Numbered from the stretch's first letter, positions 1 to 64,000 are shown. The stretch: DNA of 64,000 bases from Candidatus Omnitrophota bacterium (GCA_013285735.1 JABDGZ010000004.1:999-64998), one strand, 5' to 3'. Numbers and translations: made by a program. Notes: generated by a model from the letters alone, not told the origin.

Positions 1-718
1 TGGCGTAAAATAAACCGCCTACGTCCAATGTAGTTTCAACATTGGTGAGGGCATTTTTAATTTTTAAGCCAGTGACACTTTTATCCCCCAAAACTTCCAG
101 AGGGATGGTATTAAACATAATTTCAATCTTAAGATTATTTTTAGCACGTTCTTGCATGACCTTGGAAGCCCGCAACACATCACGGCGTACAATCATCAAG
201 ACCTTGGAGGCAAATTTAGTGAGAAAAGTTGCCTCTTCTACAGCTGAATCACCGCCCCCAACGACTGCCAAAACCTTATTGCGAAAAAACGGCAAAGCAC
301 CGTCACAAACAGCACAGGCAGAAATACCCTTCTGCCATAAATTTTCTTCGCCGGGCAGATGCATGCGTTTGGCAGTGGCCCCTGTAGAAACAATCAAGGC
401 ATTCGCCTGATACTCCTGCCCTCCAGCCCAGACTTTAAAAGGCCTTTGGGATAAATTTACTTTTTCGACAGTTTCAGTGACGATGCGTGTACCGCAATGT
501 AGCGATTGTGCCCGCATTTTATCCATTAAAGCAGGACCAGAAATCTCTAAATATCCGGGATAATTTTCTACGTCAGTCGTGGTCGTCAACTGACCGCCTG
601 CGGCGACACCTGCCGCGAACATCCCTTCAAACATCAAAGGATTTAATCTAGCACGTGCAGCATAAATAGCTGCAGTATGACCTGCAGGGCCGGAGCCAAT
701 AATAATTAAATTTTCCAT
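1..718 (-). CDS. trxB: thioredoxin-disulfide reductase. The N-terminal part is in the window and the C-terminus runs off the window start
   Basis: The minus-strand translation starting at 718 reads MENLIIIGSGPAGHTAAIYAARARLNPLMFEGMFAAGVAAGGQLTTTT..., an FAD-binding GxGxxG fold. Further in is ISACAVCDGALPFF, the redox-active CxxC of TrxB. The ORF track missed it because it has no in-window stop. The + ORF 42..410 is antisense to it. Confidence 0.8.
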   Translation of the reverse strand, partial: MENLIIIGSGPAGHTAAIYAARARLNPLMFEGMFAAGVAAGGQLTTTTDVENYPGYLEISGPALMDKMRAQSLHCGTRIVTETVEKVNLSQRPFKVWAGGQEYQANALIVSTGATAKRMHLPGEENLWQKGISACAVCDGALPFFRNKVLAVVGGGDSAVEEATFLTKFASKVLMIVRRDVLRASKVMQERAKNNLKIEIMFNTIPLEVLGDKSVTGLKIKNALTNVETTLDVGGLFYA

Positions 719-727
719 AGATTAGAA

Positions 728-772
728 AAATAGGGACGTCTCCCATTTATTAATTGGGAGACGTCCCTATTT
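728..772 (-). terminator. perfect 18-bp-stem hairpin with U-tracts on both sides (bidirectional intrinsic terminator) between korB and trxB
   Basis: AAATAGGGACGTCTCCCA-tttattaat-TGGGAGACGTCCCTATTT, followed by TTTTTT on the plus strand and UUUUUCU on the minus strand. It sits 3 nt after the korB stop. Confidence 0.55.
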
Positions 773-774
773 TT

Positions 775-1695
775 TTATACTAAAAAACTATCCAGAATTT
801 TTGATGGATCTTTTTTAACAGCTTTGTCTACCAGGTTATGCAGGATAACATCATAACGGGGTTTTTCTTTATTTTGAAAAAACAACCCAAAATACCGACG
901 CTCTGCTGCCCCGTACTGAAACGCTTGGGCCAAATTCGAAGGGTCATGTTCAAGGACCTCTGTCTTATCTGCCAGACGGCGGTCAGGCTCAATACCATTG
1001 GGATGTTTTAAGAATGAAAACCAATTTGAATTCTTATGGTCAAAATTATTCGGATCAAAATGCGGACAACGTTGAGAAATATGCACAAAAGCAAAACCCG
1101 GATGATCAAAAGCTGTTTTCATCGTATTAGTCAAATGATCTGGAATCCAGTCTGCAGTTGACGCCACGAAAGACGCGCCCAATCCCAAAGCTACTGTAAT
1201 AGGATTTAAAGGATTCAAATACGAACCCTGCGGCTGAGTGTTGGTTGGATGGTTTTGACGTGTCGTGGGTGACGTTTGATTTTTGGTCAACGCGTACATT
1301 TCATTGTCATACATCAAAAACACACATTTAAAATTCTTGTTGATGCCATGGATCAAATGATTACCCCCGATGCTCATCGCATCACCATCTCCGGCATGCA
1401 CAAATAAATTCAAATCCGGACGGGCCAAGGCCACGCCTAAAGCGATCGGTATCGGACGGCCATGGATGGAATGCACGCCATAGGTATTAAAATAATTCGG
1501 TGCGCGTCCTGAGCAGCCAATCCCTGAAACATTCACTGTTTGGGAAGGTATTAACTGGCGGTCAACGATAAAACGTTTTAAACCCATGATAATACCAAAA
1601 TCGCCACAACCGGCGCACCAGCGTGGATTTTCGGTATTCAACTCTTTAATAGTAATCGGCACTGGGGCCGGTTTAGATAATGTATCGGTCGTCAT
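775..1695 (-). CDS. korB: 2-oxoacid:ferredoxin oxidoreductase, beta (TPP-binding) subunit
   Basis: 306 aa with the WCAGCGDFG thiamine-diphosphate motif typical of KorB/PorB. The 4-bp start/stop overlap (ATGA) with the alpha subunit indicates an operon. Confidence 0.85.
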   Translation of the reverse strand: MTTDTLSKPAPVPITIKELNTENPRWCAGCGDFGIIMGLKRFIVDRQLIPSQTVNVSGIGCSGRAPNYFNTYGVHSIHGRPIPIALGVALARPDLNLFVHAGDGDAMSIGGNHLIHGINKNFKCVFLMYDNEMYALTKNQTSPTTRQNHPTNTQPQGSYLNPLNPITVALGLGASFVASTADWIPDHLTNTMKTAFDHPGFAFVHISQRCPHFDPNNFDHKNSNWFSFLKHPNGIEPDRRLADKTEVLEHDPSNLAQAFQYGAAERRYFGLFFQNKEKPRYDVILHNLVDKAVKKDPSKILDSFLV

Positions 1696-3500
1696 TTGAG
1701 GACCTCCTGAATTTTTTTCATAATGATTCTTGGACGCAAGGGCCGGCCGGTTGCTTCGGCAATCAGCGGATGAATGTCCTTTAGAGTTTCTGATCTTAAT
1801 AATAAAGCTAATGGTGATGGCTTAAGCGCATCTCCATAAGCAACCTCCACCGTCATTACTTTTTTATATTTAGCAAAAATTTCCTTAAGCATCAATGGAA
1901 AAGGATACACCACGCGCAAATTCATGCCTGATGCCGGCACACCGTTCTTTTCGCACATATAAATAGCTTCTTCAATAGCCCCACGGCTTGAACCCCAACC
2001 TACGATCAAAACTTCATTCGAATCTTTACCGAACATTTCCGGAGTTGTCAGGGCACGGCGGACATGATGGATCTTTTCATTACGCACCGCGTGAGAACGC
2101 TGATGATTATCAGAGAAATAACTAATTTTGCCATTCTCATCCGTATTAAGTCCTGTGATACGGCGCATACCCCCCTCAGCACCTGGTGTGGTTTGCTGGG
2201 TTTTGACCATTTCAATAGGGCCAGTTAAACGCTTCATATGAAAACGATCAAAGACAAAATCTGGAATATCATCCACATTTTTCATCTGCACCAAAGGAAA
2301 CTTGGCTAACACTTTATAACTGTTAGCTGTCTGGAAATCACTTAAGATAAAAACCGGTACGCGCAATTTTTCCGTCAGGTAACGGGCTAAATGTGGCGCA
2401 TAAAAACAATCAATGATATTGGCAACACCGATGATGATCTTGGTATAATCGCCATGACTTCCACAAAGGGCTGCCAATACATCTGACTGTTCGGTTTTTG
2501 TCGGCATACCCGTCGATGGACCTGAACGCTGCACATCGATAACTATCAAAGGAATTTCAGCGGCTGTCGCAAAACCAATAAATTCTTGCTTCAAGGACAA
2601 GCCCGGACCTGAAGTTGCAGTCACTGCAGGCTGGCCAGCATAATAAGAACCAATCGCCGTACCGATAGCTGCAATCTCATCTTCAGCCTGATGTACAACC
2701 CCGCCATAAGCTGGAAAATTTTTAGCCAAGGTATGCATAATGGAAGACGCTGGTGTTATAGGATATCCTGAATACAATTTAATCCCGGCATCAATAATCC
2801 CCATGCTCATTGACGTATTACCGTCGATAAGTATCTGCTCACCATCTCGTTTATGGCTCTGCACCTCATAACGGAAGAATACCTTTTCCTTGGCCAATTG
2901 ATAACCGTTATGATAAAGGGTAACGTTTTTGGCCATGATATCTTCTTTGAGCTTTTTGCCGAAAGTTTTCACAATCTCTTTTTGGACCATTTCCTCGTCC
3001 ATATTATAGATATACGACAACATTCCTAAATAATGCAAATTTTGTCCCTTGCCACCTAATTCTTTGACAATGGTTTGGGATTCAGGATCAACATTAAAAG
3101 GAATAACACTAAGTCCCAATTTAGTACAGCGCTTGAGAACCATTTCATAAGAATCAGGGTTTGCTTCTTGATCCCCCATATCCAATAAAATCTTGGCATT
3201 GGCATTGAATTCATTATCATCAAGACGGCGATCCAAAACGATTTCATGTGCCGCTAAAATCAAATCCGTATCATTACCGATATTGGTGACGTCAAAATCC
3301 GCAAGACGGATAATAACACCTGAAAGGGCCGGACGGCTGCGGGCTGGCGGCGAAATTTCCGCAGGGATCATCGGCTCCACATAAACATACTGGCCCATGG
3401 CTACAAAAGCCCCCAGCAGGATATCCCCTGCTTTCTGGGCGCCTGTACCGGCATCCATGAGCAATTCAAATCTGGTTACTGGACGTTTTTCGAGTGACAT
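1692..3500 (-). CDS. korA: 2-oxoacid:ferredoxin oxidoreductase, alpha subunit with fused gamma domain (likely 2-oxoglutarate-specific KorA)
   Basis: 602 aa with a GYPITPAS motif. The two-subunit architecture of about 600 aa plus about 300 aa points to the KorAB type. Confidence 0.8.
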   Translation of the reverse strand: MSLEKRPVTRFELLMDAGTGAQKAGDILLGAFVAMGQYVYVEPMIPAEISPPARSRPALSGVIIRLADFDVTNIGNDTDLILAAHEIVLDRRLDDNEFNANAKILLDMGDQEANPDSYEMVLKRCTKLGLSVIPFNVDPESQTIVKELGGKGQNLHYLGMLSYIYNMDEEMVQKEIVKTFGKKLKEDIMAKNVTLYHNGYQLAKEKVFFRYEVQSHKRDGEQILIDGNTSMSMGIIDAGIKLYSGYPITPASSIMHTLAKNFPAYGGVVHQAEDEIAAIGTAIGSYYAGQPAVTATSGPGLSLKQEFIGFATAAEIPLIVIDVQRSGPSTGMPTKTEQSDVLAALCGSHGDYTKIIIGVANIIDCFYAPHLARYLTEKLRVPVFILSDFQTANSYKVLAKFPLVQMKNVDDIPDFVFDRFHMKRLTGPIEMVKTQQTTPGAEGGMRRITGLNTDENGKISYFSDNHQRSHAVRNEKIHHVRRALTTPEMFGKDSNEVLIVGWGSSRGAIEEAIYMCEKNGVPASGMNLRVVYPFPLMLKEIFAKYKKVMTVEVAYGDALKPSPLALLLRSETLKDIHPLIAEATGRPLRPRIIMKKIQEVLK

Positions 3501-3665
3501 AAATACCTCTTCCTTAATTTTACTTTTTTAAATGATACAAGATATGTGCCGTTTCCTTAAAATCCATATTAGAAAAACGGCCTATCTAAAGAAAATAATG
3601 GAGTTATATAAAAAATACCGTATTTTAATTACTATAGCACTGTGAATTGCTTTGGCAAGAAAAAA

Positions 3666-4766
3666 TCAACTACTTTTTATCGCAGGACGTAATTCTTTTA
3701 AACTTTTTAACAAAGCTTTACTTCCATCGGTCACAGCGTCTTCTTGCAGCGGTTGCTCTTTTAAAAGATCATCCAAATCAATTTCAGATTTTATGCTAAA
3801 ACCTGCATCCTGAATCATGCGCAAGGTGCGGGCATTGGTTGCCCCTTTAGCATTTAAATAGCCTTGCAAAAATAAAGAATTTGCCGGGTATAAAGCCATC
3901 ACTTCCATGGAACGTAAATGCAATTCCCGTCCAGCAGCCACCCGGATTTCTGCTGATGGATTTAAAAATCTAAACAGACACAATATCCTTAAAATAAAAT
4001 CAGGACTTAAATTTGATTCTGATGGTGACAAGAGATTGCCTTCAATCGGCACCAATAAATTAACCGGAATAGACTCTGCCTTCAAAGAACGCAGACGACG
4101 GGCCACGTCAATGATATCCGTATGCTCTTCCCCCATACCAACAATCATTCCGGAGCATACCTTAAGGCCTGCACTTTTGGCAGCCAAAAGGGTATTAAGC
4201 CGGTCAGCATAGGTATGCGTCGTACAAATCTGCGGGTAATGCGCTTCGGAAGTATTTAAATTATGGTTCAAACGGTCAAGCCCTGCTTGTTTTAATTGTA
4301 CCGCCCCATCATTAGATACAAAACCCGTAGAAACACAAATTTCTTTACCAGGGAATTCGGATTTGATTTGAGCTAAAACGCGTTTCAGGCGATCAATGCG
4401 CGATTGAGAAGCCTGACGCCCGGCAAAAACCATGCAATAGCAGGACGCCCCTTTGGCATACGCTGTGCGCGCCTCCGAAAGCATTTCCTCATCGGATTTC
4501 ATACCGTATTCTTCAATATCAGCCTTAGATGATTTAGCCTGGGCGCAATAATGGCAATCTTCAGGGCATGAGCCGTTTTGGGCATTGTTGAGGATATGCA
4601 CACGCACTTCCTGGCCAAAATAAGTTTTACGCACCTGATACGCAGCATCTAATAGTGGCAAAATCTCAAGCGATGTATCAGACAAAATCCGCACGCACGC
4701 AGCATTATCCAACTCCTGGCCTTCCAGACTTTGACGGACTAATTCTGTATAAAAAAAGCGATCCAT
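3666..4766 (-). CDS. bioB: biotin synthase (radical SAM) with a roughly 40-aa C-terminal extension
   Basis: GSCPEDCHYCAQ (CxxxCxxC) and LNHNLNTSEAHYPQICTTHTY, the YNHNLDT motif of BioB. Confidence 0.8.
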   Translation of the reverse strand: MDRFFYTELVRQSLEGQELDNAACVRILSDTSLEILPLLDAAYQVRKTYFGQEVRVHILNNAQNGSCPEDCHYCAQAKSSKADIEEYGMKSDEEMLSEARTAYAKGASCYCMVFAGRQASQSRIDRLKRVLAQIKSEFPGKEICVSTGFVSNDGAVQLKQAGLDRLNHNLNTSEAHYPQICTTHTYADRLNTLLAAKSAGLKVCSGMIVGMGEEHTDIIDVARRLRSLKAESIPVNLLVPIEGNLLSPSESNLSPDFILRILCLFRFLNPSAEIRVAAGRELHLRSMEVMALYPANSLFLQGYLNAKGATNARTLRMIQDAGFSIKSEIDLDDLLKEQPLQEDAVTDGSKALLKSLKELRPAIKSS

Positions 4767-4846
4767 AAGAAAATAATATCACAGAAAAATGAGCAATTGT
4801 CAACAGTTCTATTGTTCTTGGTTGACAATAGATTTAAATATAAAAT

Positions 4847-8846
<4,000 letters not shown>

Positions 8847-8857
8847 AGTTAGCCTTT

Positions 8858-10129
8858 TTAATCAACTGATGCTAAAGACCTCAGCTGCTTTTGCTGGGCA
8901 TCGCTCATAGGGCCGATGATGGCGAGGTTTAAGCTTTGAGGATTTAGAATTTCTTTGGCAACCCGTTTAATGTCAGCACGGGTTACTGCCTTGATTTTTT
9001 TGATAACATCGCTCATACTTTTGACCTTATCGTTGCTGATAACCCCGCTGCCCATCCAAAGCATCTGGTCCATGGTATCTTCCAAACCTAATAAAAACTG
9101 CCCCATATAATATTCCTGGGCGCGCTTAAATTCATCTTCTTGAACACCACCAGCTGAAATCTTGGCCAAAACTTTCAAAATTAAATCTAGTGCAGCAACG
9201 ATCTTGGAATTGTCGACACCAGCACGGATCATAAAAACACCGGTATCGTTCAAACTTTTGATACCGCTGGAAACCGAATACGCCAGCCCGCGCTTTTCAC
9301 GCACTTCATTAAATAAACGGCTGGACATATTGCCGCCCAGGATAATACTTAACAGTGCCAAAACATAATAATCTTTATGATTGGTCTCATAAGCCAGATA
9401 CCCAAGAGCCAAATGCATTTGCTCCGTCTGTTTGTGGTATAAATGTACTGTAGATTTCTCTTGAGTACGACGGGCAGGAATATAAGATGAATTTATAGAC
9501 CCACTCAATTTTCCTAACTTAGCTGTCACCAAAGCCACCAGCTCTTCATGTTTCATCGAACCACAGGCAGAGATAACAGTATTAGCAGGAAGATAATGAG
9601 TCCGTTTAAAATCTTTCAAATGAGCTGTGGACATTGTACCTACTGTCTTTGCTGTACCCGCAAGGCTTTGGCCCAAAGGATGATCAGGCCACAAAAGCTC
9701 CTCAAGAAGTTCCCCCACATAATATTGCGGCAGGTCATGGTACATTTTGATCTCTTCTAAAATGACTGCGCGTTCTTTTTCTAAATCTTTCGGGGTGATT
9801 TTAGGAAAAAATGTAATGTCGGCAAGGATATCAAAAGTCTTCTTCCAGTGAGATGCAGGCACCTTGGCATAATAACAGGTCTCTTCTTCTGCGGTAAAGG
9901 CATTGAGATTGCCGCCAACACCTTCGACCAGTTGTTTTATTTCATCACAGGTATATTTAGCAGAGCCCTTGAAAGCTATGTGTTCTAAAAAGTGGGCTAC
10001 ACCTTTATTATCCCCTGTTTCATAACGGCCGCCGGCCGCCACCCAAACACCAATGGAAGCGCTCTCGCGATCTTTAAATTCCTGGGTGACAATACGTATT
10101 TGATTAGAAAGTTGAGTTATATGACGCAT
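8858..10129 (-). CDS. M16 family zinc peptidase (pitrilysin-like)
   Basis: HFLEHIAFKGS inverted zinc-binding motif HxxEH. 423 aa. Confidence 0.8.
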   Translation of the reverse strand: MRHITQLSNQIRIVTQEFKDRESASIGVWVAAGGRYETGDNKGVAHFLEHIAFKGSAKYTCDEIKQLVEGVGGNLNAFTAEEETCYYAKVPASHWKKTFDILADITFFPKITPKDLEKERAVILEEIKMYHDLPQYYVGELLEELLWPDHPLGQSLAGTAKTVGTMSTAHLKDFKRTHYLPANTVISACGSMKHEELVALVTAKLGKLSGSINSSYIPARRTQEKSTVHLYHKQTEQMHLALGYLAYETNHKDYYVLALLSIILGGNMSSRLFNEVREKRGLAYSVSSGIKSLNDTGVFMIRAGVDNSKIVAALDLILKVLAKISAGGVQEDEFKRAQEYYMGQFLLGLEDTMDQMLWMGSGVISNDKVKSMSDVIKKIKAVTRADIKRVAKEILNPQSLNLAIIGPMSDAQQKQLRSLASVD

Positions 10130-10131
10130 AT

Positions 10132-10926
10132 TTATCTTAAGGCTTTGACCAACGAAGAAACGTAGTGGCTGACTGCAGGCACTAAATTCTTATTTCCTTT
10201 ATTTTGTTCGATAACTCTTACAATAGCACTACCCACGATAACCCCGTCTGCCGCACGTCCGATTACCTTGACTTGTTCAGGCGTTGAAATGCCAAAACCG
10301 ACACATACAGGTTTATCCGTAAACCGTTTAATATGATTAATTTTCTTAACTACCGTTTGGGCAACTGCTTTTTGAGTTCCTGTAATTCCAGTTAGAGAAA
10401 CATAATAGACAAAGCCACTGGAGGCCTTGGTATTTGATTTGATGCGTTCATCGGTGCTCGTGGGGGCAACAAAGAAAATTGTTGAGAGATCATACCCCTC
10501 GGCCAAACTGCATAAATTTTTAGCTTCTTCCGGCGGTAAATCAGGAACGATCAACCCATCTATCCCTACATCAACACAGGCTTTAAGGAATTTTTCTTCC
10601 CCAAAACGTAATATGGGATTATATGATGTCATGAACGCAATCGGTATAGATGACTTTAGACGAATACGTTTGACCGTCTCTAAAATTTTCTTGACCGTTG
10701 TCCCCTTGCTTAAAGCACGAAAGAAAGATGCCTGGATGGTAGGACCGTCAGCCAAAGGATCAGAAAAAGGAATACCTATTTCAATGATATCAACGCCAAC
10801 ACCTTCAAGAGAAACAACCAAATCTTCTGTTGTTTTTAAATCAGGATCACCTGCGGTGATGAAAGCAATAAAGGCTTTACGCTTCTTAGTTTTCAGTTCT
10901 TTAAATTTTTGATCTATACGGTTCAT
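10132..10926 (-). CDS. trpA: tryptophan synthase alpha chain
   Basis: GVDIIEIGIPFSDPLADGPTIQ motif. 264 aa, directly downstream of trpB. Confidence 0.9.
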   Translation of the reverse strand: MNRIDQKFKELKTKKRKAFIAFITAGDPDLKTTEDLVVSLEGVGVDIIEIGIPFSDPLADGPTIQASFFRALSKGTTVKKILETVKRIRLKSSIPIAFMTSYNPILRFGEEKFLKACVDVGIDGLIVPDLPPEEAKNLCSLAEGYDLSTIFFVAPTSTDERIKSNTKASSGFVYYVSLTGITGTQKAVAQTVVKKINHIKRFTDKPVCVGFGISTPEQVKVIGRAADGVIVGSAIVRVIEQNKGNKNLVPAVSHYVSSLVKALR

Positions 10927-10933
10927 AGAAACT

Positions 10934-10959
10934 GGATTCCCGCTTTCGCGGGAATGACA
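10934..10959. repeat. REP-like palindromic element copy 1 (GGATTCCCGCTTTCGCGGGAATGACA) in the trpB-trpA spacer
   Basis: 8-bp stem ATTCCCGC/GCGGGAAT around a TTTC loop. The same 26-mer recurs at 35725, 42544 and 44857, with a variant at 21459. Confidence 0.8.
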
Positions 10960-10965
10960 ATATTG

Positions 10966-12165
10966 TTAAATAAATTGTGAAATTTGGTTCATGTCTTTGT
11001 CACCGCGGCCGGAAAGGCAGACGATCACTGTTGAATTCTTTTTAGCACGGCTGGCTAATTTTTGTAAATAGGCAATGGCATGGGACGTCTCCAACGCCGG
11101 AATGATACCTTCCAGGCGAGCTAAAAGCTTAAGCCCTTCGATGGCTTCTTTGTCTGTAATGGTGACATACTCTGCTCGTTTGCTATCATGATAAAAAGCA
11201 TGCTCAGGACCAACGCCAGGGTAATCCAATCCCGCGGCAATAGAATGCGCAATTTGTATCTGACCGTCATTATCTTGCAGTAACATGCTTTTACTGCCAT
11301 GCAAAACACCAACAGCGCCTTTATTTAACGTCGCAGAATGTTCATGCGTATCAACCCCATGGCCAGCTGCTTCCACGCCGATCATCTTTACTGTCTTATC
11401 ATTATAAAATGCATGAAACAAACCCATGGCATTACTGCCGCCACCGACACAGGCCAAAAGATAATTAGGTAATTTATTTTCTTTGGCTAAAAATTGCTGA
11501 CGGGCCTCACGGCCTATCACTGACTGAAAATCACGCACCATGGCCGGATACGGATGAAAACCTGCCACCGAACCAATAATATAAAAAGTATCTGCCACAT
11601 TGGTCACCCAGTCCCGCACCGCCTCATTCATGGCATCTTTAAGCGTTTTAGAACCGCTTTCAACAGGGATAACTTGCGCACCCATTAATTTCATGCGATA
11701 CACATTAAGTGATTGGCGTTTAACATCTTCAGCACCCATGTACACGATGCACTTCAAACCAAACAAAGCTGCCGCCGTGGCTGTGGCAACACCATGCTGG
11801 CCAGCACCGGTCTCGGCAATAATACGGGTCTTGCCCATGCGACGGGCAACCAGGATCTGTCCTAAGGTATTATTGATTTTATGAGCGCCAGTATGCAGCA
11901 GGTCTTCGCGTTTTAAATACACCTTGAGTGTTTTTAAATGCGCGCTTAAACGGCGGGCAAAATATAAATTCGTAGGTCTTCCGGCATATTCCTTAAGATA
12001 AGATTCAAATTCTTTTTTGAAAGTCTTATCTTTCTTAATAGCCTGATACTGTTTTTCTAATTGGGCCAAAACCGCCATCAAGGTTTCAGGAGCAAAGCGC
12101 CCACCAAAAGAACCATAGTAACCATTTTTATCCGGCAGCAATTGTTTCATTACTTTATTTTTCAT
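10966..12165 (-). CDS. trpB: tryptophan synthase beta chain
   Basis: [12 protein letters not shown]-binding motif. 399 aa. Confidence 0.9.
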
Positions 12166-12826
12166 ACCCCGTCATCGTCATCACTGAATTCATAATCCCA
12201 ATCGTACCGGTAATGCGCAGCGGCCATTTATGCTTGGAGCTGTCAAACCAGATTTTGTACCGCGTCGGTTGGCTTTGCATATAATAACTATCATAAGATT
12301 TATCACCTATTTTGAGCACCTCACGCCTCACTAACTCAATCTTTAAATCCTTAGTCGGCAAGGTCATATTAAGGACATCTCCTATTTTAAATGACCCTTG
12401 ATTGCGATACCGGTAAATAAAGCCATAAATATTGTCAACGTCCCCTGCTTTGTTAATGATCTGCTGGGTAGTGCGCCCCCGTTCAGTCTTAGTAATGATG
12501 ATCTCTCCCTTAGAAGGAATATACTCTTCCAAGGTTTTCCCTTGCCCAAAAATGCTTAAACTAAAATTACGTTCCACAAACAATGGTTTATACGTCGATG
12601 GATCCACATAAATATCTTCTTCATCCGAAAAATTCTTGCCATTGGCCTTAAATACGATCAAAATTGTTTGAAGACCTTTATACTCTTTAGGGCCAACCAT
12701 CTTCAAGCGCGCCTCACCATCAAATCCCATTTGACGGATCGAATAATAAATAGTCTCTGCCCGCAATGGCAATGAAAAAACGCAGCAGAGAAAAAATACT
12801 GTTATGAAAGAAATTCTATTGAACAT
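12155..12826 (-). CDS. hypothetical secreted protein
   Basis: The N-terminal signal peptide [24 protein letters not shown] is followed by a beta-rich sequence. It overlaps trpB by 11 nt. Confidence 0.5.
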
Positions 12827-13958
12827 CGTAATCCTTAAGGAACGCCTCTAAAACCCTGGCTCCATTATGCAATGTTTTAATTTCCGCATATTCGTCATTA
12901 GCATGAATGACCCCATGACTGCCCCAACCAGTGGAGAAAGCAGGAATACCGTAATCTTGAAAAAAGGTGATCACCGTGGCTCCCTGACTGCCTTTCAAAT
13001 TCGCTTTAAATCCCATCTTCCGGCAGGTATCCACATAGGTTTTGACAAAAGGATGTTCAGGGTCAATCCCGTAAGGCTTTTGAGAATCATCAATGATGAC
13101 CTTAAAATCCTTAGTCTCTTGAGCAACAATACTTTTAACTTCTTTTAAAATCGCTTCAGCCTTCATGCCCGGCATAAAACGGATATCCAAGGCAAACTCG
13201 CAAAAATCCGCCACCATGTTAACCTTGTCCCCACCACGGATCGTACCGATATTCTTCGTCGGAGGAACAAGCAAAGGATGCTTTTTATATTTGAATTGAT
13301 GTTTCTTTAAGCGATTAATCACCCGTGCCGCAATTTCAATAGCATTAATGCCCAGCCAATTATATGCCCCATGCGCTTTTTTCCCAAAAATCTGCACCCG
13401 GCAATGAAAAAGGCCTTTTTGGGCAATAATCGCATCAAATTCTTCAGAATCCGTAATCAAGGCAACCTTGGGACGCAAAATACCTTTTTTCAACAAAGGA
13501 ATGATACCTAATTTGCTTCCAGTCTCCTCGTCAGCAGTGGCAGCAAATACAATATCTCGTTGAAGACGCACGCCATCTTCGACCAAACTATGCAAGGCCT
13601 CCATACCCACCGCGCAATTGCCCTTATCATCACTGGCTCCCCGGCCGTAAATACGGCCCTTATGTATCTGGGCGCCTAACGGATCGAATTTCCAGCCTTC
13701 ACCAAAAGGTACGGTATCATAATGCGGTGTTATTAAAAGCGCTTCACGAGCGGCCTTGGCACGAGGCCAAGTACCCTTAAACGTTGCTATCACATTTGGA
13801 CGATTTTTAGCGAATGAATGTATTTTAATATCCAACCCGATAGCTTTTAAATCACGGGCAACAAAATCAGCTACTGCCACTTCGTTACCAGGTGGATTAA
13901 CGGAATTAATTTGCAAAAGTTTGGTGGTAATCGCAATCAAACGTTCTTTATTGATCAT
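12816..13958 (-). CDS. M20 family metallopeptidase (ArgE/DapE-type deacylase)
   Basis: GRGASDDKG metal-binding motif. 380 aa. Confidence 0.8.
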   Translation of the reverse strand: MINKERLIAITTKLLQINSVNPPGNEVAVADFVARDLKAIGLDIKIHSFAKNRPNVIATFKGTWPRAKAAREALLITPHYDTVPFGEGWKFDPLGAQIHKGRIYGRGASDDKGNCAVGMEALHSLVEDGVRLQRDIVFAATADEETGSKLGIIPLLKKGILRPKVALITDSEEFDAIIAQKGLFHCRVQIFGKKAHGAYNWLGINAIEIAARVINRLKKHQFKYKKHPLLVPPTKNIGTIRGGDKVNMVADFCEFALDIRFMPGMKAEAILKEVKSIVAQETKDFKVIIDDSQKPYGIDPEHPFVKTYVDTCRKMGFKANLKGSQGATVITFFQDYGIPAFSTGWGSHGVIHANDEYAEIKTLHNGARVLEAFLKDYDVQ

Positions 13959-13964
13959 AATATT

Positions 13965-14324
13965 TTATCCTAATATTCCTTTTGCCTTTTCTTCACCTTC
14001 AATACGTTTAAAATCTTCATAATCCACAAAAACAATTTGGGGCTGCTCGTGGCTGATTTTAAGCATTTTGGGCATATGTTCTTTGATATTCTGAAAAGCG
14101 ATATATTTAAATTCTGTATTACATTCAGGACATTTTAAAGTGTCTATTTTTAAATCCATGTGTTTACAATTGGCACAGGTGCCTGATAAAGCACCATAGG
14201 TCATCAAATGAGTTTTAAGCTCATCAAGGTAAAATTTCTTATAAATTCGGAAATATCTATCCGGCATGGGGGATATTATAGCATCAATGGCAGGGTTGTC
14301 GACCCATAAAAAAACCGACATCAA
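13965..14324 (-). CDS. hypothetical Cys-rich small protein, zinc-ribbon-like
   Basis: 119 aa with CANCKH...CPECN paired-cysteine motifs. Confidence 0.4.
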   Translation of the reverse strand: MMSVFLWVDNPAIDAIISPMPDRYFRIYKKFYLDELKTHLMTYGALSGTCANCKHMDLKIDTLKCPECNTEFKYIAFQNIKEHMPKMLKISHEQPQIVFVDYEDFKRIEGEEKAKGILG

Positions 14325-14458
14325 TCATCTATTTTATTTTTTGTCTGGCGTGCCCCGGAAAAAATCCAGCGGGCCTTAGCACAACGGATGATTTCTGTCG
14401 GTTCTACTTTATTTATACCACCTAAATCGAATTTTAGCAAGGAGAAGTCTTAAATATT

Positions 14459-17023
14459 TTACTTTATTATTCCTAACAGCGCCGGGACATTCTGAGTTGT
14501 TACAGGTTTAATACTGCGGATGATTGAGGTTAATCCATTCAAATTCATCATGGCACGGTCCTGATATTGAGCCGCAAGAGGCATGCCCATACCATCAACC
14601 TTGATATTCATCGTCAAATTTTCATCGCTCAAGTTGATACCACCAAGATCTGCCTCATGATGAGCCACAGCCGTCGCAGCCCTGTCCCTAGGGCTTGAAA
14701 AAGCATCTGTGGCAGCCAATATCAAATCATTTAAATCACGAATTCTTTTTTCAAGATCTCTAATCTTATACTTTGACTCCTTCCAAGCAATCGCCGTATT
14801 GACATCTTCTAATGCTTTTTCAACATTCTTTTGATCTTGACGAATATCACTAGCACTCCTTGCGCTACTAAAGAACGCTCCTAAATTCTTCACGAAATTC
14901 ATATTCTTTGATTCACTTTCAAGCGCCTCTTGTCTTCTTTTTAATGACATCCTCTCTAACTCTAAATTTTTCTCAATATCAAGATTTCTTATGTTTGCTT
15001 TATAGCCTGCTTTATAATTATTCTTGAACATTTGTCTTCCGGTAGCATCTATTTTTACCTCCATTCTTCTATTCAGTTCTTTCTGAGCATCTAAATCCCT
15101 TTCTGCATCTAGTAGACTTGCATTCAACATATCAACCGCCCCCGTTGTAGCCGCAGCTGATGGTGGGGTAGGAGTTGAAGTAGGCGCAGCTGGAGGCGCA
15201 TCGGGAATCTTAGCTAATAATTCATCCACTTCGCTCTGAAAATGAAGGATTGATATTCCAAGCTGATCAATCTCTTCGTGAGCTATAACCTCTAGTGTTT
15301 GTAAAACCCTTTCACTCGCCTCAATCTGCCTGTTGCTCTCGTCTAGCAGGGTTTCAATATTTGCTAAATTCTTTTTCATCTGCTTTCGAGTCTTTACTCT
15401 TATAAAAAGCCCGGTTAATTCATCAAAATTAAAAGGAAAACCTTGACCCCATAACGAGATACCCATCGCATCAACATAAGATCTTCTTTCGTCTTCATCC
15501 GCTTTTCTTTTAGCTTTCAAATAATCAATTCTTTTAGCTTGGTCCTTTATCCTCTCTAACCTATCGTTTACTTTATAAATACCCACCTGAAAATCACTGA
15601 TTCGACCGGTAAGATTTTGAAATTGGCCTTTCAAAATACCATCCATATCATGACCCTGCGCTTCTCCCAGCCTTTCCTTCGCAGCTTTAAATGTTTCTTG
15701 GGCCTTTAAAAATTTTATGTCTACAGACTCGCCCGTGCCTTCCCGAGCTTCTGCCACTGCCGCGACATCAACCTTACCTGCTGCAGCAACTGCCCTCCCG
15801 CCCAAAACCTGCGCATCGGTAAGGTGAGCAAAGGCCGTATGACTGGCAAAAACCGTCAATAAAACAGTCGCTAATGCAAATCTATGCATATTATTTCTCA
15901 TATTTCCCAAAAAAACAGCCACTCTTGCCTTGAAAGGACTTGTATTAATCTGCTCTTCAACCACCTGTTTCATCCCACCTGAAAAATATTTCCTTGGTAT
16001 TGTTTGGCCATCGGGAATGGCATCTTCTTTAATATAATTGAACACACCTTTCTTGTACGCCCTTAAATATTGCTTATATATTTTTTCCATCGCTTGCGGG
16101 TCGCTAAGCTTCTGCCCCGCGATCCGGGACCTATTGGCGAAAACTTGCCCTAAAAGACTTTGTTTAAGTGTCTTTTTAAACCATGTTGCCATGATCTCAG
16201 CGTTATACACTTGACGGACCGCAGCAAAACTCTTGCCCTCATTAACTTCCTTTTCAATAGCAGGAATAATAATTTCACGGACAATTGCTAAAGCCATCTG
16301 GGTCTTGGCATCTTTACTGGTATCCGGGATAGTTGAAATATTACCGAATTGTTCTTTATTTTTATCAATGGCCATATAATCCTGCTCAAGCATGACCTTC
16401 AGATGACTGTCTACCAAAAATGCTGTGTCACCTTTTTGATAAATATCCGCTTTATCAGCAACGATCCATACTTTGTTAAAAGTATTAACGCTGATATTGG
16501 TAGTGCCAAAACGGGCTTGGGCCTGTTGGTAAACCTCACTCCAAAACTTCTTGCCTAATCCGCTTTCCGGATAAATTAAAGATGCTGTGAATTGTTTGAG
16601 GATATAATCTTGAGCCAAAAGATCACGGCCCATTTCAGTTTGTCCAAAAACTTTAGGAATGATACGCTTGGACTCATAAGGAGAAAGATTCACCCACATA
16701 TCCGAATTCGGCATGGTAAGTGCAACCAAAAAATATTTAATAATTTTATTAAATTCTTCTTTTTCAACGCTATCCGACATAGGGGTTTCGCCACGATCCA
16801 TAATGAAGTCAAAATTAAACGGATCTTTGAGATTGATCTTAAGCCCTACCATCTGTGGTGGTTCAAAATGACGGGTAATATGAATCATCTGGCCCGGAGC
16901 TGGCATGACAATGCTCACCTGAGCATAACTGGGCTGGGCTGGAAGCAAACCAATGAATGCGACCAAAACGACAGAGACAATAAAACGAAATAATGAGGTC
17001 TTTTTAAATGTAATAGTACTCAT
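14459..17023 (-). CDS. large protein of unknown function, 854 aa. It has a signal peptide, a roughly 370-aa N-domain paralogous to the 49263..52474 protein, an internal signal-peptide-like hydrophobic segment, a coiled-coil-rich region and the shared C-terminal module.
   Basis: N-terminus MSTITFKKTSLFRFIVSVVLVAFIGLLPAQPSYAQ. The N-domain aligns with the other paralog (VNLSPYE..RIIP..FG.TEMGRDLLA.DY.LKQ.TASLIYPE; IPRKYFSGG). The C-terminus GGINLSDENLTMNIKV...IIRSIKPVTTQNVPALLGIIK matches the family module. Confidence 0.7.
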   Translation of the reverse strand: MSTITFKKTSLFRFIVSVVLVAFIGLLPAQPSYAQVSIVMPAPGQMIHITRHFEPPQMVGLKINLKDPFNFDFIMDRGETPMSDSVEKEEFNKIIKYFLVALTMPNSDMWVNLSPYESKRIIPKVFGQTEMGRDLLAQDYILKQFTASLIYPESGLGKKFWSEVYQQAQARFGTTNISVNTFNKVWIVADKADIYQKGDTAFLVDSHLKVMLEQDYMAIDKNKEQFGNISTIPDTSKDAKTQMALAIVREIIIPAIEKEVNEGKSFAAVRQVYNAEIMATWFKKTLKQSLLGQVFANRSRIAGQKLSDPQAMEKIYKQYLRAYKKGVFNYIKEDAIPDGQTIPRKYFSGGMKQVVEEQINTSPFKARVAVFLGNMRNNMHRFALATVLLTVFASHTAFAHLTDAQVLGGRAVAAAGKVDVAAVAEAREGTGESVDIKFLKAQETFKAAKERLGEAQGHDMDGILKGQFQNLTGRISDFQVGIYKVNDRLERIKDQAKRIDYLKAKRKADEDERRSYVDAMGISLWGQGFPFNFDELTGLFIRVKTRKQMKKNLANIETLLDESNRQIEASERVLQTLEVIAHEEIDQLGISILHFQSEVDELLAKIPDAPPAAPTSTPTPPSAAATTGAVDMLNASLLDAERDLDAQKELNRRMEVKIDATGRQMFKNNYKAGYKANIRNLDIEKNLELERMSLKRRQEALESESKNMNFVKNLGAFFSSARSASDIRQDQKNVEKALEDVNTAIAWKESKYKIRDLEKRIRDLNDLILAATDAFSSPRDRAATAVAHHEADLGGINLSDENLTMNIKVDGMGMPLAAQYQDRAMMNLNGLTSIIRSIKPVTTQNVPALLGIIK

Positions 17024-17117
17024 TTTTGCTCTTAATATTATTAATAAAGTATTTAGGCAAAGTATAACATCTATTGTATAAGAATGCCAAAAAGTTAATG
17101 TTGGGATGTCTGCGAAA

Positions 17118-17972
17118 TTACTGCGGGATGCGCTTGCCTATTTTTGATAAAATTTGACTGTAGTTGCACTCGCTGGATATAAGATAGTATTCTTTCATAT
17201 GCCAGCTAACAGGTTCACGATTAAATAGATCAACTTCAACAGTATCTAAAACCTTACCATCTGAAATCCGGCGAAGATCAATCCCTGCCTTACGGATAAT
17301 AGGCCAGCTTCCGGCAAAATCCCATAAATGGCAGCGCAAAAAACAACCAATCCCCCGGCCAATGGTTGGCCAACAGAGATTAACCACTGCGCAAGCATGG
17401 ATCATGATATGAAAATCTCTATCATTCCAAAAAAACTTATCAAAAAATGTGTCATTGCAAAAGAATATGGATTGGGCAGACAATTCTTCATCTAAAGGAA
17501 CGATCTTAGTTTTAATTTCTTTAGGGCCAAAAGCATCTTGGACAAAATAGGCTTCAGTACCATCGCAATAAAAAAGTTCATTGAGCATAGGAAAATACAC
17601 AACGCCCAGCCACGGCTTTAAATCCTTAATTAACCCGATAGAAACGCCAAATAAAGGCATGTGATTAGCATACAGACGTGTCCCATCAATAGGGTCCACG
17701 GCCCAGATAAATGAAGTCTTATCAAGGCGCTTTTGCTCCAAGTATTCAGCAATACCTGGATCTTCCTCATCGATAAGAATATGCCCGGGGTCTTGCAAAA
17801 AATCACTGAGCCGCTCGCGGGCTAACTTTGAAATGGCCTTGTCAGCCAAGGTTATAATGGTGTGATCTTGCTTTAACCCTGGCTCGCTTTTACCCATCAA
17901 ATTCAAAGCAATGCCGCCTGCCTCGCGAGCCAAGAATAACATGCGTTCTAAATAAATATCGGAAGAAATCAT
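17118..17972 (-). CDS. inositol monophosphatase family protein (IMPase/CysQ-like)
   Basis: WAVDPIDGT motif. 284 aa. Confidence 0.75.
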   Translation of the reverse strand: MISSDIYLERMLFLAREAGGIALNLMGKSEPGLKQDHTIITLADKAISKLARERLSDFLQDPGHILIDEEDPGIAEYLEQKRLDKTSFIWAVDPIDGTRLYANHMPLFGVSIGLIKDLKPWLGVVYFPMLNELFYCDGTEAYFVQDAFGPKEIKTKIVPLDEELSAQSIFFCNDTFFDKFFWNDRDFHIMIHACAVVNLCWPTIGRGIGCFLRCHLWDFAGSWPIIRKAGIDLRRISDGKVLDTVEVDLFNREPVSWHMKEYYLISSECNYSQILSKIGKRIPQ

Positions 17973-19135
17973 GATGTTGGGTAAAATAAGGCCATGCTGT
18001 TGGTAAACCCGTGCAGAAAATTAATGCCCCCTACCGGGCCGATTTCCCCTGCACAAAAAAATCCCGCTGCCGGCACAGGGCCCAGGTGATGCTGGATGAT
18101 CTTGATATCATGGTCACGCTCTTTAAATAAATTAACACCGCGCCCATTGCATGAAAAAACAAAAGCCCCATGAGCAGCAACAGCTTGCTTTTTAGTTTTA
18201 TATTGTTTTAATAATTCATGCAAATCTTCTTGTGCTGTCTTGGCATCACGCACATGAAATTGGATGGTCTGCCCCACGTGCATATGATCCCCTACCGCAC
18301 CAGCACCGCTTTGAGGTTCAACCCCCATCACGCCGCGGATTAAAAAATCACCCCGTTTAAATTTATCTTTGTATTCATCCATGGCGATACCAATAAAAAT
18401 AGCTTCGTGGGCTAAATGACGATCATAGTCCGTGCCTTTATTCAATACTTCTTCTAAAACTTTATAAAAAGGCCGTCCGGCTAATTCATAAATAATGTTG
18501 CGTTCAGCGCGAGTCACAATGAATGTTTCTCCAATGGGCCGGCATCCTTGAGATACTACGGTTTCCACCCTCAGATTACCTGTAAGGCAAACACCGACAA
18601 GACCTTCCCGCATCACTTCCCCATCCAACATTAATATGTTTTCTCCAGGTTCGGAAGCTGCAGAAGCTAAACCTCCCACGATAGGCATTCCGGGGTACGC
18701 TTGATTTAAACCTGCCAAAAAAGCATTGCCATCAAATGCAAAAGGATCAGCAAATACGACAAAGTTAGGTTTTTCGTTCGGATATACTTCAAAAAAATTA
18801 TACCAATCCTCCTTGTTCTTTATGGCTTCCAACACAGGCTGAGTTAATGCAAAGGGTGTAATTTTTACCTGCGGCAGGCGCATCAGCATCAAAGATGCCG
18901 ACGGACGACCTTCAATCTCGCGCTCAGCACCGATGATACCGGCACAGGTACAGCAGATCAAATGACGCATCTTCCCCTGGGCCTTCAAGGCATGAAATAA
19001 TTCCAACGGGTCATAGGGCGGCCAGGGACAAACATATAAAATCCCTAAGTCAAAATCACCCTCAATTCCCATTAACAACTCGGAAATGATTTGAGGCACA
19101 TTATTTGCTTCAGTGATGCGATTGGTGAATTCCAT
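17969..19135 (-). CDS. conserved hypothetical protein, possibly a FIST-type sensor domain
   Basis: 388-aa soluble protein. The family assignment is uncertain. Confidence 0.35.
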   Translation of the reverse strand: MEFTNRITEANNVPQIISELLMGIEGDFDLGILYVCPWPPYDPLELFHALKAQGKMRHLICCTCAGIIGAEREIEGRPSASLMLMRLPQVKITPFALTQPVLEAIKNKEDWYNFFEVYPNEKPNFVVFADPFAFDGNAFLAGLNQAYPGMPIVGGLASAASEPGENILMLDGEVMREGLVGVCLTGNLRVETVVSQGCRPIGETFIVTRAERNIIYELAGRPFYKVLEEVLNKGTDYDRHLAHEAIFIGIAMDEYKDKFKRGDFLIRGVMGVEPQSGAGAVGDHMHVGQTIQFHVRDAKTAQEDLHELLKQYKTKKQAVAAHGAFVFSCNGRGVNLFKERDHDIKIIQHHLGPVPAAGFFCAGEIGPVGGINFLHGFTNSMALFYPTS

Positions 19136-19181
19136 AAGTCCATTATAAAATGTTGAGGAACAATTGCAATAAGGGTGGTAG

Positions 19182-19613
19182 TTATTTTGCAGAAGATCGA
19201 ATCATGAGAATGGGGATGTCGGTGTGGTGACGCAATTTGTCTGCTACCGACCCTAAAATCATATCTTCTATAAACTGATGCCCATGGGTGGCCATGGCAA
19301 TAAGATCACATCCTTCATCTTGAGCAACGGCTAAAATACCGTCTACAGGCTCTTTACCTTGCACTAAAATCGCTTGAACCTTAAAACCGTCCTTTTTCAA
19401 GCTGGCACCTACTTGGTCTAAATATGCTTGATCATTTTTAATTTCTTCAGAATCAGCCAAATTTAGCTGGTCTTGCAACTGTGCGGCAAAACCATCTGCC
19501 ACATGAACCAGGACCAACTTGGCATGAGTCAATGTGGCCAGTTTACGGATATGCAGCAGGATCGTTTCATCCGTCGCTGAATTATCCAAAGGGATGATTA
19601 TTTTTTTATACAC
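19182..19613 (-). CDS. universal stress protein UspA family
   Basis: 143 aa with C-terminal DLIAMATHGH...GSVADKLRHHTDIPILMIR (ATP-binding Usp motif). Confidence 0.8.
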   Translation of the reverse strand: MYKKIIIPLDNSATDETILLHIRKLATLTHAKLVLVHVADGFAAQLQDQLNLADSEEIKNDQAYLDQVGASLKKDGFKVQAILVQGKEPVDGILAVAQDEGCDLIAMATHGHQFIEDMILGSVADKLRHHTDIPILMIRSSAK

Positions 19614-20180
19614 TTAATTCTTCCACTTGATAGAACACCCCATGGAAGGGGTTTGCTTAGCAGCAATCGGACGACCAGCAGCCATATTGTTCATGGCTTC
19701 TTTTAATTCTTCACGGGTGACCGCCTCTTCGTCTTTCCAATTATCATCAATGCGTCCGTGATAGACGAGAGTTTTATTTTTATCAAACAAATAAATATCT
19801 GGTGTGCATTGGGCCCGAAAGCTATCTGCGACCTGCTGTGTTTCGTCAACAAGGTATGGAAAATCAATACCTAACTCCTTGATCTTCAGGATCATTTTAT
19901 CAGGAGCATCATCGGGAAAATCAGGATTGATATTAGGATTAATGGCAACACTGTTAACCCTCATCCCACGGCCATACTGGGCCAAACGAATAACTCTGGA
20001 CCAGACAGCCAAGGCATAGGGGCAGTGATTGCAGGTGAAGACCACCAATAAACCACGCTCGCCAAAAAGCCCCGCAGATGTATAAGATTTACCGAACGCG
20101 TCTTTTAATTCAAAATCCGGTATGATGGTGCCTAAAGGGATTTTGATAGATTCTAATAGAGCCATTTGATTAACCTCCAA
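19614..20180 (-). CDS. thioredoxin-fold (redoxin/AhpC-TSA-like) thiol-disulfide oxidoreductase
   Basis: FTCNHCPY CxxC active site. 188 aa. Confidence 0.65.
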   Translation of the reverse strand: MEVNQMALLESIKIPLGTIIPDFELKDAFGKSYTSAGLFGERGLLVVFTCNHCPYALAVWSRVIRLAQYGRGMRVNSVAINPNINPDFPDDAPDKMILKIKELGIDFPYLVDETQQVADSFRAQCTPDIYLFDKNKTLVYHGRIDDNWKDEEAVTREELKEAMNNMAAGRPIAAKQTPSMGCSIKWKN

Positions 20181-20248
20181 TTTTCATATAAACTAATCTG
20201 TCATTGCGAGGAGCCATGACATTAACCATTATAAGTTCGAGGTACTTT

Positions 20249-20890
20249 ATGTCAAGATTACTGATTCAGCAATATGAAATAGGCCCCCTCAATAATTTTC
20301 TTTATCTTTTAGGTGACCCTGAAACAAAGGAAATGGCCATCGTTGACCCTGCCTGGGATGTGGATTTTCTCTGCAAGGAGGCCAAACGCCTAGGTTACAA
20401 AATCACCAAGATTTTCCTAACACATGCTCACCCTGATCACGTCAACGGCCTTGATAAACTTTTATCCATACATCAAGTGCCCGTCTATATTTCAAAATAT
20501 GAATATTTAGCCCTACGGCCACGCGTGACAGGTCTTGTAGATGTTACAGAGAAAGATAAACTATCGGTCGGAAAAATCAGCTTCGATATCCTGCACACGC
20601 CGGGCCATACCCCAGGCTGTCAATGCTTCCTCGCCCAAGGGCAACTCATTAGCGGGGATACTCTTTTTATCGATGGATGCGGAAGATGCGATCTGCCAGG
20701 CAGTAATCCTACAGAGATGTACAACAGTTTATACAACATCGTCATGAAACTGCCTGATGAAACGATTGTTTATCCAGGACATAATTACGGCGAAACTACC
20801 ACCGACACCATAGGCCATCAGAAACAAACCAACCCTTATTTGCAATGTAATAATCTTAATGAATTCCTGGTTGAGCGGATGGGACTATAA
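20249..20890 (+). CDS. MBL-fold metallo-hydrolase (glyoxalase II / hydroxyacylglutathione hydrolase-like)
   Basis: THAHPDHVNG (HxHxDH) motif. A GAGG RBS lies 9 nt before the ATG at 20249, which I prefer over the 20204 start in the ORF track. Confidence 0.75.
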   Translation: MSRLLIQQYEIGPLNNFLYLLGDPETKEMAIVDPAWDVDFLCKEAKRLGYKITKIFLTHAHPDHVNGLDKLLSIHQVPVYISKYEYLALRPRVTGLVDVTEKDKLSVGKISFDILHTPGHTPGCQCFLAQGQLISGDTLFIDGCGRCDLPGSNPTEMYNSLYNIVMKLPDETIVYPGHNYGETTTDTIGHQKQTNPYLQCNNLNEFLVERMGL

Positions 20891-21451
20891 TTAATCCTGC
20901 AGTTGAAGCGAGCGGATCATTTCGTTAACATACAAACCATCCTCGGAGTATTTATTCATGTCTCCCAAAAAGGTCAGGATATAGACTTGAGTGCTGCGTA
21001 GTACCCAGGCATTGACCATTTTTAAATGGTCAGGCTTGGGCGCGTCTATGGCCATCTTATGGCCTTCACGCCAACCCCAGTGAAGATCTTTGTCCTCGAC
21101 AATTTTGATACTTTTTCCGAATACTGCTGTCATTTGCTTTTTAACGATGGTCGTGTACTGGGCCAAATTGAAAATACTGCCTGGCACCGGCTGAACAGTC
21201 ACGTTAAAATTTTCCTGCAACACATCAAAAGCTGTATCTTTGGGACGCATGAATACCACGGCCACATCTGCCCGTGGATGAATGATCACCTTCCAGGTCT
21301 TAGGATATTTGATGGAGAATTTATACTGGTCATCTTGGTAGACATTAAACTGAAAAATAAAATACACATAAAATCCCAACGCAGCTAAAAGAAGAAAGCC
21401 AGCTGTTGAGGCAATGCCGATAAGTATGTTCTTTTTGAAAGAAGCTTTCAT
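20891..21451 (-). CDS. hypothetical membrane-anchored protein
   Basis: N-terminal TM helix IGIASTAGFLLLAALGFYVYFIF. 186 aa. Confidence 0.45.
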   Translation of the reverse strand: MKASFKKNILIGIASTAGFLLLAALGFYVYFIFQFNVYQDDQYKFSIKYPKTWKVIIHPRADVAVVFMRPKDTAFDVLQENFNVTVQPVPGSIFNLAQYTTIVKKQMTAVFGKSIKIVEDKDLHWGWREGHKMAIDAPKPDHLKMVNAWVLRSTQVYILTFLGDMNKYSEDGLYVNEMIRSLQLQD

Positions 21452-21458
21452 TATATAA

Positions 21459-21483
21459 AGATTCCGGCTTACGCCGGAATGAC
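21459..21483. repeat. REP-like palindromic element, variant copy (GATTCCGGCTTACGCCGGAATGACA)
   Basis: ATTCCGGC/GCCGGAAT stem with the same flanks (GATTCC...GGAATGACA) as the main family. It lies immediately 5' of the fadB-like stop. Confidence 0.7.
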
Positions 21484-21487
21484 ATTA

Positions 21488-23602
21488 CTAATTATAGAAT
21501 TTCCTACCCTGATTTTTCAAATCCAAAATATACGCACATGGTTTAAAACGGCCATCTTTGAAACGTGCTTCCAATTTTTCCATTGCTTCCACTAACTTGT
21601 CTATACCCATCGAATCGGCATAACGTAAAAGACCACCCCTAAACGGCGGGAAGCCTGTCCCCATGATCATACCGATATCCACGGCATCAGGCCCATCAAC
21701 CACTTTCTCCTGTAAAATCATAGCAGCCTCATTGATCATGACAAACATCATCCGTTCGATCGATTCCTCTTCTGAGACACCGGCACCTGTTTTCACGAGG
21801 GCCTGTACTTCAGGATTGACCACGCGTTCTTTACCATGGATATAAAATCCTTTTCCGGATTTCTTACCAAGAAGTTTCTTAGGAAGCACCTCGTCAAATA
21901 TTCTTGACGGCTTAAAACGCGGGCCTAAGCCCGTCTCCAAAATATGAAGCACCTTGACCCCTACATCCAAACCAACCTCGTCGGATAAGGTAAAAGGCCC
22001 CATGGGCATGCCAAAGTTGGTAGCAAAACGGTCAATGCTTGTGATAGAGCCGCCTTCATCTAAAAGACGTCCTGCCTCATTGATATACCCTAATAAAATA
22101 CGATTAACTAAAAAGCCAGGCGCATCTTTGACAATCACCGGCGTCTTACCGAGTTTCTTGGCAAAATCTAAAGTTGTGACCAGGGTTTGCTGTGAGGTGT
22201 ATTCTGTCGTGATAATTTCAATCAATGGCATGCGGTGTACTGGATTAAAAAAGTGAAAACCAATCACCCTCGAGGGATCTTTAGAAACACGTGCCATCTC
22301 TGTCACTGATAACGATGAGGTATTCGATGCCAAAATAGCCTTATCAGATAACACATTGCTGACTTCTGCAAAAACCTTTTTCTTAACATCCATATTCTCA
22401 ACAACAGCCTCAATGGCAATATCAACGCTCGCAAAACCGCTATAATCTACTGTCCCTGAAATCATCGCCATTTTGGCAGCCACATCATAGGGCTTTGCTT
22501 TCTTTCTTTTCATGGCCTGCGCGTAAACATCGTAAGCAGCCTTAAGACCCTTGGCAATAGCGTCTTGATTGATATCTTTAAGCCGCGCCCAAACGCCGCG
22601 ATCACTAAATAACTGGGCAATCCCTCCACCCATAATTCCAGCCCCAATAACCGCACCCTTGGCAATGGGCATGGGCTTGACATTTTCAGCACCGGGAACA
22701 GTCAATTTCTTATATTTCTCTGTTAAATAAAATAAACTCACCAGATTTTTAGATATCGACGTGATAGCAAGGTCCGCAAACGCGCTGGATTCAATATCTA
22801 AGGCATGTTCACGAGGCAAATACAGGGTCTTTCTGATCACCTCTACTGCTTTGAGCGGAGCTGGATAAAAACCTTTGGTAGCTTTTTGGATAGACTTGAT
22901 TGTTTCTTTATAAACCACCATCTGCCCCAGAGGATTTTTTTCTAAAAACGCAGGGAGACCTTTTAAGGCCACTAGTTTGAAAATACGTTTATTCGGTTGA
23001 GAGGCAATTTCCTCGACAAACTCAGCCACACGTTCTGATAAGCCAACCGTTGGGTAAAGCCTGTCAGCCAAGCCGCATTTAAACGCAGCTGAAGAATTAA
23101 TAGGACTCGCAGAAACAATCATTTTTAATGCCTGTTGAAGCCCAACCAGACGCGGTAAACGATAGGTGCCGCCAAATCCCGGCACAAAACCTAAATTAAC
23201 TTCGGGAAGACCAATGCGGATACGATCATTGAAAGTCATAACCCTATATCGGCAAGCCAAAGCTAACTCACATCCGCCTCCTAATGCCACCCCATCAATC
23301 ACAGCTACCGTCGGATACGGCAAGTCTTCTATCTTATCCATGACCCGCTGACCAGCCTGGGCTTTTGATTTACCATCAGCATGTTCAGTGATATTTTCAA
23401 TTTCCTTGATATCAGCACCAGCAATAAAAATATCCTTCTTGGCGCTTTGGATGATTAAAACTTTAAGGCTTTTATTTTTTAGATCATCAAGCATTTTATC
23501 CAAAGTCAAAAGTGTAGCAGAATTTAAAACATTGACCTTGGAATCCGGCTGATCAAAGGTGATCGTACCAATATTATTTTCTTCTTTATAAAAAACGGAC
23601 AT
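21488..23602 (-). CDS. fadB: fatty-acid oxidation complex alpha subunit (enoyl-CoA hydratase / 3-hydroxyacyl-CoA dehydrogenase)
   Basis: 704 aa with an N-terminal crotonase fold and a C-terminal NAD-binding GAGIMGGGIA Rossmann motif. It is followed by the thiolase gene. Confidence 0.85.
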   Translation of the reverse strand: MSVFYKEENNIGTITFDQPDSKVNVLNSATLLTLDKMLDDLKNKSLKVLIIQSAKKDIFIAGADIKEIENITEHADGKSKAQAGQRVMDKIEDLPYPTVAVIDGVALGGGCELALACRYRVMTFNDRIRIGLPEVNLGFVPGFGGTYRLPRLVGLQQALKMIVSASPINSSAAFKCGLADRLYPTVGLSERVAEFVEEIASQPNKRIFKLVALKGLPAFLEKNPLGQMVVYKETIKSIQKATKGFYPAPLKAVEVIRKTLYLPREHALDIESSAFADLAITSISKNLVSLFYLTEKYKKLTVPGAENVKPMPIAKGAVIGAGIMGGGIAQLFSDRGVWARLKDINQDAIAKGLKAAYDVYAQAMKRKKAKPYDVAAKMAMISGTVDYSGFASVDIAIEAVVENMDVKKKVFAEVSNVLSDKAILASNTSSLSVTEMARVSKDPSRVIGFHFFNPVHRMPLIEIITTEYTSQQTLVTTLDFAKKLGKTPVIVKDAPGFLVNRILLGYINEAGRLLDEGGSITSIDRFATNFGMPMGPFTLSDEVGLDVGVKVLHILETGLGPRFKPSRIFDEVLPKKLLGKKSGKGFYIHGKERVVNPEVQALVKTGAGVSEEESIERMMFVMINEAAMILQEKVVDGPDAVDIGMIMGTGFPPFRGGLLRYADSMGIDKLVEAMEKLEARFKDGRFKPCAYILDLKNQGRKFYN

Positions 23603-23617
23603 AAATTATCTCCTGTT

Positions 23618-24895
23618 TTATCTTTCTAAAACCACTGCAGCACCCTGACCACCGCCGATACACAAAGACACGAGACCAGCATTGAGATTATTACGGTTTA
23701 AATGTTTGAGCATGGTTAAAATCAATCTGGCACCTGTCGTTCCCACCGGATGTCCTAAAGCAATAGCCCCGCCATGAACATTTAACTTGGCTGGATCAAT
23801 CTGGCCGGTATAACCTTCGTAGCCAAAATCTTTAGCGAATTTATCTGAGGCCAATGCACGCTCGCAGGCGATAATCTGAGCTGCAAAAGCTTCGTTGATT
23901 TCAATAGCTTGGCATTCAGAAAGCTTCATACCAGCCTTCTTCAAGGCTTTTGGTATGGCGTGTGCCGGTCCAATGCCCATGCGATTAGGCTCAACCCCGG
24001 CCATGGCAAAACTTCGGATATACCCTAATGGTTTCATACCAAGTTCTTTGGCGCGTGATTCGCTGACAACTAAAAGGGCACATGCACCGTCGGTAATCTG
24101 AGAAGAATTACCAGCCGTCACTGTTCCTGTACCCCGTTCGAAAAATGGTTTTAATTTGGCCAGCGCTTCTATGGTCTGTCCCTCACGTGGGCCGTTATCA
24201 TCGACTACTGCTTCTTTATATTTAGGTCCTGGAATTACAGGTACAATTTCTTCCCGTAAAATCGCCCGTGCGGCTATCGCTTTTTGATGAGAGGCCAAAG
24301 CAAATTCATCCTGTTCCCGGCGGGTAATACCAAACTCTTTGACTAATACCTCAGCTGTCTGCCCCATGTTCAGGCCGCATACCGGATCAGTCAGCCCTAA
24401 CTGCAGCCCTATTTTGGGTACTAAAAAATGATGCGGCCGTATTTTGGCAAAACCCTGCAATTTTTCCGGCAGGGTCTTGGCCCGTGAAATTCCGGTTAAA
24501 ATTTCCTGATACTCTTTAGATAAAAAAAATGGGATATTGCTCATGGACTCGGTGCCGCCGGTCATATAGCAAGAACCTTCCCCTGCCCTGATTTTAATGG
24601 CTGCATTAACAACCGCTTCAATACCAGAGGCACAATTGCGATGCACGGTAACCGCAGGTACGGTTTTTGGGATTCCGGCCAGCAAAGCAACCACACGGGC
24701 GATATTAGCTGCATCCGCAGGCTGCCCCACACATCCGATGATCACCTCATCAATCAAGTTAACATCCAAACCCATACGCTCAATCAATTCACGCACGGCA
24801 ATACGCCCTAATTCCTGGGCGCTCAGATAATTAAAATTCGCCCCCATTTTGGAAAACGGGGTACGTATACCATCGACGATCGCTATTCTTTCCAT
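23618..24895 (-). CDS. fadA: acetyl-CoA C-acyltransferase (thiolase)
   Basis: 425 aa with the active-site Cys region VHRNCASG and C-terminal GHPVGTTGARL / CIGGGQG motifs. Confidence 0.85.
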   Translation of the reverse strand: MERIAIVDGIRTPFSKMGANFNYLSAQELGRIAVRELIERMGLDVNLIDEVIIGCVGQPADAANIARVVALLAGIPKTVPAVTVHRNCASGIEAVVNAAIKIRAGEGSCYMTGGTESMSNIPFFLSKEYQEILTGISRAKTLPEKLQGFAKIRPHHFLVPKIGLQLGLTDPVCGLNMGQTAEVLVKEFGITRREQDEFALASHQKAIAARAILREEIVPVIPGPKYKEAVVDDNGPREGQTIEALAKLKPFFERGTGTVTAGNSSQITDGACALLVVSESRAKELGMKPLGYIRSFAMAGVEPNRMGIGPAHAIPKALKKAGMKLSECQAIEINEAFAAQIIACERALASDKFAKDFGYEGYTGQIDPAKLNVHGGAIALGHPVGTTGARLILTMLKHLNRNNLNAGLVSLCIGGGQGAAVVLER

Positions 24896-24907
24896 AATTT
24901 CCCCTCT

Positions 24908-26386
24908 CTATACCTTCGGTCTTATGTCTATTATACGCTTCTCTTTATTAGCCGTCTCCAATTCCAGACGCTTGACCATCTCATCCAAGGTAATAAACTT
25001 GATCTCATTGGGTGCAACTTCAGTCGCTCCGGTTAATTTGTCTTTGATTACTTGGCCAAGGGTGCTTTGATTGGCAGCTGCTTGGGCCGTCACATACACC
25101 ACCATCTCATCAACTTCATACGGATCGTTTTTGTGTTTACGTATCTCCAACTGCCATTCATCGACCTGCTGTATCTCATTGAGCACTTCGGCAAAATGAC
25201 TTAAATTAACCAAGGTCCCTTTGACCTTGGAAAGCTGAATATCCTTATTATCAGACAAACGCGTGATGTCCGAAGATAAACGCAGGGTATGGCGCCCGCA
25301 ATAAGGACAAGGCTCATGGGTAATGCCGCCTTTAACAAAATCCCCGGTACGATAACGCAAGACCACACTGGCACGTGAATCCAGACTCGTATAAACTAAT
25401 TCGCCGTCTTCACCCTCATTCTTGACCTCACCGGTCGCAGGATCAATGATTTCAAGAATTTCTTTGTCCGGATAAAGATGATAGCCGCTGGATAAATGAT
25501 TTTCCGCGGGACATTCAGCCCAAGCAGTCCGCGCCTCAGTAAAACCATAGGTACCAAAAATAGATACATTTTGAGCACCCTGAGCACTTAGCATATCTGA
25601 TAATTTTTGCTTATAAGCTGGTGTAACCTTGGCTGCACCCAGCACAATTTTCTTTATAAAAGACAAGTCATGCCCTTTTTCCTGGGCGAAACGTATCAAA
25701 TGATAAATGTAGCTTGGCACACCCAGAATGGCCGAAGGCTTGATCCTCATTAAAGCTGTTAAATTGCCCTCAGTACCCATGACTTTTCCACCACCGGTAG
25801 AAAGCGCAAAAACACCTGCCTCAATAGCACCAAAAAAAGTCTGCCAAAAAGCCAAATGCGGAGCAAAGGGAAAAAGATTCATGATCCGCTCATCCCCTTT
25901 GATGTCAAAAAGCTCAACCATGCGAGCACCGGATACATACAGATTATCCAGGTCATAGCGGCTGTACATAAAGGCAACCGGAGCATTGGTGGTGCCAGTG
26001 GTAAAGGTCATAAATATCGGACGGTATTCTTTAGCCAAGTCATCTTCCAGACGCTGACCCTGTAACATGGACTGGGCCGCACGTATCAACAGCTGTGATT
26101 TAGGCCAATGCCGGCCAATCTTTTCACGATCGGGCTGCAAGATAAAATCTTTAAATTTTTGCGGATTGTCTTTAGAAATTAAATCGGATTTACTAATAAA
26201 AGGGATGTGTTTTAAATCTTCCCTGGTACGGATTTTCCTGGGGTCAATTTTATTGTCATCAAAAAGCTTTTGGTAATAGGGGCTAAAAGGATAAACGTGG
26301 GTGTTAATAAAAGAATGCAGGTGCTGGTTCTGTAACTCCTTGATCTGACTATATGTTAACGATGTTATCTTCTCCCAAGAATCCAT
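24908..26386 (-). CDS. phenylacetate-CoA ligase family adenylate-forming enzyme (PaaK / F390 synthetase-like)
   Basis: 492 aa with an N-terminal PaaK-like region (SKSDL, YR..DL) and an adenylation core. Confidence 0.65.
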   Translation of the reverse strand: MDSWEKITSLTYSQIKELQNQHLHSFINTHVYPFSPYYQKLFDDNKIDPRKIRTREDLKHIPFISKSDLISKDNPQKFKDFILQPDREKIGRHWPKSQLLIRAAQSMLQGQRLEDDLAKEYRPIFMTFTTGTTNAPVAFMYSRYDLDNLYVSGARMVELFDIKGDERIMNLFPFAPHLAFWQTFFGAIEAGVFALSTGGGKVMGTEGNLTALMRIKPSAILGVPSYIYHLIRFAQEKGHDLSFIKKIVLGAAKVTPAYKQKLSDMLSAQGAQNVSIFGTYGFTEARTAWAECPAENHLSSGYHLYPDKEILEIIDPATGEVKNEGEDGELVYTSLDSRASVVLRYRTGDFVKGGITHEPCPYCGRHTLRLSSDITRLSDNKDIQLSKVKGTLVNLSHFAEVLNEIQQVDEWQLEIRKHKNDPYEVDEMVVYVTAQAAANQSTLGQVIKDKLTGATEVAPNEIKFITLDEMVKRLELETANKEKRIIDIRPKV

Positions 26387-26443
26387 TACTTAATAGTGTA
26401 ATATATCAGCTGACAGCTTGCCAGTGAAATCGATTAAAAAAAA

Positions 26444-26471
26444 GGGGACACTTTAAAGTGTCCCCTTTTTT
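26444..26471 (-). terminator. intrinsic terminator, copy A of a duplicated hairpin: GGGGACACTTTAAAGTGTCCCC plus a T-tract
   Basis: Perfect 9-bp stem with an A-tract 5' and a T-tract 3', so it is bidirectional. It lies directly downstream of the small peptide gene. An identical hairpin is at 40181. Confidence 0.75.
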
Positions 26472-26498
26472 AGATAATCAACACTCTCTCAAAGAGAA

Positions 26499-26666
26499 TT
26501 ATTGAGCTGCTGGAGCTGCTGAGTTATCGGCATTCATCGCTGAATTATCAGCGTTCATCGTGCTGTTGTCTGTAGCTGCATCTTGTGCTTTCACGGTTCC
26601 TTGGGCTAACATTAAACCTGCAGCACCAAAAACTAACGCAGCCGCTACTAATAATTTCTTGTTCAT
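26499..26666 (-). CDS. small secreted peptide (55 aa), unannotated in the ORF track
   Basis: MNKKLLVAAALVFGAAGLMLAQGTVKAQDAATDNSTMNADNSAMNADNSAAPAAQ. Strong AAGGAGGAG RBS 5 nt upstream, signal peptide, tandem MNADNSA repeat, and the terminator hairpin right after the stop. Confidence 0.7.
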   Translation of the reverse strand: MNKKLLVAAALVFGAAGLMLAQGTVKAQDAATDNSTMNADNSAMNADNSAAPAAQ

Positions 26667-26844
26667 GACTTCTCCTCCTTGATTGTGATAAGAATTAATT
26701 TCTTACCGTTGTTGAGAGTGTGTAAATCTTTTTACACATCTTGCTTAAAATTGATACCTTACATCAAAAAGCCAATAATCTTTTGTAGACCTTCATATAA
26801 TGTAGCAAATTATTAGAAAATTACCATTAAAATTTTCTAATTTT

Positions 26845-27939
26845 TCATTTTACCGATAAACGCGCCTGTTTCTCTTCAATGCTCGTCGTCAATTCTTCAA
26901 ATGATTTTTCAAATGCCGCTAATCCATCGCCGAGCAATTGATTACATACCATGCCAACATCAATATCCAAAAGACGTAATTGCTCAATTATTTTTTGAGC
27001 ATCTGCAACATCACCAGGTAGCGCTACCTTGACAATGCCATGATCTAGAACAGCTTCCAACGTTTTATCCGGCACCGTATTAACCGTGTTAGCCGCTATT
27101 AATTCAGCGATATATTTGATGTCGCTATATTGAGGATCCTTGGTGCCTGTCGAAGCCCATAGGACACGCTGCATATTGGCACCCTGTTTTTCCAAAGCTT
27201 TAAATTCACTGCCGCCAAAATTCTGCTGGAATTTATGATAAATGATCTCGCAGTTAGACACCGCAGCCCTGCCCTTTAAATCCACCCTTGCCTCTAATTT
27301 CTTGTCGATGCTGCTATCAAGGCGGCTGACAAAAACGGAAGCCACTGAATGCACCTTCTTAAGATCTCCACCACTTTGAGCTAAATGCTTCAAACCTTTA
27401 AGATAAGCCCAAACAACCTCGGAATACTGCTCTGCGGAAAAAATCAACGTGACATTAACATTAATACCCTGAGCGATCAAACCTTCGACCACGCCCAAAC
27501 CATTCTTGGTGGCAGGCACCTTGATCATCACATTAGGGCGATTAAGTTTTTGCCATAAACGCATGCCTTCTTTTAACTGGGACTCAAGTTCATTACCTAA
27601 TTTAGGATTGATTTCCAGACTGACATAACCATCCAGCCCTTTTGTACTCTCATAAACACCGCGGAATAAATCTGCCGCGTCCTGCACATCCTTGATGGTT
27701 AACTCATCATAAATTTCAAAAGTAGATCGACCTGCTTCTGCCAACTGCTGAATTTTAGCATCGTAATCACTGCTTTGAGATATGGCTTGTTTAAAAATAG
27801 TAGGATTGGATGTTTGCCCGCGTAAACCTCGATCAATCAGCGATTTAAGCTGGCCGCCAGCAATCATGGAACGACTGATATTGTCGATCCATAAACTCTG
27901 GCCAAGCTCTGCTATTTCATGCAATTTTGTTTTGGACAT
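26845..27939 (-). CDS. tal: transaldolase
   Basis: 364 aa. The N-terminus LWIDNISR...GQTSNPTIF is characteristic of transaldolase. Confidence 0.85.
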   Translation of the reverse strand: MSKTKLHEIAELGQSLWIDNISRSMIAGGQLKSLIDRGLRGQTSNPTIFKQAISQSSDYDAKIQQLAEAGRSTFEIYDELTIKDVQDAADLFRGVYESTKGLDGYVSLEINPKLGNELESQLKEGMRLWQKLNRPNVMIKVPATKNGLGVVEGLIAQGINVNVTLIFSAEQYSEVVWAYLKGLKHLAQSGGDLKKVHSVASVFVSRLDSSIDKKLEARVDLKGRAAVSNCEIIYHKFQQNFGGSEFKALEKQGANMQRVLWASTGTKDPQYSDIKYIAELIAANTVNTVPDKTLEAVLDHGIVKVALPGDVADAQKIIEQLRLLDIDVGMVCNQLLGDGLAAFEKSFEELTTSIEEKQARLSVK

Positions 27940-27963
27940 AGATGAAATCTCCCTGCGGATGAA

Positions 27964-28908
27964 TCATTTTTTACGTTGGATAACTTTCTTTACAGCGACC
28001 ACTATATCGACATCTTTCAATCCATAATGCGCTAAAAGCTGGGCTGGGGTGCCGCTTTCTCCGAAAGAATCTTTGACCCCAACCATTTCCACAGGACATG
28101 GATAATACTGTGCCAAAACCTCAGCCACTGCAGAACCCAAACCACCAATAATCTGATGCTCCTCAGCAGTCACGATGGCACCGGTTTCCTTGGCAGATTT
28201 TACGATCATATCAACATCAATAGGTTTGATGGTGTGCATATTCACCACTTTTAAATTAATGCCTTCGGCTTTTAACTTGTCAGCAGCTGATAAAGCTTCA
28301 GCAACCATGACCCCGCAGGCGATAACAGTGGCATCATGCCCGTCTCTCAAGACATTGGCACGGCCAATCACAAAAGCATCTTCTTCCTGAGTCAAGATAG
28401 GAAGCGGGGCCCTTGATGTACGCATATAAAATGGACCAAAGGTATTAGCGATGACACGAGTGGCTTTTTTAGCTTCTATATAATCAGCAGGACAAATAAC
28501 CTTCATATTAGGCAGGACACGCATAATGGCAAAATCTTCCAGACATTGGGCGCTGGCGCCATCTTCACCGACGGTCACACCACCATGAGAACAGACAACC
28601 TTCACATTGCAATTATTATAACAGACATCCAAACGGATCATGTCATAGGCGCGATTGGTTAGAAAAACTGCGAATGAAGTGGCAAAAGCCACATAGCCCT
28701 GGGTACTTAAGCCTGCAGCCGTACCAACCACATCCTGCTCCGTGATACCCAAATTAAAAAACCGGTCAGGAAATTCTTTTTTAAAATATTCAGCACGGGT
28801 AGCATCTTCTAGATCACCGGAAGTCACAACAATATTAGGGTTGATTTTGCCCAAAGCGACTAATTCTTCGCCGAAACCATCTCTGGTGGGGGTGGGTTTA
28901 AGTTCCAT
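27964..28908 (-). CDS. transketolase, C-terminal (pyrimidine-binding) subunit of a split transketolase
   Basis: 314 aa, directly downstream of the N-terminal subunit gene and adjacent to it (stop of one at 28909, start of the other at 28908). Confidence 0.85.
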   Translation of the reverse strand: MELKPTPTRDGFGEELVALGKINPNIVVTSGDLEDATRAEYFKKEFPDRFFNLGITEQDVVGTAAGLSTQGYVAFATSFAVFLTNRAYDMIRLDVCYNNCNVKVVCSHGGVTVGEDGASAQCLEDFAIMRVLPNMKVICPADYIEAKKATRVIANTFGPFYMRTSRAPLPILTQEEDAFVIGRANVLRDGHDATVIACGVMVAEALSAADKLKAEGINLKVVNMHTIKPIDVDMIVKSAKETGAIVTAEEHQIIGGLGSAVAEVLAQYYPCPVEMVGVKDSFGESGTPAQLLAHYGLKDVDIVVAVKKVIQRKK

Positions 28909-29730
28909 TTATTTTAACTCCGCCAACGCTTGGGCTAATTGTTCTTTGTTCGGTGCCTTACCGTGCCAGGCACTTTTGCCTTCCATAAAAGAAACACCTT
29001 TACCTTTAACAGTATTGGCAATAATTACCGTGGGCTTTCCCTTAGTGTTGTTAAATTCATCAAAGGCGAGTTTAAGGGCTTCGATATTATGCCCATCGAT
29101 ATCAAGAACTTGCCAACCAAAAGCAGCCCACTTCTGGGTTAATGGTTCTAAATTCTTAATTTCATTGGTGGGTCCGTTTTCCTGTACCTTATTATAATCC
29201 ACGATAGCACAAACATGATCTAATTTAAAATGAGCTGCGGTCATGGCTGCTTCCCACACGGAACCTTCCTGAAGTTCTCCATCACCCATAATACAGTAAA
29301 CTCTAAAATCTTTCCCGCGCATGCGAGCACCCAAGGCAATGCCATTCGCAAAAGACAAACCGTGTCCAAGAGAACCTGTATTAAGTTCTACACCAGGAAC
29401 CTTGGTATGCACATGCCCCTGCAACCGGCTCCCAAATTTTCTAAACGTTTTTAATTCTTCTTTGGGGAAATATCCAAAATTCGCCAGCGTCGTATAAACC
29501 ACCGGTGAAACATGGCCTTTGGAAACAATCACGCGATCGCGGTCTTCCCAGCGAGGATCATTGGGTTTAAGTTTAAGCTGATAACCGTAGAGGGTCAAGA
29601 AAATCTCAACAGCAGATAAGGAACCACCCGGATGACCGGAACCTGCAGCTTCTAAAGTCTCTAAAATATCACGACGAAAAACCACCGCTTGTTTTTTAAG
29701 AGATTCGATATCTATGGTTTTAGAAGACAT
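28909..29730 (-). CDS. transketolase, N-terminal (TPP-binding) subunit
   Basis: 273 aa with GHPGGSLS and GDGELQEG TPP-binding motifs. Confidence 0.85.
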   Translation of the reverse strand: MSSKTIDIESLKKQAVVFRRDILETLEAAGSGHPGGSLSAVEIFLTLYGYQLKLKPNDPRWEDRDRVIVSKGHVSPVVYTTLANFGYFPKEELKTFRKFGSRLQGHVHTKVPGVELNTGSLGHGLSFANGIALGARMRGKDFRVYCIMGDGELQEGSVWEAAMTAAHFKLDHVCAIVDYNKVQENGPTNEIKNLEPLTQKWAAFGWQVLDIDGHNIEALKLAFDEFNNTKGKPTVIIANTVKGKGVSFMEGKSAWHGKAPNKEQLAQALAELK

Positions 29731-29747
29731 ATCCTAATTCAATAATA

Positions 29748-29820
29748 TGGGCCTTGCTGGACTCGAACCAGCCACCCTCTGATTAAGAGTCAGATGCTCT
29801 ACCGGATGAGCTAAAGGCCC
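29748..29820 (-). tRNA. tRNA-Lys (anticodon CTT)
   Basis: The reverse complement GGGCCTTTAGCTCATCCGGTAGAGCATCTGACTCTTAATCAGAGGGTGGCTGGTTCGAGTCCAGCAAGGCCCA has the full cloverleaf: acceptor GGGCCTT/AAGGCCC, anticodon stem TCTGA/TCAGA, loop CTCTTAA, T-loop TTCGAGT. No CCA is encoded. Confidence 0.9.
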
Positions 29821-29968
29821 TGATAAATCACAAAAGCGAAAATCTTTTATACCAGATTTATCAGGGACTGTAAAGAAACTCTTTTTTGATTTCACCAACT
29901 AGAAACTTTAACAAGAACTTTATAGTTAATCTACAATTCCTTCATATTTATTAGGCATACTTAACAAC

Positions 29969-31081
29969 ATGAATACAACAAATTTTGACATGCCGCAGAT
30001 GGAACAAATGACAGAAATTCCCCCATTGACGAAACCTCTAGGGGTCCAGTATTATTTGGATTTGGCCATTAAGTTTCACTCCTCTGATATGCATCTGGTC
30101 GCCTGGCATGCGCCTGTTTACCGCATTAATGGGCAGCTGGTGACCCAGCCAATGCCAGCCCTTGGACCCGAGCAAATAGAAGAAATCGTTTTACCCCTCT
30201 TGTCTCCCAAGCAAGCAAAACAATTTGAGACTTCTTCAGAAATTGATCTGGCTTTTCAATTCGATGAAAATCATTCTTTCAGGGCTAATCTTTACCGGCA
30301 GAGAGGACATCTCTCAGCTTCCATCCGTATTATTCCCTGCGTTATCCGTTCTCTTTCAGAATTAGGAATCCCTCCCATCGCAGCTAAATTAACACGGCGA
30401 CATTCCGGTCTTATTCTGGTCGCCGGACGGGCAGGACACGGAAAAACAACGACCATGACTCACATGGTTGACCAGATCAACAGGGAAAGAGCAGCAAGGA
30501 TCATCACCATCGAAGACCCCATCGAATTCATCTATAAATCAAAATTAAGCCTCATTGTTCAACGGGAAGTAGGAAACGATACCTCTTCATTCGCTTCGGG
30601 ACTCAAACATGCCCTCCGGCAAGACCCGGATATTGTCGTCATCGGTGAAATGCGGGATTTGGATTCAATTTCCATGGCACTTACTACCGCTGATACCGGA
30701 CATCTGGTCATGGCAACCCTTCACGCTCCTGATGCAATCGAAGCCATTAACCGCATCATCGATGTTTTCCCAGGAGACAGGCAAAACCAAATCCGCGTTC
30801 AACTAGCAGAGCACCTGACAGCCATTATCAGCCAACAACTTTTACCCCGTAAGGATGGGGCTGGACGGGTTTTGGCCACTGAAATGTGCATTCCCAACAT
30901 GGCCATCCGTAATTTAATCCGCCGCAATTCCTTATCAGAAATCCGGGGCCAAATGGAAACCGGCCGCGACGACATGTACACCCTCGAACAAAACCTCAGC
31001 AGTCTTTTTCTCCAGGGGATCATCTCCAAAGAAACCGCCCAAAGCCACGCCAAATATCCCAATCTTCTAAAGCTGACCTGA
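29969..31081 (+). CDS. pilT: PilT-like type IV pilus retraction ATPase
   Basis: Walker A GRAGHGKTT, AIRNLIR and GHLVMATLH motifs, colinear with PilT. 370 aa. Confidence 0.75.
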   Translation: MNTTNFDMPQMEQMTEIPPLTKPLGVQYYLDLAIKFHSSDMHLVAWHAPVYRINGQLVTQPMPALGPEQIEEIVLPLLSPKQAKQFETSSEIDLAFQFDENHSFRANLYRQRGHLSASIRIIPCVIRSLSELGIPPIAAKLTRRHSGLILVAGRAGHGKTTTMTHMVDQINRERAARIITIEDPIEFIYKSKLSLIVQREVGNDTSSFASGLKHALRQDPDIVVIGEMRDLDSISMALTTADTGHLVMATLHAPDAIEAINRIIDVFPGDRQNQIRVQLAEHLTAIISQQLLPRKDGAGRVLATEMCIPNMAIRNLIRRNSLSEIRGQMETGRDDMYTLEQNLSSLFLQGIISKETAQSHAKYPNLLKLT

Positions 31082-31603
31082 CGCCTTCTTTAATACTTCA
31101 ATAAAATGAGGATCAACAAAACCTCCTATGGCCTCTACTGTACGCACATCAGCCCAGGCTTTAGCATATTCTTTCAACTGATAATAAACCACTTCCCGAT
31201 TATTATAAGCCTTTACGTAGAACGCATTATTTCTGATGGCCTGGGTATAGTCAGCAAGGGCTTGAGTAAAATTACCTGTGCTCGCATAAGCCTGCCCGCG
31301 GTTATTGAAAGCTTCTGCATCCTTAAAATTATTGGCAAGGGCCATGGTAAAATCAGCGATCGCTCGAGATAAACTGCCTTCATGGGCATAGGCAACCCCG
31401 CGATTGTTATAGGCTTTGGCAAGGTTAGGATTAATATCAAGCGCCCTGGTATATTGAATAATAGCCTCATCAAAATAACCCTCTCTTAAAAAGTCATTGC
31501 CATCTTGTAAACACTCCCCAGCTGTTTTTGCAAAAACAGAAGGAATATTGAAGAACAATATGCCTATAAAAACTAATGCCACTTTAAAGGTGTGCCACTT
31601 CAA
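31067..31603 (-). CDS. TPR-repeat protein with signal peptide
   Basis: MKWHTFKVALVFIGILFFNIPSVFA followed by repeated AYNNRGxAY TPR units. Confidence 0.7.
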   Translation of the reverse strand: MKWHTFKVALVFIGILFFNIPSVFAKTAGECLQDGNDFLREGYFDEAIIQYTRALDINPNLAKAYNNRGVAYAHEGSLSRAIADFTMALANNFKDAEAFNNRGQAYASTGNFTQALADYTQAIRNNAFYVKAYNNREVVYYQLKEYAKAWADVRTVEAIGGFVDPHFIEVLKKASGQL

Positions 31604-31621
31604 CTCTTATCTCCTAAATAA

Positions 31622-33430
31622 TTATTTATCAAAAACCCGATCGATGATGGCGGCATCCCAACCATGACGCTGGAGCTCTTTTTTTAAAACCATCAATTCT
31701 TCGGGAGTTTTAGAGGCACATAATTCCTGCAGTAAATTATAATTGAATTGCTGTTGGGTATTAAAACGTATGCTTAAGGGCTTCTCTGGAGTGCCTCTAT
31801 TAAAAATCAAAGCGATCAGCGCCAATATTAATGGTAACGCAACGACTGTTAAAGAAGAATAAAAATCAAAAGACGCGCGTGGATTTAATAAATAAGGCAT
31901 GCTGGACAAGAATGAATCAATCAAAAAGTGCGCGGCAATCACACATACAATGCCAAAACGCAAATAAAAGGTCCCCATGATAATCCCGATACAGGTAACT
32001 TCGATCCCCCTAAACCACATAGGATAAATTTCATATCCCGTATGGCCAAACCCCCACATTGCAGCACTTAAAAATACGGCGAAGATCGTCGGGAAACCAT
32101 ATTTCTTGAACAAATTAATGGCAAATAAACGAAACATGGATTCTTCTGAAAAAGAAGCCTGAAAACCGATCACCAACGCTGAAAGCGCCGGCACCAGGGT
32201 TGTTGAAGCCTGGGTCAACCACGATAGTTCATCCCAAACTCCGCAATACTTAAAGCCTAAATTAAAAATAAAGGCCTGTACTCCTAAAATCACGGCTGCC
32301 GCGATATAGCCAATAAAAATTTGACGCGCAATATTGACTGAACAAAAAGAAGATAAAAGCGCACTTAAAAAACCCCTGTTTTTCTTATCCGGAGAAACTT
32401 CGTAACGTAAGGACTCACCCGCCAACGCCGGTAAAACAAAACCAACAGCTATAAAAAACGGCCCAATGACGCCCTCAATAAATTGCCTGAGAATATAATC
32501 CCCTAATGACTGAGTGGTCGGATAACCAAACAGAACATCCTGATAACTGTTTAAAAGATCCAGCCCCATCAAAACAAACATCACGACCCCAACCCCGATA
32601 TAAAATCGCTTTACACTACGGGCAACCACCTGATGTTTACGGTTGACAACAACCACGATAGCAAAGGTCATCAGTGCCAGATAAAATATACGGAACACCA
32701 GGGTCAAATTTTGCCCGGTTTGCTTTAAATTATCCACATAGCGGTTAAATCCGTCGGGAATTTCAAAATACTGTTTATTAAAACTAAGAATTTCTTGACC
32801 GGACATGGTCACACTCGTCAAAAGCTTGGCATATCCCTTCTCACTGCTTTTATCCCAGGGGATATTCACATCCTTGTCTTGCCAGCTAAAAGCGTATTCC
32901 TGTCGATTATCATATTTATGGACATCCTCACCATGAGTAATGTATTGGGAAGAACTAAAACCATAAGTTGTCTTCAAGAAATTAAAAGCTGATAAACGGG
33001 ATTTTTCCTTATCCACTAAGGGTCTAAACGCGGTGTCTTCGATATAATGATTAAAACCGATGATCTCGCCAGTTGCAGAACTGATAATGACCTTGTATTC
33101 TTCCTTTTGTTTTTCTTTAAAGAAACGGACTACCCAGCAAAATAAATCATAATGCAAGCGATGGATAAAATGCTGGGAGCCGACAATTCCTAAAGTTTTT
33201 TGCAAATACCGGTCAGCCCCGTCATCCGCATTAAACAACACGGCTATTTTATACCCCTTAATATCAATCCCACGCTGAACCTGCAGAAATGTTTTGGAAA
33301 TTTCAACAGCTTTTGCCTGGCTGATGGATAGGTCAATGGATTGATAGCGTGGAAGTGCTAACCGGCACCATAAAAAAACACCGCCCGCTGCCAAAATAAT
33401 CAGGATGAGCCACTCTAAACGTTTATTCAT
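31622..33430 (-). CDS. CPBP-family (CAAX-protease-like) intramembrane metalloprotease with a large N-terminal extracytoplasmic domain
   Basis: The C-terminal part has EESMFRLF (motif 1, EExxxR), FGHTGYE (motif 2) and HFLID (motif 3, HxxxD), plus multiple TM helices. 602 aa. Confidence 0.65.
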   Translation of the reverse strand: MNKRLEWLILIILAAGGVFLWCRLALPRYQSIDLSISQAKAVEISKTFLQVQRGIDIKGYKIAVLFNADDGADRYLQKTLGIVGSQHFIHRLHYDLFCWVVRFFKEKQKEEYKVIISSATGEIIGFNHYIEDTAFRPLVDKEKSRLSAFNFLKTTYGFSSSQYITHGEDVHKYDNRQEYAFSWQDKDVNIPWDKSSEKGYAKLLTSVTMSGQEILSFNKQYFEIPDGFNRYVDNLKQTGQNLTLVFRIFYLALMTFAIVVVVNRKHQVVARSVKRFYIGVGVVMFVLMGLDLLNSYQDVLFGYPTTQSLGDYILRQFIEGVIGPFFIAVGFVLPALAGESLRYEVSPDKKNRGFLSALLSSFCSVNIARQIFIGYIAAAVILGVQAFIFNLGFKYCGVWDELSWLTQASTTLVPALSALVIGFQASFSEESMFRLFAINLFKKYGFPTIFAVFLSAAMWGFGHTGYEIYPMWFRGIEVTCIGIIMGTFYLRFGIVCVIAAHFLIDSFLSSMPYLLNPRASFDFYSSLTVVALPLILALIALIFNRGTPEKPLSIRFNTQQQFNYNLLQELCASKTPEELMVLKKELQRHGWDAAIIDRVFDK

Positions 33431-33717
33431 TTTACCAATGCTTCTTTCTCTTTTCTGGTAAGCCTTTTGATCAATCTTTCTTGGGCTTGCGCTTCTTGAA
33501 CGGTTAAGAATTTCTTTTTATACACCAACTTAACCGGCCCTTTGCCCCTCAGGTATTTGGCACCAGTACCGTTGTTGTGAGCGGTAATCCTCTTTTTTAT
33601 ATCATTGGTCCAACCAGCATAATAAGTACCATACTTACACTGTACCATATACGCCCAATACGTGCTACGTGAGACAATCTTAGTCATTCTCCAAATCCAA
33701 TTGTTTGGCATCTTCAA
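33427..33717 (-). CDS. GIY-YIG nuclease family protein (UPF0213)
   Basis: 96 aa with YMVQCKYGTYYAGWTNDIKKRITAHN, a GIY-YIG core. Confidence 0.7.
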   Translation of the reverse strand: MKMPNNWIWRMTKIVSRSTYWAYMVQCKYGTYYAGWTNDIKKRITAHNNGTGAKYLRGKGPVKLVYKKKFLTVQEAQAQERLIKRLTRKEKEALVK

Positions 33718-34426
33718 TCAGCATGGTCTGCGGATTTTGCACATAAACGATGACCGATGCCTGTGTGACGTCAACAATTTTGTGCAATGGAATTGTTACC
33801 TGAGAAACAGCTGATGTTAAAGGCATGGTCCGAAATTCTTTAACTACATTGTCATGGCGAAGCGTACGGCCGGCATTTTCACCCGCTGTTACCTCCGTGC
33901 TTAACCCGCGTTCTACCAAGGCAATATTAACGACATCGCCATTTGAAAATCCTTCCGCATCATATTTAACAGTGATTTGACCCTCTTGTTTTGTAAGGCT
34001 AATATGCAAAACAAGAGAGGCTGGTATGGACAGCTCCTGATTCAGGTCTTTTTGTAATTGCTCCTGATTAGAGCCAATGAAAGCATCACTGCCATTAACG
34101 ATCATCTGGGGCGTATACACACCCTGATCTTTAAAGATCTGAGCATAGGTGTTTTGCCTTTGCGTAAATTCTGCCCGGCTAAAAACATCCCGCCACCCTA
34201 AATTATTCCAATAATCCACATGAAAAACCAAGGGATAAACAGGCTCATTATTTTGTCTGGCCCAAGCTGTTAATTTCCTGATAAGAAGATCAGCAGAAGG
34301 ACAACTAGAGCATCCCTCTGAACTAAAGAGTTCGACAACAGCAAAGGGCTTATCCTGAGATGAGTCAGCTAATACCACTGACGAGAACCCTGCCAAAACC
34401 ACGACCATGAATAAAAAATATTTCAT
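33680..34426 (-). CDS. DUF1223 family secreted protein
   Basis: Signal peptide, then VELFSSEGCSSCPSAD, the hallmark motif of DUF1223. Confidence 0.7.
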   Translation of the reverse strand: MKYFLFMVVVLAGFSSVVLADSSQDKPFAVVELFSSEGCSSCPSADLLIRKLTAWARQNNEPVYPLVFHVDYWNNLGWRDVFSRAEFTQRQNTYAQIFKDQGVYTPQMIVNGSDAFIGSNQEQLQKDLNQELSIPASLVLHISLTKQEGQITVKYDAEGFSNGDVVNIALVERGLSTEVTAGENAGRTLRHDNVVKEFRTMPLTSAVSQVTIPLHKIVDVTQASVIVYVQNPQTMLIEDAKQLDLEND

Positions 34427-35712
34427 TAAGTTACCAATTCTCCTACCACCACCTGACCGTCAATACTCTTAAAACGTACAGGCAGGATTTCGTTAAATAA
34501 ATTCCGTGAATCTTTAATTTTAACACGCACATAATGATCCGTCAGGCCATTCTGCCATCCATCACCTTTAGGATTCTCAAATAAAACAGTTTGAATGGTC
34601 CCAAGCAATGATTCCTGAAATAGACGACGTTTACGCTGGCTTAAATCACGCAAAATTTGACTGCGCCATTGGATCATCTCTACAGGCAGGGTTTCCATCA
34701 AACGACTTTTGGCCATATGCCGCGGTGAATAACTAAACACATGAAAATAATGGATAGGTAATTCTCTTAGGAGTTCTGTAGTCCTCTCAAAATGCGCGTC
34801 AGTCTCACCGGGAAATCCAACGATCACATCAGTCCCAATGCATATTTGCGGCACCTGCACCTGGGCCTGACGGACAAAATCGCTGAATTCATCAACGGTA
34901 TATTTGCGCTTCATTTCTTGTAAAATTTCATCATCACCACTTTGTAAAGGAATATGCAGATAACGGCAAAGCTTATGCCCAGCACTCATGTAAGTAAATA
35001 TATCTCTCGCAATGGTCGTGGGTTCAATCGATGAAATACGCACCCGCTCCAATCCTTCCAGAGCATTCATGGCCTTGATAACATCCATGAGCGTTTTATC
35101 CTGATAAGAATAGGTGCCGATATTAATACCAGTTAATATCAACTCTTTATGACCAGCAGCGACAAGCGCTGTGGCTTCTTTAAAAATATCTTCAAACACC
35201 CGGCTGCGGGCCCGGCCGCGGGCATAAGGGATTTCACAAAATGAACAGAAAAAATCACAACCATCCTGGATTTTTATATTGGCCCGTGTATGGTCGTGAT
35301 CAATAGAAGCTATCTGCACACTAAATGGTTCACGTTCAATACTTGGCATCACCAGTTGCGCTGTCTCTGGCTTAGGGTATTCATTAAACACGGACACTAA
35401 ATCCATTTTGCGGCCATTACCAACGATCCAACGGACATTAGGCAGATTAGACAATTGCTCTTTTTGTATTTGCGCCTGACAACCAACTAAGGCAATACGC
35501 GCTGCAGGATTTTGCCGATTGACCTTATGCACCAAATGACGGGTATCTGCATCACCGCCTTCGGTCACGGTACAGGTATTGATGACCACTATATCCGAAG
35601 GCTGATCAAAACCCACTAGCTTGTAACCACTATGCTCGAAAGCATTCTGGATAGAAGCTGTTTCCGACTGGTTTAAGCGACAACCAAATGTATAAAAAGA
35701 TATTCGTTTCAT
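34426..35712 (-). CDS. radical-SAM methylthiotransferase (MtaB/RimO/MiaB family)
   Basis: UPF0004 N-domain (MKRISFYTFGCRLNQ) and radical SAM CDFFCSFC. I prefer the Met at 35712. The upstream ATG at 35730 lies inside the REP element. Confidence 0.8.
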   Translation of the reverse strand: MKRISFYTFGCRLNQSETASIQNAFEHSGYKLVGFDQPSDIVVINTCTVTEGGDADTRHLVHKVNRQNPAARIALVGCQAQIQKEQLSNLPNVRWIVGNGRKMDLVSVFNEYPKPETAQLVMPSIEREPFSVQIASIDHDHTRANIKIQDGCDFFCSFCEIPYARGRARSRVFEDIFKEATALVAAGHKELILTGINIGTYSYQDKTLMDVIKAMNALEGLERVRISSIEPTTIARDIFTYMSAGHKLCRYLHIPLQSGDDEILQEMKRKYTVDEFSDFVRQAQVQVPQICIGTDVIVGFPGETDAHFERTTELLRELPIHYFHVFSYSPRHMAKSRLMETLPVEMIQWRSQILRDLSQRKRRLFQESLLGTIQTVLFENPKGDGWQNGLTDHYVRVKIKDSRNLFNEILPVRFKSIDGQVVVGELVT

Positions 35713-35724
35713 AATTATGTGCTT

Positions 35725-35750
35725 TGTCATTCCCGCGAAAGCGGGAATCC
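35725..35750. repeat. REP-like palindromic element copy (inverted orientation) overlapping the 3' end of CDS 35727..37043
   Basis: TGTCATTCCCGCGAAAGCGGGAATCC. It encodes the last residues (..FPLSRE) and the TGA stop of the upstream ORF. Confidence 0.8.
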
Positions 35751-37043
35751 ATTATCTTTCAACCAAAGTATTGCTTGACCTATCCCTTTACAAGTCATTT
35801 TAACACGTAAATCAAAATGCTTACTCCCAGATGCACCTTTTTTAACATAACCTTCAATTAGACCAGCATTATCTGCAGCTTTAGGTTTATCAATCATTTC
35901 TTCCACATCAACAAGAAGAGCATTTTCAATGTTCATTTCATGCCGCTGAAAACTACCATCTTGTTGTCTGGCAGATAACAAAATCTTAACACCTCGCAAC
36001 AATGGAAAAGCGACTGTTCCTTCAATGCCATTACGCACAATGATAATCCCCTTAAAACCAACCCGCTCGGCAATGGTCATCATTTTTTCACCATAGGGCG
36101 GATGAAATGCAGAAGCGATCAAAATATCCGCTTTAAGCGGATTGATAAATCTTTCAAGGGTGGCTAAGAATGGACGCTTGATCGTTTGATGCCGCAGATC
36201 CACCCAGCGATCTAAAGATGAAGACATCACAGACTGATGAAAAAGCCAGCCAAAACCAGGCTTATCCGACGATAAATCTGCATTGCCCTTGGCAGCCTTC
36301 TGCCCTAAACCTTGAGCAATATCCCATAAATTCATATATGATTTAGGTCCACTGTTACGCCCCACCTGATGCACCACGCGATAACCCTGTGCCTGCAAAT
36401 TAGCCCCCAGCAAAGGTGTTATCATATAGGAATGATCCACCCCATCAAAAGGCTCGGCGATTTGGATAATGGGTTCACCTGGAGGAGTTGGTGTTTTAAA
36501 AGCGGCCCCAAGGGTATCCTCCATCGCCTGCAACAGACCTTCATATTCGTCGTCAGTTTCATAACGCACCCGCAAGAAACTTGCCATCCATCCTCGGGCC
36601 GCGTCACCCTTCTCATCAGAAAACAAAAATTTTCCCAAATCATACGCCGTAGGCTTATCAAGCGTGTGACCTGCTAATAGTTGTTGGCCTATCCATTGAA
36701 CAAATGGCGGTGCATCAGCGGTAATAGCATTGAGTAATTTAGAAGGTTCTTTCAAAATGCCTGGAGCAAAGGCCTGTTCCAGGATTTCTTCATCGGGTTC
36801 TATGCCTTTGGCACAAAGGCCTGCAAAAAAAGCTCCCTTGGCAGCATCGGAGACCTTTCCTGACTTTAAATCATTCACAATTTCTAATGCGAGTTGGGGC
36901 GTCAGCGATTTACTGCCTTTTTTTCCGATGCCGACAGTCTTGATGCCACGGTTAATGGCAGCTTCGTTGGGGTCTAAAACAATGGCCATAAGACCCTCAT
37001 CATAAAACAGCTTTGCCTGGCAAGCAAGGCAATAAAAAGGCAT
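35727..37043 (-). CDS. conserved hypothetical protein, 438 aa
   Basis: Long ORF. No family that I can confirm. Confidence 0.5.
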   Translation of the reverse strand: MPFYCLACQAKLFYDEGLMAIVLDPNEAAINRGIKTVGIGKKGSKSLTPQLALEIVNDLKSGKVSDAAKGAFFAGLCAKGIEPDEEILEQAFAPGILKEPSKLLNAITADAPPFVQWIGQQLLAGHTLDKPTAYDLGKFLFSDEKGDAARGWMASFLRVRYETDDEYEGLLQAMEDTLGAAFKTPTPPGEPIIQIAEPFDGVDHSYMITPLLGANLQAQGYRVVHQVGRNSGPKSYMNLWDIAQGLGQKAAKGNADLSSDKPGFGWLFHQSVMSSSLDRWVDLRHQTIKRPFLATLERFINPLKADILIASAFHPPYGEKMMTIAERVGFKGIIIVRNGIEGTVAFPLLRGVKILLSARQQDGSFQRHEMNIENALLVDVEEMIDKPKAADNAGLIEGYVKKGASGSKHFDLRVKMTCKGIGQAILWLKDNGFPLSRE

Positions 37044-37081
37044 ATTTGCATCTTGAAGTAATTCCGGTATAATGGGCGCTT

Positions 37082-38056
37082 ATGAAAATCGGATCGGTTG
37101 ATATAGAAAAGCCACTTTGCTTAGCACCCATGGAAGACGTCACGGAACTGCCTTTTCGTTTGATTTGTAAACGTCTAGGGGCTGATATCGTGTATACGGA
37201 ATTTACATCTTCCGAAGGTATTATCCGTGATATTCCACGTATCATGGAGAAAATCCAAATATCTGAGGATGAACGTCCTGTTTCTATCCAAATTTTTGGA
37301 GGCAGGCCCGAAGCCATGGCTGGTGCTGCTGAGGTTATTGAAAAATTAAAGCCAGACTTTATTGATGTCAATTGCGGCTGCTGGGTCAAAAATCATGTGG
37401 CCCGCAATGAAGGTGCCGGACTTTTACGCGACCTTCCCTTATTTGAAAAAATCGTCAAAGCGACCGTCAAAGGCACTAAATTACCTGTGACCGTCAAAAC
37501 CCGCCTGGGCTGGGATGATCAAAGCATTGTGATATTGGACGTTGCTAAAATGGTTGAAGCGGCCGGTGCCAAAGCCTTGACCCTACACTGCCGTACGCGT
37601 TCGCAAGCGCACAGCGGCTTTGCGGATTGGTCGTGGCTTGAAAAAATTAAAAAGACAATCAGCATACCTGTCATCGGCAATGGAGATATCACCTGCCCTG
37701 AAGATGTCAAAGCGATGTTAGAAACAGACTGCGACGGGGTCATGATCGGACGCGGCGCCATTGCCAATCCCTGGATATTTAGAGAAACCAAACATTATCT
37801 TAGGACTGGCGAGCATATGCCAGAACCAAGCATCGAAGAAAAAATCAACACTTGTATTGATCATTTAAATTTAAATGTGCAATATAAAGGCGAAGAATAC
37901 GGAGTAAAAACCTTCCGTAAACATTATGTCGGATATCTAAAAGGATTACCCAACATTGCTCCAGTCAGAAGTGAATTGATGCAGATGGTGATGATGGAAC
38001 CTGTGATTGAACGATTACAAAAATATTTGAATGAAAGTGTCTGTGAAAAAATTTGA
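37082..38056 (+). CDS. dus: tRNA-dihydrouridine synthase
   Basis: LAPMEDVTELPFR FMN-binding N-terminus. 324 aa. Confidence 0.85.
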   Translation: MKIGSVDIEKPLCLAPMEDVTELPFRLICKRLGADIVYTEFTSSEGIIRDIPRIMEKIQISEDERPVSIQIFGGRPEAMAGAAEVIEKLKPDFIDVNCGCWVKNHVARNEGAGLLRDLPLFEKIVKATVKGTKLPVTVKTRLGWDDQSIVILDVAKMVEAAGAKALTLHCRTRSQAHSGFADWSWLEKIKKTISIPVIGNGDITCPEDVKAMLETDCDGVMIGRGAIANPWIFRETKHYLRTGEHMPEPSIEEKINTCIDHLNLNVQYKGEEYGVKTFRKHYVGYLKGLPNIAPVRSELMQMVMMEPVIERLQKYLNESVCEKI

Positions 38057-39434
38057 TTGTATAACGATTGGTTCTGGCGGCGGAGCTAAAATCTCATCCC
38101 CTGCAGCTTCCATGGGGCTTAAGGTTGCTGTCATTGAAAAAGACAGCTTAGGGGGCACCTGTCTCAACCGTGGCTGTATCCCTTCCAAGATGCTCATTCA
38201 TCCAGCGGACGTGGCCATTGAAATCAAAGAAGCGCATCGTTTTGATATCCATAATAATCCTCAGTTCAGCGTCGATTTTAAAAAACTCGTTGAACGTATT
38301 TCTTCAACAGTTGATAGCGATTCAAATAAAATCGTAACAAGTTATAGCAATCATCCTAATATAACCCTTTATCGCGGTACTGCTAAATTTATCGAGAACA
38401 AGATTATTGAAATCAATGGCGAACAGATCACGGCGGATAAAATATTCATTGCTGTAGGTACACGTCCCACCATCCCTAATATTCCAGGGTTAGCCGGCAC
38501 ACCATACATGACATCCACCGAAGCTTTGCGTAATACCACCTTGCCCTCATCAATGATTATCATCGGTGGTGGATACATTGGTTGTGAATTGGGACATGCT
38601 TACGGAGCCTTAGGCACTAAAACCACCTTTTTAGTGCGCTCAAAACTCTTGCGCTCCCAAGACACAGAAATCGCAGAAGAATTTCAAAAAGTTTTTAGCC
38701 GTTATCATGACGTGCGTCTGGGCTCAGTCCCAACAAAGGTTGAATACAACAATAATACCTTTACCGTGCATTATACTCAGGATACAAAAAACTCTTCTGT
38801 TAGTGCAGAAACCCTGCTTATAGCCACCGGAATAAGCTCTAATGTGGATACGCTTGACCTGATCAATACGGACATTGAAATACAATCAGGCAACTTCATT
38901 AAAGTTAATGAATATTTAGAAACGAGCGTTGCTGACGTATATTCTTTAGGTGACTGTATCGGAAAATATTTCTTCCGTCACAGCGTTAATTTTGAAGGCG
39001 AATATCTTTTTGATTATGTGTTTGGTGGAAAAACCCAAACACCCATCCATTATCCCCCTATGCCCCACGCGGTTTTCACCCATCCGCAAGTAGCAGGTGT
39101 AGGCGCGAGTGAAGATGAATTAAAAAATCAAAAAATCGATTATGTCGTTGGACTTAACCCTTACAAAAGCTCAGCCATGGGCATGGCTTTACTGTCTGAT
39201 CATGGTTTCTGTAAAATTTTAGTTGATCGTAAAACCCGTAAAATATTAGGCGGCCATATCATAGGGCCTGAAGCTTCTGATATGATCCACATGATCATTG
39301 CCTACATGAACATGAACGCCACCCTTGATGATATGCTGCGAACGATTTATATTCACCCGGCTTTACCAGAAATTGTTCGTAACGCCGCCAGAAAAGCAAA
39401 AACTGCTTTAGATAAAAACCTTGTCAGGGTATAA
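38031..39434 (+). CDS. class I pyridine nucleotide-disulfide oxidoreductase (dihydrolipoyl dehydrogenase / glutathione reductase family)
   Basis: ITIGSGGGA FAD site, GGTCLNRGCIPSK redox disulfide and a C-terminal dimerisation His (IHPALPE). Confidence 0.75.
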   Translation: MKVSVKKFDCITIGSGGGAKISSPAASMGLKVAVIEKDSLGGTCLNRGCIPSKMLIHPADVAIEIKEAHRFDIHNNPQFSVDFKKLVERISSTVDSDSNKIVTSYSNHPNITLYRGTAKFIENKIIEINGEQITADKIFIAVGTRPTIPNIPGLAGTPYMTSTEALRNTTLPSSMIIIGGGYIGCELGHAYGALGTKTTFLVRSKLLRSQDTEIAEEFQKVFSRYHDVRLGSVPTKVEYNNNTFTVHYTQDTKNSSVSAETLLIATGISSNVDTLDLINTDIEIQSGNFIKVNEYLETSVADVYSLGDCIGKYFFRHSVNFEGEYLFDYVFGGKTQTPIHYPPMPHAVFTHPQVAGVGASEDELKNQKIDYVVGLNPYKSSAMGMALLSDHGFCKILVDRKTRKILGGHIIGPEASDMIHMIIAYMNMNATLDDMLRTIYIHPALPEIVRNAARKAKTALDKNLVRV

Positions 39435-39443
39435 TGACATCAT

Positions 39444-40172
39444 ATGCGCAATTCAGAACTCGCCATATCCATCAAAGGCCTCACCAAATTCTATAAAGAT
39501 TTTCAAGCATTGGATAAAATCTCATTCGAAATCAAACGCGGAGATTTTTTTGCTTTTTTAGGACCTAACGGAGCTGGAAAGACTACCACGATTAATGTCC
39601 TAACAGGACTTTCTAATTATCAAAGCGGTGATGTGCGGGTTTTTGGTCATGATGTCACTTCGGAATATCTCAGCAGCCGCCGGCTTATCGGCCTTTGCGC
39701 CCAAGAGTCTAACTTTGATCCCTTTCTGACCATCTATCAACTATTAGTTTATCAAGCAGAATATTTTGGCGTCACCCCTTGGGAAGCCAAACGCCGCGCT
39801 AATGAATTGCTTGAACGCTTTGGGCTCGCTGACAAGCGTAATTGCAAGCACCGCGCCCTTTCCGGCGGTATGAAAAAACGATTATTGCTCTGCCGCGCTC
39901 TTATCCACGACCCGGAAATTCTCATCCTGGATGAACCTACTTCCGGATGTGACCTGGAATTAAAATTCCTGATTTGGGATTACTTAACCCAGCTTAATAA
40001 AGAAGGTAAAACCATTTTTCTCACCACCCATTATATGGAAGAAGCAGAAAAACTCTGCAAGACCATCGGTATTATCAACAACGGCAAAATCGTCCGTATC
40101 GGCGATAAAAAACAAATTTTGCAGGATAAATCCTTACAAGACGTATTTCTTGAAATAACCGGAATTGAATAA
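39444..40172 (+). CDS. ABC transporter ATP-binding protein
   Basis: Walker A GPNGAGKTT, signature LSGGMKKR, Walker B ILILDEP. Confidence 0.9.
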   Translation: MRNSELAISIKGLTKFYKDFQALDKISFEIKRGDFFAFLGPNGAGKTTTINVLTGLSNYQSGDVRVFGHDVTSEYLSSRRLIGLCAQESNFDPFLTIYQLLVYQAEYFGVTPWEAKRRANELLERFGLADKRNCKHRALSGGMKKRLLLCRALIHDPEILILDEPTSGCDLELKFLIWDYLTQLNKEGKTIFLTTHYMEEAEKLCKTIGIINNGKIVRIGDKKQILQDKSLQDVFLEITGIE

Positions 40173-40180
40173 AAATCAAA

Positions 40181-40207
40181 GGGGACACTTTAAAGTGTCC
40201 CCTTTTT
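40181..40207 (+). terminator. intrinsic terminator, copy B of the duplicated hairpin: GGGGACACTTTAAAGTGTCCCC plus TTTTT
   Basis: Identical 22-bp palindrome to 26444..26465, 9 nt after the ABC ATPase stop. Confidence 0.75.
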
Positions 40208-40213
40208 CAGCAT

Positions 40214-40993
40214 ATGCTACATTTAGTCACTAACCCTATAGGTGTTCTCGCCCTTGCTAAACGGGAAATACACCGTTTCTTTTCGGTGGCTAATCAAACT
40301 ATTTTTCCGCCGCTAGTGTCTTCTGCTCTTTTTATGTATATTTTTGGTGTGGCGATCGGAAGCCGTGTGAATTTCTCTGCCACAGGATTGACCTATTTGC
40401 AATTCATCACACCTGGGCTTATGGCCATGCATTTGATTTCCAGTTCTTACGAAAACACTTCATCATCCCTGTTTATAGGCCGCTGGCACAATCATATCCA
40501 GGAAATCCTGTTAGCACCCCTTTCTTATATTGAAATGGTTTTAGGCCTGCTTGCCGGAGGCGTTGCCCGCGGTATTCTTGTCTGTATGGGGGTTTGGCTG
40601 ATCTCATTATTCTTTACCCCTAGTATCATTGCACACCCCATCGCCTTACTTTATTTTATGCTGATGGTCTCAGTAATATTTTCCTGTGCAGGGATGATGG
40701 GTGCTTTGTGGGCTGAAGATTTTGGCATGCTCTCGATGTGGAATACCTACGTCATCATACCTCTGGCTTTGCTGGGTGGAGTCTTTCACCCCTTGTTCAT
40801 GCTGCCGCCTGCTTTACAAATCATCTCCCATTTTAATCCTATCTATTATCTGGTTTCCGGCATTCGCTACAGCATGACCAATGTTACCGACACGCCGGCC
40901 ATGACCTGTGCCATCGTTGCTCTGGGGATGGCAGGGACTATTTTCCTGGCAACGGTTTATTTGTTTAAAATTGGATATAAACTTAGGACGTAA
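40214..40993 (+). CDS. ABC-2 type transporter permease
   Basis: 259 aa with six predicted TM helices. It follows the ATPase. Confidence 0.75.
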   Translation: MLHLVTNPIGVLALAKREIHRFFSVANQTIFPPLVSSALFMYIFGVAIGSRVNFSATGLTYLQFITPGLMAMHLISSSYENTSSSLFIGRWHNHIQEILLAPLSYIEMVLGLLAGGVARGILVCMGVWLISLFFTPSIIAHPIALLYFMLMVSVIFSCAGMMGALWAEDFGMLSMWNTYVIIPLALLGGVFHPLFMLPPALQIISHFNPIYYLVSGIRYSMTNVTDTPAMTCAIVALGMAGTIFLATVYLFKIGYKLRT

Positions 40994-40995
40994 CT

Positions 40996-41247
40996 CTAAA
41001 TTGAAGATTTAGTTGTTATGGCCAAAGCATGGATGAATGATTTAATAGACTCAAGGGCTTTATAAATCATACGATGGCTTTCTAATAATTTCTTGCCTTC
41101 AAAATCCTTTGACACAATCGTGACTCGATAATGCCCGCCTTGGGACGCTCCTGCATGCCCGGTGTGTTTATGACTCTCATCAATGACCTCAAGAAAATCT
41201 GGCGTAAAAACTTCAGTAAGGATATGTTCAATCTTTGCTTTAATCAT
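40996..41247 (-). CDS. BolA family protein
   Basis: 83 aa with HKHTGHAGASQGGHYRVTIVSKDFEGKKLLESHRMIY, a BolA fold signature. Confidence 0.75.
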   Translation of the reverse strand: MIKAKIEHILTEVFTPDFLEVIDESHKHTGHAGASQGGHYRVTIVSKDFEGKKLLESHRMIYKALESIKSFIHALAITTKSSI

Positions 41248-41263
41248 ATTTTAGTATTATACT

Positions 41264-42574
41264 ATGTTTTCTATGAAACTTACGGTTAATCAAAATTTCT
41301 CGCAAGCGATCTGTGTTCCCTGCATCCAGCGCCAGCAGGCTGAAATCAATCAATGGCTCTTATCCCATGAAAAGGTATATACTCCCTTTTATACATCGGT
41401 TGATATCCGTGATGCCGGCTTTAAAATCGCCGTCGTTGATACCAATCTTTTTCCCGCGGGTTTTAATAATCTTTGCGAACATGGTTTAGCTGATGCAGAG
41501 CTTTTCGTTAAAAAAGCTATTCTTTCACGCGTGCCTAATGCCTCCAATATTTTAATCGTTGCCGAAGAACATACACGCAACACCTGGTATCTGGAAAATG
41601 TCCGCATCCTGCAAGAAATTATCACCAAAGCCGGATTTAATAACAAAATTGCTACTTTTTTTTCCCACGACACAAGTTTGTGCGAATTAGGTTCCGGCGC
41701 TGTTGAATTAGAAACGGCTACCGGCCAAACAGTAAAAGTCTATTGCTTCAAACGCGTCCTGGAGAAAATTCGACAGAATGACGCGGATTTTGACCTTATC
41801 ATTATGAACAATGATCTCTCTGCTGGAATCCCGGAAGAATTAAAACAGATCCAAATCCCGATTGTTCCATCAATCCATGCAGGCTGGCATGCACGGCTTA
41901 AGTCTGAACACTTCCGCCACGCCAATGCCCTGATGAAAGAATTCGCCTATATCGTTGGTCTCGACCCCTGGCAATTTTCCTGCCTGTATGAAGTCGTTGA
42001 ACATGTGGATGTTAATAACGAATCTGATCAGCAACGCCTATATGCAGCAGCGGTCAAACTCTTTGAAGAGATCCAAAACAAATACCGTGAACATAATGTT
42101 GATAGTAAACCTTTCATTTTTATCAAATCTGATTCCGGAACCTACGGCATGGGTGTTGTTCCCATCGAAAGTCCAGAGCAAATCCTGGAATTAAACCGTA
42201 AAAAACGCAATGATCTTTTACGCGGCAAAGACGCGCAAACCATCACGCATTTTCTTCTACAGGAAGGTGTACCTACCATCCATCGTCTTGAGGAAAACCC
42301 CTGCGAGGTATGTTTGTATCAAATTGACAATAATTTCGTCGGTGGATTTTATCGGTATCACACCAACAAAAGTTCACGTGAAAATCTTAATTCTCCTGGA
42401 GGCATGACCTTCCAAAAAATGTGCCCGCATTTGGACAAATACGGTAAAGACTGCGGCACTGAACACAATTTGAATATTTTTTCTATTTACCGTATCCTGG
42501 GACGTATTGCGGGTGCAGCTGCTGGAAAAGAAATTATGGAATTGGATTCCCGCTTTCGCGGGAATGACAAGTAG
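41264..42574 (+). CDS. gshA: putative glutamate-cysteine ligase (proteobacterial GshA-type, PF08886-like). Its stop codon is supplied by a REP element.
   Basis: 436 aa directly upstream of gshB. I infer the family from gene context and size, not from a motif I can verify. Confidence 0.5.
   Translation: MFSMKLTVNQNFSQAICVPCIQRQQAEINQWLLSHEKVYTPFYTSVDIRDAGFKIAVVDTNLFPAGFNNLCEHGLADAELFVKKAILSRVPNASNILIVAEEHTRNTWYLENVRILQEIITKAGFNNKIATFFSHDTSLCELGSGAVELETATGQTVKVYCFKRVLEKIRQNDADFDLIIMNNDLSAGIPEELKQIQIPIVPSIHAGWHARLKSEHFRHANALMKEFAYIVGLDPWQFSCLYEVVEHVDVNNESDQQRLYAAAVKLFEEIQNKYREHNVDSKPFIFIKSDSGTYGMGVVPIESPEQILELNRKKRNDLLRGKDAQTITHFLLQEGVPTIHRLEENPCEVCLYQIDNNFVGGFYRYHTNKSSRENLNSPGGMTFQKMCPHLDKYGKDCGTEHNLNIFSIYRILGRIAGAAAGKEIMELDSRFRGNDK
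42544..42569. repeat. REP-like palindromic element copy overlapping the 3' end of the gshA-like CDS
   Basis: GGATTCCCGCTTTCGCGGGAATGACA encodes ..DSRFRGNDK plus TAG. Confidence 0.8.
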
Positions 42575-42593
42575 TAGAATATAAAGGACAACT

Positions 42594-43529
42594 ATGAAAT
42601 TCTTATTTTTGATGGATCCTCTGGAAACAGTCATTTACGAAAAAGACACCACCTTCATGTTGATGTTAGGGGCACATACCCGAGGGCATGAAGTCTATTT
42701 TCTTCCTGAAGACGGTATTAGCCTCATCGAAGGAAAAGTATATTTTCACGCCATCAAGGTCATTCCCCAAGCCATCGCTCATATGCCGTTTAAAGAAGAA
42801 AACACCGCGCATTTAAACCAGGATGATATTCACGCCGTCTTCGTCCGCCCTGACCCACCGGTGGATGAACAATATTTAATGAACACCTTACTTTTGGACC
42901 ATTTACCCAAACATATTGCAGTCATTAATAGCCCTTCAGGCATACGTACTGTTAATGAAAAAGTATGGGTCAACCAATTCAAAAATATCACGCCCCCTAC
43001 CATCATTTCTGCTAACAAAGGGGATTTATTAGATTTCATTGCCCGACATAAAAATGTTATCGCCAAGCCCACCAATGGGTTTGGGGGCAAAAGTGTATTC
43101 CATATTAAAAAAGAATGCACCAACACCAAGGTTATCCTGGAAACTCTAACCGAAAGTTATAACAGGGCCATTGTGGTCCAAAAATATATTCCTGAATCTA
43201 AAAATGGTGATAAACGCATCCTGCTTTTAAACGGGAACATCCTCGGAGCTGTGCTGCGCGTGCACGAAGAAGGTGAACATCGCAATAATTTCTATGCCGG
43301 CGGAAAACCCATGCCTACTATTATCACTACCAATGATAAAAAAATCATCGCTCTTCTCAAACCTCATCTGCAAAAGCTTGGCCTTTATTTCGTAGGGATC
43401 GATATCCTGGGAGATTATTTAATCGAAGTCAATGTTACCTCGCCAACCTGCCTTCAGGAAATGAACCGCTTGTACAATGTACAACTGGAAGAAAAAGTCA
43501 TTGCTTTTGTAGAAAAAATGATAAAATAA
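42594..43529 (+). CDS. gshB: glutathione synthetase (prokaryotic ATP-grasp GshB)
   Basis: Colinear with E. coli GshB: MDPLETV..., IAKPTNGFGG, ILETLTE, GDKRILLLNG and FVGIDILGDYLIEVNVTSPTC. Confidence 0.9.
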   Translation: MKFLFLMDPLETVIYEKDTTFMLMLGAHTRGHEVYFLPEDGISLIEGKVYFHAIKVIPQAIAHMPFKEENTAHLNQDDIHAVFVRPDPPVDEQYLMNTLLLDHLPKHIAVINSPSGIRTVNEKVWVNQFKNITPPTIISANKGDLLDFIARHKNVIAKPTNGFGGKSVFHIKKECTNTKVILETLTESYNRAIVVQKYIPESKNGDKRILLLNGNILGAVLRVHEEGEHRNNFYAGGKPMPTIITTNDKKIIALLKPHLQKLGLYFVGIDILGDYLIEVNVTSPTCLQEMNRLYNVQLEEKVIAFVEKMIK

Positions 43530-43627
43530 AACTGTTTACCCCCCTATCATTTTATTAATTCATCCGTTCTATCTACCGTAGTTCCCCCAACTACTTTCGC
43601 CAACGGAAAAACGCGAAAGGAATTTTT

Positions 43628-43831
43628 GTGTCAAACAAACCTAAAAAAGAAGTATGGGATTTTCTAGCAAAATACTTTGGAGATTTGAGCAAAGCTATCA
43701 TAACCGTAGGCATTGCCAGTTACTTTTTCAAAGAATTACCATTGCCGTTAAGGATTATATCTGGCGCTATGGCTCTTGTATTCTTCATTATAGCTGTTAT
43801 AATATTAAATAATTTAGAAGGAGATAAATAA
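43628..43831 (+). CDS. small hydrophobic protein (67 aa, GTG start)
   Basis: AAAGGA RBS 7 nt before the GTG. One TM helix. Confidence 0.35.
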   Translation: MSNKPKKEVWDFLAKYFGDLSKAIITVGIASYFFKELPLPLRIISGAMALVFFIIAVIILNNLEGDK

Positions 43832-43949
43832 CTATGGTTGAACTCATCACATGCCTCATATTAGCATCTTTCGGTATATATGCCATATGGCTTCAAAATC
43901 GCGACAAAAAACATAAACACTCGCATTAAATCCCCAATTTCTCATTGCT

Positions 43950-44189
43950 ATGCCAAACTTAACCTTATACCATTTTGAAGCTTGTCCTTACTGTGCCAGA
44001 GTCCGTGACTTCTTAAATAAGGAAGGAATTAGTGTGCCGATGAAGGACACTCATGTAAACCCGGCATATCAGGAAGAACTGATTAAAATTGGCGGCAAGC
44101 CTCAAGTCCCATGCCTTGTTATCGACGGTAAAGCGCTTTATGAATCTTTAGATATCATCGAATGGTTTAAAAAGAATTACAAAAAATGA
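43950..44189 (+). CDS. grx: glutaredoxin (dithiol, CPYC)
   Basis: 79 aa with a CPYC active site in a thioredoxin fold. Confidence 0.8.
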   Translation: MPNLTLYHFEACPYCARVRDFLNKEGISVPMKDTHVNPAYQEELIKIGGKPQVPCLVIDGKALYESLDIIEWFKKNYKK

Positions 44190-44443
44190 CGACTGACGAA
44201 ATTAAACAACGCATCGAAACAGCCATCCCCGGATCTAATGCCTACGTACTTGATCCCATGAACGATGGGGCGCATTTGCAGGCTTTTGTTATCTCGCCTG
44301 CTTTTGAGGGCATGCCCGTGTTCAAACAACAACGCATGGTCATGGATGCCATTAAAGATATTTTTCAAATAGTCCATGCCTTAGGTTTGAAAACTTTTAC
44401 TCCAGCTAAATGGAGTGAAGTCAAAATTCAATACGGTTTTTAA
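44186..44443 (+). CDS. BolA/IbaG (YrbA)-like protein
   Basis: 85 aa between two glutaredoxin genes (overlapping the dithiol one by 4 bp), with a BolA-like fold motif. Confidence 0.65.
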   Translation: MTTDEIKQRIETAIPGSNAYVLDPMNDGAHLQAFVISPAFEGMPVFKQQRMVMDAIKDIFQIVHALGLKTFTPAKWSEVKIQYGF

Positions 44444-44458
44444 AATAGGAGTGAAATA

Positions 44459-44770
44459 ATGTTAACTGATCAATTACGCCAGGAAATCGAAAAAGATATC
44501 AAAAACAACAAAGTAGTGATTTTTATGAAAGGCACCGTCGATCAACCCCAATGCGGATTTTCCGGACGGGCCGTACAAACCCTGCAGTCTTACGGTGTGG
44601 CTGTCAAAGGCCATAATGTCCTAGCTTCAGAAGAACTGCGCCAAGGCATTAAAGAATTCACCAACTGGCCTACCATCCCCCAAATTTTCATTAACGGGGA
44701 ATTCGTAGGCGGCGCTGATATCCTCGCCGAAATGCATGAAAACGGTGAGTTAGCCCAACTGCTCAAATGA
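44459..44770 (+). CDS. grxD: monothiol glutaredoxin (Grx4/GrxD family)
   Basis: CGFS active site (QCGFSGRAVQ). 103 aa. Confidence 0.9.
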   Translation: MLTDQLRQEIEKDIKNNKVVIFMKGTVDQPQCGFSGRAVQTLQSYGVAVKGHNVLASEELRQGIKEFTNWPTIPQIFINGEFVGGADILAEMHENGELAQLLK

Positions 44771-44779
44771 CATAAGGAC

Positions 44780-44882
44780 ATGAGTTACGGAACGTAACTC
44801 ATAAGTCCGCATGTCATCCCCGAATGCTTCTGTCGGGGATCCAGTCATGTATTTCTGGATTCCCGCTTTCGCGGGAATGACA
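44780..44882. repeat. cluster of three consecutive palindromic elements in the grxD-ilvB spacer
   Basis: The three are ATGAGTTACG-gaa-CGTAACTCAT at 44780..44802, ATCCCCGA-n9-TCGGGGAT at 44816..44840, and a REP-family copy GGATTCCCGCTTTCGCGGGAATGACA at 44857..44882. Confidence 0.75.
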
Positions 44883-44948
44883 TTGAATAAGAATAAGCTT
44901 TGTGCTATTATATCCGCTTTACTGCGAGCTATCGCATTTCAATAACTT

Positions 44949-46715
44949 ATGACAACAAAGGAACAGGGAATCTTGACTAAAGAATCTGCAAAAATACTCA
45001 CTAAAAAAACTATCAACGGAGCGGAAGCTCTGATCAAGTGTTTGGAGAACTTTGGTGTCGAATACATCTGGGGCTTATCCGGCGGTGCCGCTATCCCTAT
45101 TTTCGATGCCTTGGTCGGCTCCAAGATCAAACTCATTTTGACCCGCCACGAACAAGGTGCCACCCACATGGCTGATGGCTATGCCCGCGTGACCGGCAAA
45201 CCTGGTGTGGTATTAGTGACCTCAGGCCCAGGTGCCACCAATACCGTCACTGGTATTCTAACTGCCATGATGGATTCAGTACCCATGATTGTGCTCACGG
45301 GTCAGACCATCACCTCGATGTTAGGTAAAGACGCTTTTCAGGAAGCTGACATTTCGGGTATCACCATGCCTGTGGTCAAGCACAGCTACTTGGTCAAAAA
45401 TACCAACGATATCCCTCGTATTATTAAAGAAGCCTGGCATATTACCCAGACCGGCCGGCCTGGTCCTGTACTGATTGATTTACCTAAAGATATTACCTCT
45501 GCCCCTTTTAGCGGAGAGAGCCTTGATCCGGAGATGGATATTCCGGGTTATAAAAAAGACACTCCCTCACCCCATAAAGCAGATATTGTCAAAATGGCCA
45601 AGCTTTTTAAAGGCAGTAAAAAGCCATTGCTGCTGGTGGGACATGGCGCCGTGCTTTCCTGTGCAGGTGCCGCGATTAAAAAATTAGCCGAAAAATTAGG
45701 CGCCCCTGTGACCAACACCCTTTTGGGCAAAGGTGAATTTCCTGAAACCCATCCCCTGTCTTTAGGCATGTTGGGAATGCACGGCACCGCTTATGCCAAT
45801 AAAGCTTTGGTCAACTGCGATTTGATCCTTTCTATCGGCTCACGCTGGGATGACCGCATTAACGGCAACAATAATGAATTTTGCGTAGGCGCTAAAAAAC
45901 TTCATATCGATGTGGATTTTTCAGAGATCAATAAGATCGTCAAACCTGATGCTTGGGTCTTGGGTAATGCCAAGGAAGTGGTGGAAGCATTAGTCAAGCT
46001 AGTACAACCCCTGGATACCAAGGAATGGCTTAAAGAATTGGAATATTATAAAACACAATTTCCACTCAAATATAGCAAAACCAATGGTTTGACCGCCCAA
46101 CAGGTTATTGATACCTGTTATAAAGTCACCAAAGGTAAAGCTATTGTCAGCACTGACGTGGGCCAGCATCAAATGTGGGCGGCCCAGTTCTATCTTTCTG
46201 ACAAAGGCAATTACTGGTTATCTTCAGGTGGCGCCGGGACCATGGGTTATGGTTTCCCCGCAGCTATTGGGGCTCAATTTGCCGCTCCCAAGGACTTGGT
46301 CGTTGCCATAGTGGGCGACGGTGGATTTCAGATGACTGCCTATGAATTATCGACGATTTTTATTCATAAATTGCCGGTTAAAATCCTGATCATTGATAAT
46401 AAATATTTAGGTATGGTGCGCCAATGGCAGGAATTATTCTTCGATAATCGTCTCTCTGGTGTGGATTTAGAAGGAAATCCTGATTTCGTGAAATTAGCTG
46501 AAGCCTATAGTATCAAGGGTTTTCATATGGATAAACCTGAGAATTGCGAAAAGGTGATGAAAGAGGCCATGGCTTATAAAGGCCCTTGCCTGATCCACGC
46601 AGAAGTTATCAAGGAAGATAATGTGTTTCCTATGATACCTGCTGGTAAATCAGCCTTTCATATGATCATAGAAAAACCTACTACAAAAATGGAAAAACCG
46701 TCAGGATCGACATAA
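44949..46715 (+). CDS. ilvB: acetolactate synthase large subunit
   Basis: 588 aa with TPP and FAD domains (GGAAIPIFDAL, GDGGFQM). Followed by the small subunit. Confidence 0.9.
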   Translation: MTTKEQGILTKESAKILTKKTINGAEALIKCLENFGVEYIWGLSGGAAIPIFDALVGSKIKLILTRHEQGATHMADGYARVTGKPGVVLVTSGPGATNTVTGILTAMMDSVPMIVLTGQTITSMLGKDAFQEADISGITMPVVKHSYLVKNTNDIPRIIKEAWHITQTGRPGPVLIDLPKDITSAPFSGESLDPEMDIPGYKKDTPSPHKADIVKMAKLFKGSKKPLLLVGHGAVLSCAGAAIKKLAEKLGAPVTNTLLGKGEFPETHPLSLGMLGMHGTAYANKALVNCDLILSIGSRWDDRINGNNNEFCVGAKKLHIDVDFSEINKIVKPDAWVLGNAKEVVEALVKLVQPLDTKEWLKELEYYKTQFPLKYSKTNGLTAQQVIDTCYKVTKGKAIVSTDVGQHQMWAAQFYLSDKGNYWLSSGGAGTMGYGFPAAIGAQFAAPKDLVVAIVGDGGFQMTAYELSTIFIHKLPVKILIIDNKYLGMVRQWQELFFDNRLSGVDLEGNPDFVKLAEAYSIKGFHMDKPENCEKVMKEAMAYKGPCLIHAEVIKEDNVFPMIPAGKSAFHMIIEKPTTKMEKPSGST

Positions 46716-46716
46716 T

Positions 46717-47211
46717 ATGGATAAACTTCCTTTACATACAATCAGTGTTTTAGTGGCTAATAAACCAGGCGTGCTGGTGCGCATTGCATTAGTATTCGCC
46801 CGTCGCGGCTATAATATTAATTCGCTGGTGGTCTCACCCACCATCAATCCTAAATATTCACGCATGACCATCACCGCCAAAGGTGATCTGGAAACATTGG
46901 AACAGATCATTAAAAACGTCAATAAACTCATTGATGTCATTCATTGCGAAGAACATCCTGCTAACACGGTAGAAAAAGAATTAGCCCTGCTTAAAACCAA
47001 GGCTTCCCCTGCAGTCAAAGCGTTTGTCACCAAGAACGCCCATAAATTCCACGTCCGTATCGATGACGCCTCTGAAGGCTGCTATATCATCGAACAGACC
47101 GGCACCACCCTTGAACTCGACGAGTTCGAGAGCTTAATCAAAAAATACGGCGTCCTGGAAATGGTACGCACCGGAAAAGTGCTTATTACCCGCGGACGGG
47201 AAGAGACTTAA
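46717..47211 (+). CDS. ilvN: acetolactate synthase small (regulatory, ACT-domain) subunit
   Basis: 164 aa with an ACT-domain N-terminus (ISVLVANKPGVLVRIALVFARRGYNI). Confidence 0.85.
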   Translation: MDKLPLHTISVLVANKPGVLVRIALVFARRGYNINSLVVSPTINPKYSRMTITAKGDLETLEQIIKNVNKLIDVIHCEEHPANTVEKELALLKTKASPAVKAFVTKNAHKFHVRIDDASEGCYIIEQTGTTLELDEFESLIKKYGVLEMVRTGKVLITRGREET

Positions 47212-49211
47212 ACTGCAGTTGTTATCCCAAGAAATCCCTTAAGATCTGTCATCGGCTTTATACTAATAATCACCGGCACAAAGCCCGGGGCGTTTCGAAG
47301 TTGTGCAAGCATAGCGGGATCAATGTGGAATTTGATTTCGCCGCCGTTATTCTGCGTCTGCAAATGCATGTTGGCAGGGGTTAAGTCGATACCACCTGTG
47401 CTTGATTCCTCCATTTGATGCATAGGTATAGTAGTATGCATCGCTGTATCAAATTTTAACAACACAAACTTCTCATCCTCAATACTGTTATATTGATCCT
47501 CCCCAAACATAGCTGTAAATTTCCCCCAAGAATCCATATGTTGAGGATGAACTTTGACCTTTGTACCATTAACATAAACTGGAAGCTTTTTGACAGTCTT
47601 GTCATTGTCAAAATTAAAAGCTCCATCTAAATCCCGAGGTAAAACCACCCCCTCCAATCCTAAGTTTCCTGCTAACTCATTTAACCCTTTAAGAAGATTT
47701 GTCAACAATTCCTCTCCATCTAAAGAAGCAGATTGAATCGTATCTACTACTAATACTTTTTTACCATCCTTTGTCTCTCCTTTCATCAAACCAACATAGC
47801 CCTTTAATTCTTTACCCTTATAAACAAAATAATACATCGTATCTTCGTGCATGGCCCTGGTAAATGCATACCCCTTATCCCTATCCATATCAAAAGAACA
47901 ATCCATAATTCCAGCTCTCCCTCTGAATACACCCAAAAATCCTTGTGGAACCAGCGAATAACCCTCCCCACCTTTGACCTTGATCACTTTGACTTTAGCT
48001 ATCTCCTCATATACATCGGCTGATAATTGTTCGAAACTCTCCGTAAGACCTTTAATGCTCTCTACCTTTACCCCTATGGCAGCCATCGGAAGATGTCTTT
48101 TGTAATCTTCGTAAAAACTCTTAAACGCTTCAATTTTTTCATCTATCTGTTCTGACTGAAGCTGTCGCACCAACCCTTCGTCTAACAAACTTTCAGCAAT
48201 GATTAAATTTCTCATTAAGACCAAACATCTTTCTGAATGCTCTCCTATGTATTTATCATAGGTTATTTTAAAAACCGTATTGTAGAATTCTTTCTTTTTT
48301 GATAATAATTCCTCTCTCATTACCATTTCTGATGGAAATGGAATACTAAATCTGTCCTTATCCGTAATAATTCCTTCGCGAATAGCTTCGTTTCTTTTAA
48401 AATTCCAATAAATATTACTTAATTTTAATTTTTTATCCCCTTCAAAATTCTCTAATAACCAATTAAAGCTATCTACCTCTGCCTGAATGCCCAACAATTT
48501 ATAAAGATGAGCATCAAACACCTCCCCATCGACATCCTCGACGACTTTATTTTCATACTCTGTAGCGCTAACGTTTAATACTCCCAAGCCTTTGGTTTTA
48601 TTAAAAAGCATTTGCCAGTATCCGGGATTCTTTTTATCAAATTTAATTAACTCACCTATCCTTTCTTCAAATTCATCCCTTGTCAAAACTATCCCGCTAC
48701 TCCTGACAGCCACGTATGCAAACCATAATTTCTTGGGATCATTATAATCAAAACCATTCTCTATTACTTGATGTGCTTCTCTTTTTATTTGTTCAACAAA
48801 TCTAACAGGATCACTACTATCCCAAAAAGACTCAAAAATTTCTTCTTCATATGGAAAATTTTCTTTAATCCATAAAGAATATCTCATAAAACCCTCTGGC
48901 GAGAAATTCTTTTCCTCGATCATTCTGGGATATACAAAACTCAAAACATTAAGAATTGCATGCCTTGCATCTGTACCCCACTCTGAATTTAAACGCTTTT
49001 CTAGATCTTCTGATGTTAAATATCCCTGCTCGACCATTTTTAAATACAGGGGACCCAAAGCATCAACGATTTCATCTCTAACGGAACTATACTCTCTAGT
49101 ATCAAGGAGTTTTTCTAAGACTTCTATAGGCACCCTCTCTCCTCGCTCTGCCCTCCATAGGTATAACTTGCTAAGAGCTTTGATGATTGCTTTCTGTGAA
49201 TCAGAATACAT
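47208..49211 (-). CDS. large protein of unknown function, 667 aa. It has no signal peptide and carries the shared C-terminal module.
   Basis: C-terminus STGGIDLTPANMHLQTQNNGGEIKFHIDPAMLAQLRNAPGFVPVIISIKPMTDLKGFLGITTAV. The coding sequence is AT-rich. Confidence 0.7.
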   Translation of the reverse strand: MYSDSQKAIIKALSKLYLWRAERGERVPIEVLEKLLDTREYSSVRDEIVDALGPLYLKMVEQGYLTSEDLEKRLNSEWGTDARHAILNVLSFVYPRMIEEKNFSPEGFMRYSLWIKENFPYEEEIFESFWDSSDPVRFVEQIKREAHQVIENGFDYNDPKKLWFAYVAVRSSGIVLTRDEFEERIGELIKFDKKNPGYWQMLFNKTKGLGVLNVSATEYENKVVEDVDGEVFDAHLYKLLGIQAEVDSFNWLLENFEGDKKLKLSNIYWNFKRNEAIREGIITDKDRFSIPFPSEMVMREELLSKKKEFYNTVFKITYDKYIGEHSERCLVLMRNLIIAESLLDEGLVRQLQSEQIDEKIEAFKSFYEDYKRHLPMAAIGVKVESIKGLTESFEQLSADVYEEIAKVKVIKVKGGEGYSLVPQGFLGVFRGRAGIMDCSFDMDRDKGYAFTRAMHEDTMYYFVYKGKELKGYVGLMKGETKDGKKVLVVDTIQSASLDGEELLTNLLKGLNELAGNLGLEGVVLPRDLDGAFNFDNDKTVKKLPVYVNGTKVKVHPQHMDSWGKFTAMFGEDQYNSIEDEKFVLLKFDTAMHTTIPMHQMEESSTGGIDLTPANMHLQTQNNGGEIKFHIDPAMLAQLRNAPGFVPVIISIKPMTDLKGFLGITTAV

Positions 49212-49262
49212 GTATCCGTCAGATAAATACAGGTATAGGTAATCATTGGAATGATATAAAAT

Positions 49263-52200
49263 TTAATTATTGTGGAACTGTTGAGGAGATTTAGATGTCA
49301 ATCCCAAAAATATCCTAATGTTTCTCATTGGCTGAATATTAATAATAACTGGTATAAAACCATGGGCATTTTGTAATTGTTTAAGCAAGACAAGATTAAG
49401 ATGAAATTTAATTTCACCATTACTATATTGAATTTGAAGATTCATATTCTCAGGAGTTAAGTCAATACCACCATAATTTGGATTGTTTAATTGTGCAACA
49501 TAATTATTACCAACGTTTTGAGGTCGCTGTGACCATAAACTTAATTCTCTAATCATAGGTGGGGTTAAAGAATAATCCCACCTTCTGTCGTTCACACGAT
49601 CACGAACATCCACGCTTAAATATGTGAACTGCTCAACCTTAACTTGATTTTCATCAAGCAAATGGATAGTCTGTCTCAAAGTTGATTCTGCCCATTGGGG
49701 GGTAGCCCCATAAGGACCGCTGGATGGAATTCCAGCTTCTGGAAACACCCAAGGCTTACTAACATAGGTTTTTGATACGCGCTTAATATAATCAAATGTT
49801 TCATCTTTGTTTAAAGGAGTTAAATATAAATCAAAACCAAATGCATCAAAACTATTTAAATTCGGGCGATAGTTTTCTCCGTACTTATTCATCTGAGTGT
49901 AAACAATTCTAAAGTTTAAACCATTTTCTTGGCCCAAACGTCTTAAATATGCAGATGTATCCTCAAATCTTTTCTTATAGGCATTATATGCCACTTCAGT
50001 CCATCTCTTTCCATTAGGAGTTCCATCCTCAGTGCCATAAGACATATTATCTGGCTCCGATGCTACTCGGATATAAATAGTGTCATTTTTATCAAAACCT
50101 GCGTCTTTAAATTTTTGCACCATAAAATCAATTTCTTTTTGATCAATCGTTTCCAAGCCTATAAATGGTGCGACTCCCATACCTCTTAAACGGTTCAATT
50201 CATTAACATTCCAAACAGCAAAATTTGAAGCCCCGGTGCTTGAAGGAACATCATGATTCCAATAATACATAAGAGCTTGATGAGAAAAAACTCCTTTTTG
50301 CCTTCCATATGCAATGGTCTTAAAATATTGATCAACTGTAAAATTAGGAAGATAATCGGAGTACGCCCCAACCGGTTTATCAATCTTATTTTCTGGTTGA
50401 GGAGCAAAAGATACTGTTTCGGTACCTTCTTTACTATCAACTTGAAAAAACGAAACGCTCGGTGGTTTATTTTCAAATGTTGGAGCTACCTTATTATGTG
50501 CATATGCTTGAGGCATCATGAAAAGTGCACTAACCCCCAATGTTAAAGCTATGGCGGTTGCCAATGTTCTTTTAGGAGTGAATAATCTTTGTACCAAGGA
50601 TTGTACGAAAGGAACAGATGGGTTTCTTCTAGAAGGTTTTGAGGGGACCTTAATGGGAGACGCGGTACTCGTTTTAACAGCCATTGTAGGTTCAACCGCT
50701 ACAACCGGACTACTTGGTACTTGTATATTACTGCTAAGTGCAAAGATATTTTGAACTTCCTGAATTGTTTCCAACCTACCCGTATATGCCGCTGATATCA
50801 ATCTAATCTTTATTCCTAACGGAAGGCCTCCGGTCTTTTCATCCTTTTTTAAATCATCATCACTAATCCCAAGGCTATCCTGAATACCCTTGATCGTTTG
50901 ATCAAACATTTCTTCCTTCTGAGAAACCATTACTCCATTCCTGTTAACTTTTTTTGCTAAAGATACGTACAATGCTGCTGTTAATATTCTTTGTTTCTGT
51001 ACATAATCTAAATTTTGAATATTAATACCAAATCTATTTTCTACATCGCTGATAAACCTTCCCCAAGCTGCATATGTCGTCTCACCCGATATTTTGTCAA
51101 CAACAGTTAAAAGTTGTCTTTTAGCTGTAGGCCTAAGATTTTCAAAATCGATCCCATATTTAGTAGAAAAATCTCTTAGAATTTTTCCCATAACTCTTAT
51201 ACGCTCATCAGTCACCCTATCATTATGAACTTTTGAAGCAATGATGTTACCAACTTTTGCTTTTAATTTCCTATTCTTATTCCCTTTCAAAATTTCTGCT
51301 AAAGAATTTTCAACATCAGCTCTTTCAGTCTGCTCTGTGATCAACATTGCCCTATCTGGTGAAAGCATCGCCCCATCAGCACCATGCGAATCTGAAGTAA
51401 CTTCAAAATTAGGAATCTCTAAATTAGAATCCCCTTTTTGAAATAATGCCAAAAACGCTCCTCCTGAGAAATATTTCCTTGGTATAGTCTCTTGCGTTAC
51501 AGGATCAACATCTTCTTTGATGTAGTTATACACACCCTTCTTAAAAGCCTTAAGATATCGCTGATAAATTTCTTCTTTCTCCTGTGGGTTATCAATATTG
51601 ACTCCAGCGACCTTGTTCTTATCCGCGTATACCTGTGATAATATGCTTTCTTTGATTTTTTTCTTATACCATGTAGCTAAAATGAGCGAACTATATACCT
51701 GACGTAGTTGGGCGAAATTCTTATCTTCATTAACTTCTTTTTTTAATTCAGGAATAATTATCTCGCGTACGATCTGGCTGCCTAATTGGTTAGTATCTTT
51801 TGCTTGTGTCTGCCGAGATTGGATTCCTTCATGTTTGGTCAATGACAGATAATCTTGCTCTAACATTACTTTTAGTTTTGATTCGACTACATAAGCCGTG
51901 CCTGCTTTTGTATTCTCATAAACTACCGCTTTTTCAGGTACTATCCAAACCTTGTTAAAGGTATTCACCGGAACATTGGTTGTCCCAAATTTTTTAGCGG
52001 CTTCTTCGTAGATTCGCTTCCAGAATTTCTTTCCAATCGTATCTTCAGGGTAAATCAAGCTGGCTGTTATTTGCTTGAGCATATAATCTTCGGCCAACAG
52101 GTCTCGCCCCATCTCAGTAAGCCCAAAGCTATTAGGAATAATACGATCCTTTTCATACGGGGAAAGATTGACCCAAAGGTCTTTCTCAGGGATGGTCAAA

Positions 52201-52474
52201 GAGGCAAGGAAATATTTAATCAGTTTGCTAGATTCATCTTTAAGCTGGCCATTGCTTAATTCACCATCTCCTTTATCTAGAATAAAGTCAAATCTAAACG
52301 GGTTATCAGGATGAACCTTGATTCCTTTAAGAATCGGTGGATCAAATGGAGGACTTAAATGAACCATGACCCCAGGCGTAGGCAAATAATAATCTTGGGC
52401 TTGGGCTAAGGGCATGGGGCCAAAGGAATTAATCAAGAAGGCTACAAGAATAAGGATTAATAGGGATTTTCTCA
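49263..52474 (-). CDS. large protein of unknown function, about 1070 aa. It has a signal peptide, an N-domain paralogous to the 854-aa protein, an internal signal-peptide-like segment, a possible TIM-barrel hydrolase-like region and the shared C-terminal module.
   Basis: I chose the start at Met 52474 (MRKSLLILILVAFLINSFGPMPLAQAQ, a Sec signal). The ORF track starts 13 codons upstream. The C-terminus is YGGIDLTPENMNLQIQYSNGEIKFHLNLVLLKQLQNAHGFIPVIINIQPMRNIRIFLGL. Confidence 0.7.
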
Positions 52475-52667
52475 TCTTAATATAAATATACCATGCATTT
52501 GATAGTAAAAACAAGGGTTGGTGGGAAACTGGCTGGGAATGATACCATAGATCGTTACCCCCCTGCTTGTGAGAAAGTTGAGAAGATCTTATGTGTGAGC
52601 GAAAAAGTCTTTAAGAAGATTCAAAGGGATTTTGAGAGATTTGGTATCAAGGTGGGAAACTGGCCTT

Positions 52668-54224
52668 TTAGGCTTTTTGCCATCTGTCAGGAAGAAGTTC
52701 CTCTAGTCGTGAGATTGGATGGGACTGAATTCTTTGTAAAACGTCTTTCAAATAAGTCCACGTATTGATCTTATTTTTGCGGCAAGTGGCGGTAAAGGTC
52801 ATGAGTATCGCAGCTGTATGACCACCTTTTTCACTTCCAACAAAAAGCCAATTTTTGCGTCCTAAGGCTATTGGACGTATGGCATTTTCAGCAAGATTAT
52901 TGTCTATCGGTAATCGGCCATCTTGAAGATAAGCATTAAGTTCTTTCCAAAGGCCAAGCGTGTAATTAATGGCCAGACGCATGGGTGATTGTGGTAAATG
53001 TCCGGGAAGATGTTCTTCAAGTTTATTTTTAATTTTATCTAATAACACCCTAGATTCTTTTAACCGGAGAGCATGCCTATCTTTTGGGCTTAAGAATTTA
53101 GCATCAGATTCAACATGATACAATTTGGCGATTAGCACCAGTACTTCAGTTGCTGCGCGTGGTGATGTTTTTTCAGCGTCTAGAAAATACCGCCTTGCAT
53201 GCGCCCAACAGGCTAAATGGGTTACGATGTGAGCGGTGGTTTCCTCTGTGGTAGGAGGTTTTCCTAATCCGCTATAGCCAGCATAGGCATCGGACATAAA
53301 AAATCCTTTGTAATCTTTAAAGAATTCCAATGGACCTTCTTTACAGCGGTTTATTGTAAAATTGTACAGTGCATATTTGAAGTTTTCAGCTCCAACTGTT
53401 GCCCACATCCTTGCTGTCTGTATCCCTTTGTTCGGGCCATCTCGCATGTCCACCGGGGTGTCATCATTGCCTACAATGCCGTGTTCAAAGATTTTATTGC
53501 GCTTTAGATCATATAAAGGGGTAAGTGCTAAGGCGCATCCATACATCCAATCAGCCATGGTTTGGCGGCTGATATTTACACCTTCTCGTTTAAGTTTCTC
53601 TTCAATCCTGTACAAAGGGGTATGATATTCAAACTTCTCCGTGATCACATAGGCTAAAAGACCAGCATCTGCTTCACAGCGTTCAATAGGGCCTTCCGGT
53701 GTGGGATGCTGTTTAACACCACAGCCATCACAGCGACTATCCCCACAAGCATACTTGGGTCTCACATAGCTATTGACCAACAGGGATGAGGGGTGGTAAT
53801 CAAGGCGTTCGGTTATATCATCGCCGATATGAACAAGCTTCTTGCCGCAGCCACAGACTTTTTTCTCTTCATGGACATCTAAAACATGTTCAACACGCTT
53901 AAGATGCTCTGGTAATTTCTGACGGCCATGATGATTACGCACATGTGCTGTTACCGCCGTTGTTGTCTCAAGCAGGGGATCTTCTGCCTTTGGGGCAGTA
54001 TTCTTGTCTACTTCTAGGATAAGTTCTTGCATAAGCAGTTGATTGGGGTCAAGTTTTTCACTGCTTCGGCCATACAGACGTTTTATCAAGCCTTCTAATT
54101 GGTGCTGCTGTTTAAGGATTGTATTTTGGAGGGTTTCTACAAGTGCTTCGAGTTGTTGGTTTTGTTCTTTTAGGTATGTATTTTCTTCAGCAGGAGTTGA
54201 GAAAGTAAGCGTCGTCGATACCAT
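52668..54224 (-). CDS. tnpC: IS66 family transposase TnpC
   Basis: N-terminal leucine zipper, then a zinc-finger region CGCGKKLVHIGDDITERLDYHPSSLLVNSYVRPKYAC, and a DDE core. Confidence 0.85.
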   Translation of the reverse strand: MVSTTLTFSTPAEENTYLKEQNQQLEALVETLQNTILKQQHQLEGLIKRLYGRSSEKLDPNQLLMQELILEVDKNTAPKAEDPLLETTTAVTAHVRNHHGRQKLPEHLKRVEHVLDVHEEKKVCGCGKKLVHIGDDITERLDYHPSSLLVNSYVRPKYACGDSRCDGCGVKQHPTPEGPIERCEADAGLLAYVITEKFEYHTPLYRIEEKLKREGVNISRQTMADWMYGCALALTPLYDLKRNKIFEHGIVGNDDTPVDMRDGPNKGIQTARMWATVGAENFKYALYNFTINRCKEGPLEFFKDYKGFFMSDAYAGYSGLGKPPTTEETTAHIVTHLACWAHARRYFLDAEKTSPRAATEVLVLIAKLYHVESDAKFLSPKDRHALRLKESRVLLDKIKNKLEEHLPGHLPQSPMRLAINYTLGLWKELNAYLQDGRLPIDNNLAENAIRPIALGRKNWLFVGSEKGGHTAAILMTFTATCRKNKINTWTYLKDVLQRIQSHPISRLEELLPDRWQKA

Positions 54225-54277
54225 TAGATTTATATTAGCACTTATCGTCGGTGAATCAAGATATTTATTAGATATTT

Positions 54278-54637
54278 TTACATCATTTTAACATTATCAC
54301 GTCGGTATCGTGGTTGACGTTTGATCACTCTTGCTTCAATTCCTTCAAGTAAATTTGCCCATGATGCACGGTCAAGACAGCTACCATCATCAGAAGGGAT
54401 CACAAACCTACCTGCTTCAAGCCGTTTATACCACAACGCATAACCATCGTTATCCCAATAGAGAACTTTTAACTTGGTTTTATTTACATTTAGAAAAACA
54501 AACCAATCGCCATTTAAGGGGTCTTCATGCATTTCATCGGTCACCATCAATGACAAACGATCAAAACTTCTGCGCAAATCACAGCTGCCGCGATATAAAA
54601 ATATCCTGACATTGTTCAAATTAATTCCTGAGATCAT
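54278..54637 (-). CDS. tnpB: IS66 Orf2 accessory protein TnpB
   Basis: 119 aa with [23 protein letters not shown], the characteristic IS66 Orf2. Confidence 0.85.
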
Positions 54638-54936
54638 ATGGCTTTGACCAACCCAAGGATCTTTTGGAAAATCAATTCATCAAAACCATTGAGCTCGATC
54701 TTGTACCCATTGGGGGTTTCAATATGAAGATCCTTCAGGGTGGGGAATGAAGGTTTGATTAACCGAAGGAATCCTGGCTTGGGAGATTCATTACTGATTA
54801 ATCTTTTACGCCATGCATAAAAATTGCTTATGTTGATATTTTTATTCTTGCAGTATTGGGATATTGATAAACCGCTGGTAGGTTGGGCAAAAAGTATTTT
54901 TTGCCATTGCTTCTTTGATCGAAAAATTTTCTTCAT
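54634..54936 (-). CDS. tnpA: IS66 Orf1 (TnpA-like helix-turn-helix protein)
   Basis: 100 aa with a 4-bp overlap with orf2 and an AGGAGG RBS. Confidence 0.7.
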
Positions 54937-55026
54937 CGACGTTCCTCCTATGAATTGTTATAATAATGCAATATTTTACCGCACTATTAAAATGATTCAT
55001 AGATGGATTAGTCGGACGGATACATT

Positions 55027-58000
55027 TTGAGTGGAAATGAGAATTCAGAAAATAAATCTTCACGTTTACAATTCGTTGACATAGTGAATCCGACCCTTGT
55101 TACCCAAATATATCATGAGGCAAATAAAATAATTGGAAATGCCGCTAAATGGACTATTGCAAAACACAAGTTTTCTGAGTTCGATCCAAGAATATTAGAA
55201 GAATTAATGAAGCCAGAAAATGATATTTTGGAGAATATTTCTTCAACAGAGGTCCGTTTAAAGGCTAATTTAGACTGGAATAAACTTATTAGGATACAAG
55301 AAATTGCGGGAAGTGATTTTGAAAAAATTAGGGACATTTTGCAACAGTCCGAAGTGAGAACTGAATATAAATTTGAAATTAAAGATTTTGCTCCCAAAAC
55401 TCCTGATTATTCATCTTTTGAGGGTAAGACAATTGATAGTTTGAAAGAATTTGATGAATGGGCCCAAGTTTACGCACTTGCTTTTTTACCTGCAGCTTAT
55501 GGTGACCCGCAACTCATTGATAAATCGAGACAGGAAATTTTATCTGTAATTGATAAGGACCCAAGAAAGAGGGATCTTTGGTCAATGGTAAGAAATGGCT
55601 TCAATCAAATGACCTCTATTACTACTAAAGACACTGAGCGGAAATCACATTTGAAAACACATCTTGGCACTATTTTAGACGATAGAAAGGGTATTGAAGA
55701 AAAGCTTGAAGAATTGAATAATACTCGCACATTGCCGGAATTGGATGAAATGATAGCAGCAAATAATGTAATGTCATCGGTAGGGAATGGGGTGGTGACA
55801 AGCGGGGAAATAGGAAAAATTGCAGCGGGATTATTACCGGGATTGGCGTCTGGTTTAGGGGCTATTGATCAACCAATAGAATCTTTCGTTAATGCGGCGA
55901 TGAATGCAAGGGATCAGGCGATGACTGTGGTCGATCAAAGGGATCGATTGGTTCGAAATTTGAGAATCTTGTTAGAAAGGCCGGATGTTCAAATAGGATT
56001 AGGTAATCATGAGGCTGTTCGTTACATGTTAAATGGCGTAGCAAGTGCCGCAACAATAAATCCTGGTCCCGCTGCTGTTATTTCATTAGAAAGTTATATA
56101 AAAAAGATAGAAGATTTACTTATTCCAGTGAAACAAAAAATTGAGCTACTAAAGAAGCTTCACAACGAAAATCCTGAGGTTTTCAATGAAGTTGATCAAA
56201 TGGTGATGCTTGAGAATGAAGGATATTCTCCAAAAAAGAGATCGATTGTAAATAAATTAGATAAGGATGAAAATAGTTTTTTGTTTTCTAAGGTTACTAA
56301 GATTCTTGGAGCACGCATATATTATGTGGATCCAACTGTTAAAATACTTATGGCGCATTATGTTCAGGAAGAAGGTGCTAATAAAAGAATAACTTATCAA
56401 GAGCCAACTGCGCTTTTGTTTTCTACATCATCATCCGTCGCCAAGATACAGGCCCAAGCAGCGACACCGGCAGAATGGATTCAAAGGAATCATATGTATG
56501 TTATTGATGGTAGGGAGAAGTTTACAGATCTTGTGAGGTTTACAGAATATTTACTCAAGGCTTATCGAGCCAATCCACATATTCCAGTTGTAGGCTATTT
56601 AGATAAATGGTGTGTGCTTCCAACTCCTCTCGACTTAGTAAAGGAGCGTTTGATCGGTTCCAATGATGTTGTCCGTGCGCTTTCTGATGAAGCGGTAAGT
56701 CGTTCTAATAATATGCCGGTATCAAGTGACGGCATTTTCGATTTGTATTATTTTGCGTCTAAGCTTCTAGATGAAAGGCAAATAAGAGCAACACCTTTCG
56801 TTACGGGTGAATTTAAAGGCGTTACATTAACTGCAATTCGTGAATCGACAATAGAAAGCATTATCACTGAATATAATAAGGTGGTGGCCCGTCCGACAGA
56901 ACCCTATGCTCCTCAAGGCAGCATTGATGGTCAAGCAGCGACACCAAGAGAATGGATGGAAAGACATAATATTCAAATTTTAGAAGGCAGATCATTAAAC
57001 GGTATTAAAAGTGTTGAAGAATTGGCTATGATTTTAGTTCAGCAATTTCAAACCAGACAAAGGCCTGTTGCGGCTGAATGGGAAGGGACTTGGTTAATGA
57101 CAGATCCTTATTTATTCCTGGAGGCGGCTAATCTTGTTGACGTTGGTCAAAGAATGGTTTATGAATGGAGAGAGCGTAAAGCTCGTGCCACTGTTTTGGA
57201 TAGAGGCATTCCAGATTTGAATAATTTTGCGGCTACGTTATTGGATGAAAGGCAAATACGGGGCGATGTTGTGGTTAAAGGCGAATTTGGAGGGATTACT
57301 TTAGTAGCCAATGGACGCACAACGTTACGCAATATTATTCGTCAATATAATGTGGCGGTAAAAAGCATTCCTTCTGTTGGCCCTTTTGATAGTAGTCGCG
57401 AGGTAAAAAGCTTGGATGCATTGGTTAAACGGCATAATATATTATGGATTAACGGGAATGAAATTTTTAGAAAAAGAGGACGGCTGGGGAAGGCTGCTGA
57501 TATCATAGATTTCGCTTTGGATTTAATTGATTTTCAACGTCTAAATCCAATCCAGCCGCATGGCGGCACATGGAATGGGGTGAGCCTAATTTTAGATCCG
57601 TTTTACTTAATGGGGGTTAGCACAGTCGTTGCTAATAAAATTAAAACTCAATATGATCGTCGTTTTAGTAATGAGGAAGAGCCTAATAGACCTATGGAAA
57701 GCTTGTTAGATTTTGCCATCAGACTTTTAGAGGAGAGGGTAATAAGAAGAGATTCTTTCCCAAATGCAAAGCAATTTGAAGCTATCTATAAAGATCCGTC
57801 CGACCAATCTGATGATAAGGGCACCAGTTTAATAGTAACTCCACAATCAACAGTAAAAAGTATTATAGGTCAGTATAATAGAAAGAACCCGCTAAAGCCT
57901 TATACCCCTAACCATAACGAATTAAGAGTTTTTTATGAAGATAAAATGGGAACTGGCGGGATGGGTTTTATTAGGTTTTTACTTGAGGAATACCGATGGG

Positions 58001-58569
58001 ACCCAAGCAGGCCGGTTATTGGCCTAACGCATGGTAAATGGGTCACCCCAGAGCCTTCTGACTTGGTTGTCGATCCTTATTCCGCTGTTTCTAGAATTTC
58101 TAAGGAATTGGAAGATCGGATAAATAATAATCCTTTAGCAGATGACGGTATTGAAGACGTGAGGGATTATGCAGAGGAACTTCTTCATGAAAGAGATATG
58201 AGACAAACACAACAATCTGTTGATAAAGTTACATTTAAAGGCATACAATTAATAGTATCTCCACAATCAACAATAAATAGTATTGTCGAAGATTACAATC
58301 AACAAACTGCTCAATCTCCATCGGCGACAGATGATCAGGCGATGAAGGTCACTGAGAAAAGGTCTAATGGGCCAGGTGGTATCGATTTAAGCCCTGCTAA
58401 TAATGTTTTACAAACCCGAAATGCTGGCATAGGGATCAAATTTCACTTAGATGCTGCCCAGCTTGCCCAATGGCAAAAAGCCCCAGGTGTGATGATTGAG
58501 GATATTACTATCCAGCCGCTTAAAAGTCTTTCTGTCTTTCTTGGTCTACCTGACAGCCAACCTGTTTAA
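55027..58569 (+). CDS. large protein of unknown function, about 1180 aa, with four tandem repeat modules of about 170 aa and the shared C-terminal module. The 5' end is possibly truncated by the IS66 insertion.
   Basis: It starts at a TTG immediately after an in-frame stop, about 90 bp from the IS66 orf1 start, with no SD sequence. The repeats carry LL(D/E)ER.IR...GEF.G(I/V)TL......I..YN. The C-terminus is GPGGIDLSPANNVLQTRNAGIGIKFHLDAAQLAQWQKAPGVMIEDITIQPLKSLSVFLGL. Confidence 0.65.
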   Translation: MSGNENSENKSSRLQFVDIVNPTLVTQIYHEANKIIGNAAKWTIAKHKFSEFDPRILEELMKPENDILENISSTEVRLKANLDWNKLIRIQEIAGSDFEKIRDILQQSEVRTEYKFEIKDFAPKTPDYSSFEGKTIDSLKEFDEWAQVYALAFLPAAYGDPQLIDKSRQEILSVIDKDPRKRDLWSMVRNGFNQMTSITTKDTERKSHLKTHLGTILDDRKGIEEKLEELNNTRTLPELDEMIAANNVMSSVGNGVVTSGEIGKIAAGLLPGLASGLGAIDQPIESFVNAAMNARDQAMTVVDQRDRLVRNLRILLERPDVQIGLGNHEAVRYMLNGVASAATINPGPAAVISLESYIKKIEDLLIPVKQKIELLKKLHNENPEVFNEVDQMVMLENEGYSPKKRSIVNKLDKDENSFLFSKVTKILGARIYYVDPTVKILMAHYVQEEGANKRITYQEPTALLFSTSSSVAKIQAQAATPAEWIQRNHMYVIDGREKFTDLVRFTEYLLKAYRANPHIPVVGYLDKWCVLPTPLDLVKERLIGSNDVVRALSDEAVSRSNNMPVSSDGIFDLYYFASKLLDERQIRATPFVTGEFKGVTLTAIRESTIESIITEYNKVVARPTEPYAPQGSIDGQAATPREWMERHNIQILEGRSLNGIKSVEELAMILVQQFQTRQRPVAAEWEGTWLMTDPYLFLEAANLVDVGQRMVYEWRERKARATVLDRGIPDLNNFAATLLDERQIRGDVVVKGEFGGITLVANGRTTLRNIIRQYNVAVKSIPSVGPFDSSREVKSLDALVKRHNILWINGNEIFRKRGRLGKAADIIDFALDLIDFQRLNPIQPHGGTWNGVSLILDPFYLMGVSTVVANKIKTQYDRRFSNEEEPNRPMESLLDFAIRLLEERVIRRDSFPNAKQFEAIYKDPSDQSDDKGTSLIVTPQSTVKSIIGQYNRKNPLKPYTPNHNELRVFYEDKMGTGGMGFIRFLLEEYRWDPSRPVIGLTHGKWVTPEPSDLVVDPYSAVSRISKELEDRINNNPLADDGIEDVRDYAEELLHERDMRQTQQSVDKVTFKGIQLIVSPQSTINSIVEDYNQQTAQSPSATDDQAMKVTEKRSNGPGGIDLSPANNVLQTRNAGIGIKFHLDAAQLAQWQKAPGVMIEDITIQPLKSLSVFLGLPDSQPV

Positions 58570-60092
58570 AAGGTGGCCCTATCCAAACTCCTGTACCCAA
58601 CAGCTTCAGCAATATGCTCGGGCAAAATAATATCACTCCCCGACAAGTCACTTATAGTTCTGCTAACCTTGAGTATTTTATCGTGTGCCCTGGCTGAGAA
58701 TTTTAATTCTTCCATGGCCCTGATTAAAATTCCTTTAGCTTCTTTTGATAAAGAACAAAAATTACGTAGGTGTGAACTTTCCATGTGGGCATTGCACAAG
58801 ACGGGCAGGCCTTTAAAGCGTTGCCACTGTATTTGACGCGCCTGCGTGGTGCGTTCTTTGATCGTTGCGGAAGATTCTTCCGACGGAGCATCAACAAGTT
58901 CACGGGTTTTCAAGGGCAGGGCGTGCAGATGGATGTCGATGCGGTCTAGCAGCGGCCCGGAGATTTTATGCCGGTATTTTTCAACTTGAAGATTAGAACA
59001 GCGGCATGTTTTTCCAGGAACATCTTTGTATCCGCAGGGGCAAGGGTTCATGGCCGCGATGAGCATAAACCGGGTTGGAAAACGTAAACTCCCTCGAGAA
59101 CGTGCGATACTGACATAACCGTCTTCCAGGGGCTGGCGTAACACTTCCAGCACATGGCGATTGAATTCCAGGAATTCATCCAGGAACAAAACACCGTTAT
59201 GGGCGAGCGTCACCTCGCCGGGACGAGGTCCGCTGCCGCCACCGATAATAGCCACATCCGACGCTGTATGATGAGGCGCCCTAAAGGGGCGCTGGGTGAT
59301 AATGCCCTCAGCATTTTTTAGCAGGCCTGCGACCGAATGGATTTGGGTGGTTTGCAAGACTTCAGCAGGAGTCATATCTGGCAAGATCGTTGTCAGTCGT
59401 TTAGCTAACATGGTTTTACCGCTGCCAGGCGCACCGATCAAAAGCACATTATGCCCGCCGGCAGCTGCCACCTCGAGGCCCCGTTTAATATATTGCTGGG
59501 CTTTGACTTCGCTAAAGTCAAAATTACTGCGATGAGAATTTTTAAGCAGAACTTCAAAATTTGTCTCAACAGCACTGAGTATTTTGGAATCCATCAAAAA
59601 TGCCACAACCTCGTTGAGATGTTTGGCTGGAAAAACAGGACAGCCCGCCAGCGCTGCTTCTTTGGCGTTTTCAAAAGGAACAATAAGCCCCTGGCAATTG
59701 CTGCTGGCCGCGGCCAGGGCAACAGATAAAGCGCCCTGCACAGGTTGTATACGTCCATCTAAAGAAAGTTCACCTATAAAAGCGTAAGGATTTAAAGTCT
59801 CCGGGGGTATCAGGCCTTGGGCTGCCAGGACGCCCAGGGCAATGGCCAAATCATAACAGGGCCCTTGTTTTTTAGTATCGGCGGGTGCCAAATTGATGGT
59901 AATCCTTTGGGCGGGGAATTCAAAACCGCTATTTTTGATGGCCGCGCGAATGCGTTCACGGCTTTCTTTAACGGCATTATCAGGCAAGCCAACCACGGTT
60001 ATAGTGGGCAGCCCAGGACTTATATCTGTTTCAATACCAACAGGATAGGCTTCCAAGCCGCAAAGGCCAAACGAGGCAATTCGAGCTAACAT
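58566..60092 (-). CDS. yifB: YifB/ComM family Mg-chelatase-like AAA+ ATPase
   Basis: 508 aa with an N-terminal Lon-like domain and Walker A GAPGSGKTMLAKR. Confidence 0.85.
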   Translation of the reverse strand: MLARIASFGLCGLEAYPVGIETDISPGLPTITVVGLPDNAVKESRERIRAAIKNSGFEFPAQRITINLAPADTKKQGPCYDLAIALGVLAAQGLIPPETLNPYAFIGELSLDGRIQPVQGALSVALAAASSNCQGLIVPFENAKEAALAGCPVFPAKHLNEVVAFLMDSKILSAVETNFEVLLKNSHRSNFDFSEVKAQQYIKRGLEVAAAGGHNVLLIGAPGSGKTMLAKRLTTILPDMTPAEVLQTTQIHSVAGLLKNAEGIITQRPFRAPHHTASDVAIIGGGSGPRPGEVTLAHNGVLFLDEFLEFNRHVLEVLRQPLEDGYVSIARSRGSLRFPTRFMLIAAMNPCPCGYKDVPGKTCRCSNLQVEKYRHKISGPLLDRIDIHLHALPLKTRELVDAPSEESSATIKERTTQARQIQWQRFKGLPVLCNAHMESSHLRNFCSLSKEAKGILIRAMEELKFSARAHDKILKVSRTISDLSGSDIILPEHIAEAVGYRSLDRATF

Positions 60093-60273
60093 AATTGGTC
60101 CAATAGGATGCGGGGGAGTTAGTGGTTAAGAGGCGCTGCTTAGGGGGTAAGCAGCTAAAAGCTTCACTTGCTTTTTTGGAGAGCAAGAATATAATGGTAG
60201 CCTAACATAAACAGAAATACCCGTCAAGTATCTGTAATTATGGTACTTTACGGTAACGAAAGAATCGTGACAT

Positions 60274-60735
60274 TTGTTAGGTTTATATCCACATTCGTTT
60301 TTTCCCGAGATTTTTCAAAACAGGATTCTTTTAGTCACCTTGGCTGTTTGGTTTCAAGCCCAATTGATCAAGGTCATTTTAGGGGTATTTAAGGAAAAAC
60401 GGTTTAATTTTCGCTGGTTTATTGGTACTGGCGGCATGCCCTCCAGCCACGCGGCCGGAGCATCAGCGTTGGCCACTTCAGTGGGATTGGAATATGGTTT
60501 TAACAGTCCTCTTTTTGCCGTGTCAGCTGCCTTTGCCATGGTGACGATGTTCGATGCCCAGGGAGTGCGCCGGGCAACAGGTTACCAGGCGACCATCCTT
60601 AATAAAATGATGGACGATATTTACTGGAAAGGCCAGATTGAAGAACAAAAATTAAAAGAATTAGTAGGGCATACGCCTATCGAAGTGCTCGCAGGACTTA
60701 TTTTTGGTGTGACGTGTGCCATGGTTTTATATTAG
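60274..60735 (+). CDS. divergent PAP2 family (acid-phosphatase-like) membrane protein
   Basis: GMPSSHAAGASALATSVG motif. 153 aa. Confidence 0.7.
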   Translation: MLGLYPHSFFPEIFQNRILLVTLAVWFQAQLIKVILGVFKEKRFNFRWFIGTGGMPSSHAAGASALATSVGLEYGFNSPLFAVSAAFAMVTMFDAQGVRRATGYQATILNKMMDDIYWKGQIEEQKLKELVGHTPIEVLAGLIFGVTCAMVLY

Positions 60736-60752
60736 ATTAAGGAGAGTCAGCA

Positions 60753-61577
60753 ATGAATCAGAAAGTTTTAATTGGTATTATAGCAGCCATTATATTGGCC
60801 GTCGGTGCTGTTGTTATTCTTCAACATCATAAAGCAGCTGCTGCTTCCAAAGATTCCGAAGAAACGAACGTTCCTGTTAATCAGCTTCTGGCCGAAGCAG
60901 CCCAGTACGAAGCCAGCGGAGATAAGCTTAAAGCCAAGGAAGCCTACGATCAGATCATTAGTAATTATCCGGATTATGATAACATTGAAGATGTCCAAAA
61001 TAAGCTTGGCGAACTGAACATTGATCTTATTTTTTCTCCCGCTCAAATGCCTCAAACAATTTCTTATGAAATCGTCCCCGGAGATTCCTTAGGCAAGTTG
61101 GCCCGAAAATTTAAAACCACTCCACAATTGATCAAAAGGGCTAATGGATTAAAGAGTGATGTGATACGCACCGGGGAAACATTGCGTATATGGACGGCAC
61201 CGTTTAATATTTTGGTTAACAAATCTCAAAATGTGCTGTTTTTAAAGTCCGGCGAAGAGGTTTTTAAGATTTATCACGTGTCGACGGGAAAAGACAATAT
61301 TACACCGGTGGGGACCTTTAAGATCGCCACCAAAATAGAAAATCCGGTATGGTTTAGAAATGGGGGAGCACCGATTCCCTCGGAAAGCCCGGACAATCCA
61401 TTAGGCAGCCGCTGGATGGGTTTTGATACAGACACCCATTACGGCATTCACGGCACCATCCATCCTGAAAGCATCGGACAACAGGTGACAGAAGGATGCG
61501 TGCGCCTGAAGAATTCGGATGTGGAAGAACTTTTTGATATTGTCCCGGTCGGGACTGAAGTGGTTATCCAAAATTAA
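60753..61577 (+). CDS. L,D-transpeptidase (YkuD) with LysM domain
   Basis: TM anchor, a LysM domain (YEIVPGDSLGKLARKF...LKSDVIRTGETLRI) and the catalytic motif HGT...GCVRL. Confidence 0.8.
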   Translation: MNQKVLIGIIAAIILAVGAVVILQHHKAAAASKDSEETNVPVNQLLAEAAQYEASGDKLKAKEAYDQIISNYPDYDNIEDVQNKLGELNIDLIFSPAQMPQTISYEIVPGDSLGKLARKFKTTPQLIKRANGLKSDVIRTGETLRIWTAPFNILVNKSQNVLFLKSGEEVFKIYHVSTGKDNITPVGTFKIATKIENPVWFRNGGAPIPSESPDNPLGSRWMGFDTDTHYGIHGTIHPESIGQQVTEGCVRLKNSDVEELFDIVPVGTEVVIQN

Positions 61578-61592
61578 AAGGTAAGAATATTT

Positions 61593-62546
61593 ATGGCAAC
61601 ACTGGATTTTGAAAAGCCGATTATCGAGCTTGAAGATAAAATTGATGATTTACGCAAAATGGGCTCCAAAAGGGTGACTCTTGAGCCTGAGATCAAGCGC
61701 CTTGAGTCTAAGCTCGAGAAGCTTAAAAATGATATTTATAATAATATGACGTCCTGGCAGCGTGTGCAAATCGCGCGCCACCCCAAACGGCCGTATACCC
61801 TAGATTATATCCGGTTGATGACGGATGAATTCTTGGAATTGCATGGCGACAGGCTTTTTGCCGACGATAATGCTATGATCGGTGGTTTTGCCAAGATTGA
61901 CGGGCAGAAAGTCATGATCATCGGCCATCAAAAGGGCCGTGACGTTAAAGAAAATGTTTTGCGTAATTTCGGCTGCGCCCACCCGGAAGGTTACCGCAAG
62001 GCGATAAGGCTGATGCGCCTGGCAGCTAAATTTGGAGTGCCGGTCATCTGCCTTATTGATACACCAGGTGCGTATCCTGGCATTGGAGCAGAAGAACGCG
62101 GCCAAGCCCAGGCCATTGCTGAAAATTTGAGGGACATGGCTGGCATCAAAACACCTATCGTGGCCGTGATCATTGGCGAAGGGGGCAGCGGCGGGGCCCT
62201 AGGGATCGGCGTTGCTGACCATATTTTTATTTTGCAGCACGCCTATTATTCCGTTATCTCGCCCGAGGGTTGTGCGTCCATCCTGTGGCGCAGTTCTTTA
62301 AAAGCCCCTCTTGCCGCTGAAGCTTTGAAATTACATGGGGAAGATTTGATAAAATTTAATATTGTGGATGAGATCATCCCCGAACCTTTGGGCGGCGCTC
62401 ACCGGGATCCGCAAGAAGTCTCCCAACATTTAAAGGCAGCGCTCCTGAAATATTTTAAAAAAGCATCTGCGTTAAGTTCACAAGCGTTGTTAGACGCCCG
62501 CTACAAAAAATACCGGGACATCGGTGAATTCATCGAGAAAAAATGA
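61593..62546 (+). CDS. accA: acetyl-CoA carboxylase carboxyltransferase alpha subunit
   Basis: 317 aa with the N-terminal LDFEKPI..LE coil and GGALGIGVAD motif. Confidence 0.9.
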   Translation: MATLDFEKPIIELEDKIDDLRKMGSKRVTLEPEIKRLESKLEKLKNDIYNNMTSWQRVQIARHPKRPYTLDYIRLMTDEFLELHGDRLFADDNAMIGGFAKIDGQKVMIIGHQKGRDVKENVLRNFGCAHPEGYRKAIRLMRLAAKFGVPVICLIDTPGAYPGIGAEERGQAQAIAENLRDMAGIKTPIVAVIIGEGGSGGALGIGVADHIFILQHAYYSVISPEGCASILWRSSLKAPLAAEALKLHGEDLIKFNIVDEIIPEPLGGAHRDPQEVSQHLKAALLKYFKKASALSSQALLDARYKKYRDIGEFIEKK

Positions 62547-63589
62547 CCCTCCAGCCAGATATCCGTGATCTGTCTTTAGAAGAATTAACAGCCTATTTGA
62601 AATCCGTCGCTGCAGAGCCTTTTCGTGCCGAGCAAATTTTTCAATGGATCTATCAAAAGGGAGCCTGGGGTTTTGATGCGATGAGCAATATCCCTAAAGG
62701 GTTAAGGGACCGTTTGAAAAAAGATTTTGACCTCAAACCTAATGAAATTTCCCAAAAGTTAATTTCCGAGGACGGCACTACTAAATTTCTTTTTGATCTG
62801 CACGATCATGAAAAGATTGAAAGTGTCTTGATCCCCACCGCGACCAGGACAACAGCCTGTATTTCAACCCAGGCGGGATGTAAGTTTGGCTGTAAATTTT
62901 GTGCCAGTGGTATCGGCGGTTGGAAGCGTAATCTTAGCTGTGCGGAGATCGTGACCCAGGTTTTACACGTCAAAGAAGAAGCGTTAAAACATAAGAGACC
63001 GTTGACCAATATTGTGTTTATGGGAACGGGTGAACCTTTGGATAATTTTGTCAATTTGATGAAAGCGATCCGTATCATCAATTCAGGTAAGGGAATCAAT
63101 ATCGGGGCCCGCCATATTACTATCTCTACCGTCGGTGTTGTTCCCAAGATCAAAGAGTTGGCCCTTGAAGGCCTGCAGGTGGAATTGGCGATTTCTTTAC
63201 ATGGGTATGATAATCCCTCCCGTAATGTGCTTATGCCGGTCAATAAAAAATACCCCTTTGATGAGCTGATTGCGGCCTGCCGTGAATATGTCCGTTTGAC
63301 CAAACGTCAAATTACCTTTGAATATATCCTCATTAAGAATGTTACCTGTACGACTCACGCCGTGGCAAGTTTGAAGAAATCTTTTAAGGGAATCATCTGT
63401 AAGATGAATCTTATTCCTTATAATCCCGTTTCAGAATTTGGCCACCAAACACCGTCGAAAGAAGAAATGGTGGCCTTTCGCAATAGTCTTGAAGATAGTG
63501 GCGTTCATGCAACTATACGGACACCGCGCGGCAAAGATGTGAACGCTGCCTGCGGGCAGTTAAGGCATGCGGCAAATGCAATAGGCTAG
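62543..63589 (+). CDS. rlmN: 23S rRNA/tRNA (adenine-C2)-methyltransferase RlmN (radical SAM)
   Basis: GCKFGCKFCASG CxxxCxxC, plus C-terminal C...NLIPYNP motifs. Confidence 0.85.
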   Translation: MTLQPDIRDLSLEELTAYLKSVAAEPFRAEQIFQWIYQKGAWGFDAMSNIPKGLRDRLKKDFDLKPNEISQKLISEDGTTKFLFDLHDHEKIESVLIPTATRTTACISTQAGCKFGCKFCASGIGGWKRNLSCAEIVTQVLHVKEEALKHKRPLTNIVFMGTGEPLDNFVNLMKAIRIINSGKGINIGARHITISTVGVVPKIKELALEGLQVELAISLHGYDNPSRNVLMPVNKKYPFDELIAACREYVRLTKRQITFEYILIKNVTCTTHAVASLKKSFKGIICKMNLIPYNPVSEFGHQTPSKEEMVAFRNSLEDSGVHATIRTPRGKDVNAACGQLRHAANAIG

Positions 63590-63598
63590 ATCTTCTAA

Positions 63599-64000
63599 TG
63601 ACTCCGTATTATTTACTGCGATGGTTGATCCTCATCTTCTTAGGGCTTTTGGTTTACGCCCAGACCTTTCATTTCGATTTTGTTTTTGATGACTACATTT
63701 TCATTGTCAATAATCCTTTCATCAAGAATTTTAGCAATATCCACTTGATGTGGCAAACCTTTCCCAGGACCCGCTTTACAGGCATGTATTCCTTTGCGTT
63801 AAATTATTATTTCAATCAGCTGGCACCCCAGGGCTATCACATTTTTAATTTTATCGTGCATCTATGTGCAGCTTGGCTGGTATGGGCCTTGGCAGGTCTG
63901 CTTTTTAAAATTGTAAAAATTCCACAAGATTACGCAGCAAAAGAACTCCCATTTATCATTGCGGTGATTTTTTTAGTGCATCCCTGCCAAACTCAGGCCA
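63599..64000 (+). CDS. membrane protein, N-terminal fragment (PMT-like glycosyltransferase / DUF1736-TPR family). It continues beyond the window.
   Basis: LLRWLILIFLGLLVYAQTFHFDFVFDDYIFIVNNPFI...QGYHIFNFIVHLCAAWLV matches the conserved N-terminus of bacterial TPR-containing PMT-like proteins. Confidence 0.55.

Follow-up and report, generated by a model that had tools for sequence, protein, structure and literature searches.

Genes and element ends at the locus

Within the window, a 64,000-nucleotide stretch of DNA from a Candidatus Omnitrophota bacterium, three transposition genes are encoded on the minus strand. The tnpC gene (52668-54224) codes for an IS66-family DDE transposase of 518 aa, with matches to PF03050 (5.4e-83, profile positions 3-283 of 284), PF13817, PF13007, PF13005 and NF033517 (2e-112, 376 bits versus a cut-off of 180). 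The products of tnpB (IS66 orf2; 54278-54637, 119 aa; PF05717, 2e-29, and NF033819, 7e-27) and tnpA (IS66 orf1; 54634-54936, 100 aa; NF047593 IS66_ISAeme5_TnpA, 1.4e-17, which exceeds the curated cut-off) were identified in the same way. The genes follow one another on the same strand in the order tnpA-tnpB-tnpC, tnpA and tnpB overlapping by 4 nt, and all three are intact. The Pfam and NCBIfam profile matches thus support the original prediction, made from the sequence of the window, of a complete IS66 with orf1, orf2 and tnpC on the minus strand. TnpC shares 73-89% identity with many metagenomic copies, and ca. 37% with named IS66 transposases, for instance that of ISPre3. In the ISfinder sense, the element belongs to the IS66 family by its TnpC domains, its accessory tnpA and tnpB genes, and its imperfect terminal repeats that start with GTA.

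The left terminal inverted repeat, IRL (GTATCCGTCCGACTAATCCAT, minus strand), occupies positions 55003-55023. Similarity among copies breaks off here: alignments with related contigs L004, L006 and L008 end exactly at its outer edge, 55023. Because copies whose flanks are unrelated remain similar only up to this position, the orf1-side border predicted at 55023/55024 is correct. The IRL end was found beside unrelated flanks in 50 metagenome contigs, many contigs breaking within IRL, as expected of a multi-copy repeat. The right terminal inverted repeat, IRR (GTATCCGTCAGATAAATACAG, plus strand), was located at 49212-49232, 51 nt past the stop codon of a gene for a 1070-aa protein. It matches IRL at 16 of 21 positions, including the first nine (GTATCCGTC). 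The IRRs of L059 and L061 are identical to it at all 21 positions, those of L012, L019, L033 and L060 at 19 of 21, and each of them lies 40-150 nt past the stop codon of a cargo gene. No IRR was found directly after tnpC in the window copy, and no inverted repeat at the 52637 border (...CCAAATCT); for that border, the earlier remark that convincing terminal inverted repeats are lacking holds. A single IRL/IRR pair encloses the transposition module and the cargo, and there is no second IS copy in the window.

The 1070-aa gene (49263-52475, minus strand) encodes a signal peptide, a conserved head of ca. 345 aa that ends in RKYFSGG, a variable middle part, and a tail of ca. 65 aa. The protein had no match in Pfam, NCBIfam or PDB; its head and tail are common to many proteins of a 1.84-billion-protein library. 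The C-terminal family tail (GGIDLTPAN...IKFHLDPA...PVIINIQP...FLGL), matched by 592 proteins of this library, is also present in the 667-aa and 1180-aa proteins that flank the element. Head and signal peptide are both found in the 1070-aa cargo protein and are both absent from the 1180-aa and 667-aa ORFs. The contrast originally drawn between an 1180-aa protein lacking a signal peptide and two family members possessing one was not confirmed, the 1070-aa protein being the only one with a signal peptide within the window. Among 40 proteins sampled for their tail, about 8-10 (a fifth to a quarter) are without a signal-peptide head, and a missing head is therefore no proof of truncation. The region upstream of the cargo gene (52476-52519, minus strand; CCCTTGTTTTTAC...TGGTATATTTATATTAAG-ATG) is conserved in the elements of the window, L059 and L039, and to some extent in that of L046. 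It did not pass a promoter consensus scan; it is probably the gene's own promoter, with a very short leader or none.

ORFs that open at the element ends

The 667-aa ORF (47208-49211, minus strand), whose ATG directly abuts IRR, starts with HEAT-like repeats and carries the family tail. A homologue, P0289, has at least 111 more residues of the same repeats before the equivalent of residue 7. Other homologues differ in their N-termini, and the case for truncation of the 667-aa ORF is therefore weak.

On the other side, the 1180-aa ORF (55027-58569, plus strand) lies in host DNA that abuts IRL, and consists of four internal repeats of ca. 150-170 aa and a tail (aa 1103-1179). Its opening TTG at 55027 is 3 nt beyond the element end at 55023/55024. 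This codon and the earlier in-frame TAG at 55009-55011 are as first described, and the ORF indeed has no convincing start; the first in-frame ATG lies downstream as claimed, at codon 61 rather than ca. 58. From 55027 on, the ORF has a positive coding-potential score; within the IS the score is negative. Among 1.84 billion proteins there was essentially no homologue of the N-terminal ca. 1090 residues that would reveal a missing part. Whether the 1180-aa gene was truncated or rewired, as had been proposed, we consider evenly balanced.

Two promoter-like sites lie near this border. A putative outward promoter in the IS left end (54936-54964, plus strand; TCGACG-17-TATAAT, the -10 box being preceded by TG) gives the highest consensus match of the region (10/12), such sites being no more numerous than in shuffled sequence. 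The second, TTCAGA-17-TACAAT at 55044-55072, matches at 9/12 positions, and shuffled sequence gives as many matches. It ends 11 nt before an in-frame GTG at 55084, which could be the native start of the 1180-aa gene.

The 1180-aa gene also holds an in-frame relic of an IRL-like sequence (57792-57821, plus strand), with an exact 16-mer, ATCCGTCCGACCAATC, at 57794-57809. In 100 shuffles, not even a match with one mismatch was obtained. The relic coincides with an insertion of 12-14 residues that distinguishes internal repeat 3 from repeats 1, 2 and 4.

The 8-bp repeat and the segment downstream of tnpC

The repeat ATTTTGAG, originally proposed as a target duplication, does occur at 52629-52636 and 55024-55031: one copy adjoins IRL, and the other is 32 nt beyond the stop codon of tnpC. 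The chance expectation of a fixed 8-mer in 192 nt, calculated from real word density, is 0.006-0.009, which makes the match notable, yet there is no recognisable end beside the left copy. That copy lies in a 117-bp window-specific segment (52534-52650) that has a perfect 14-bp direct repeat, GGTGGGAAACTGGC, on either side (52520-52533 and 52651-52664). The segment is absent from the colinear elements of L059 and L039 and resembles no other sequence in the fetched set. In-silico deletion of the 2387 bp between the ATTTTGAG copies added only 11 codons (AKKSLRRFKGI) to the 1180-aa ORF, up to a TGA at 52596, and the rebuilt ORF had no start codon and no signal peptide. A plus-strand ORF of 91 aa (52493-52768), suggested to be the displaced 5' end of the gene, exists but does not have this role: it is in another frame, antisense to the tnpC 3' end and inside the element, and the colinear L059 and L039 lack 117 of its 276 nt. 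The 2387-bp extent of the original prediction was not confirmed, the left repeat copy being internal to an element that reaches 49212.

Related elements and target duplications

Perfect 8-bp target duplications flank three related elements: that of L012 (5370 bp), with ATAATTTA on both sides, outside IRL and IRR; that of L008 (3578 bp), with AAATTAAT; and that of L045 (3513 bp), with GAAGTTAA. The 6569-bp element of L059 has a 7-bp duplication, AATTTTA. The L012 duplication brackets IRL, cargo and IRR together, and in L008 and L045 other cargos are enclosed by the same ends. The elements of the window and of L059 are colinear (85.8% identity in the core, 74.9% in the head, 73% in the tail and 100% in the last 23 nt). 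Homologous heads (66-86% aa identity) are encoded in the equivalent position and orientation after tnpC in L059, L060, L061, L012, L033 and L039; in seven independent contigs, tnpC is followed by a head-type gene of the same orientation, with IRL flanks that are all different. Nucleotide identity between contigs is 77-86% in the IS core and 74-77% in the head region. A passenger unrelated to transposition is found between tnpC and IRR in eight related elements as well, with nine different cargos. Cargo-free versions of ca. 2430 bp, in which IRR directly follows tnpC, are seen at the inner end of L019 and in L046; this inner IRR has been lost in the lineage of the window, L059, L039 and L012.

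Many other copies are located within long ORFs. The elements carry head-tail genes and also lie in or near genes of the same family: that of L045 is inserted at codon ca. 248 of a head-domain gene, and both flanks of the window element carry tails.

The window copy itself has no 8-bp target duplication, the sequences at 49204-49211 and 55024-55031 being different (GAATACAT versus ATTTTGAG), and its mobility as a 5812-bp unit therefore rests on its relatives. The missing duplication reflects the history of the window copy, not the mechanism of the family. Transposition of the whole unit, cargo included, is supported indirectly, by the duplications that flank related units with a cargo at unrelated sites.

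A probable cargo-carrying IS66 element

The mobile unit is very probably the 5812-bp segment 49212-55023, a passenger-carrying IS66 ("tIS66") with the 1070-aa gene as its cargo. This assignment is based on the IRR identity and on relatives of the same layout with 8-bp duplications outside IRL and IRR. Read along the minus strand, the element would consist of IRL (55023-55003), tnpA, tnpB, tnpC, a spacer of ca. 190 bp, the cargo gene, and IRR (49232-49212). By analogy with the family and the relatives, TnpC, an IS66-type DDE transposase, would act together with TnpA and TnpB on the two 21-bp ends, move everything between them, cargo included, and generate an 8-bp target duplication. The original prediction had placed the IS between divergent genes. 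Its IS66 module is real, but the right end lies at 49212, and the 1070-aa gene, being cargo, is no resident neighbour that diverges from the 1180-aa gene. Resident DNA would be represented by the two ORFs that border the element, of 667 aa and 1180 aa.

These two ORFs both open where the element ends and are directed away from it; together with the lack of a target duplication, this suggests a later deletion or recombination. In the likeliest history, the window copy would sit at a secondary rearrangement junction, produced either by deletion between two directly oriented copies or by a transposase-mediated adjacent deletion. The 1180-aa ORF would then have lost its native upstream DNA, perhaps with its first codons, and could be expressed only through read-out from the left end of the IS or from a weak internal start. 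As an overall explanation, we favour with good confidence a 5812-bp cargo-carrying element at a secondary junction.

Alternative explanations

The last event could instead have been insertion of the 2387-bp module alone (52637-55023) into ATTTTGAG, upstream of the 1070-aa gene and an orphan IRR left, for example, by a local hop or by deletion of an older module, of which the 52520-52533 repeat would be a relic. We regard this as improbable, though it accounts for several observations: an exact 8-bp repeat, with the low chance expectation given above, adjoins an independently defined IRL end; the 117-bp segment and its perfect 14-bp repeat show that some event took place between tnpC and the cargo promoter; GTATC is present 7 nt inside the proposed 52637 end; and the ca. 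2430-bp versions of L019 and L046 have an IRR right after tnpC. However, the proposed right end (...CCAAATCT) lacks an IRR, and the inner IRR was lost throughout the lineage of the window, L059, L039 and L012. It would be a large coincidence if the module had inserted, correctly oriented, upstream of a cargo gene with its IRR and had so reproduced exactly the arrangement of L059, L012 and L060. A chance 8-mer repeat of this kind is known from L045, where a third copy of GAAGTTAA lies inside the element. Excision, moreover, rebuilds no gene. Still less credible, to the point of being almost negligible, is an old, immobile insertion inherited vertically beside a resident 1070-aa gene, the adjacency in other contigs reflecting orthologous loci. 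The similar order of divergence of IS core and head between contigs would fit such a history; the unrelated IRL-side flanks in every contig, the perfect 8-bp duplications that bracket the L012 unit and the same ends around other cargos in L008 and L045, the intact state of the three transposition genes, and the frequent breaking of contigs inside the IS, as for a multi-copy repeat, all argue against it.

The effect on the 1180-aa gene is a separate matter. The element may merely have landed in upstream DNA, leaving an intact gene that starts at GTG 55084 or ATG 55207 and is transcribed from its own promoter in 55032-55080. We give this perhaps one chance in a few. The promoter-like site 11 nt before GTG 55084 is consistent with it, as are the many window genes that have no SD and a -10-like box just upstream of the start, and the common occurrence of tail-domain proteins without head or signal peptide. 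However, the reading frame and the positive coding score reach the IS boundary, the 9/12 promoter match is equalled in shuffled sequence, and a loss of DNA is suggested by the missing duplication and by the second ORF, which opens at the other end.

Comparison with known systems

The name tIS66 is given to IS66 elements in which passenger genes follow the DDE transposase, such as ISPa75-fosZ (PMC12888890). As in ISPa75, tnpA, tnpB and a DDE tnpC are followed by a passenger before IRR; the passenger has its own promoter (putative in the window), and 8-bp duplications are made by the window's relatives. The published ends, GTAAGCGTCCGG.../GTAACCGTCCGG..., are close to the GTATCCGTCCGA of the window element and, in both, begin with GTA.CCGTCCG (PMC12888890). 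In contrast to ISPa75 (2996 bp, with a gene of ca. 0.4 kb; PMC12888890), the window cargo measures 3.2 kb, which is larger than the transposition module, and codes for a modular protein with a signal peptide rather than for resistance; the element resides in Ca. Omnitrophota, its TnpC is distant from named IS66 transposases, as noted above, and it lacks a target duplication. With classic IS66 elements of the ISPre3 type (ca. 2.5-2.7 kb) it shares the three-gene module, overlapping tnpA and tnpB, the Pfam and NCBIfam signatures and imperfect ends of ca. 20 bp, and it has cargo-free relatives of ca. 2430 bp (L019 inner end, L046). Unlike in the classic elements, the IRR expected after tnpC is gone, and a functional-looking IRR is found 3.4 kb further, past the cargo. 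Mobilisation of a non-transposition gene is reminiscent of a composite transposon; the element does not belong to this class, as there is one IS copy in the window and one pair of ends, and the cargo is inside the IS ends.

Very long or modular secreted proteins have been described in Omnitrophota (bioRxiv 10.1101/2023.11.21.568195; 10.64898/2026.06.07.730766). The proteins reported here resemble them in phylum, large size, signal peptides and scarce annotation, and differ from their giants in being ca. 0.7-1.9 kaa long. A term search gave no mention of IS66 in either text, and the passages that it retrieved contain neither the present head/tail architecture nor an IS that carries such a gene.

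Possible implications for the head-tail protein family

Transposition would bring conserved head and tail modules beside resident ones, which could drive module shuffling. That this IS66 lineage is a dedicated vehicle and remodeller of the head-tail protein family is a speculative proposal to which we assign a low probability. If true, the elements could diversify modular, possibly secreted proteins of Omnitrophota, many of which have a signal peptide, and in-frame footprints would mark earlier visits of the element.

Delimitation of the IS66 Element

The original prediction of a complete set of IS66 genes between the 1070-aa and 1180-aa genes was borne out: tnpA (54634-54936; NCBIfam IS66 TnpA, 1.4e-17), tnpB (54278-54637; PF05717, 2e-29), and tnpC (52668-54224; PF03050, 5e-83, with IS66 leucine-zipper, zinc-finger, and C-terminal domains; NF033517, 2e-112) all lie on the minus strand, where neighbouring genes overlap or adjoin, and carry full signatures of IS66. 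The IS is present in one copy within the window. RlmN encoded in the window belongs to a 90%-identity cluster with a member labelled Candidatus Omnitrophota, which makes this the probable source phylum. Close metagenomic relatives of TnpC are numerous (73-89% identity), while among named IS66 transposases identity reaches only ca. 37%, and a TnpC scan of genome contigs gave only a 33% relative.

The IRL-side border was determined using several fetched metagenome contigs with related elements and a metagenome-contig scan for the conserved end. Similarity among all copies ends at window position 55023, and the flanking DNA beyond is unrelated from contig to contig; the sequence of the orf1-side end is GTATCCGTCCGAC(C/T)AATCCATCTATGAATC. 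The right-hand border originally proposed is therefore confirmed, but the tnpC-side border, placed at 52637, is not. No inverted repeat was found 3′ of tnpC in the window copy. In seven independent contigs, whose orf1-side flanks are all different, a homologue of the 1070-aa gene follows tnpC on the same strand, with the first ca. 340 residues 66-86% identical to the window protein. A scan weighted on terminal bases located an IRR, GTATCCGTCAGATAAATACAG, at 49212-49232, on the strand where a right end would be expected; it lies 51 nt beyond the 1070-aa stop and directly abuts the ATG of the 667-aa ORF. This IRR was missed in a search of the window with the IRL 19-mer at up to three mismatches (it has four to the pattern used). 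The same 21-mer is matched at 21 of 21 positions at the element ends in contigs L059 and L061, and at 19 of 21 in L012, L019, L033, and L060; the relatives' IRRs each lie 40-150 nt 3′ of the cargo stop. We conclude, with high confidence, that the locus is a cargo-carrying IS66 element (49212-55023, minus strand, 5812 bp) and that its original delimitation was wrong. An apparent inverted repeat, GTAA(AA)ACAAGGGT(T/C)GG, at 52505 and 55103 was rejected as the pair of element ends, since the relatives lose similarity at 55023 rather than at 55103; its left copy (52505) belongs to the sequence conserved upstream of the cargo gene.

Related elements in other contigs are flanked by direct repeats: ATAATTTA on both sides in L012 (1614-6983, 5370 bp), AAATTAAT in L008 (2202-5779, 3578 bp), GAAGTTAA in L045 (803-4315, 3513 bp), where the inverted repeats are near-perfect and a head-domain gene is interrupted at codon ca. 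248, and the 7-bp AATTTTA in L059 (9211-15779, 6569 bp). The window element and that of L059 are colinear, with identities of 85.8% in the core, 74.9% in the head, 73% in the tail, and 100% over the last 23 nt. In all nine elements compared, the cargo occupies the interval from tnpC to IRR, always on the same strand, and varies from single genes (1344, 1175, 1070, 1032, 970, 778, or 338 aa) to sets of two to three small genes. For example, L019 (821-5948) carries three small membrane- or secreted-looking ORFs, L045 (803-4315) two small ORFs, L008 (2202-5779) a 338-aa ORF, and L047 (123-6096) a 1032-aa signal-peptide protein. Passenger-carrying IS66 elements are already known: those in which the passengers follow the transposase gene are termed tIS66, e.g., ISPa75-fosZ, whose ends are GTAAGCGTCCGG.../GTAACCGTCCGG... 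(PMC12888890).

L019 has both an inner IRR, delimiting a 2429-bp element, and an outer one (5128 bp), and may be a snapshot of cargo capture. The element adjoins integrase, relaxase/DUF3363, and HTH_17 genes in L059 (16730-21566) and L061 (9896-12109). These neighbourhoods are integrative or mobilisable regions, so larger mobile elements may be a further means of transport for tIS66.

The 8-bp Repeat and the 117-bp Segment

Both copies of an 8-bp direct repeat, ATTTTGAG, previously taken as the target-site duplication of a 2387-bp IS, are present (52629-52636 and 55024-55031), but the left copy is internal to the 5812-bp unit, within a stretch of 117 bp (52534-52650) that separates tnpC from the cargo promoter and is missing from the colinear L059 and L039. 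Copies of a perfect 14-bp direct repeat, GGTGGGAAACTGGC, bracket this segment (52520-52533 and 52651-52664), which had no match in any fetched locus or in the window. It was rejected as a clean MITE, since its internal 8-bp inverted repeats (TGATACCA) are away from its ends. On the minus strand, GTATCATTCC, an 8/10 match to the IRL start, lies beside the promoter-proximal copy of the 14-bp repeat.

At the real density of this 8-mer, 0.006-0.009 chance copies of ATTTTGAG are expected in the 192 nt that follow tnpC. The match is nontrivial and would speak for a nested insertion, in which the transposase module alone inserted at ATTTTGAG. However, the left copy adjoins no recognisable element end, the inner IRR, retained in L019 and L046, is lost in the window lineage, and a chance repeat comparable to the ATTTTGAG pair is present in L045. 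We therefore consider nested insertion improbable, and the repeat at 52629 is probably coincidental. Deleting 52637-55031 in silico, an excision proposed as a test for a longer ORF with a signal peptide, rebuilt no ORF: the 1180-aa frame gained just 11 codons before meeting a TGA at 52596, and these contain neither a start codon nor a signal peptide. Nor is the 91-aa ORF a displaced 5′ end of the 1180-aa gene, as had been suggested, being in a different frame.

The Cargo Protein and Its Family

The 1070-aa protein begins with a signal peptide, followed by a conserved head (ca. 345 aa, with RKYFSGG at its end), a middle part that is variable, and a tail of ca. 65 aa (GGIDLTPAN...IKFHLDPA...PVIINIQP...FLGL). 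Head and tail are common to many metagenomic proteins with very different middles; one or both are shared by the products of 47208-49211 (minus strand), 49263-52475 (minus strand, the cargo), and 55027-58569 (plus strand), and by database proteins P0139-P0287. Neither head nor tail matched a Pfam or NCBIfam model, Pfam, NCBIfam, and PDB sequence searches with the whole 1070-aa protein were empty, and an AlphaFold model of the cargo head, made from the single sequence with no alignment, had a pLDDT of 44.6, too low for use. Genes of the family make up ca. 5 of 40 element flanks by raw count.

In 57 family proteins, 143 instances of the motif D-x-A-M (often GDRAM or DQAM) were counted, versus 5.7 expected, a ca. 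25-fold excess partly due to DPAM within the tail. The sites, which lie mostly at module borders (1070-aa protein, residues 367 and 374; 1180-aa protein, residues 296 and 1103; 667-aa protein, residue 588), might serve in processing or be the signature of a linker.

Conservation of the AT-rich region upstream of the 1070-aa gene suggests that this gene has its own predicted promoter and almost no leader. Window-wide, many genes have no Shine-Dalgarno sequence but show, 6-10 nt before the ATG, a box resembling TATAAT, e.g., 17969-19135 (minus), 37082-38056 (plus), 41264-42574 (plus), and 49263-52475 (minus), which suggests that leaderless or near-leaderless mRNAs are frequent in this genome.

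The ORFs at the Element Junctions

Both neighbouring ORFs, of 667 and 1180 aa, open at the element ends and read outward, and the 8-mers flanking the element are unequal (GAATACAT versus ATTTTGAG). These features would fit a later loss of the 5′ parts of both flanking genes, through an adjacent deletion or one between two copies. The beginning of the 667-aa ORF falls within a HEAT-like repeat array, of which the best homologue has at least 111 residues more; the N-termini of other homologues differ. Its true start is also uncertain, since P0288 (641 aa, NCBI source), corresponding to residues 27-667 of the ORF (47208-49211, minus strand), starts 26 codons downstream of the IRR-abutting ATG. 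A HEAT gene beside the L008 element was rejected as kin of this ORF, being unrelated.

At the other junction, the in-frame TAG (55009-55011) and the TTG at 55027 noted originally are both present; the first in-frame ATG is also there, at codon 61 rather than ca. 58. The TTG, which has no clear SD, is the sole candidate start at the boundary, and the coding score is positive from 55027 on. Two promoter-like sites are present: a predicted TCGACG-17-TATAAT inside the IS (54936-54964) faces outward, and a second predicted site lies in the flank (55044-55072), 11 nt before an in-frame GTG, although such sites are no more frequent in the region than in shuffled sequence. The signal peptide is indeed absent from the 1180-aa protein, but this is not diagnostic: among 40 sampled tail-bearing proteins, ca. 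30 begin with a signal peptide and conserved head, and 8-10 do not. A profile of the internal repeats revealed no partial repeat at the N-terminus, and a PDB sequence search was empty. A word-index search retrieved only the protein itself, and a HMMER search of all 1.84 billion representatives hit 592 library proteins (50% clustering), only through the C-terminal tail (ca. 70 aa), plus one weak internal-repeat match. Damage to the 1180-aa gene, by truncation or rewiring, is plausible, with the chances evenly balanced.

An exact 16-mer of the family consensus IRL (ATCCGTCCGACCAATC) is found in frame inside the 1180-aa ORF, at 57794-57809 (plus strand), within a feature spanning 57792-57821. Its chance expectation is ca. 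0 (none of 100 shuffles gave even a one-mismatch match), and its position coincides exactly with an insertion of 12-14 residues that sets internal repeat 3 apart from the other three repeats. The feature is probably the footprint of an earlier insertion by the same IS family. An inversion between the element and this relic was rejected, as its prediction for the flanks failed (GAATACAT differs from TTATAGAT), and is also opposed by the continuity of the internal repeat across the relic.

Implications

In annotation, the 1070-aa gene should be labelled as mobile cargo, and the two flanking reading frames (667 and 1180 aa) as junction ORFs whose integrity is doubtful. The case also shows that transposase genes accompanied by a short direct repeat do not suffice to delimit an IS; one border shifted by 3.4 kb upon comparison with other copies. 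In an uncultivated phylum, IS66 elements probably move 3-4 kb passenger genes for modular proteins of an abundant, unannotated family, and cargo-carrying IS66 would be a simple route for the spread and rearrangement of modular-protein genes.
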